Of a stretch of DNA of 47,972 nt, positions 1 through 47,972 are shown one piece after another (the first letter of the stretch is position 1; each line of letters begins with the position of its first letter). Below the pieces are notes generated by a model. It saw only the letters and a list, made by a program, of their open reading frames with translations. It was not told where the DNA came from and made no database searches. Source of the DNA: Perkinsus chesapeaki ATCC PRA-425. Its lineage: Eukaryota > Protista > Perkinsozoa. Both the position numbers and the translations under genes were made by a program. The stretch covers positions 1-47,972 of the forward strand of contig JAAPAO010000244.1 of the NCBI GenBank assembly GCA_013115145.1, given 5' to 3'.

Positions 1-120
1 ACTAGTGATACGGAGGAGGAGATATAATAGAAAGGAGTTTGATAGGAAATATGTTACTAGTGATACGGAGGAGTAGGAGATATAATAGAAAGGAGTTTGA
101 TAGGAAATATGTTACTAGTG
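1..120 (+). repeat. 55-58 bp tandem satellite, 2 units plus partial, runs off the window start
   Basis: ACTAGTGATACGGAGGAGGAGATATAATAGAAAGGAGTTTGATAGGAAATATGTT at 1-55, a copy with a 3-nt insertion at 56-113, partial ACTAGTG at 114-120. Confidence 0.95.
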
Positions 121-166
121 AAATAAGAACAGCAAATGTGTACCTACGGACTAACTCAAGTAACAC

Positions 167-1762
167 TTGAGAAGGATCATCATCCTTTCAGATGGATATA
201 GTTTCATTATTATTATATTAAGAAGTGACATTGACGCTACTCTATCGACCATAACCTATCCACATCTCTCTACGCTATGTACCTCTGAACCAATACCAGC
301 CTATATGGCGTCAGCTACTGGTGGAGGCATACGCTTCAAAGATGATTTGGTATTATCTCTACAGGGGAAGAGCCGTCAAGATCTGCTAGCATATAAATCA
401 ATAAGGCTGGTCCTAGCTTGCCTCTCACCTGCTACCGCACTGCTATCGCCTACAGTAGTAATATTGTGGCGCAGTGACGCTATCGACCTTGGTAGTGCTA
501 CACAGTTATTTGCTACTGTTAGAGACCTTTATCCACTTCGGGGTGGTAGAGGCCTGAGGGTAGGATGTGTTATACAGCTGCATCCATCGGGATCGGTGTT
601 CCCTCATAATGACATTATTAATAATGATAATGAATTTAGTAGTGAACTGGTGGTGGACCCAATATGTGGTAAGTGTCTACCAGGTTTAGAAGGAAGGATG
701 CAGTGCTCGACATGTGGGGGTAGGTAGGGTAGATATGAGGGAAATATGGTATGAAATTCAACAATGCTTTATTATTGTGTACCACAACTTGCAATCGTTA
801 TTGTCTTGCCAAAGCTTGAGGATTTTGTAAATGGAATCCTTTATCTTTTCTGGATACAGTATGCACAATCTAAAGCATTTAATGTCACCGGCATGACTTC
901 TTAACCACACCACAAATCTTGTGTAGACACTCTACCAGATACCACCGTTGTGTCCTTAAAATGCTTCACAGCTTGAATCTTCCGCACTGGTCCTCCCTAT
1001 TCGTTCAGGTAGTGGTGCGTTACGTTGCGTATCATGCCATGGTATAGCTAGACTACCTTGTCCGAGCTGTCATGATAGTTCTGGATTAAAGGTAGTATTA
1101 TTATTAGATATAACCAACTTACTTCATCTTAGCTTAAGTTGGTTACAGCTGTTAATAGTAATGATTCCTCAGCTACAGTGAGAGTTACTGAATGCTGTGA
1201 ATGTTGTATTGGAACTGGTGAGGTGTAATCAAAGAGGGGAGGGAGGGATGACCCTACAGTATTTACAGGAGGTCGTCAAGTTAATTATCTCTTAATAATA
1301 ACTTGCCCAAACGTGTGATGATCCACCTCCAAGTCCATTTAGCAACATGAACTTGAAGTAGTATTTCAAACATATGTATTTAATGTTCCTTCTCGTAAGC
1401 ATCTACAACATCTGACTCATCTGCCTAACACTCCTCTGTCTGGTTTGTCAAGCGACTAAGACGCGAGTATCGAAGATTCTTTCAAATTAGTGTGGTATCA
1501 TCCTCGTGGTGTCAAGGTATAGGGGGTTGTGAACGATACCAAGTGTAGTCGTTGAAGGTATAACTTGTAGAAAACGCAAATCAGAACCTTGAACATGCCT
1601 TCTTCCTTCAATCAACGGGATATCTTATGTGGTTGATTATTATTAAGTATTCATTTATTCAGATGTTGTCCTATCTGTATGGGTGTAGCTCAGTTAAGAT
1701 GCCCTGAGTGTATGGGTAAAGGAGATCTACCATGCCAATGTCGAATGAAGTCATTCTTATAA
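167..1762 (+). CDS. Multi-exon protein with DnaJ-type zinc-finger repeats (CxxCxGxG); 5' end uncertain
   Basis: In-frame splice 719/1009 gives CSTCGGSGALRCVSCHG; further exons give CPSCHD, CECCIGTG, CPICMG, CPECMGKG; TAA at 1760-1762; no J-domain HPD motif seen. Confidence 0.7.
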
Positions 1763-2219
1763 TCGTCACCTTGTAGTTGTGTTAAGTAGGTCATTGCCCA
1801 AATCATCAAGTATGATCTTTGGTAATCGAACAACAATTATGCATCCCATGATAGAGTAAATATAAATTTATCGCTCCAGATGAATTGCGGAGAATCGTGC
1901 AATACAACTATATGGACAATTGTGTACAAGTCATTCTCAACATATCCATTGAGTAGCCCCTAGTTCCTAGATGTAGCCCGCAGCCGACGGTGCTAGGGTA
2001 TCTGTTGCTCTTATTAATACTTATATTAGTACCTAACGGCCTTAAAAACACGAACTTTAGTATTAGGAGGCGAGAAAGAGGACTTTGAAACTCCCTTCGA
2101 TTTCCATTTTTTGTTGAATGGATGTATAAGTGATGACCTATGCTGAGCTATAATAGGTCGGACTTGTATACGGAATTGTGATTGGTTGATCCTTCAGTAG
2201 TTGTTGTTGTCCTGCTGTT

Positions 2220-3375
2220 ATGGTAGTATTGCCTACCAATAGATTCCTCTCTACATCGGTATCAACACGTGGTGTGCCAGAGAAGACCTTTTGGGATTGG
2301 TTATTCACTACAGGTCTAGCAATAGGTTCTGTAGTGACTATAGTGGTATTGGGAATCTATGCTATATACTATTACTGTGGTTGGCAATATTATGTTGATG
2401 AGTATCTCGAAAGGGGATGGAAGGCTGTTAATAAATGCCATTGGTGCTCCTGTGGTCAGGGATGGTGTACCAGAAGTAGACAGATAAGTGATGAGCATTC
2501 ACAGGTGGTTTATAGTGGCCCTACTGAGCTGTAGAGTTTATTGGTCTATCAGGCAACCTCCTCACCGCCTGCTACTGCATCATACCAGGAATGCAGTCCA
2601 CTTGATGACCAAGCATCTAGCAGCAACAGCCATGCCCGGGAGGAAGAGGCGGATATGGTAAGCGAAGAACTGTAAGACATGGTTGGATAGTTGTCAGTCT
2701 CAAGCTATTGCTGCAGTGCGAAGTGAGCTTATACCATTTGCTGAGGGAAGGTGTGGTCCTGATGCATTCGCATTCATTAATGACGATAAGATTATAGGCG
2801 ATTGTATATCAACGTAGTTGATACCATTGTTATTGTTGTTTAACATATTCAAAGCAAAGGTATAATAATAATCCTAATGCAGCACTTATCGCATTGAGAG
2901 TTTGGCTTGCTTCACAGTATCCGAGGCTCAAAGAGGAAGTGGTAAAGTGGACGGTGGAGCAAGCTGATCCGAGGAACAGTTGTTCTTCACCAAATGATGA
3001 GTCATTATTTTACCTTGAGTTGTCTGATTAGTGTTATATCAGATCACCTTACACGTCGAGACGGCGATCTTCATCATCGCTTCAATTCACACCATTGTCT
3101 AGAAAACTATTTGATGACAAGCGAGCTACACCACTCGGTTTCAGAGCTACACCAGCAGCTACAGCAATAAATGGAGTTAGAGGAAGTATTGAGATACCCG
3201 CGAGAAGGTGACTTACATATCGCTTCAGTTGATTAGTTGTGTGTTTAGAATCTCATTGGACTCGCTGTCTCCCATGAGTGTAGAAGATTCATCTTTTGAT
3301 AACAACATAGAATCTGAGGATAGTATGAGCTGCGCCGTTCGCGCCATTCGACTAGCCTCACTACAATTTGACTAA
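2220..3375 (+). CDS. Multi-exon hypothetical membrane protein
   Basis: Hydrophobic segment GLAIGSVVTIVVLGIYAIYYY, several GT-AG bounded open blocks, last exon ...RLASLQFD* ending 3375. Confidence 0.5.
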
Positions 3376-3520
3376 CAATAATTAAATAAAACAGTGTTGC
3401 CATGTGTCCTCATTATTTGTGGAATAACTAACCGAAATGATTTCCAGATTGGTGAGTGTCTTTTTGGTGATCAATGGAAATTGGTTGTCATGTAACGAAA
3501 AATGTTCAGAGGTTCTCATC

Positions 3521-3593
3521 TCCGATGTAGTCTAGCTGGTTAGGATTCGTGGCTCTCACCCACGCGACCGGGGTTCGAGTCCCCGCATCGGAA
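3521..3593 (+). tRNA. tRNA-Glu (anticodon CTC)
   Basis: Acceptor stem TCCGATG/CATCGGA, anticodon arm CGTGG-CTCTCAC-CCACG, T-loop GGTTCGAGTCC, TTTT just downstream. Confidence 0.97.
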
Positions 3594-3844
3594 GTTTTAC
3601 GCAAACATCAATAGCTATACCATTGGTTTGGAATGCTAGATTAGTTACTATACTAATAGATACTACTTAGACGTATTTGCTAGTGTATAGGATCTATGCC
3701 AATTAGTATTAATAACACTGTGGGTACTGCAGGCTCGCCTTCTGTCTCTTTTGTGTCGACGCTAGTATACGCTAGCAGGTGTACTTACTTGAGGTTTATC
3801 TTTAATAGTTACTCTAAACTCGTTTTATTATCCGCTTTTAACAC

Positions 3845-5101
3845 ATGAGCGACAAGCAAAGCGTTACCGAATGCGTCCTTGGTCGTCCTGATGGGTCCTC
3901 CCATTTCCGCAGTGTAGTGAACTACTGCCTAATAGCAATTGGTGTTGGTATCTTGGCCCTTCCTAAGGCCATTGCTCAGGCTGGTTGGGTTGTGGGTGTG
4001 CTATTACTTCTATTAGCTGCTGGGCTCGCTCAGTATGCTATGGTGTTGTTATACAAGAGTATGCGTATGACAGCTGCCGATGGTACCTTCCCTACTTTCC
4101 AAGCCGTTGGTAAGAACGCTTTCGGCGTGGTTGGTATGGCGTTCGTCTCCTTCGTTGTATACCTTGATTTGGTCTTCGTATGTGCCCTATTGGTTATTCT
4201 AGTAGGGGATGGTATGGAGACTCTTGTTCCTTCCGTTGATACCTTTTGGTGGAAGCTTATCTTCACTTTGGTTATGCTTCCGTTGTCCTGGTTACCAAGC
4301 ATGAAGGAAGTGGCTTTCGTCTCGGCTATTGGTATTTTCGCCACATTGTTGACATGTGTTGCAGTTGTGGCAGCCTCTGCGCGTGAGATTGCCGATCCAG
4401 TATCGGAGAAGATTCATACTGTGTGGCCCCTCTCCCTTATGGACGCGGTTGTGTCTTTGACCAACTTCTTCTTCGCCTTCACTGTTGCACCTGTTATTCC
4501 AACTCTGGTTGTCGATATGAAGAAGCCTGAGGACTTCCCTAAGGTCAGTGGAATCGCCTTGATAGTTATCAGTGTTGCCTTTGCTATCATTGGTTTTGCT
4601 GGTTACCTCGGTTTTGGTACCGACCTTGTTACATACGCCAACATTAGTGAGGCTATCGCTCACGGTAGATCTTCTAGTGACTGGTTGTTGATTATTGTCG
4701 AGGCAGCTATCGAAGTGGTATGCTTCAGTCACTACTTGGTTATGCTTAACCCAGTTAGCATCGCGGTCGAGGATGTTATCAAGGTCGTTAGTAAGAAGCA
4801 AACTGTGGCCTGGTGGTTGAGGATTCTTGCACGATCTATCCTCGTGTTCTTTTGCTTTGCTATTGCTGTGCTGATTCCTGCATTCAGTCAGCTTGTGGAC
4901 CTTATTTCCGCCACCCTATGTGTGTTCCTCCAGTTGCTGTTCCCTGTTGGTTTCTATTGGATCCTAACTAAAAGGAATGGTGGAAAGGGTTACAGTAACA
5001 ACTGGCTCAAGTATGGCGAGTATGCTCTCATGGCATTCTGCGTCCTACTTGGTGTCTTCAGTGGTGTTATTGGTACCTGGTCCGTTATCTCAAGCTGGTG
5101 A
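3845..5101 (+). CDS. AAAP/SLC38-type (Aa_trans) amino-acid transporter, intronless, 418 aa
   Basis: About 11 hydrophobic helices; motifs IGVGILALPKAIAQAGW and FFFAFTVAPVIP typical of the family. Confidence 0.92.
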   Translation: MSDKQSVTECVLGRPDGSSHFRSVVNYCLIAIGVGILALPKAIAQAGWVVGVLLLLLAAGLAQYAMVLLYKSMRMTAADGTFPTFQAVGKNAFGVVGMAFVSFVVYLDLVFVCALLVILVGDGMETLVPSVDTFWWKLIFTLVMLPLSWLPSMKEVAFVSAIGIFATLLTCVAVVAASAREIADPVSEKIHTVWPLSLMDAVVSLTNFFFAFTVAPVIPTLVVDMKKPEDFPKVSGIALIVISVAFAIIGFAGYLGFGTDLVTYANISEAIAHGRSSSDWLLIIVEAAIEVVCFSHYLVMLNPVSIAVEDVIKVVSKKQTVAWWLRILARSILVFFCFAIAVLIPAFSQLVDLISATLCVFLQLLFPVGFYWILTKRNGGKGYSNNWLKYGEYALMAFCVLLGVFSGVIGTWSVISSW

Positions 5102-5833
5102 ATATGCTTCTATCAGCTTTTATCGTTTCATCTAAATGGTGTACGTATTCAGTAATGTATTATCTATTATGTTATTGCACTTCTCTTTTATGGTTGCCAT
5201 GTGGCCAAGGAGATAGTGCCCCTAGTCAACTTGACTGGATGGTTTTGGATCATTCGTGTCAAATCCTGCAAGCTAGTCTCTCCTGCTGATCTCCCCTATT
5301 CTAAGTAGAATATGGTGTATCACAGTAAGTTTTTCCCGGTTACTAAGTTGTATCGTAGTTTTACCCGAGGCAGCTTGCTATTGCAGTACTCCATCCAATG
5401 GAGCTCTTGCGTCAAACTGACCCTTATAAGCAACCATAATGCTTATATAAGAGTCTACATCTTTCATCATATGTTAATCATCTAGTCGAATAGTTCTATC
5501 GTTATTGTCATAAATGTTGTTTACCATTGATCTATCTAATTGTCTGTACTATCAACAAAAGTCGTCCGAATCTCTATGGGGAAATATACCTCCCTGACGA
5601 GGAAAACACACATTATGAAAAAGTACATGTGTTGTTATTATTATTGTTGTTGTCTATGATGATGATGAAGTGGTCTAGTGCTACTATATATTAGCGCATG
5701 TTATATTCCGTTGTCCAATGGAATTGGTATGTTCCTACAATACCTAATTTACCGTTAGTATTGTTTCCTTGTTCATTTCCGTTCCCATGAATGATGAATA
5801 GTTGTTGGTTTTACTCTCAACTAACTGAAAGCT

Positions 5834-7733
5834 TTGGTTGTTAATAATAGTAAATCTAAGGAAAAGATGCGAGTTGATTTCGCTGATGGAAAGGTCAGTC
5901 GCAATAACACAATCTCTGTGTCAACTGTAAAGAAGAAATCTACAGAAAGGCATGTGGGAAGAATGAGTATATCACCTTACGAAGGCTTACAAGACAGAGT
6001 TGGTCTGGAAAAGACAAAGCATAGGAGGCCGAGTGCGCAGGAGCGGCTAGTAGCAGAAGTATCATACTTTAGTAACGGTAATCCTCAATATCAGGAACTT
6101 CCTGAATTGAAATCGGCAAAGAGACGTTCCAGCAATCGTAACGATGGTGGAAAATCCATGCAGGTGGCCGCCTTACAAAAGCAACTCGGTATGAATTGGG
6201 ATGCCCATCATCGCTTCTCAAGTGATTCTTATAGCTTTGGCGACATACAGCTTGGAACTAGCGAAACGGCGCGTGATTCATCTTAATGCTGATATCAATA
6301 AAGCCAATGCTGAAAGATACACCGCCATTAATACCAAGGGTACCGTCGAGGAGAAAAATACAGTAGAGTTGGGAACAAAGAGGGTTTACGAAACTGTTCG
6401 GCCCGATTTTTAGAGCGTCACTGTCGAGCTCCCGAAAGCAAACGGGAAACTGGAAGACAATCTTGATAAAGCTTTACACAAGCTGGGGGGACTATTGACA
6501 GAGAACGATAAAGTGAAAGGAAGAATAACAAAGATAAGGTGGTTTGAGCAAATAGGAATCTATCAAGGCTATTAAATGAATGGTCAGGATGGATAGAAAT
6601 AGTGTTAATCGTAACATTGACGCAATGAAGGAAGAACTTTCAGTGACCAAAAGAAAGCTTATTGAAGTGATGAACGCAGTGGACTCTGGCTCACGAGAAT
6701 CTAGTAACAATACCACTGTAGAGGTGTAATGGTGATGATGAGTGTTAATAGGTAAAACTAAACAGCAAGCACGTTACGTTAGAGCTGAAGTTGAAGCGGA
6801 GCAGGAGGAAAGCATCCGCCTAGTTAACGAGATAAAGGTGACTTTCACAGAGTCAACTGCAAATAAACATTATAGCAGGGCTCTTTTGAGAATGAATTAC
6901 GGATACAAAGGGAATATGAGACATTAAGGAGCCACACAAGATCGTTGTCCCAAGGGGAATCATCATCCTTGTTGGGGACAGGAACACAAGCCAGCACAAA
7001 ACTGATGGTCATATAGCCATATGGAGGAGTCACAGTGAATAGGATGTAGGTGGCGGACGGAGAGGAGACATTCTGTGAGACCACACTACAATGTCGAATA
7101 CTGAAGATATCGTTCCTGAATGCAATACAGAGAAGGCATATACAAGAACAAGTATCGAAAAGAGAGGTTATTGAGAGAGCTTTTGATATGATACAGACAA
7201 GTCATTATTGGACTTAGTATATACACACATAGTAAGTGATAGGTACTGGTATATCTGATGTCGAAGAGATAATAAAAGTGTTTGTGGAGATGGATAAGGA
7301 TAACTACAGCATGTTGAGGTGAGGAGCTGGCAAGATGGGTATAATTAATTATTATTAAAGTTATATAAATAACCTACAAGAACAAATAGGGGAAGCTGAA
7401 GCGAATAATAAACGGCTTAGAGAGCTGATGAATAAATACTTACCATTGATGAATACAACAACACCTACACAACGACCACATAAGAGGGTAAGATACTATT
7501 AAGCTCATCAATAAGAACAACAACCAGCAGGCATCGGTACTGCTTGGCTCGGAAATTGCGAGATCAAGACGAACTGTGCTAGATGGCAATATGGAGTTGC
7601 AGATCCTAATAGACCTCGTAAACCTGAGAATTGATATTTTGAGGCGAATGGGCGAATCCTGTATCAGTTAGCCAACAGGATAGAGCCGAAGGTTGAAAAG
7701 ATGGTGGAGGATCTAGAGAGCTTCGTGAAGTGA
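5834..7733 (+). CDS. Multi-exon coiled-coil hypothetical protein; start uncertain
   Basis: Chain of open blocks with heptad-like E/K/L-rich sequence (e.g. DAMKEELSVTKRKLIEVM), ends ...EDLESFVK* at 7733. Confidence 0.5.
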
Positions 7734-7943
7734 GGAACTACATACAAATACGACGTTCTTATCTATCACAGGTCAGTTAACGGTTCCATCAAGCGTAACG
7801 AAAAACACGTAGTGTTCCCAAATACACTGGAGAGAATCACCGAAGTAAGCTCTCTATTAAACTGCTGAGCACTACTTATACAGTTACTCCTTCTATTCCC
7901 GGACTTCTTACCTTTCAATTGCCCTTTAAGAAGGCCGCCACAG

Positions 7944-9148
7944 TTGTTTGAGGAAGGCCTAGGGATCGATGATTGGTGGGCGCCACTGCCTCGAGCACGA
8001 CAACAGGCTGATGGAGGCAAGCCTGGGAGGAGTCGTACAGTGATGAGATATCTTATAGAACATCATCAAGGTCCATCACCACAACTGAGGCGCCTCCCCA
8101 CACAAACTGGCTTAACTGAATCACATCGGAGAGGGATTGATGGAACTCCCCGAGAGTTACCATCTGCGGCTCATTTGAACGTCGAGTCCGATGATGAAGA
8201 TTTGGAGAGTATTATGGAGGGGTTATCCCACCGCACTTCATTCTCAAGTTGCTCAAGATCGGCCCCTCACACACGATGAACTCCGATATCATGCACTTGA
8301 ATCGGCAGCTGCCAGGAAGAACAGGATCAACACGCGGGGTCGTAACTTCAACTTCGGACGTAAGGCCGCTTGCTTGAGGAGAATTCATAGCGGCTGCTGC
8401 ATATAGGACGGCAAAGTAAGGAAAGTGTAGCAACAACCAGAGTGCATTCGAGAAGGGGACCAACAAACGCAGTAGGTGGTGGAATGGTCAAAGGGAAAGT
8501 TGCTCCTTGAAGGTAAATGTTAAGCGAAGCAAGACCTATGGTGGAATGTCTCCTACGGGAGGAGGGGTGATGCCGCTACGACCAACTCCACCAACTCGCC
8601 CTATAGTAGGAATGGCTCTTCGTGTGGTTGTAATTGATTGGTACAGGCCCGGCATGGCAGGAGACCAAATCGTGTAATGCGGGAAGCAAGTGAGAAGTAC
8701 AGCGATAAAATAGAGGAAGATGGAGGCGAGCTACTTGGAGATGATGATGATGCTACTACCAACCCAATTGCTGAGGTACATCCGCTACATACAGTTCAAT
8801 AGTAATACTTGATAGGAGAATGATACCCGCACTGCAAAGGAACGTGCAGTAGCTGGTATACTTGCAGCTTATCGATCCGGTGAATTGGACCCTATTGCTC
8901 AACGATTTGCAGCAATGAAGAGGAGCTCAACAGAGCCACCTATTGTAAATGGGAAGGATGATAATGCATATCATCATCGGACAAGCAACATCACACTCAT
9001 AGGAATTGATACGATTAGAGGAGGTTTAATAATGGTATTATTGTCTTAGGATGGTGCCTTTGGAGGAAGCTCTTCAGCTTCACCGTTATCCCCTTGCTCC
9101 TTTCAATCTGCTACATCTTCATCCAGTGATATAAACACACATGAGTGA
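7944..9148 (+). CDS. Multi-exon low-complexity hypothetical protein
   Basis: ORF blocks 7944-8279 and 8191-8406, exon ENDTRTAKERAVAGILAAYRSGELD, terminal exon ...DINTHE*. Confidence 0.4.
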
Positions 9149-9233
9149 CTTGACTCAATTAACATGTTCTGTGTTGACTTAATAAACTAAACAGCATAAA
9201 AGAGAAATCAATTTCAAGCAGTTCCTTGCATGG

Positions 9234-10708
9234 TCACGCATTATCAACAAGGAAATCAGAGAGCTCCGACACGCACTTGAATTGTGGTATTCTAGAATGA
9301 CGTTCTGTTATCCACTTATTTGATAACCCTCTATGAACCCTCTGTGGAGGCTCATCATCATCAGCCAGCAGGATAAAGTCAATAACAGCCGCCTCTGATT
9401 GGTCTCTATCAGATTCTGGATAAACTGATAGGCTTCGGTCGGTTAAAGCAATAGCTTCCAGCTCTTCTATTCTATTATTTAAATCAATACTGCCCACCAT
9501 CGAATCACCATCTATAGTAATCGGGGACACTGTGTGTTCACGTACTTCATTATCTTCTGCATTAAATGCTTCATACCGGGAATACCTATTTTTATCAGAG
9601 TATCTCGTGGAGCGTAAAACACTTGTAGTGCCCCCACCACACCTGAGTGAGCTCTCTCCAATAGCAATCAGGCATCCCCTACCAAGATGAGGGGGTTACC
9701 CTGCTGATCTCTGTCGGCCTGAGTCGACTGGTCTGTGGTCTGAATGTACACTGTTCTAGTCGCTCTAATTCCAATTCTCTTCGTCGTTGTTCCAATCGGC
9801 CTTCCCTTTCCTTTATAATCTCCTTGCCTCTATCGTATCTTTTATAATACATACCTCACACCAGCCTCACCAGGCCTACAATGAAGTTGCTCCACAACTC
9901 TTCCTCCGTCCCTTATTCGGTGTAAACTGATAACATGGCTCTGCATTCCGTCGAAGCGCCTCCATTTTCCTAGCCGATATATCCTTCTGTTGCTCCATTC
10001 GTGATAGGAACCTCCTGTAGATGTTCTACATTAACCACTGTTGTATATTACTACTTAACCCTTTCACTCTCGCCCCTATCTTGGTAACTCTTTTCCTTCA
10101 TAGGAGTAGTGTTCATCAAATACGTTAGTTTTGTATTGCCCAGTCCATCTTCATAGCTCCGAGCCCTTGGTCGCCTTTCGCTCAGTACAGGGCGTGTTAG
10201 CATCGATGCCTTCCCTTTCGTCGTCGTCCTGCCCCGCCTTGCCACTTTTCCATCATTCCTTGCACTATTTCCATCGACACCACCACACGGTGTAGTGGGC
10301 ACTCTTCGAGATAGCAGCCTCCTAGGAGTGCATCGTTCTCTGTGCCTTTTGACAGCGCCAATCGTTGGCCCCTCCGAGCTTGGGGTTTGCACTACTCTGA
10401 CAAGCGTTGGAGTATGTATCTCCGCTCGTGAACAAGTTCTACAAAATTTCTGTGGATTTTTGCATCGCCCCTAGGTGGTTCGGTGAAGATATTTTATAGC
10501 TCAATTACTGGCACATATTCCACCGGCCTTATAACAACGTTTGATATTCTATTTTTAGCATCAACTGTTATAACCTGTTTTCCTTATCATCCTTATGCAG
10601 TTCATCTTCTATCATCCCCTTATAACGTAATGGCTCCTTGCAATATTGAGCGGTAGACTGTCTAGAAGTACTCGGTCGAAATCGAATGGGTGGACTGGGA
10701 ATGTTCAT
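9234..10708 (-). CDS. Multi-exon hypothetical protein with CTFRP-type motif
   Basis: ATG at 10708 (MNIPSPPIRF); exons include LEQRRRELELERLEQCTFRPQTSR and CYQFTPNK, resembling xTFxPxI repeats of alveolate proteins. Confidence 0.5.
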
Positions 10709-10859
10709 AAGTACAAAACTGAGCGGTTATTAAAGTCATAACAATTCAACAGCTCAACTATTGATGATGAAAAATGAGTGGCCATACCATCTTTTGCCCG
10801 AATCACCATTATGTGCCGCTATCAGTTAGTCGTCCTTATCCCCCTTGGATGGGAGGAAC

Positions 10860-13660
10860 TTAACAGGATCACGGTTGAAGGCAGGCCATGATGGTAGTGT
10901 TATCTGATAACATTACTAAGCACTCCAGAAACACGTATCTTAGGTTAATTAGTATATCTCAATGCCCACCTACATCATCGGAAAAATACGTGGAAATTAA
11001 GCGAATAATAAACTCACGTTGATGCACCAATTAAAAGCTACAAGTTAATAATACGATTGTATAAACATTTTTACCAGCCTTATTGGCCTTTAAGTCCCTT
11101 ATTACCATAGTGGCCACGGCAGTGCCAGCTGATAGGATATAGAAGGTATAAAGGAAACGCTGTACTGCGTATCTAATAATAGATATATAATATTATATAC
11201 TATAATGATATATACCCATAAACGAATCCAATTAGACCACTAATTGTTATCATCAATAATTGGATGTAAAAAGCCCTTCTTTGTCCTTCATAATCCTGAC
11301 ATACACTCTATTAATGCATTGTTATAATATTACCATTTTGCCTTCTTTTAAACATCGGAAGAATGCTATGATTCCCATGTGTAGTTCGATCAAGGGTAAA
11401 AACAATAATAATAATGAAGGCGCGTCACAGTCAAAGGCCAATATTGCATCGCTCCGCTGACAAAATGCGACATATTTTACATTTTTTATTTTCTACATGC
11501 GCACTTTGTTTTTGTCTCATCTCCTCTATGGTGGTTTCTAGTGGGGAATATACAGTAATAGGAGCATGGTCATCTAGTGGTTGGGCGACTAGACTGATAG
11601 CTTTAACACATTTAATTGGTATGAATGTGTCATGGTTCATGGGAGACATATTAAAAAGTTCCTACACACCAGAAGTCCTTGCTGGTAATGTAATTAATAT
11701 TATAATAAGTATTATCCTTTCTAGTTTGGAGTGTTAATTCTGGTAATATATTATGTATATTACTTGCCCCATGGATGTCATGGAAAAGTGGTGAACAACA
11801 TGGTAACCAAGCTTAGTAACCTCGCAACATCCCCTTACCTCAGAGATTGACCTTTTCTTGAGCTTTTTAGCATCAATTACAATATTAAACAGACTTCCTC
11901 TTTACGAGCACCGTTATGTAATATCTTCTACTCCTCTTCACCCATACATCCCTCAGGGTTCCTTCAAGTGTCTGCTGCTGGCATTATGCATCTTACTAGC
12001 AATTAATGGTATCTTTATAGGTATGATGGAAGTATCTTGCTTGTCAATGTAATACCAGATAACCTCTATAATGTGTATCTATTCATTAGTGGCTTTTCAT
12101 TCGATCCTTATTTCGGATGTAGCCAATATCTTTGGGGTAGGCAACCTAAATAGTATCTTTCTTGCTAAGCATTATCAGGTATGTGGCCCTTTGCTTCATT
12201 CGTAGTAACAAAACAGTGTATTGCCAATCCTGGAGGATATGTTGATTTTTGGGGAGCATGGAGAATATCTAATAAATGGTACTAACTGTTCTGCCGCCAG
12301 GGATCGAACCTGCGCGGTATAATTATATATCATTACTCTATCATTAGGTACACATTATTTCTTTTAATAATGTTATCTATTGCTCAAATGAGGATGCCAT
12401 GGGACTCTTTATGTGGTGTGCTACTGGCAATAATGCTCAGGTAGTAAAAGGGAGGTGTTGGCCGATGGTTAGATAACTCAAATTCATATTATAGTATTGT
12501 TTATAGTTCTAGAAAAGCGATACGGCAAGCACGTTTAACGACTCGTCGCTAAACGTGGAAGATATGTTCAAGACAAATTCACGTTTTTTTCAGAAAGCTT
12601 TCCATAATTGTAAAAATGGAGGCATTGAAAATAATATGACTCTCGTCGTTCTTTCTTTCAACACTTCACCTTGCTGCATCTTTTCTTGTATGTGACTCTT
12701 GTTATATATAAAATATTAAATTTTTGGTTCATAATTATCCTTCATAATGTCAATTACGTTCGATCATATACTAACCGATGGCTCGATGTATTTATTTCAG
12801 TGCACTATCATCATTACTAGCATCAAAGATATGCCGATACTTAATATTGAGATGGTGTCCGTCATGGTAGATCTCAGCTATATAATATTTAAACCATGTC
12901 TCTGTAGGTGTCGGAGGTTCTCAGTTCCCAGGCAACGGAAAGATATAAATACTGATGATGAGATAACATATACGGTGTAGCCATAGTCATATTTACTACC
13001 AAGTTGGTGTTTGAGTGTTTTTAACAACTCTATAAACTCAATTGCGTTTAATCTACAATGAGTAAGATGTAACTAAGGCAATTTATAGGAAGGAGTTATT
13101 TGTTTAAATGGCAGAGGTATTAAGAGTAGCTTGGGAATATGCTCCTGGTATGTCTAGAGCATTTACTGTGATATATGCTCTACTACTTATGGTTGGATTT
13201 ATACTTAATATTACCAATACGTATGTTAAAGATGAATTTGAAGACATGACAAGTGAGTTGATATCTAATTATTATATATAATAAAAATAATAAACTTGAA
13301 ATAGTATTTAACATGTATATTCCGTTTTGGCGTACGAAGCGCCGAGCAGGTTTGTCATACATTCTTCAATTATCTAGAGGTTATATATTACTAGCTACTT
13401 TAACCGAAGGCGTTGGCTGTGATATGTCCTGAGCAGTGCTCCTCCTTCTTCTCTTCAGTATGGGCATTCCTCTTCAGAGGTCAATATTGGTTATTTATAA
13501 CCAATCCATTCTTCTATTCCCAAAATGGTAAGCATTTACTACTAACGGTTATATGTACTTGTTAGTAATAACATTCCTTACCGGTATACCTATATCATTA
13601 TATCTACTATGTAAGCTACCATCATTGGAGAGAACTAAGGTATACCTCAATCCGTCATTC
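10860..13660 (+). CDS. ABCG/ABC-2-type membrane-domain sequence, highly fragmented, possibly more than one partial copy; no ATPase domain seen
   Basis: Exons GWATRLIALTHLIGMNVSWF, LASITILNRLPLYEHRY, ALLLMVGFILN and WAFLFRGQYWLFITNPFFYSQNG (from 13461) resemble successive ABCG TMD segments. Confidence 0.55.
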
Positions 13661-13759
13661 ATATGATATTTGGTATTAGGGCTCCACTGGTCTATTATTA
13701 TATCTCTTATTGGTTATATATGCAATCGTTTGCTTAACATTCGCAATGCTTGTGCTGCT

Positions 13760-14400
13760 TTATGGATTGCTTTCGTAAGTCAATCTCTGGCGCGTGACTT
13801 TAACGCTTGCACTTGAACTCTTCAACACCTGGTCGGAGGACTTATTGTGGAATAAAAGTTCCGGCCCCTTGTTGTCTTTATTGGAAGATGTGCCGATGAG
13901 CTAGGTTAATACTGCTAGATAACTTAGCTCCTAAAACTAGGAAAGAGTATCGAAATAGTTTTATCAGTATACCTTGCTAATCAAGTCAGCCAATGCGAGT
14001 CGACATGACACCAAACACTTGACATATCACTGACACCCTTGCAAGCAGCTTGGGTGCAATGATTGAGTCCTACTTTTCTCGTAACTGCCAAAATGATTAT
14101 GCATACACAATAAGAGCTTCTGATATCGTTATCAAACAGTCTTTCTGCGTGGTGTCGCAGAGGCCCTTCTCTCCGGAGTCACGAACTCCCGCGCGCCACG
14201 AAACTCGGGGGCTTCTGAAACTGTTTGGAGAGCACTTGGTTGGACAATAGATATCGAATCCAGATGGCCTTCTTCTTCATTCCAGGTTATTTTGGGTATT
14301 TAGATTTAGCAAACAGGATCTCCTCTACTGCAAGATCAGTGGTAAGGTTGTCGATCTACATTGGTCTATTGAAGTCCTTTAATTAGGATTGTATCCATTA
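13760..14400 (-). CDS. Possible multi-exon hypothetical gene
   Basis: Open blocks GHLDSISIVQPSALQTVSEAPEFRGAREFVTPERR and LIGTSSNKDNKGPELLFHNKSSDQVLK separated by GT-AG gaps. Confidence 0.3.
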
Positions 14401-14507
14401 GTCACATACTTTATTACTAAGGATTGTGTGAGTAATCCTAATGGGGAATCTATGCTACTTGGTGTATGGCCAATATCTAATAAAGTGTAGCAATACTGTA
14501 TGGATGA

Positions 14508-15398
14508 ATGACAGTTATACTTATTAGTAGGTATCCAGGACTACTAGTATTGGTTATATCATTATTAACATGGAACATACGCTTCGATATCATTATGGCC
14601 ATCATACTTGCTATAGTAGACGTTAAGATGAGGTATGCAGTATTCTTAAAGGGGCTTATAGTGATATCGATATACATGAATATAATGTGACCTACTTTAT
14701 CATATATTGTTACGTTTAAAATATCTCATAACGCGTAGCACTTCTTCTTCTACTAACACTCTTTATCACGATGATTTCTTCATTATGTATTTCACGCGCT
14801 ACGACACTCGTGGCTTGAAGTGGCGAATCAACCAAATAGACGTATCCACCAACTGGTGTTGTTGTTGCTCACTCTCAGACTGGCCCCCCTCAACTGGTTG
14901 GAGCCATCAAAAGATACACTCATGAAGGTTGAAAATAATCTACGTAATTGGTTTATGCCACAGACTTTATTTAATGGAGAGTAATCATATTATATATCAT
15001 ATCACCGTATTATCACTTCTTAGATATATACCTGTAGAGAGCAGTGCATCTTATTCGAATAGTGGTACCGAGATGACAAGTAATGATCTTGAAGCACCAC
15101 CACCACACAATGATGATGGTAAGAAGGCACAGGACAGGCCCTCTCATTTTGAGAATAATAATAGTATAAAGCTTCCAAGGCGGTTTCATTGGTGATCTGA
15201 TATAGCGGTTATAATTCTACCATGATAGGAATCTTGACTGTTATCGTAGATACCGCAACCGCCATACCGGAGTCAACCGAAGCTTCGATGCCTATGGTTA
15301 CTCCAACACCATTATTAAACAATACATCCGAAGCATCATCCGAGTCAATAAAAGAACCACTTATGGGTGCACAATCTAATATAGATGATACAACGTAA
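14508..15398 (+). CDS. Multi-exon hypothetical membrane protein
   Basis: Hydrophobic exon YPGLLVLVISLLTWNIRFDIIMAIILAIV followed by S/T/E-rich exons ending ...NIDDTT*. Confidence 0.4.
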
Positions 15399-15899
15399 AA
15401 TAGAAATCGATAATAACAGCCACATCTTTACGATGTCATTCGGTTATTTCGATCAAATGCTTCGAGGCAAATAAATCATTATTGATTCTACCATATCACC
15501 ACGTCTTACCGAGCCTGATTTATCCTTTTTAACCTTTATATCCCTATAGTTCAATAGCACTACTACTGTTGAGTTGATTAGGTCAATTACCCTTCGAGTA
15601 GGTTAGAGTTGGGCCTCGGTAGAGTACGCCCAGTCAAGCAATAGGGAGAGATCCTCTAATACAGGTCGAAATGATTATCTCTATATTGTTGCATTATAAG
15701 TCTAGCTTGAATCCAACATAACTTGGACTCTCGATTATTCAAGTGTACGCCGCAGTTGTCCCTATTCTTCAGTTTGTCTCTACTGACAAGGACTTGGGTT
15801 GCACTGCGATATACTTACTATGTATAGAGAGTATATGCCCATGATATTCATTGACTAACTCTCCTTGAGTTTATAAATTCCAAAATAACACGAGTTGCT

Positions 15900-17130
15900 A
15901 AGAAGCATGAGTCAGCTTGGAGGTTCCGTACGGTTTACTATCGCAATGATGCTCGACCACTCCAGAGTTCATTTTAATATTATCAACTATTAAAGTTGTG
16001 GTTCTTCTTTATTCTCGTATATTAAAATGTACCTCGTAAATGACAAGTCGTACTGAATACTCTAGATGGGAGGAGGATAATTAAGCGAGTATCCTCTCCG
16101 ACAGCTCATCAAAGCCTCTAGAGCTTCACTTACTGTGATACATGCTCTTCTACTTATGGCCTGATTCATACTTAATATTGCCAAATTGCTAATACAGTAT
16201 TAATTATACTAATACGTGTGTTAGGGGAGAGTCTCCCCGTCTCCCCTCTCTGCATGTTCAGTCTCCCCGGGAGACTGAACATGCAATACGATACCTGATG
16301 CGATCGATACGATCCTTCGTTAATTCGACTGGTCAAGGGTCCAATTATTGAAATAAGTGGATCAATGTGATAGGAGTGGACGTATCAGATGGTTTCCGAT
16401 TGATCCGGTGATTGTGACTTCGGTCCAATCACCATAGTAGAAACCCATTAATTTCAGACTGAAATTTTAGTTTTGTAGTATCTGCCACAATGTCGCTGTG
16501 CTAATGTTGTTCATTAGTGGTATTCGTAATGAATACAACTAGTCAGAATATGCAATGATTGCCTTCATTCTTTATATCCTTCGATGTGAAAGACCTTTCT
16601 GTTTTGTTCAGTGTGGTCGATGCTTTTTAGTGGTAAATATTGGTTATTCACAACCTACCCTTCTTCCCAAACTGATAAGTTGCTCCAGTTTGCAGCTACT
16701 CATTATTACATTCATATTTCACTTATAACATTCCTCACAGATATACCAATAGTCTAATAAATTATTAGTAATAATTACTACTTAAGCTACCAGTGTTTGA
16801 TAGAATTAAGGTATAACTCAATCCGTGAGATTATTGCTGCTTGCATTCTAATTACTGTCTACTGCTCTACTATTACGGCTTCTCCGAGTGATTTACTTTA
16901 TTGTCTTATTAACATTGGTAATGATAGTATCACTTCATAAATCGTTCAACTCATTAAGTGGTGGATGCTCGATTATTTGTGTAGATTCAATGCATTCTTA
17001 CTCACCAGTTATTATGACAAGTCTTCCTTTTCACGGTGACTGTATATCTCACACTCATCGAGATCAGTTGTTGTTATTCATTCGGATATCTGTGGATCTC
17101 AAACATTCTGCGCATTATAACACGGCATGA
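15900..17130 (+). pseudogene. Decayed ABCG-TMD paralogue fragments
   Basis: 16115-16223 resembles 13155-13228; 16640-16670 resembles 13480-13525; 16760-16826 resembles 13560-13655; stops and frameshifts present. Confidence 0.6.
16224..16466. repeat. Cluster of palindromes/hairpins inserted in the ABCG relic
   Basis: 7-bp IR 16224-16238; 17-bp perfect IR 16251-16285; GATCG-ATA-CGATC 16302-16314; 8-bp IR 16359-16406; bulged stem with C-TTCG-G loop 16407-16433; 8-bp IR 16450-16466. Confidence 0.85.
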
Positions 17131-17253
17131 TACTCTCTGTACTATCATGGACACTCACGCTTCACTCTCCGACAGTGTGTTGATTCGAATCTCATTCACC
17201 ATGGGATAGTACAAACGCGCGCACGCCATCGATCAACACGAGACGAGACAGCA

Positions 17254-17867
17254 AAGTTAAACTCCTTTGCGACACTCAACCCAATACCAGTTGTAGAGGA
17301 AAGATGGTTGGGTAGATTCATTAAGTAGAGATACTTTGCCAGAGAGGAGGAGATTGGTCAACATCGCAGTGCTTGTGGGAGAATAACTTTGACACCGATA
17401 TTCTCTCGCAAGGACTAATCACTGTGAGTAACACATAATGTGCCATCACAGTGCTTCTTCACTCGGCAAAAAATTGATAGTGGAGTAGTATGATTCACTG
17501 ATACACTGCTGGCTTGGGGGCTAGCTAAGCTGCAGTACCTTCGCGCACACACACTTGTTGTGTCGCCTTCTACCGTTTTGTCGCTTGGTCGTTTAGACGT
17601 CACTTCTGCGCCGCGGAGTTCGACATAAAGTTTAAGATAACTCTGGTCAAATTTAGAATCTTTGTCCATAATTATATATCTTATCACAATGTTCTTACCA
17701 TCGTGTGTAATAGGCATGCACGAAGCTCTTCACCAGCTTTTCGCTAGCAACCTTTCGTGATTGCGACAAAATCATAGAATTTCTTCATCACCCATGGTGA
17801 TCCACTCTTGCATCCTTCTACTTTATTTTGTCCCTTGTATATTCTCAGTCTACGTCGAGTTTAACTT
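17254..17867. mobile_element. Putative non-autonomous insertion with 11-bp terminal inverted repeats
   Basis: AAGTTAAACTC (17254-17264) and GAGTTTAACTT (17857-17867); segment absent from the paralogous GNAT2 upstream region; contains a 100-aa minus-strand ORF 17415-17717. Confidence 0.55.
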
Positions 17868-17997
17868 AAGCTATAGCAAGTCTGCTACAGCCACTCTCAT
17901 CTCACCGTATCACATAATGCAACTCACTGGACTCATCACCTTCTATCGGATTGTGTTTGTATTCCCAATTATAATAGCTGTCATTGTCGTACTATTA

Positions 17998-18825
17998 ATG
18001 AGAGCTTGCCTTTTCCTCATTGCTGGTCTTATCAACACCACTTACGAATTATCAGTAAAATCAACTCAAGAATACGACCCATTTCCCGAACCGTCTGCTG
18101 ATGATCTCGAATACAAAACGCTGACCACAAAGGAGCTTAATAGGAGGACTATTGCCGAAAACGAACGTTTCTTTGGAGCAGTGATAAACGGAGGTGGAAA
18201 TCCATGGGTGGGTGCTTTCGTAGTGTGATACCTACGAGCGGCCGATGTTAGAATGTCAAAGCACAAGTTTGGTCACATCTGGCTGGACAAATCCCCCAAG
18301 CAGTGTTGAATAACATGTAATGATGCCTTTGTTGTTCAATCAAGCCGTGGGCGATCCCGTTTATCTTTTTTTAGTCCTGGGAAGACGAAAAGTAATGATG
18401 TTGTGTACATATCGTGGGTGGGTGTGGTGCCGGGTTGGAGGAATAAAGGAGTAGCATCTAAAATGTTACCATTTGCATTAAAGGATGTACGTCACTACGA
18501 TCCGGTATCATCATTATATTGATAATTGAGCTTCCCTGTTAAGATACAAAAGAGATGGCCTCGAGTCATGGCCGTTTATCTGAAAGTGCGTGATGATAAA
18601 GAGTATGCTATTAAACTATACAAGAATAATAACTTCACTCTCATATCAGAACCAAATAAGCTGAAGAAGTCTGTGAAAGCTGGTAGGGGTAAATTAGTTT
18701 TTGATGCATGGATTGTCGAAGTGTGGTGGATTGGCAATTCTTTGTCATTTAGTTTTGTTTTAGGGCCACCCGAATACTCTTGGTATCTTTATAAATATCC
18801 ACCTCAATTGAACAGGAGCAATTAA
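17998..18825 (+). CDS. GNAT-family N-acetyltransferase with signal-peptide-like N-terminus (5 exons, intact)
   Basis: Exons 17998-18207, 18252-18316, 18375-18486, 18544-18688, 18764-18825 splice in frame; motif A VYISWVGVVPGWRNKGVASKML, motif B VYLKVRDDKEYAIKLYKNNNF. Confidence 0.85.
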
Positions 18826-18834
18826 ACAATACAT

Positions 18835-19400
18835 GGCAGTTTAGTCTTGGGGGGTTTTTCCAAGATTTACCGAAGGTGAGATACTCCTTCATGTAGAGCA
18901 TCATTTTTGTTTTTTTTTGTCTTTCAGATTTTCGCCTTTGAACTTGTATACTCCTTCAACCTTCGACAACCCATGATCATGATAATACTATAATCTTCCT
19001 ACCAATTACATGTTTTATGATCTGTTGTTTTTGTCGTATGAGTTGTGTTCCGGTATTAGTAAGCAAACTGAGTCTCAATCCTAATATAGAGCATTCTACA
19101 CTGAAGCGTTTCACACTCCTACACTTCCTGTGTGATGCATCTGGAGCTCATTGTATTGTGGAAGTGATTAATGATGCACCGATTCACACTCATAGCGGGA
19201 AGAGATGGGTGGAGTCTGAAAGTTGTTGTATTTGGCTTGCAAGTGAGACACCACAATCGCGTTATATTATCGAGTTGTTTCAGGATGGGATACATCCCCT
19301 CTCCCTATAGTCAGCACGCTTTTATCTCTCCATTACACTGTTATATATATTCCTCAAATACCTCATGGTAAGTCTCCGAAAGAATAATAAAACAGTCATA
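18835..19400 (+). pseudogene. Decayed ABCG-TMD fragment
   Basis: Fragments GVFPRFTEDFR and FTLLHFLCDASGAHCIVEVI resemble ABCG TMD segments, interrupted by stops. Confidence 0.35.
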
Positions 19401-20042
19401 GGATCTCAACGATATTTGTCACCACTGATGGATTGTCTCAGTCGGTCCTACACCACACGGTAGACCTCACCAGGGATCACCATCAAAGCGCAGGTGTATC
19501 GAGTACACAGTGGAGGCTTTCAGTCTATTGATCTGCCCTATGCCCCCAACATTGGGTTACCGCTACCAAGTATATCGGGGTAGCCACTATGACGTGAGAT
19601 AGTATCACCTAGTATCAACTATCACTTAGTGTCAACTATTTCCTCTCTTATACCATTTATTGCATTAATATCATTTATTATGATGTTTCCCATATCCATT
19701 AAGGACAATTCTCAACCAATACCCATTCTAACTATCTATCACGCGACTTGTATAAATCATTCAGTATAATATCAAGGCTCCAGAAACGGTGCCATTCAAC
19801 TCCCTACTTCATCGAACTTCCTCGTCGAGACACAGTGAACTCGCACGCCATCGATTATCATGAGACGAGACAGCAAAGACCAAGCTCGAACTGTCTCTGC
19901 TCAGTAATGAAATCTCGTAAGTGTATTAAATTCACTGTCCTATATCTCAGCTATATATCAGGAGTGCTCGGTGGAAGGCGCGATCCGGAGAAGTAAGGCT
20001 CCCTCTGATTGTATTATGGCAGTTGTCATTTCATTACAATCT

Positions 20043-20851
20043 ATGAGAGCTTCTCTTGCGGTTATTGTTTATCTTATCAACACCACTAATCAATTGTTAA
20101 TAAAGTCAGCCCAACAGGCCAAGTCACTGACGAGTGGTAGCGCTGATGATCTTGAGTACAGACCACTGACTGCTAAGGAAGTTCGCCTTCTGCCAAGTAC
20201 TGGAGTTGGTCGCTTCGCCTCGCGCTGTGGATAGCAAAGATGAAGAAGCATCGAGGGTGGGTATATATGTCATGAAATGTCTACTATTGCATCATTTCAG
20301 CATGTCAAAGGATATGTGCGGTCGATACTTCGTAAAGTCATCCCTGAAAAAGTGTCACAAAACCTGCAATGATGGTCCATGCTCTCATGAGACGGGGAAG
20401 CAGATATTTCTTTTCACTTCAGTCCTGAAATGAGAAGGGATGACGTTGTTCTATACATAGGACGCGTGACAGTGGACCCATCTTGGCAAAATAGGAGGGT
20501 AGCCTCCAAGATGTTACCATTAGCGTTGAAGGATGTATGTTATCCTTATCCGGTGACATTGCTAACAATCTAGATTTTTGCAAGATACGGACGAAGTGGC
20601 CAAAAGCGATAGCGGCCTACTTGAATGTGCGCCGCGATAACGAACACGCCATAAAACTATATAAGAACAACAATTTCACTCTGATAGGATATACAGGTGG
20701 GTCTGCTTGTCTAAAATCATGCTGCTCTGAACACTTTTCGTTTCAATCGATACGCAGCTTTTCGGTGACCTCCTCACTCCTTATTCAACCTACCTCTTTT
20801 GTGTCAGGGCATGGTTCATATGATACTTACCTTTACAAGTTCCTGGCCTAA
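20043..20851 (+). pseudogene. GNAT N-acetyltransferase paralogue 2, apparently frameshifted
   Basis: Same intron positions as GNAT1; motifs LYIGRVTVDPSWQNRRVASKML and YLNVRRDNEHAIKLYKNNNF; +1 shift near 20221 gives TAG at 20232-20234; intron 2 donor is GC (20366). Confidence 0.7.
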
Positions 20852-21570
20852 ATCAAGATTTTTTTTGCCTTTGAATAGCATTACTATTTGTCAACTACGA
20901 CAAAGTTGTCTTACGACAATCACTTGTATATTGGATGTTCATTAGATTCCGCATTGCGTTCAACAATTCCAAGTACTCCACAAATAGCACCCGCATTTCA
21001 TGAACAAGATAAACTTCTTTACGAATCTCGGGGACGTTTCCCAAGCTAGCTTTCCCCGGTATCGATGCTTGCAGTGGCAGGGAGTGTAACACATCACTTC
21101 GGCAACGCCTCTTTCGTTCTATCCGCTCTTCTCATTGTCGACCAGCCAGCCGCAACTGGCATGTCCGCGAATAACGTTCAACGTTTCGCGTTTACCCTGC
21201 AAATTTTCATCTCAATCTCCATTTCCTTCTCCGCTCAATCGAGCCAGGCGTGGACCGATTATCAATGTCCTGGAGCAACCCTTGTGTGACTGTATAGGGA
21301 CTCGACCCAAAGACCACAGTTATATACCCTTCTGTGACTTGAAGGCTGGAGGCTTCATTATTATATTCTTTGATATTCGTTAATAGGATACTGCCTCGGT
21401 TTTCCATCGTCGTATCGGTTAATTCTGACGTGTCGGTCAATTACTCAATTCCTCTACGGAAGCTTCCGTTACGTTCCTTAGTTTGCCAGGTTTCCACGCG
21501 TCTCTAGGTGGATTCAGCTTTGCATAGTACCATCAAGGCTTAGGAACTCCCTCAACTCAACACACAACTT

Positions 21571-23483
21571 TCACTCAATAATTTCTATTTTTCTCTTTTT
21601 ATTGCAGTTATCACTATCAGTTTCATCGCAGCTTCCACGGGGCTTCAGCCATCTTCGTATACCCTCTGGTTTAGTCTTCTCCTTCCGTGGTTGCTCTATC
21701 TTATCAGCACTTCTCTTCATTGACCGAAAGAACTGAGATATATCCTGATTTCCCTTTGGAGGTCTTCTCCCTTCCATATGAGTTTGTGCTTCTCTCAAAC
21801 GCTCTTTTGCCTTCACATCTGAAAGCGTCATAAACCAGCATACTCTTCAATTACCTACCATCAACGTGTGCTGCCCCAGGACAAGTGATATCTACTTGCA
21901 ATAGAGTTGTCACCGCAACATGGTCGCTGAATAGTGGCGCAGTGTAGACGATACCAGTACGAAAAGGCCGGCTGCAGTATTCGAACTCCCATTCAATTGC
22001 CGCCTTACAATAAACGAGTCGGTGACGCTAGCGGCTCGGTTGGCCTACTCTGCTGTCCATTTCCGGAATGCCTTTGTCCTCACCAAATCGAGGGGCTGGG
22101 ACGTGTTGACCATCAGCAGTCGCACATCGGAGAGCTGCCTTAGCATCACAACCTATAACATTCTAAATAGATGATAAAAGAGGAGCATGTTACCTAACGG
22201 AAGAGGAGCACCAATTATAATAGGCAAACTATCATCAGTAAGGATATAGTCAATACGAGTGCCAGAATTGGTATATCTGAAACCAATAATCAAAGGAGTC
22301 TTTCGATAAACTCTGTACCTTTTATTCCTATATTGATCCCAACATGTGAACCTATCCACAGCACTTGGATGTGCTTCACGAAAGCTATCCTTCATACCAT
22401 CTCCTTTCATGCCCTCGAGCCAATTCTTAATATCATCATTTCCGCGACCCATACCGTATTTGTCCGCAATCGCCCTCTGCTCGACCACAGGCACGTGCAC
22501 ACCCGCGGTTTTGGCAAGTATTTCAAACAACTCATCAACTTCAATAAAGCCGCTTTTTTTAGCTACACTACCATCTTCTAATAAAACAGTATTGAAATTA
22601 AACGAAGTGCGAAGTGATAAAGGTGAATTAGATGCAGCTCCCAAATATACAATCTTGGTGCTCTCCGTGTTTTGTGTTCCCTCATCTGGTGAGTTACCAT
22701 TGAGATCTACCTGCCGTAATATTTACAATAAATAAAGTAGCTACTGCTTACTTTAACACGATACCTATCAGATCCGATCTTAGCAATCTCTCGAGTGCTC
22801 ATAATATTCATTATCCTATTCCACGTAGTGCTTGATAATGCCTTATTTATGACTCCTGTTGGAGGGCTGGCAAGTAAGGTGTTAATATCGATCATGCGGT
22901 ACTCCCAGCAGACATCTCTGGGATCGGGGGACATATTCAAGTCTCCAGCTAGGATAACCTTCCAACCATCTTTTCTTATCTTTCTACAAAGCTTTCTAAG
23001 CTTGCATAAAAACTGCATTTTATAGGGTATCCGTTTGCCACCTTCACCTCCATTGGGCACATAAACATTAACAAGAGCGACATCACCACCATGGAAGGTT
23101 ACCAGACACCGTCCTTCATCATCAAATCTTGCATCATCGAAAGGTTTAGTAAGAACATCGCGGACTAACAAGCCTCGGCGTACTAGAGTGCACACACCAT
23201 TGAATCCTGGCTTGGTAGTTGAATGTGACCAGTATACATCATAACCTTTTGGAATTGCCTCTTCAACAGTTTCAGTACTCGAAGCTCTACTTTTGCTAAC
23301 TTTTGATTCTTGTACGGCAAGGACATCTACATCATGTTTCGTGAGATAGTTGTAAATTGATCCATGGTACTTAATGAGTAGCTTAGCAGTTCTTATCCAA
23401 CCGGCAACATTCCAACTCATCACCTTCAGAGTGTCGTTCGTGTTGTTATCTGCATTCGTGTTGATCGTATCATTTACTTCCAT
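21571..23483 (-). CDS. Exodeoxyribonuclease III / AP endonuclease (EEP superfamily)
   Basis: Motifs SWNVAG, VQESK, GFNGV, DDEGR, VNVYVPNG, GDLN, FTCWDQ, GTRIDYIL and SDH in order; K/R-rich C-terminal tail. Confidence 0.92.
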
Positions 23484-23636
23484 TTATAAGATAATCGAGA
23501 TACTTGGCAGGACTTGGCAGGACTTGGCATGTACTGTTACTCAACTCATTACTTAAACTCATGAAACGTCGCTCATCCGTGAGCTACAAACGAGTGTGTT
23601 TGCTTTTGAATTGGAATCTCCAATCCATAAAAATGA

Positions 23637-25232
23637 CTATGGTGTGTTGCCAATAGTCAAAAGAAGCTTTTCCATAGAGAATACTATTATGATGTGACAT
23701 AAAGAGATGAGAATAAGGTCTAGCAGTCTGTAGATAGGGAACAAAGAGAAGGGAACAACTTGCGTCAGACTCTCTGGGTAGCGCAAGCCCACCACCATGT
23801 CATCACACCATCTTGCAGAGCGAAGAAAAAGAAAATGGATAACGATAAGAAATATACGAATGATAGATAACATATAAGTAGTGCGAACAACGAAGATTGT
23901 TTGAACAATGTTGAACACTTTGAGCACTAATATGTGAAGTAACAATCGCGAAGTCGACACCGCTAGAGTGGTGAGCAAGCCATCGCCGCCCACCAATGCG
24001 TAAGCCAAAATTTGTGGAAAACACATAATGTATGTCATGACATATGAAAAACCATTACTACCCCACAATTGCGGCAACACACGCTATATGGTTCTGACAT
24101 GATCACGGAAGCTTTGAAAATCGCCGTATAGAATTTTAATAGCAGCTAGTAGGGGCTCCCTATCTTTCGGATTGGTACAGTATAGTTTATCAGAACTTAT
24201 TTTATTCATACAATTGATAAATTTGTTAATCTGTGGAACATCAACACAGATGACCTTATAACTAACCATAATAGAATATAGTATGTCTATTAGGCTTACC
24301 AACAAATAGCGTGTATTGTGGTAATAATAAGTGTCAACAACCATCATACAACATAACCAATAACACCATTGAAATAAGGCATATACGAGAATATCGTTTA
24401 CCAAAGGTACAGCCCAGATTTCCAACTTTTCCAGAGAAGGTAGGATGGTGAAAACTGACGAATGTTCCGAACGGCGGCAACCATTCCATGTCCTTGTGGA
24501 AAGGAATAATGCAAGTTCAAATAAGCACCATAGACGCTGATTATAATCCTCGCTCAGACAGAGGACAAAACTGCGGGAGCGAGCAATAGACTGGCCGATC
24601 CTGGCTATCCCGTCGAGTTTGAGGTTGGAGTTGGTCTGATGGATGCAAGCCCAATCTAGGAATACGACAGGGCGACCAAGTAGGGGAAAATGTACGAGAC
24701 AGTAGGAGAAGATAACAGCAATAACAGGGGCGAAAAATAGGCATAGTGCAGGTGACCAGCACGTTACATATTGTAATAGAAGGGAGGATACCAAAGTAAT
24801 AGGCAAAACATATCCCCCATAGAATCTTATAAATATACATAACACTTGCGCCATTTTCTTGGCGTGCCAAGAATGACTGATAAAAAAGTCTATATGACCG
24901 TATGGATTAGAATTCCGATATACCATTTGAGACACCATCACTTCGTCTCCTTGACAGATGGGAAGGAATATCTTTGCCAACTGTCGAACCTCAATACCGC
25001 TAACTTTACCACCAACATAGATGCAACTGCTCTTAGGATGCAAAGGATGACCTGGTCTCCTACAAGGAAACATGTTGCATAATAGAGAATATAGAATCAT
25101 ACGAAAGCACTGAATTAAATGACGAAAATGACAAGGGCCATAATCCATCCTATCTTGACAACGTGTGTTCCTATGACATGCTATCACATGTAGACACTCC
25201 CAATAGTCGTCAAAAAATACATTGAGGCTCAC
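23637..25232 (-). CDS. Transmembrane protein with TIR-like domain; one in-frame TAG at 24084-24086
   Basis: DFFISHSW (aa115-122), VFLDWACIHQ (aa190-199), SRSFVLCLSEDYNQRLWCLFEL (aa219-240); ORFs 24084-25232 and 23637-24080 share one frame; first in-frame ATG at 25148. Confidence 0.75.
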
Positions 25233-25356
25233 CAGTCGATATTCCTCTATGGCTCATCGTTAAAGACATCGCATATTGTGACCATCATACTAAACACAAG
25301 AAGGCATAATTGAACAACGTAATGTCAATAAGCATGTAAGCGTATTATGGTAAGGT

Positions 25357-26205
25357 CTACTGTTGCCCTCTAATAAAACTTCTAAACGATCTTCTATTCC
25401 TGTTCCTCTGTGCCTCACTTATCGGTCTAGGAGTGTCATCATCATATACATAAGGATAACTTGCAGTATCAACCTTAACAGTCTCAAGGCCTTCAGCTTT
25501 ATATAAATACGGGAAGCTACTACCACAAACCACCGCAGAGTGATTAACACTATCAAACATATAAGGGAACCCTCTTATTGCCACTCCCTTAGCATCATTG
25601 TACTTGTTGTAAACGTACGGAAATGAGCTAGCAGTAACCAAACCAACACACGGTGGAGCTGTCATATAGGGGAACGTAGCATCAGATACATTAGCAATAC
25701 TATTATCATGACAATGCATATAAGGGAAGCTCCTATCCGAAGCACACCCTTCCTGGGCAAGTGGCGAGGCCGGAGGTGCAGTGGAAGACAACCCAGCGCC
25801 TTTAGTAGCATCAACTGCTGCAGGGGTGCTGCCCTTGCCTAGTTTAGCTTCTCTGAATGCCTTCAAGCTGACTTTCTCGTATTGATTAGCAATTGGTGGG
25901 GGAGGCAGCATCGCCTTAATAGGAACGTTTTCCTCATCTCCAAATTTACCCTTCTCTCGCGTAACCTCAACCCTCCTAGGTGGCATCGGTGTTATCATTT
26001 CACTAGCTCTTGGGGGAACTGCATTTGGAGATCTATCAAAACAGCCGGAGCAGAAGTTTAGCATTGTCAAGAGGGATAAATAAGCTACACCAAAAATATC
26101 TCCTAGCAGGTAGTCATCATCCACCAATAACAGTCTTTGCCTCGATGACTTTTGCGCTGCGGTGTAGTGACTTTGCGCCCGTCTATTTATACGAAAAGCC
26201 ATACT
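25357..26205 (-). CDS. Hypothetical protein with six (S/T/G)(F/Y)PY repeats
   Basis: 298-aa ORF, ATG at 26205 (MAFRINRR), repeats SFPYM, TFPYM, SFPYV, GFPYM, SFPYL, SYPYV. Confidence 0.75.
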   Translation of the reverse strand, partial: SMAFRINRRAQSHYTAAQKSSRQRLLLVDDDYLLGDIFGVAYLSLLTMLNFCSGCFDRSPNAVPPRASEMITPMPPRRVEVTREKGKFGDEENVPIKAMLPPPPIANQYEKVSLKAFREAKLGKGSTPAAVDATKGAGLSSTAPPASPLAQEGCASDRSFPYMHCHDNSIANVSDATFPYMTAPPCVGLVTASSFPYVYNKYNDAKGVAIRGFPYMFDSVNHSAVVCGSSFPYLYKAEGLETVKVDTASYPYVYDDDTPRPISEAQRNRNRRSFRSFIRGQQ

Positions 26206-26557
26206 AGCGGGAGACACAGTAAAGTAAGAGGGATAGCGGCACGATAACAACAAGTGATATAATATTCAGGAGTGAGAGAAGCACAGATCCACACACTACA
26301 GGCCGCTTGGTGAGGAATGGTAACTACAACAATAAGAATCTTATTAACTGTAATAATTACAACAATCAGAAACGGTATATTCTGTAAGTCTGTGACGCAG
26401 AAATCGCAAAAGAAATACCAACAAATGATGGGGGCGCGTTAGTGTCAGCCGTCAATAGGAGGCAAGTCTTGCGGCTTTTTCAACAATGAGACTTCCGTTT
26501 ATTTTCCCCTTCTGTACACATCCCTACGATAAAACAGAAAACGCATGGCTTCCGAAA

Positions 26558-28967
26558 CTAACTATCATCATCATAATCCAGTCCCTTTGATGCTTTCCTA
26601 ATCACCGCTCTCGGACGCTTTCTCAATGGGTAACTACCAGTGCCACTAGGATAGGTCGTAGGGGTATGAATCTGAGGAAACAATAATACGACACGATACT
26701 GACGTATGAGGTAATAATAATAATATATACTTACGGTATCGAAATGGTTACCGTAGATAGCTAGAGTTATTGTTAGTGAGGTATAATAGTAAATATTGTC
26801 AGACTTAATACTTATAATCTTTCTGAGAGATTCTTGCACCGGTTTTTCCTTCTCAATACTATACTCATTACATTGGTAATAGGAATGGGCTTCACGTCAC
26901 TGAACTATTGCCCTTGATAGAATCCGCGCGAACACAAGCTGATTAAACAGCTTTATTAAAATAATGATGACTTGTGAGGTGTGAGAGAATATCCTCAACT
27001 TGAAAAAGTAAATGACTCAAGCTTAATAATATCTCTTGGACTTGGAGGAGAATCCCTTCTCCAAGTTGAATTAAGACCCCCAAACAGCACGAAAATCGTT
27101 TTACTTGTATATAGCTCAAAGGCTCTGCTCTATCATAGTTAGCTTCCTTTTTCTTATCAACGTCAGCTTCTCCATTCTGTCTTTCCTTCCCCACTTTCAG
27201 TATCATTTCCAGTTGTTTAGCTTTTCTTATTTTCTCTCTCGCCAATCGAAATGCTCCTCTTTTAAGAACGTCCATCTGTGACAGCCCCTCCTCAACTTCC
27301 TTTTCTGTCCTTCCAGCCACAACACCTTTCTCTATGGCTTGTATTAAATAAGGTGCCGCATCGATAACAGGACCATCGTATCTAAAGTAGCGAACAGTTG
27401 CTCATAAAGATACAAAACTATTCAAACAACCAAGGAACCCGGAGTTGATTCCAGACTGGCAATTCAAACTCAAACCATGACGAATGGCTAGACTCAAACC
27501 GCCGCCCAAATGCGAGAAAGGGTGCGCAGATAGGTGAAAAATGGCTACCAATTCAGAGACTACAGAGCCCTTGAAACCATACGTAGTTGGCCCATACCGG
27601 AAGGACTACGTAAAGCATATGTATTGAAGCTACCATCACTAATGTTGAGAAATATCTTTCGACACACATCTGTGACGAAAACGCACGCGAGGAAAACGCA
27701 TCAGGCACTCTCTCTAGGAACGTGCTCAAGCCTTATTTTCACCTATATGCTAAATGGTAATCTATATCTTAAACCTCTGCTGCATTGGGAGCATTACTCT
27801 GGAAACAGATATAGAACAATCTTCCGTGAGGCTGAATGGACCCCGCGTCACTGAAATTGATGGATCGGTGAGAAGAACTGCATAGTAAAAGCCGTGCCCT
27901 ACTAGTAACAAGCGGGTAGTAAACAACCTCGGTTTTTGGGGGGTTTGGGTTTCGGGTTTCAATAAAATCTGCCCGAGAGAAGCACTATAGCTGCTGCTTA
28001 CAAATGGACATAATCTACCCAATCTTTGATGTTTAAAGTGACCATCTTAGTGTCAGCAATCTCTGTTACATCCAAATTGACATCACTCTCCTTCACTTGG
28101 GTAAATAAATACTGCATGAACTGGTCCCAAGATTGACCTGAAAAATATCTTACATAACTTATAGAGTTTTCATCACCTTGAATAACATTGAAGGTAGATA
28201 TACGGCCAGTGTAGGACCTAAGGAGAGTTGTGGAAAGAGCGGTATGAGATAACATCATAACTCACTCACTCTTGGCGTTATTAATTAGACAGCAAACATC
28301 AACTTCGGTGGGTGTTAAACCAGCCTGACAATTTGATGGAACAATTAAGTATCATATCAGTGTTGGATTGCTGCATGAATCACAAGGACAAAAAATTCCA
28401 CGAATTCCTCATTGGCTTCTTCAGCGGTCGGTATTGAAAATTGTATATGATGCGATAGCTGTGGAGCTGAGCTGAGGACGATGTTAACATTTATTCCAAG
28501 ACTGTGTTGAATCCAAAGGCACATGTCACGAAATGTGACACCAATATAGAAAAGGGCGATGTAATAAGCGATATTGCCGTTATGCCAATATTATAGTAAT
28601 ATGGCCTTGCCGGGTTATAAAAACGTTAAAATCCCAGCTGACTGTCATCCGCGAAGTACCTCAACATTTATGGAAAAGCGAACAACATTTGATCCGACCA
28701 TATGATACCAAACGGGTCATTATTCTGATCCGTTGTTGTGTCGGAAGATTGACGCCTTGGCGAGTGACGGAGATTTACGATAAGCGATCCAGGAGTTATA
28801 ACTGACCACTTGCCATTTCCTCCCGTCCCGCCTACTGTGACGGAACTCCTGGACGACAACCTCACCTTGATAAGCAATAAACCATGAGTAGTATTATCAC
28901 CAGATAAACTGCATTCGGGGAATAGTATAACAGATTGAGGTTGTGCTGCTGCCTCACTGGCGGACAT
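26558..28967 (-). CDS. Probable multi-exon hypothetical gene (could be more than one gene)
   Basis: ATG at 28967 (MSASEAAAQPQ); open blocks at 27998-28258 and 26943-27380 (YDGPVIDAAPYLIQAIEKG...coiled coil) with GT-AG boundaries. Confidence 0.4.
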
Positions 28968-29506
28968 TGTAAAAATATAAATGGGGAGTGCTAACCGCTA
29001 CATAAATAAGATATATCGAACTATAGCAGCATTATCTTTTCTATTGTGCAGCACTGCTCTTCTGACGGCGCAGACGGGAAGCCATTATGGAAACATAATA
29101 CAATATAATAACGATGACTTCATCATACTTTATAACTATATAAATTCATGTACAGTATCACACTAACATTAACCACAATACATTTTACTGCACTTAAGGA
29201 TTTAACAGGGTAATGCTATCACACAATAATCAACAAAAATAGCAGATATACGTACTGTAGTATAACAATGATACTTTACTAATACACAATGTGATTGAAG
29301 AATCTACACAAATTCCCATACCGGTGAACTATTGGGATATATGCTCGTGATCCACCTAGAGATGCGACCGAGCAAAAAAGCTCCGCCAATCGAGGTCCGC
29401 GGGATTGTTGTGCAACAAAGATCACTCCATGCTATTATTGATAAACTCCACTGTACTGTCGTAATAGTAGACAGAAACATGATCAGCTGCTACTGCTGCA
29501 TACCCA

Positions 29507-32500
29507 TCAGTGGTACCTCGCAAAGTTCTTCTTAGCTTCCTCTAGAGCCCTAACCCATTGCCTCCTCCATGTTAGATTCCCTGGAATGTCAGAGTACCTA
29601 GAATTAACCACTGCTCGAGTTTCGTAAGGTTGTTGAATATATTCAAATTCTGACTGGAATCTAACAAACATGCCATCCCCGAAAATCAATATTTTGTGTG
29701 GTGAAGTATGCTACTTATTGTGATACAGGATACGCTATCACTAATAATAATGGAGTAAGACCAGATGATATAACTATATTATTAATACCTATGAAATAGT
29801 TACCAATCAATACTTATTAATATAACAATAAATATTCAATTAATTTCTGTATTGGTAATGACGTATGCTTCTAGACAACATTTGTTTAGCCTGACGATAA
29901 TATTGACCCCATAACCTATACATAACCGACACCATCAGAGTAAACTAGCAGTAAACCTATCCGACTTGATTAATAATTCAGGTTACTGCTTGTATAAACA
30001 GTAACCAACACAGTAATGTTGAATCACCAATAATCATATCTCATATTTACTACTTTGTAGCATATCTCCAATTAGGCACTAACATCTGCATGGTATCTTT
30101 ACGCAGTGGCCTCAGCTCCATAAGCAACTCGCCATGGTCTTGCTCATACCTGCAGCAAGCCACAGCAAAAATTATTAGTGATTCGGGCATTAGTCTATCC
30201 AATGTCAACATGGATGATAATTTCATTATTGAATATGACATCCAAAACAGAGGGATATTCCTAGGAAAGTAGGGAGAACTGCTTACATCAGAAAAAGGGA
30301 CAGAATTTGTGTGCAAATCCAGCATTTTGGACTGCACTAGGACACAATTGTAAGGCCGACAAGTACGAAAGATGAATATGGTCGATGCAGGGCTCGAACC
30401 TGCGACCCTCGCGTTATTAGCACGATGCTCTAACCGACTGAGCTAAACGACCGATAACACCTAGCATAGCAGGATGGTTCCCACCAGTCTCGCATGGAGA
30501 ACGCTATCCGATTCTCCCGGCCTTCGTAACACAGCGCGATTATCAGATCTCAACCCTCATACGCTTTCTAGATTCTAGTATTTCGACAATACACTGTTAT
30601 TGTCGTTCGCTGCCGACGGCCTTTGTAGAGAGACTAGCAGCGCTACTACCAATCCCTCACCTGAGGGGCAACCGCGCTCGCCCTGGCACGCATGCTTGGG
30701 AGGCGCGAGAAATGAATCATACCAAGAAAGGGTCGACTACTCTACTTTCTACAAGTCCCTTTGGCCTAGCGTGGAGGTATAAATTATTGTATGAACTACA
30801 GGGTTTCATCAAGCAAAGGGGAACTAGCTCGAAGAGCGTCTCTCGGTTTAGTATGCCAGTCTCCTTTTGCCAGGGGCACCGAGATCGATGCCCGGGTTCC
30901 TGTTACTGTCCTCACAGATGCTCTAACCCCTCCCTAAAACTCACCTTCACCAGATCACGGATGAGTACTGTATTAGCATAGTAACGGTCGAGCAATATTA
31001 CATTACTGGTAATTATTAAATTAATAATGATGAGGCAATGATAGAGTTCACCCGGCCCACTCACTCACCCATGAAATTAATAATATTAATGTATTACTTT
31101 TCACCCGGTGAGAAGTAACCTATCATACGTGCATCCTCCTAAGGTACCAATAAAAGGAAACTCTGAGACAATACGCGTTCGGATTTTTTCTGTCGATCAA
31201 TTCTTCTTCTGATTAACATTCTGAATCCTCCCACGCGACATTACTTCTTCAATGATGCCTCCCAGGCGCTCTTCATCAATGACGTCTTATCTCCCATTCG
31301 CTCAATACGATGCCTACATAATACCAATAATCTCATACCGACACCGCCGATAACTAACTTCAGTTTAAGCATTTGTTCCTCTATATGGAACCTTCTAGTC
31401 TCGAGCTCTTCCCTCAACTGCTGCTTATCCCTATAAACATATCTTTGCTCCCACGCTCCCTATTCCTACATTACCGTATCTCCTTGGCACGTATTGTCTG
31501 CTGATGAATCTCCCGCCTGGATAGAACTGTTAATATCCTTTTCATTGTCATTTTAACCTGCGAAAAGATGAATTAGACATATAACTAGATAGCACTTAAC
31601 CCTCCACGGGTGCGATACTTCCCAGGAATAGTAACACTCCTATTAAACTCATAAAACACCCCCCTCAATGATATGTTCTACCTTAATCTACCACTACTCT
31701 ATCATAGTCCAACGGAGACTCAACGACCTTATATAACACTTGTCAGTAAATGAAAATCGGCGATAAATACCTCAATTCCGCAACAGTAAGCCTTCTCGAA
31801 CCGCCTATCAAGTGAATGACATTTCCCATTCTTCGAATGATCCATTGACCCTTGCCCCGCCCTCCCATTTATCACCTTCTTAAGCCTGCCATGATAGCTC
31901 CACTCAGTCCTGTGTGCCCGAGCAAAAGCTCTTTCCGACATTAAAAAATTTTTCTCTTTCAAGCAGATGTACCTACACCGACATTTCTCAAATTTGCCAC
32001 CAGATCGCCGTCACCACAGTTTATGTAGGTCATCAAACGATTTCAACCTTAGCAAACATGCCGGCCACGCGTCTCCAGCTTTGCAGTTCTTTTCCTTATC
32101 ACCCCAAGCCAAATCAGGATCCAAGTGGCCTCCCTTCCAAAACTGGGTTATTCCTCCCTGTGAAAGGGCAGCTCCTGGTCGATGAGATCGGCCCACCAAA
32201 TGCAGGCACGATATCCGAAGGATTCCGCGAGAGGGGAAAGTCATTAGCAACTAATGAGGGCTCTGAATGGTGGATGAGGGAAGCCGATTGATAGAGAGAA
32301 ATGGATGACAAACAACTTTGCAACCGATGGACGCATACTGAGGGGATGAAGAGGATCATATGGGGATGGCTTAGCCAGTGATATCAGCAACGACCCGGCA
32401 ATGCCACGAAAGAATACCGAGTCTGTATGGCATTTCTGAGAGTATATTAGGAACTGAAGCCAGACACACGAGGTGCTAGTAATCTGTAAAGGGGGCGATT

Positions 32501-32554
32501 GGGGCACCACTGCCTCCAAGCGGATGTAGATAGGGAAGCCGCCCAAAACACCAT
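29507..32554 (-). CDS. MRPL47: Mitochondrial ribosomal protein uL29m / L47, multi-exon; 5' end approximate
   Basis: Spliced [36 protein letters not shown]...HGRLKK-VKMTMKRILTVLSRREIHQQ; in-frame joins at 31245/30149 (SLKK-YEQDH) and 30054/29597 (YATK-YSDIPG) to TGA at 29507. Confidence 0.85.
30379..30452 (-). tRNA. tRNA-Ile (anticodon AAT), inside MRPL47 intron
   Basis: Reverse complement GGTCGTTTAGCTCAGTCGGTTAGAGCATCGTGCTAATAACGCGAGGGTCGCAGGTTCGAGCCCTGCATCGACCA folds as a cloverleaf. Confidence 0.97.
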
Positions 32555-32866
32555 TATGTGTCACAGAGATAAACATGAACCACATTTACTCTCTTTATTG
32601 AGAGGAAGTGGAGGTGGACCCTTGATATATTAACGAAATTATATCAGAAATTTGAACAAAAGAGATCTATACAGCGAATGAGTTATGATTATGACATAGT
32701 TTCAAGATCTATATATTATTTTTCATCCTCTAATTAGGTGGATACTGTAAGCCTGGACCAGGCTGCTGCCTGGTTGATGCTAACGGCCCATAACCCTCTC
32801 AAAGACCCCATCATTTATTATTCAGCAAAATAAAAAGTAAGAATAATAATAAACTGATGCTGAATA

Positions 32867-33330
32867 TTAACTGAAATATACATTAAATGTTGCTTTCTTA
32901 AAACCGCATAGACTCCCGACTGGCCTCACTTGCCCCTGAAACCACCAATACCACCACCCACAGACCCCCCCCTTACTACCATGTTGCAGCATCTCTATCT
33001 CTTCTGGTCGGCGACCTGGCACCACCGCGAAGGTTGATGCTCCCAATCGTGAATGATTAACACTAGATCCATCCTCAGCCTCCACCAGATGGGCTCGAAC
33101 CTCCTGCATTACATCTTCCCTTAACCGTACCAATCTCCTTATCGAAGCCCTTCTCTGGTACTGCCGATACCTAAAATGGGCCTCGCTATACCTAAACTGG
33201 TGATCAAACTCTTACGGCTTACCCATATATTGTCGCTGATGTTAGTACCACTCCTATCACTAAGAACAATAAGAAGGCTGGTAGACTGCTGATATGCTGA
33301 CTACCAGGTGCAGGTTCTATAGGGGTCCAT
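32867..33330 (-). CDS. Small single-pass membrane hypothetical protein
   Basis: Hydrophobic exon FLLFLVIGVVLTSATIYG followed by YRQYQRRASIRRLVRLREDVMQEVRAHL. Confidence 0.4.
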
Positions 33331-33664
33331 GGCTCTGACATTTACGAGCTTAAAACTACTAATATACTCTCAACTGGAAAATGTGATTATTCTGTGATGT
33401 GATATAATAGAGAATATTACATATTAACATAATATCCATAACTTAATTATCACCAACAGTCGAGTAGTATCATATTTAAGGTTTTGAAATCAACGTGCAT
33501 TGTTCGCTATTATCGAACCATGACAACCCCTCTCTCTCCCTTGTGACATAACAAAACACTTAACACTTCCTCAGGCATTATATCGCCTCGGAATTGCAGG
33601 AAAAATGACTTAGTGTAATATTCAGTTTATTAATAATAACGATAATGCCGCATCCCGTTTGAAT

Positions 33665-36600
33665 TTACTCTTCAACCTTTGTATTACTTTCCTGCACTTC
33701 AACCTTTCCCCACAAGTCCGCCAACTGCCTGTGAGTTTCCGTAGTCCTCTTAACAAACTCCTTGGCCACTTCATTATAAACAATCGTTTTGCTCTCCATG
33801 AACTTCTTCATCTCAATCATAGTAGCATTGTATCCACTGCGCCAGTAATAAGCCTCGACCATATCCCTTTGGTCGTAGAGCTTCTGTAAAGAATCGCTGG
33901 CCGTCCCCGCCGCGCCAGAGGCAGGCGCTGATGAGTCCTTTTTAAAAGTGCCCTCAACGGTCTTAACTGGATGCTTCAACATGCTCGTCATACCGCTCTT
34001 TTTGCTACTTCCCCCCGTCTTCTGGCGAATCTTATCATTCAACTTATCTTTCATTTCTCCAAGCTCAACAACCTTATCGATGGATTCCATCATAGCCGAG
34101 CAGTCCGTAACTTCCCTCTGTATCACCGAAGCAAGCAGCTCCAAATGGAAAGCTTGCGCCGGTGCCGATAAGATATTTTTCTGCTCATAAAAAGCATCCG
34201 CCAAATTGACTCTGACAATATCCTTCTGGTGCTCAGCCTCACACAAAGCGTGTCCTGCGCCCTGCGTAGCTATAGTATTGATATCTTGCAATTTATAATG
34301 ACATTGCCCCAACGCCAATGTTGCCTTATTAAAGCTCTCCGCAGAAGTACTCAACTGCGCTAATAACTTTTTCAATGCCGATTTATGATCGCCAAGATAG
34401 GTCTTTGCAGTAGTCACCAAAGGCCTAATGTCGACCTGACTACCACTAGTCTCCGCTGCCTGCTGCTCTTCGCCATTGTCACCTTCTTTAGGACTCCTAA
34501 AATCCAAGATATTCTCCCATCTTTAATATAGTACATAAGTACCTTTACAAGTCCACACACTTTATATATTCATCACATTGGTCTTAGGGTGGTATCACAC
34601 TATAAATTAGAAAATAGTGAATGGCATGAATATAAAAATATAAACTATATTTATTATTTATTATATCATTACTATATTTATTATAGTTTATATTTATAAA
34701 CTATATGAAAATATTTAGAAAAATAACGATATTTACAAGATATATAGAAACAAGAAACATTTTAAACAGATTCAAACCCATCTCAACACACTAAGTTAAT
34801 TTTCGGCATCCAAGACATTTTCAAAAACATCGATAGAAGCATCTCTATTACTCATTCTCCTTAGTACTGCTACCCTCCTCGGTAGTAGTTACATCCGCAC
34901 TGCCTGCTCGCTGGGCACTTGCCTGGTATCTATTAATCAACACTAACTTTAACGACAATACAATCGATATTACTCCGGGACCTCTCTATCATAAATCGCT
35001 CTATTGAAGTCCTCAATCATGCTTTCCATAGACTTATTCGCGAAATCCTAATATATATATTATTACTATTGTTATTTTATCTCCTTACCTTTTTGGCCAT
35101 CTCGTAGGTGTTCTCCTGTGTCGCTAGGAACGTTGCCATTATAGGAGAGTTCCGCAACCATGGACGAGCACAGCACCTAATAAGGGGGCATATCGCACTA
35201 CTCGGACAAGTGAGTACAGACAACAATCACAATACGGATAACAATCATCAATACAGTAATCATGATTCGAGCGAATCTAATGGCCGTTTTAGAACACGAC
35301 GAAAGAACCAACTAACAGTAAAGTAATCAAAGTCCACCGAATGTAGACATACTTGGAATGAGTTCACAGAAAAGTGGTAATAACTTACCACATTTATCCG
35401 ATCCTAGGAAGCTGAACGTTATTTAATTACATAGATACAGTAAGGTCTATAATTTATTAGGTAAAAATAAAAAAATTATATTTTGTATCATTTTTGTATT
35501 TTTTGTAAGGCAATAAAAATACTAAACACCAATAATCTGCTCACCAGATGTGAGCAGCATTACAATGTAAGTATATTGAGGTATTATAACGTGTGTATAT
35601 TTCATAACGATCAAAATCTTTAGAAGGCTTTAATTGATAAGTCTAGGGGAGTACACCAACAACACTATAGCTTTCAATACAAAATTAACTTCATTTAATC
35701 TTTCCAGAGACCCCCGATGCAGGTCTAGCATTACCTGGTTAAGAACTCCTCCAACGATTGCCTTCTGGCTTCAACTACACGATCTGTTGGCTTAATTTGA
35801 TTCATCACTGCTGTTGTTGGTTGCTTTAACAACACATGAAATTGGCTTTTACTAGCCAGGGGAGGTACAAATATACCAGGAAATGAGCGGACCTAAAAAC
35901 TATAATAAACTATACATACTTCATATAGTTCCGTAGAACTGCCCGAGATAATATATAATGTGATTGTTAAGCTTGTCGTCTAAGTTCCACTCGACATAGC
36001 TTGACGCTTAACAATAGTAATAAAATTGATTTAAATAAGCTGGCGAGCTGCACGAGAAGGACCACTGTTGGCGTAGCATCCGCGACTAATCTCCGAGCCG
36101 TTCCATGGTGGTGAGAGCGTTATGCTATATTATAAATATATCACTATAATTTTTTACTAGGCAACACTTCTCTCAAGCCTCCCAGTTCTTATGTCGGTAT
36201 AGCTCTACAGTAATTTATACAATGTATTATCCATAGACAATATAGCCCCCAACAAATTTATAAAAGCAGCAAGTAAGCAATATTTAATCAGCAGTGTATT
36301 ATTACCAGTTCTTCCCTGAGAACTGTGAAGTCCGTATATCTCTTCCTGGTGTTGCTACTAACACCCGACGCTCCAGTGACCTAATCAAACCAAGCTCTAC
36401 CATAGTAAAATATAGATATCCTACCGAGACTGCGTATGTTGTTATCTTATGAATACCAGCCGGCCCAGCGCGCTTGGTCTGGGGATCTGTCACGCTTACT
36501 GTGACGCCTTGGTCCTCACTGAATAGGACATCATTATAATAACCGACTTCACTTATTACATTGACATTGATCCCGATCTGAAGAGCTTATTAAACTCTTG

Positions 36601-37224
36601 GGGAGATACCGTAACTGAATTAAGTCAAGTCGACCACGAGGACGGGAGAGCTGCGTGGAAGATGTAATTGAATTGAAACTATTATCATATTATTATACAG
36701 TATTAAATATTGATATTTATGGAACTATTTAAGCCATTATCTATCTAATAGGTTATAATAGTAAGTATGATTATAAATCCTAGATTAATTTGGATTTTCC
36801 CAAACATGGTTTGAAAGTTCTAATCAATACAAATGACAATAGAAACCTGCAACCATTTGCTCGCACCAAAGACTCGCTACTGCTCTATTTCTCCAAATAC
36901 TATGAACCTCACAGACCTCGACATGATATTAACTTATGATGAAATTGTGTTTAAGATTTTTCCACGATGCGCTAATAAAAGGGGAAGAGATGCACAACAT
37001 GCATCTTTTCCTGTATGACTCTCGATAGACCAGAAATAATTTTGAGACAAGAGACAGCAGGATTTACCTTCAAATTGCTGCTCTATATTGGCAGCTTGCT
37101 CTTCCTCATTCCTTCTAGTGGCATCATCATCATCATATTCTCCATCATCGAATGAGCCATTAACAGGTAGAGTTGGACTGCCACTGCCGCCGGCGGCGGT
37201 TGTTGTCTTATCTTTAGTGCTCAT
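33665..37224 (-). CDS. PX-BAR sorting nexin (Vps5/SNX1-2-like), multi-exon
   Basis: PX motifs on separate exons: ITTYAVS, RKRYTDFTVLREEL, FPGIFVPPLASK, RRQSLEEFLTR; 280-aa helical BAR-like last exon ending ...HRQLADLWGKV... Confidence 0.85.
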
Positions 37225-37549
37225 ATTTAAAATATATAACAATCTAAACCTGATGGAAGATAAATACAGTACGATCTAAGTCATCGTAACATTCTGACAG
37301 TTATATAAACTGTTGAAACATAAACTAATATCACAATCATCGCCAGACTCTATCCCGCATAGCAAAGACTATATGATACTAAACCCTACAGGTGGAATGT
37401 TCACCATAAACCTTCCATGAGACTAGCCCAGCCAACCATCCAATGCTCCATCACACAACACCTTTGCTCCTAGCAATCATGGCGAGAACTGAAACTGGTC
37501 AAAGTGGTAGAATAAATACAACAACAACAACAACTGAATAATATTACGT

Positions 37550-40500
37550 TTATACATATCTTATAGATCTGCCAATCATAGCCTGCTCCCCCGGTGCTGG
37601 AGAACTCACTCCAAACCCTTCCCCAGGGACACTTGATGGTGGTGGCGCGAATGGAGCACTAGGTATCGGTCTTATATCATCATCGCTACTAGAGACCAGC
37701 TGAGGTGTGCCTGTAACTGTGGTGGTGACATCCGACTCGACAAAAAGTGGGAGGCCCCTGTCCATAGGGGTACTTTGATTGGGGCAATCCTCTCTCAATA
37801 GCTCATAGACCTTGTTTTTAAATCTAGGCTGGAAGACGTTATTGTCATATTCGATGGCAATACAGAAGAATACGGTATCAATACTAGACATGACGATCTC
37901 AGCAATGAAGTTGAATAAGCAGTAACACAACGACCCAATAAACAAAGCGCAGGTGACAGAATTTAAGCCTTGGAGTAGATCAACTTGCCAAGTCTCCGAA
38001 CACATTCCATCGGATCCACAGACCCACGTTTGAAAGTACTGGGCCAACCAAGCTAATAATGTTATCGTTAACACAGGGGTAGATATCAACATAGCATATA
38101 ACAGTAAGACAGGTATTAAGAAATACCAAGGCATCACAGTTAAGCTCTGAGAATCTTGCGCGGAGTCAAGCCAAGCCCAAGATGCTATACCGAGTCCTAA
38201 TGAAAATATGTAAGTACTCATAGTCACCTAACGAACAAAATAAACCAGTAAAGTACAAAACAATTCCTACCACATTTCCGCCAATAGAGTCGGTAATAAA
38301 GGCATCTCCCAGACGGTCCTTAACAACACTGAATGATCTCTTGGCTGATCCGCAGAATGCCTCCCCACAAAAGGTCTGAAAGAGCATCAAGTCAAGCTCG
38401 TATTGCTCAACATACACCGCAGGAGTACCATTTTCAAGTCGACATAAACGCTTTGCCGAAAAATTATTATGAAATGAAATAATTTTCTCTACTTTATTAT
38501 TATCTCAAGTATTATATTCCTCAACGATAAAATGATAATAATGCATTACGCGAGACGGTTGCAAGTACCGAATCAAATCGATTTTGTCGAATCACGTTCG
38601 CCTAAAATATCACTTCGATAAACTGCTATGAATATATCCCCAATATATACTATAGTTTGTCACCAATCGAGCCAGCTATCACTAATATTATTAAGTCCCA
38701 TATCAACTTCTCTACTACTAGTAGGTATTACCTGACCTATTAACATGAACTTTGAAAACATTTCCAGCACGCCCAATATGCAACCAGCAATACATCTCCA
38801 AAGGCAAGCAAGGGGGGATAGGCATATGGGTAACCAATTCATAGTGTCACTGATACGATTGACAATATAACGTACAATACCGACAAATAAGGAAGCAAAC
38901 CTAACAAGAAGGATAACAATAGCCAACTGCCCCATTAAGAATCAATACATAAAATCTGCATAATAATTATCAACTTTATCAAATTAACCCTGATGAAATT
39001 CATGGCTCTATATACTTCAGAGATCACCGAATGCTATCTACCGGAAGGAAGCGGCTTAAATTTCCCCAAGACTCGTCCATGTATAATATTTCCTACATTG
39101 CCCAATTGGTTGTTCGATGTTCGTTGTAGCCTCATACTTGCTTTTATAACCTACTATTTAATAGCTTCCTCTATTCGCAGACTTTCATCGAACTCGCATG
39201 GCATTTCACTAACCCAGTGCCTATAGACGTATTGGATCGCCGTCGGCAAGGAAACCGAGTTCCGAGGCGATTTGTCGGAATTCTAGTCGACTTTAGCATC
39301 TCCATGCAACCAAAAGCGTATTTCCTATAGTAATTTGGTGAAGATATTCGACAGCTCAACTAAAAGATTCCCTATCGCTGTATTCACCGGCGGCGGCCTT
39401 CTGCAAATACGCTGCCAAATGTAAGGAAACGACATGAATCTTCCAAATTCCATAATCTATATTTTGCCTTTCTAGATTATCCAACTAAGTCCAATAGATA
39501 AACTCGCATTTAGATGACGATTCGACGTCCTAATAACATCCGCCCAAATAATATTACATTATCGCCCCCGAACTTGACGTCAGTGCCCATCGGAGCCCCT
39601 TAAGAGCTGGTATTATAGGGGCATTGGGATCCGGAAAATACCATGCCCCGATACCAGCAGCACACACAACTGTTTTAATATTGAGGAATACATAGGTAAA
39701 GATAAAGAACATAGGACCGTAAATCCAACGGGAGACTACTATCCATTCTGGCTCTACCAGATGACACGTATTGGGGTCAACCTAATAATAAGCTAATAAC
39801 AGCAGCAGCACTCGAAATGATATTACCTCTTTTACGTTGAATGAAGCTATTATGAATGTTATCCACAAGGCAATATAACCAATATAAAGAGCCTCTACCA
39901 AAATAGATACCCCTATCACTGTAGGGCTGCATCTCAACCCTTCGGATGCTATAGAGATAACATCTGCCGATCTATTAATAGATCGCCAACACAATGCCAT
40001 GAAAATGAGCTCTATTCCAGCTCCTACTAGTAGCATCCAATTGTTAACTTCATATTCAACGAACCTGGGACATTACTCCGATTTTACGAAGGAAGTGTGG
40101 TAGTATTATTACCAGAAAGCCCAAAAGCCGACCAGTAGAACAACACCCAGAAATAGGGTGCCCCATATTATAGGTTTAACTAGTAGTTGAAGGGCATAGA
40201 GCCATGCTACGGCAAGGATAACTACACCAAGACAAATAACAGTAGGGACATACCAATACTTTCCCAACAAAGGCCAAAATGAAGGAAGTACCTATGATGG
40301 AGATGACATAGAGTAGCTTGAGGACACGTACCTCTTCATCCGGTACGGGCTTTAAGTTTCTGTTCAGGAGCCCATGATGCTTTGGCTTTTTAGGAAGGCT
40401 ATCAATACATTGGGTTAGCTGGTTGCACAGATCATCTTCAACACAGGCATAATTGTCCCTAATAATATGTTATTAAACGGTTACTGTTAAGAATGCTACC

Positions 40501-40950
40501 ATGAAGGTAGAGCTTGGCATTGTGTGGGTGCGTAGAGGTAATCATGTGGACAGATATCAGTGACGCCATTCTGACAAGAAACGGAATCGACTTTATTGAA
40601 AAGCTATTAAACGACGATGAAAGGATCGATCAGAACGATACGAGCGAGCGGTTGAAAATGTTAAAGAATATCATAATTCATTTTACGTGCTCACCTCAGG
40701 TGTGGATACATTATAATTAGTAGAGCCAAGTATAATAAATCCAGTAATAAGTTGCCATAACAAGCAGCCCCAGAATATTGCTATACACACCCAGTCGACA
40801 GGGCCAAGTCTCGACCTGATAAACTCAATCAGTTGTGTAGTCCAATTGGATACAATGTTACCTTCCAGACCATTTGATACCGGGTTCGAATCCATGTAGA
40901 GGGGGAGCTTGTCTATCTATAGTAATAGGTACCCCTTTTTTATAATCCAT
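37550..40950 (-). CDS. Choline transporter-like protein (CTL/SLC44/PNS1 family), multi-exon
   Basis: ATG at 40950; exons GIGAWYF..WALTSSSGAI-MFASLFV, LEMFSKFMLI, AFCGSAKRSF, SSIDTVFFCIAIE are family-typical. Confidence 0.88.
38990..39490 (-). mobile_element. Decayed gag-like ORF relic within the 657-nt CTL intron (38901-39557)
   Basis: One frame reads DYGIWKIHVVSLHLAAYLQK...LLVAWRC*SRLEFRQIASELGFL with many stops; flanking exons splice in frame around it. Confidence 0.4.
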
Positions 40951-41028
40951 AGGCCATATAATAATACCTGTCTCTAGTAAAGAGCGATCATATCCAACGT
41001 GCACTGAGAAAACGCAAGAAAGCGCAAG

Positions 41029-42459
41029 ATGGCAAGAGATCGCTTTTTGTGCCACATTGTTGTTCTTCCGTCGGTTTATAACAATGTTTACTACTTTGTT
41101 GTTATTACTAACGGCTGTTTTAAAGGCAGTCATCTCCGAAGTCCACCGTGTTCAAGCGATTGAACTTGAAGCTGATGAGTATAAGACCGTTAGGCCTTCC
41201 GGTAATGTTATCTGGCCGGAGCATCCACAAATGCGCAATTTACAGTAGACGTGCAGGAAGGAGAAGGCGGGCAGATGACAAAGCTGATGGCAGTCGTTAA
41301 TGGGAAGGACCTCGATATGATACGCTATGAACCATTATGTTGGCGACAAAATATTCCTAAAGTGAGGTGTTGTTATTTTTGTGGCAAGCGCCAGTACTAT
41401 CTTTATGAAAGGCATATTCAAGCTACTAGGGATACCTAGCTTACGTAAGGCTGGCTCACAGTTCTCTTTATGTGTAGACAATGATGGTTCGAAGTTCGTT
41501 GGCATCCGGGAAGGAAATGATAGATATATAGTACCAAGATCATTTGCTGTGGAAGGCTCAAAACCTGGCAAGAGATCGATAAACGGGGGCGACAAATCCA
41601 AACCAGTAAAGAAAAAGATCCGTCTATCGAACACTGCCGATGATGACTTACCTCGCTTAAGTGCCGATGATATTATCGCCAAACTTGGAGAGGATCCGCT
41701 TCTTGGTAAAGATGCCATTTTCCGAGCTCTGAATGAGTATACCGATAGTCATGAGTAACAGTTAGATTGGCGTAATAATACATGTAATGTGTGATGCTGT
41801 TGTTGTCATTCTATAAATGTTATGCGTTCAGTTAGAGGTGTGCGGGCGACATGCTTACAACGCCAGGAAATGGGTTGAGGTATGATCTTATAGGTTTGGA
41901 GATAGTCTTGATGTTGATTGCTCATAATAAACTCAAACAACAACAGCAGCAACAGTATAAAGTGTTATGCAGCCGATTAATAACAACTGTTCGAGGACAG
42001 CAACGATTCGATGAATCCTTTGACGAGGTTCAAGCTCAACATCCAGGCAAGGTCGAAGATACTTTAGGTGGTGACGCGAGTGGTGACAGGTCCCGATATG
42101 GATGCGGCTCCGTTACTGAGGAACTCTGCCTCGATCGTACGGGAAGATTCGGGAAGGAAACTGAAGAGACTAGAGCATTTTGAAAGGTTATAAATAAAGG
42201 AAAATGGTTAAGTATGTCGATTTAGGGGGGACACTGCGACGGCGATATTGAAAAAGACCAAATATCAAGTAGGGAGGAGTGTTGAGACTTATGATGAGAA
42301 GGAGAGGGCCGGGGTACAGAGGGCTATAGAGGCGGAGAAGAGGAAGAACAGGTAATAGGGAAGGAGACACGCTTTGTGTTAAGACTAACCGAGAGACACT
42401 CAAGACAAGACAAATCCAACCATGAAAAGGGTTGGGTCCTGAACCACGTTGGTGACTAA
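41029..42459 (+). CDS. Multi-exon hypothetical protein, possible UBA-like helical segment near C-terminus
   Basis: ATG 41029; exons VHRVQAIELEADEY, LRKAGSQFSLCVD, GDTATAILKKTKYQVGRSVETY; TAA at 42457-42459. Confidence 0.55.
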
Positions 42460-42899
42460 TAAATAGCAAGATTCTACAGGGTGCGTAAAATAAAAAGATT
42501 CTTATAACTTCTCATTACTAGTTTGATAATGTAACATAGATCAGTTTATAATCTCAATAGAAGCTATTATATTTAAACTGATTTTCTCCTATTCACACCA
42601 ACATTAAAAATGCCGACAAATTCACAAGAGTCCTCGTTTGAAGTGGCCATCTAGTAACAAAGGCACCTTCATTTCAGCTGCCCTACAGTAAGTATCAGAA
42701 AATAGGTCCCCGATTATGTCTCCTAGATATGTCCCATGCCAGCTTTTCTTTAATCTAGGACATTTTATTTCAATCACCTTTTTGTTAGATATTGTTAGGT
42801 ATGCTGTGAGCCGGGAAAGGATGTTCGATAATCGAATGTATATATATGACGATGATGCTATATCAATGGCAAAGAATACAATCGACAAAGTGTAATAAT

Positions 42900-45800
42900 A
42901 TTAACAAGTATCTTATCATCACAATAATTAGAGTTGAGAACGAACGACTTAGAAAAGTTCGATTGAAATTGAAGGAACAGGAAGCAAGTGCAGCGGTGGC
43001 AGCTCCTATTGGTGAAGATATTCCCGAAAAAGAGGAGCAGGAGATGGGTAATGGGGACAAGGAGAACACAAAAGCTATCAAGGTAATAAGCAGGGATCTA
43101 GTTTATGTTCCTTCGCACAAGAAAGATATCTTGCTTCTTCGCACTGGAAAGATATCTTGCTTCTTCGCACTGGAAAGATATCTTGCTTCTTCGCACTGGA
43201 AAGATATCTTGCTTCTTCGGNNNNNNNNNNNNNNNNNNNNNNNNNNNNNNNNNNNNNNNNNNNNNNNNNNNNNNNNNNNNNNNNNNNNNNNNNNNNNNNN
43301 NNNNNNNNNNNNNNNNNNNCACTGGGAAGATATCTTGCTTCTTCGCACTGGGAAGATATCTTGCTTCTTCGCACTGGGAAGATATCTTGCTCCTTCGCAC
43401 TGGGAAGATTTTGTATCCACATCGACAAAACATTGGTGACAACCTATCCTCAACTCATACCAACTTTTGTCAGGAAGATACTCCGGTTAAAAGCGAGGAC
43501 TCGACAAAAGCCAAATCTGACTCATCACAGCAGCAGCAAGAATTGCATAGCGGGCTCCAAGATGACCTTCATACCGCTCCCGCCCGTTTCACGTTTGAAT
43601 TTCGGAAGGCGACCTTCCCAGAGAGAGGCACACGTGGTAGTGTATCGGCATCGATCGAACCCCCTCGACAAGCAGAGTCCAATGAGATTGTTAATCGATT
43701 ACATAAATTGGCGAGTGACGCTACTCATCCTTTGCCATTGGAGCTGCTCAACTCATTACCGATATCATCGCTATCATCTTCTGATCTATCTAGGGTCTTT
43801 TGGTGCGTCGTGAAAACAAATACAAGTCCGCTATGGAAGAAAGGATTTAATGATCTTATTAATGCACTTGATGGGGTAGTGGAGGACCTCTCTTCCAAAG
43901 ACGCTGGTCGGACTCTACTAGGAGCCAGTCAACTGAGGCTACCTATCGGGCCATTGGATACCAACCCTTTAGTTGCCCTCATTGGTGCCTTGCTCTGTCG
44001 AGTAGCATTGGAAGAGTCTATTGGTCATCGTGAGGCATTGACAGGCTCCTCGGCGTGTGTGGCATTATGTGCCGTCAGTAAGCTTATCGCTACTACTTCT
44101 GACCGACCACCATCAACTTGGTTGGACTTGCATGAGACCGTAGAGTCTCTGGCGGGTAGACTCACTGGTGATGGTATACCCTTTCTTAATAGTAAAGAGA
44201 TATGTGTTGCATTATCATCGATGGCGACATCTGGTGTCCTGCATAGGGTGGCAACAGCGACCATGCTGGACCAGCTACTCAGTGATATAAGAGCTCTTCG
44301 ACCAACTCAACTAGTAGGGTTAATGTGGGCTTTATCGAAGATGAACATCACCATCAGTGGTAGTGTTATGATGGAGACCATCTGGCCGGCCATTGGTGAC
44401 TTGTCTAAATTATCATCCCGGGAAGTAGCTTCATTGTTGCACAGTCTTGGTAAATGTATTAAGGACCAGCAGGTTGCCGTAGACCTACGCAAGGAGCTTT
44501 CGAAGCATATAACAGCAACAGAACTCAATGGGAATGAGATATGCGCAGTTATAGAGGGGCTCGGAAAGAGCGAAGTTGATGGTGACCAAGTTGTCGAGGA
44601 GGTCTTGCAAAGACTTAGTGCTATTAAGCAAACACTGTCACCGAGCCAGATAGGTCGGTGCTTGGTTGCTATAAGGAAGCTGCCGAAGCCTTCTTATGAG
44701 GTCCATAGGGAGTTAATGGAGTTGGCTGAGGAACGATTGTACGCCTTCAAACCGCAGCAATATGTAACGCTGTTGAGTGATCGTAATTTAATCGATGTAA
44801 GTAGTATGAGTATCTTTAAGAAGGCCAAAGAGCACGCTTCAAGCTTGTCACTAGGTGATCTTTTGAAACTACTCAGTCTGTCTCCTGGTGACTCTCTGAT
44901 CGAGCGGACTATTGATGATAAGGTTACTGAAGATTACAGATTCAAGCGGCCTAATGGAGCCTCTCTAGCCTCCTCGTATCTCGAGACTTTTGGCCATAAT
45001 AAAGGCCATGTTATACGAAAACAAATACCAGCACTTGTGAAGATGTGCCGAACCTCCAATGAGTTGCATTGGCTTTTGTATGCCATAGGTGTACTTAGTA
45101 ACATAGATACCATGGACCATCTGCACACTCATCGAGGAGCACAGGCGATCGATGCTGTTGTGGTTGATCGTATTGGGGTTGATGAAGATCCTGTGGGCTT
45201 GCTAGAAGCTCTCAGCTTCGTGAAAATGGACCCTACTAGAAGTATATCAGCCTTGATGACTTCATTGAAGAGTGTCTGGGCTGATCTGGAGGCAGCTGAT
45301 CGAGAGAGGGCTCTGGCCGCAGCAGTCGACTTGGGCATCGACACTACTGTTATGTCGATAGAAATGCCGACAACCTTGGCTGGCGTATGGGCCAACATGG
45401 TTATCAAACCAGATGTCTGTGTTGCAAAGTCAGTCCTGAGTTCACTGACCAAGGAGCTGCCATCTCCTCAAGATCGGGACAGACTAGAACAGATATTAAT
45501 TAACACTGGTGGCGCTACTTCCAAAGAGAGAGCCTTCGAAAGTAGGGTTTTCATGGTGATGGCTGACAATCGCCGAAGTTCAGGTAACAAATACAGTCGT
45601 TGGATATCAGATGCATTGTCCTACCTAAGGATACCACATCAGCCAGATTCAGTCCACCTCAATGGCACTTGCGTAAAAGGTATTTCTGTCTCGATGATGA
45701 GAATGTTTATATCTTCAGAGTATCCTTGCAGCTCTACCAACATACGGTATAGGTCTACTATTAGACGACTCCACCTATCCAGGTGGTCGGCCAACTGGTC

Positions 45801-46253
45801 GAAGCTTGATACGAAGAAGGCAGCTAGTTAATCAAGAATCTCAACACAGTATGACGTATCTGCTGACTTTCCTCGTTTTCCTCGATCGAATGAAATCGCT
45901 GTTCCTATGCAGTTTACTATCTCTAATACTACACACTTAAATTCTATATATAGGCTCCCACTCAACTGTCTTACCTCGTTCGCATGTTTAAGGCCATCAC
46001 GCCCATCTGTACAGTTTGACACTGCATTTTGGTAGATACCATAAAACGGTTACTAGTAATACGGAGACTGGATCTAGTAAAGGCTCGACAGAAAAAGGAA
46101 TTAGTGCCTTTTACAGCTCGACTACTTAATGGCCTAATAGTAAGATACGATTATGAGTAGGTGTAATCTGGGTTTAGACCGACTCTACTTTACTGCAGCA
46201 ATACTCAGCAATCGGAGAGGGTCAACCGGAGGAGGTGAGGCAGCCTCGAATTA
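42900..46253 (+). CDS. Helical-repeat (HPR/FASTK-like) protein with C-terminal RAP-like domain; ends approximate
   Basis: Large exon from 43474 with repeats KEICVALSSMAT, PTQLVGLMWALSKM, SREVASLLHSLGK, GNEICAVIEGLGK, PSQIGRCLVAIRKL; downstream exon YGIGLLLDDSTYPGGRPTGRSLIRRRQL. Confidence 0.7.
43111..43409 (+). repeat. 26-bp intronic minisatellite GCACTGG(A/G)AAGATATCTTGCTTCTTC spanning an assembly gap
   Basis: 4 copies before and about 3.5 after the N run; lies in intron 43083-43473. Confidence 0.95.
43221..43319. other. Assembly gap (N run)
   Basis: Run of N bases inside the minisatellite. Confidence 1.
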
Positions 46254-46608
46254 ACTGTTGTTCATTTGTTTACAGGCATCATCGATGAATGATGATGATG
46301 ACGCTCCCATCCCCGTTGATTATGAAATCTGCAATACGTCCAATGACCATGTTTCTGACAAAACTTGTTTCTGATATTCGGTTTTTGTTGAGTAAAGTCA
46401 GTTGTATCATACAGAGCTCCTGTAACTGCGTGGTGAGGAGATCAATGGTAAATCTCTCTTAATTGTTGAGTAGATGACACGGTTTGGCTGAGTTGAAGTA
46501 GCACGTGATGGACACTATTTACTAACACTGCGAATCAGATTGAGGGGAACAAAGATATTATCGCGAATGGTAACAGGAGGACAGAATAAAGCGAATAAGA
46601 ATAGTAAC

Positions 46609-47811
46609 TTATACTTCATCATCGATTGCTGTCCCTGCAAGAGCAGTTGACGGCGGCTGTTGCATCTCTAGACTTGTGTATGCTACACGATGTGATCTCT
46701 TACGCTTATAAACACAGAAAGCAATGAGGGCGCATAATAGTAATACTAAACAGAGAAGCACAACAATGCTGATAGTAAAGACACGGCCCTCACTGACAGA
46801 CGTACCAAATATCGAAACGAATAAAGGATTGGCGGGCATGTCCCATAAGATAGGACGAGCCGTGGGAACTTGGTCCTCAACCCAATCGATAGGATCACCA
46901 ACAACCAAAGCGAAATTGCGGAAGTTGTAGTTAACAGGAATCCGCTTCATGTTGTAAAGACCGATATTTCCGTATTCATTTTGAAGGACATCGATTGGCT
47001 TGTTAGGAATCATAACATTCGCCGTGTAGTTGCCACCAGTTTGAGTTGACCAACTGGGCGGTACAAGATCGGATACGCTACTGCAAGCATTAGGCCACCG
47101 ACAGACTCTCGGGAACTCGACAGAATCTGGACACTTGCATTTCTTATCAGCTTCACGAGACCATTTGTCTTGTTGAGATAACATCCAAACGTCAACGTGA
47201 CAGGTTTGACCTTTATAATCCATCCTCACATAAAACTCATCCGTATTGCAGCCAGTGAAAGAATCACTCGGCAACTCGCTGCCAACACCAGTGAGTCTGG
47301 CAGCTATATGATAACCTGGCCCCATCTTGTCTTCTAATAGATCAAGGATATTATCGTAGTCACCACCGTATCGCTTGAATGCAGCATCACAGTCATCGCG
47401 CATGAGACCAACATCCGAATCAAGATCCCATGGGACCTGAGACTGATTGTGCCGATACCAACCCAGTAGGGAGCCAGCGATGAGGAACACTGGCATCTCG
47501 AGTTCATCCATAACTTTCGTGACGTCGTCGGTGACTCTGGAGAAGCACTCGAGTGCGGTGTCCTGGTTGTGGAACAATCCTAGCTCTTGTCTGTCCATGC
47601 AAGCCGAGCCATTAATAATAATGGACTCAGAAGGCCATGCGCCGAGTTTGGTGGGAAGGGAGTCGTAGGGGCAGACAAAGATCTGATCTGCTTTGGCGGT
47701 TTGGGGGTACTCTTCCGGAATGACCTTGATGTATGCGTGAGAGGAACTGCCGCTGCTGACTTCAACCCTGGTAAGCAGTAAGATGAAGAGTAAGGATACA
47801 GAGGTAACCAT
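46609..47811 (-). CDS. LicD/fukutin-family phosphotransferase, type I membrane topology, intronless, about 400 aa
   Basis: ATG at 47811 with signal peptide MVTSVSLLFILLL; motif FLIAGSLLGWYRH..VPWDLDSDVG; HVDVW; C-terminal TM ISIVVLLCLVLLLCALIAFCVY followed by KRKR. Confidence 0.9.
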   Translation of the reverse strand: MVTSVSLLFILLLTRVEVSSGSSSHAYIKVIPEEYPQTAKADQIFVCPYDSLPTKLGAWPSESIIINGSACMDRQELGLFHNQDTALECFSRVTDDVTKVMDELEMPVFLIAGSLLGWYRHNQSQVPWDLDSDVGLMRDDCDAAFKRYGGDYDNILDLLEDKMGPGYHIAARLTGVGSELPSDSFTGCNTDEFYVRMDYKGQTCHVDVWMLSQQDKWSREADKKCKCPDSVEFPRVCRWPNACSSVSDLVPPSWSTQTGGNYTANVMIPNKPIDVLQNEYGNIGLYNMKRIPVNYNFRNFALVVGDPIDWVEDQVPTARPILWDMPANPLFVSIFGTSVSEGRVFTISIVVLLCLVLLLCALIAFCVYKRKRSHRVAYTSLEMQQPPSTALAGTAIDDEV

Positions 47812-47875
47812 AGAGAAACAAAGAAACTGAGGATAGCAGAGAACATCGACCAACGTATTCGATTTCTAGTGTTTT

Positions 47876-47972
47876 CTATCAAACTCCTTTCTATTAGATC
47901 TCCTCCTCCGTATCACTAGTAACATATTTACTATCAAACTCCTTTCTATTATATCTCCTCCTCCGTATCACT
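47876..47972 (-). repeat. Reverse-complement copies of the 55-bp satellite seen at 1-120, runs off the window end
   Basis: Reverse complement reads AGTGATACGGAGGAGGAGATATAATAGAAAGGAGTTTGATAGTAAATATGTTACTAGTGATACGGAGGAGGAGATCTAATAGAAAGGAGTTTGATAG. Confidence 0.95.

Follow-up and report, generated by a model that had tools for sequence, protein, structure and literature searches.

A stop-interrupted paralogue of a protist membrane protein family with a predicted TIR fold split by two transmembrane hairpins

The locus at 23637-25232 on the minus strand of the window, the window being the whole 47,972-nucleotide stretch of Perkinsus chesapeaki DNA that was analysed, is probably a single-exon gene that belongs, as an old and highly diverged paralogue, to a family of membrane proteins with eight passes and a split TIR domain, and it would now be either a null allele or a pseudogene of recent origin. 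The TIR domain of the family is predicted to be assembled from three cytosolic segments, with two transmembrane hairpins standing in for helices αA and αD. Held flat on the cytosolic face of the membrane, this domain would cleave NAD+ or a related nucleotide, and its helices may continue into membrane helices able to relay a membrane signal. In the locus copy, a single TAG codon after the third TIR segment would remove membrane helices 5-8, and this copy would have been under selection until recently without now being a working full-length sensor.

Bacteria, plants and animals all rely centrally on TIR domains in immunity and programmed cell death. To our knowledge, every TIR domain described to date is a compact soluble module. 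A TIR domain threaded twice through the membrane, in a family of more than 1000 clusters from alveolates and probably also haptophytes, would be a new coupling of a membrane event to NAD+ chemistry. The protists that host the family are also of ecological and economic importance, as they include shellfish parasites, coral symbionts and bloom-forming algae. The locus also calls for caution: the family seems to include decaying or null copies that are skipped by annotation, so a census of raw ORFs would overstate the number of working genes. Such copies may also reveal the speed of family turnover.

Reading frame, gene neighbourhood and the in-frame stop

The original prediction treated 23637-25232 as one reading frame, and this part of it has to be abandoned, as codon 383 is an in-frame TAG that had been missed. 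The interval consists of two open stretches split by this stop. The first runs on the minus strand from 25232 to 24087 (24087..25232) through 382 codons without a stop; it holds the complete TIR-like domain and membrane helices 1-4 and matches the family HMM over codons 100-381 with 199.9 bits. The TAG itself (24084..24086, minus strand, read from 24086 to 24084) appears to break the ancestral frame, as indicated by collinear homology, and the same bases are found in one public sequencing run. Past the TAG, the same frame stays open for a further 148 codons, from 24083 to 23640 (23640..24083, minus strand), before the terminal stop at 23637-23639; similarity to a paralogue by BLASTP, the family HMM and shuffled controls identify this stretch as the C-terminal helices TM5-8 of the family. 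The codon at 25232 is a GTG that is merely the first codon past the upstream stop. Candidate ATG starts are codons 29, 45, 54 and 99 (positions 25148, 25100, 25073 and 24938 of the minus strand), and similarity to the relatives starts at about codons 76-100.

On one side of the locus, at 22153-23483, lies an APE1/ExoIII-like gene of the same strand (Pfam Exo_endo_phos, E 8e-13); on the other, at 25357-26253, lies a same-strand ORF of 298 codons in which FPY motifs are repeated. The locus is unannotated in public protein sets, whereas the neighbouring ORF is on record. A comparison of the family HMM with the 921 six-frame pieces of the window gave no second family copy or tandem array.

The frame across the stop can be followed in the best relative, KAF4664189.1 (P0001), a hypothetical protein of P. 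chesapeaki with 32% identity (114.8 bits) to the locus. The piece before the TAG matches P0001 as far as residue 306 (query codon 379), and the piece after the TAG matches residues 317-380 (BLASTP E 2e-5). The spacing across the TAG is 11 residues in both the locus and P0001, and the two are thus exactly collinear and ungapped. In the relatives, the position of the TAG is a sense codon, which lies within the helix before TM5 (helix 299-317 of P0001). Using a family HMM built with the window left out, the first piece covers profile positions 61-332 (199.9 bits, E 3.5e-60) and the second piece covers positions 340-449 with 8.0 bits. This lower score was reached by none of 200 shuffles of the second piece, all of which stayed at or below 5.1 bits, and it ranks the piece second-best among the 921 six-frame pieces of the window.

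An intron that would remove the TAG was considered and rejected. The candidate GT...AG pairs span 15, 23, 41 and 49 nt, the shortest of which is too small while the others break the frame. An intron across the TAG is also countered by the ungapped collinear alignment to P0001, the gene of which is intronless, with a single exon of 1371 nt. The use of TAG as a general sense codon was rejected as well. Only two places in the window have a single stop between open stretches of at least 90 codons, and the locus is the extreme one of these (389 + 148 codons). As there are only two such places, the window gives no hint that TAG is read as sense; in addition, TAG occurs about as frequently as the other stops over all frames of the window.

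The lesions of the locus amount to one stop, with no frameshift. A Logan contig of the sole public DNA run has identical bases at a word depth of 77 with no variant listed, although the assembly was probably built from this run, so that the two would not be independent, and such contigs drop minor alleles. A single lesion with open codons downstream is also compatible with read-through, a wrong base or a null allele in a heterozygote.

In so diverged a sequence, the kept conserved positions, the lack of a frameshift and the 148 open codons after the stop indicate that selection acted on the copy over most of its past and that the stop is recent. The copy is most likely a young pseudogene, or a null allele that was captured by the assembly. 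It is quite unlikely that the gene instead ends at the TAG by design, giving a functional product of about 330-350 aa with a complete TIR domain and four helices, and that the ORF further downstream is a remnant. The stop does come after both hairpins and the last of the three TIR segments, the part before the stop folds confidently on its own in the structural model described below, and every family-conserved residue is intact. However, full-length relatives have about 130-170 further residues with four helices, no such truncated protein is annotated, and the sequence behind the stop has kept both its open frame and its homology, unlike what is expected of a long-established truncation; at about 6% stops per random codon, estimated from base composition, the chance of 148 open codons is near 1e-4. 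The gene could also be intact in the organism, with an eight-helix protein being made, if the TAG were an error of the assembly or a wrong base, belonged to one of two alleles in a heterozygote or were read through. The single lesion without a frameshift, and a downstream frame that is open and collinear with the paralogues, would agree with this, but it is considered unlikely given the same bases in the Logan contig (which probably derives from the same data as the assembly), the lack of any sign of TAG reassignment in the window and the absence of an annotated gene at the locus.

The predicted TIR fold and its membrane hairpins

The three motifs on which a TIR-like protein had been proposed, DFFISHSW, VFLDWACIHQ and WCLFE with Glu239, are present at codons 115-122, 190-199 and 235-239, and the match of the stretch that carries them to the family is, at 199.9 bits, far above chance. 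DFFISHSW (24867..24890, minus strand) corresponds to strand βA and the next loop by conservation and the AlphaFold2 model, and its residues F117, S119, H120 and W122 are invariant or near-invariant across the family. The motif is followed by transmembrane hairpin 1 (codons 126-180, 24693..24857, minus strand), which takes the position of the TIR helix αA. Hydropathy places the two helices of this hairpin at about aa 126-156 and 161-180, and the model places them at model residues 29-59 and 64-83, which bears out the two-helix hydrophobic insert predicted between the first two strands.

The TIR core (codons 181-266, 24435..24692, minus strand) contains βB and the BB-loop (VFLDWACIHQ), αB, βC, αC (WCLFEL) and βD, as assigned from sub-threshold Pfam TIR_2 matches, the core profile and the AlphaFold2 model. 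Its central stretch, FVLCLSEDYNQRLWCLFEL, covers codons 222-240 on the minus strand and includes Glu239, the catalytic-type Glu of the WCxxE motif, which is encoded by a GAA codon (24516..24518, minus strand), is aligned with the corresponding Glu of RPP1 and RPPT, and is kept in 149 of 150 relatives. A second transmembrane hairpin (codons 267-342, 24207..24434, minus strand), supported by hydropathy and the model, takes the position of αD, with helices at 267-298 and 304-342 by hydropathy. The fold is therefore predicted to be split by a hairpin as proposed, and in fact by two. The hydrophobic helices that had been expected towards the C-terminus are partly found here, and several more lie past aa 383, behind the stop. 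The third TIR segment (codons 343-382, 24087..24206, minus strand) corresponds to the βE/αE region by conservation and the model, and carries the conserved residues D357, R358 and F375.

Pfam profiles give a first indication of the fold. The TIR_2 profile (PF13676) scored 22.6-23.7 bits, which is under its curated cut-off of 28, and the TIR profile (PF01582) scored 17.7-18.4 bits, under its cut-off of 21.3; both matches are confined to codons 209-245, the βC-αC stretch. Among 90 aligned relatives at E<0.01, TIR_2 was found in 23 and TIR in 17, and no other family recurred. A profile of the core segment (alignment A3, 98 sequences) was searched against solved structures, and its best matches were the TIR domains of RPPT and RPP1 at E values of about 5e-4 (best 4.6e-4). 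Further matches included TLR2, Cat1, RUN1, IL1RAPL1/2, Roq1, L6 and RPS4, and TIR domains made up about 30 of the best 31. In these alignments, the family motif R-L-W-C-x-F-E-L-A is placed onto S-S-W-C-L-D-E-L-A of RPP1 and RPPT. By count on the alignment, the aligned Glu is RPP1 residue 158, which we take to be the catalytic residue of RPP1. The predicted match of the WCxxE Glu to the catalytic Glu of NAD+-cleaving TIR domains in plants is thus upheld at the level of alignment.

An AlphaFold2 model of codons 98-382, with the family alignment as input, reached a mean pLDDT of 83.5 and a pTM of 0.81. In model numbering, βA (17-23) is followed by helices 29-59 and 64-83, βB (93-95), αB (105-121), βC (122-129), αC (137-152), βD (163-168), helices 170-201 and 207-245, a short strand, and helices 258-272 and 275-282 of the αE region. 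A Foldseek search of the model against the PDB gave only TIR domains among its top 45 matches, with weak E values (1e-2) that are attributed to the 130 insert residues breaking the alignment. When the Foldseek candidates were aligned with VIA-align, the TIR domain of RUN1 came out at Z 8.8 (rmsd 3.2 Å, 130 of 163 residues, model residues 14-285), followed by RPP1 (Z 8.0), SARM1 (Z 7.9) and AbTir (Z 7.7), all values in the Z 7-9 range that is middling by the tool's own scale. A scan of 48,161 chains that did not depend on Foldseek ranked three TIR domains at the top, namely SARM1 (7.6), IL-18Rβ (7.5) and RPP1 (7.3, 132 residues). In the same scan, unrelated helix hairpins reached Z 6-7 while covering only model residues 169-243, and nucleoside deoxyribosyltransferases reached 5.4-5.8. 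A TIR fold at the locus is thus very likely, as far as a predicted model allows and in line with the TIR-like fold that had been suggested, as the ranking by structure agrees with the independent sequence profile and with an alignment that covers about 80% of a reference TIR domain. The fold does not form a contiguous domain of about 120-180 residues; it spans codons 114-382, with the hairpins at 126-180 and 267-342.

Together, the three segments (βA; βB-αB-βC-αC-βD; βE-αE) are predicted to form one TIR fold in which the hairpins replace αA and αD. The first insertion also recurs in the relatives: in the 110 of 166 fetched proteins that carry the three motifs, a median of 82 aa (minimum 63) separates the βA motif from the βB motif. 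Since the number of helices between the segments is even, all three TIR segments should lie on one side of the membrane. The three TIR segments contain 24 Lys and Arg residues, whereas the two trans loops (TCWS and VDTYY) contain 0, and by the positive-inside rule this suggests that the TIR domain is on the cytosolic side. The linkers in the model are short, with about five residues between βA and helix 1 and one or two between βD and helix 3, so the C-terminal edge of the sheet, which is the active-site edge in known TIR domains, should face the membrane if the model is correct. A model of the intact paralogue P0001 (pLDDT 79, pTM 0.79) has the same arrangement and four additional helices at 321-439, where its confidence is lower; these helices, TM5-8, follow the point aligned with the stop of the locus. 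The membrane helices of P0001 gave only generic helix-bundle matches in the PDB by VIA-align (Z of at most 9.3).

Relatives, conservation and likely activity

A collection of 15 billion public proteins, clustered at 50% identity, was searched for relatives. A word-index search of this collection with the 382-aa piece gave no match, and an exhaustive HMMER search returned 1141 cluster representatives at E<=1e-3, of which 59 were at <=1e-10. No protein with at least 50% identity to the locus was found in the collection. As the library is clustered at 50% and the best match has 32% identity, the locus protein and its close orthologues are taken to be absent from it. The closest relatives found are P. 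chesapeaki proteins of the assembly GCA_013115145.1. Named members come from P. chesapeaki, P. olseni, Breviolum minutum, Symbiodinium sp., Durusdinium trenchii and MMETSP/EukProt (marine) transcriptomes, and the Breviolum, Symbiodinium and Durusdinium members bear out the earlier suggestion of relatives in dinoflagellates. One P. chesapeaki member and one P. olseni member (A0A7J6M585) carry the automatic UniProt name "TIR domain-containing protein". In the ESM Atlas, the nearest entries are unnamed clusters (likeness of 0.94 by language-model features and TM 0.73-0.76 by shape), the few typed members of which belong to Perkinsozoa and Haptophyta. The family is thus present in Perkinsus and Symbiodiniaceae, and probably in haptophytes too.

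Members such as KAF4664189.1, KAF4656136.1 and A0A7J6M585 share the motifs, the segment order and the hairpins with the locus at 26-32% identity. The locus copy differs from them in its premature stop before TM5-8, in being unannotated and in having no relative above 32% identity. It matches the family profile and has all positions conserved at >=90%, but its eight helices are not encoded in one uninterrupted frame, as the TAG precedes helices 5-8. In a tree of 51 proteins, the locus copy falls among Perkinsus paralogues with SH-aLRT values of 90-92, which are not decisive. Its end branch is long at 1.87 changes per site (median 0.89), and those of the intact Perkinsus relatives measure 1.08-1.82. 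A long branch is thus common to intact Perkinsus paralogues and is not by itself a sign of decay.

Conservation was counted over the best 150 relatives aligned to the family HMM. Trp235 and Asp193 are present in all 150 and Glu239 in 149, with one gap. Gln199 is kept in 148, Cys196 and Phe191 in 147 each, and Phe117, Ser119 and His120 also in 147 each, followed by Tyr230 (140/150), Gly208 (137/150) and Leu234 (136/150). Trp122 is invariant in the 90-sequence alignment, and all of these residues are present in the locus copy. The family is otherwise very diverged, with a mean column identity of 11-14% across its alignments. Near-invariant residues in such diverged sequences form the pattern of an active site, so an enzymatic TIR domain is most likely. 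The Trp four residues before the catalytic-type Glu is part of this pattern, as WCLFE (235-239) is aligned with WCLDE of RPP1 and RPPT. We infer from these sequence patterns that the TIR domain of the family most likely cleaves NAD+ or a related nucleotide. The alignment also shows the WCxxE in TLR2, which is known as an adaptor TIR; the presence of the Glu is therefore no proof of catalysis.

The TIR domain of the family may instead lack enzymatic activity and serve as a scaffold or adaptor, oligomerising at the membrane like the classical TIR domains of TLR and IL-1 receptors. The TIR domains of TLR2, TLR1/6 and IL-1RAPL are among the best profile matches and share the WCxxE, and some room is left for such a role, which is nonetheless doubtful: the Glu, the Trp at -4, the Ser-His of the βA loop and the Asp of βB are near-absolute across more than 1000 diverged clusters, as expected of an active site, and the best structural and profile matches are enzymatically active TIR domains (RUN1, RPP1, RPPT, SARM1 and AbTir). 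A more radical alternative, in which the domain is not a TIR domain at all and a generic flavodoxin-like domain, for example one similar to nucleoside 2-deoxyribosyltransferases, was forced into a TIR-like shape by AlphaFold, is highly improbable. The middling Z values of 7-9, the appearance of nucleoside deoxyribosyltransferases at Z 5.4-5.8 and the sub-threshold Pfam matches could be read in its favor, but the sequence profiles match TIR families only (TIR_2 in 23 of 90 and TIR in 17 of 90), the best PDB profile matches are nearly all TIR domains, and two members already carry an automatic UniProt name as TIR domain-containing proteins. An enzymatic TIR domain thus remains the preferred reading of the family.

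Comparison with known TIR systems

The TIR domains of plant TNL proteins (RUN1, RPP1 and RPS4) and of SARM1 resemble the locus in the predicted five-stranded TIR fold (Z 7.3-8.8) and in the Trp-x-x-x-Glu at βC-αC. In SARM1, βB is presumably also of the VF(L/I)D type found in the locus. These TIR domains are contiguous and soluble, with about 140-170 aa, and are fused to NB-ARC/LRR or ARM/SAM domains. In contrast, the fold in the family of the locus is cut twice by hairpins and lies inside an eight-helix protein without any other known domain.

Membrane-tethered TIR domains, such as those of TLR and IL-1 receptors, Dictyostelium TirC and the Gephyrocapsa huxleyi proteins, likewise place a cytosolic TIR domain at the membrane. 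TirC is an NADase, the toxicity of which is restrained by a single N-terminal helix (PMC13142454). The TIR genes of G. huxleyi respond to virus infection, and their products have several N-terminal membrane helices followed by the TIR domain (PMC12489294). In all of these, unlike in the family described here, the membrane helices are outside the TIR domain, and for none of them has a helix within the fold been described. Uncharacterised clades that occur only in eukaryotes are reported in a recent atlas of eukaryotic TIR domains, which does not mention a hairpin-split architecture, and a full-text literature search found no description of such an architecture.

A TIR enzyme that is mechanically wired into a bundle of membrane helices would be a new eukaryotic signalling or cell-death device, and the locus would be a casualty of arms-race turnover; this broader view is speculative and rather unlikely as a whole. 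If it were true, the hairpins at αA and αD would run straight on from βA and βD and press the strand ends of the active site to the membrane. If a ligand, a lipid, voltage or a viral or host factor altered the helix bundle, NAD+ cleavage could then be switched on. In the opposite direction, the eight-helix bundle could open into a pore in response to TIR assembly or to the products of the TIR domain, and one polypeptide would do the job of the two-part bacterial systems that combine a TIR protein with a membrane effector.

With the bacterial Thoeris protein ThsB and other prokaryotic TIR proteins, the locus shares fold matches to BcThsB, SPARTA and AbTir. It differs from Thoeris in being a eukaryotic single-exon gene among ordinary gene neighbours, with no evident partner effector gene. 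The defence models of PADLOC gave no match for the locus copy or its two closest paralogues, and one paralogue gave a faint match to ThsB (E 0.006).

A second in-frame stop in the window

Only one other site in the window carries a single in-frame stop between open stretches of at least 90 codons, namely a TGA at 44309 on the minus strand, which separates stretches of 128 and 93 codons. Because a plus-strand ORF of 908 codons (43105-45831) lies opposite this stop, the flanking open stretches are probably an antisense artefact.

Locus of the closest intact paralogue

The gene of the closest intact paralogue, KAF4664189.1, is a single exon at 6001-7371 of the P. chesapeaki contig JAAPAO010000294.1. 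Its neighbours are transporter genes of the EamA/TPT type and the folate-carrier/MFS type, and, like the window copy, this gene does not form part of a tandem array.

Genes adjacent to the TIR gene

Directly upstream of the TIR gene, on the minus strand, is an ORF of 298 codons (25357-26253), for which a Pfam search gave no match. The ESM Atlas contains it from residue 18 onwards; the model there is disordered (pLDDT 0.35), and its resemblance to other entries does not rise above chance level. The motif [FY]PY[MVL] occurs six times in this ORF (SFPYM, TFPYM, SFPYV, GFPYM, SFPYL and SYPYV), spaced approximately 17-20 residues apart.

On the other side, an APE1/exonuclease III-like gene (22153-23483, minus strand; Pfam Exo_endo_phos, E 8e-13) consists of two open stretches in different frames, which implies a short intron near 22645-22706. 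Only about 150 nt separate its ATG from the end of the second open stretch of the TIR gene.
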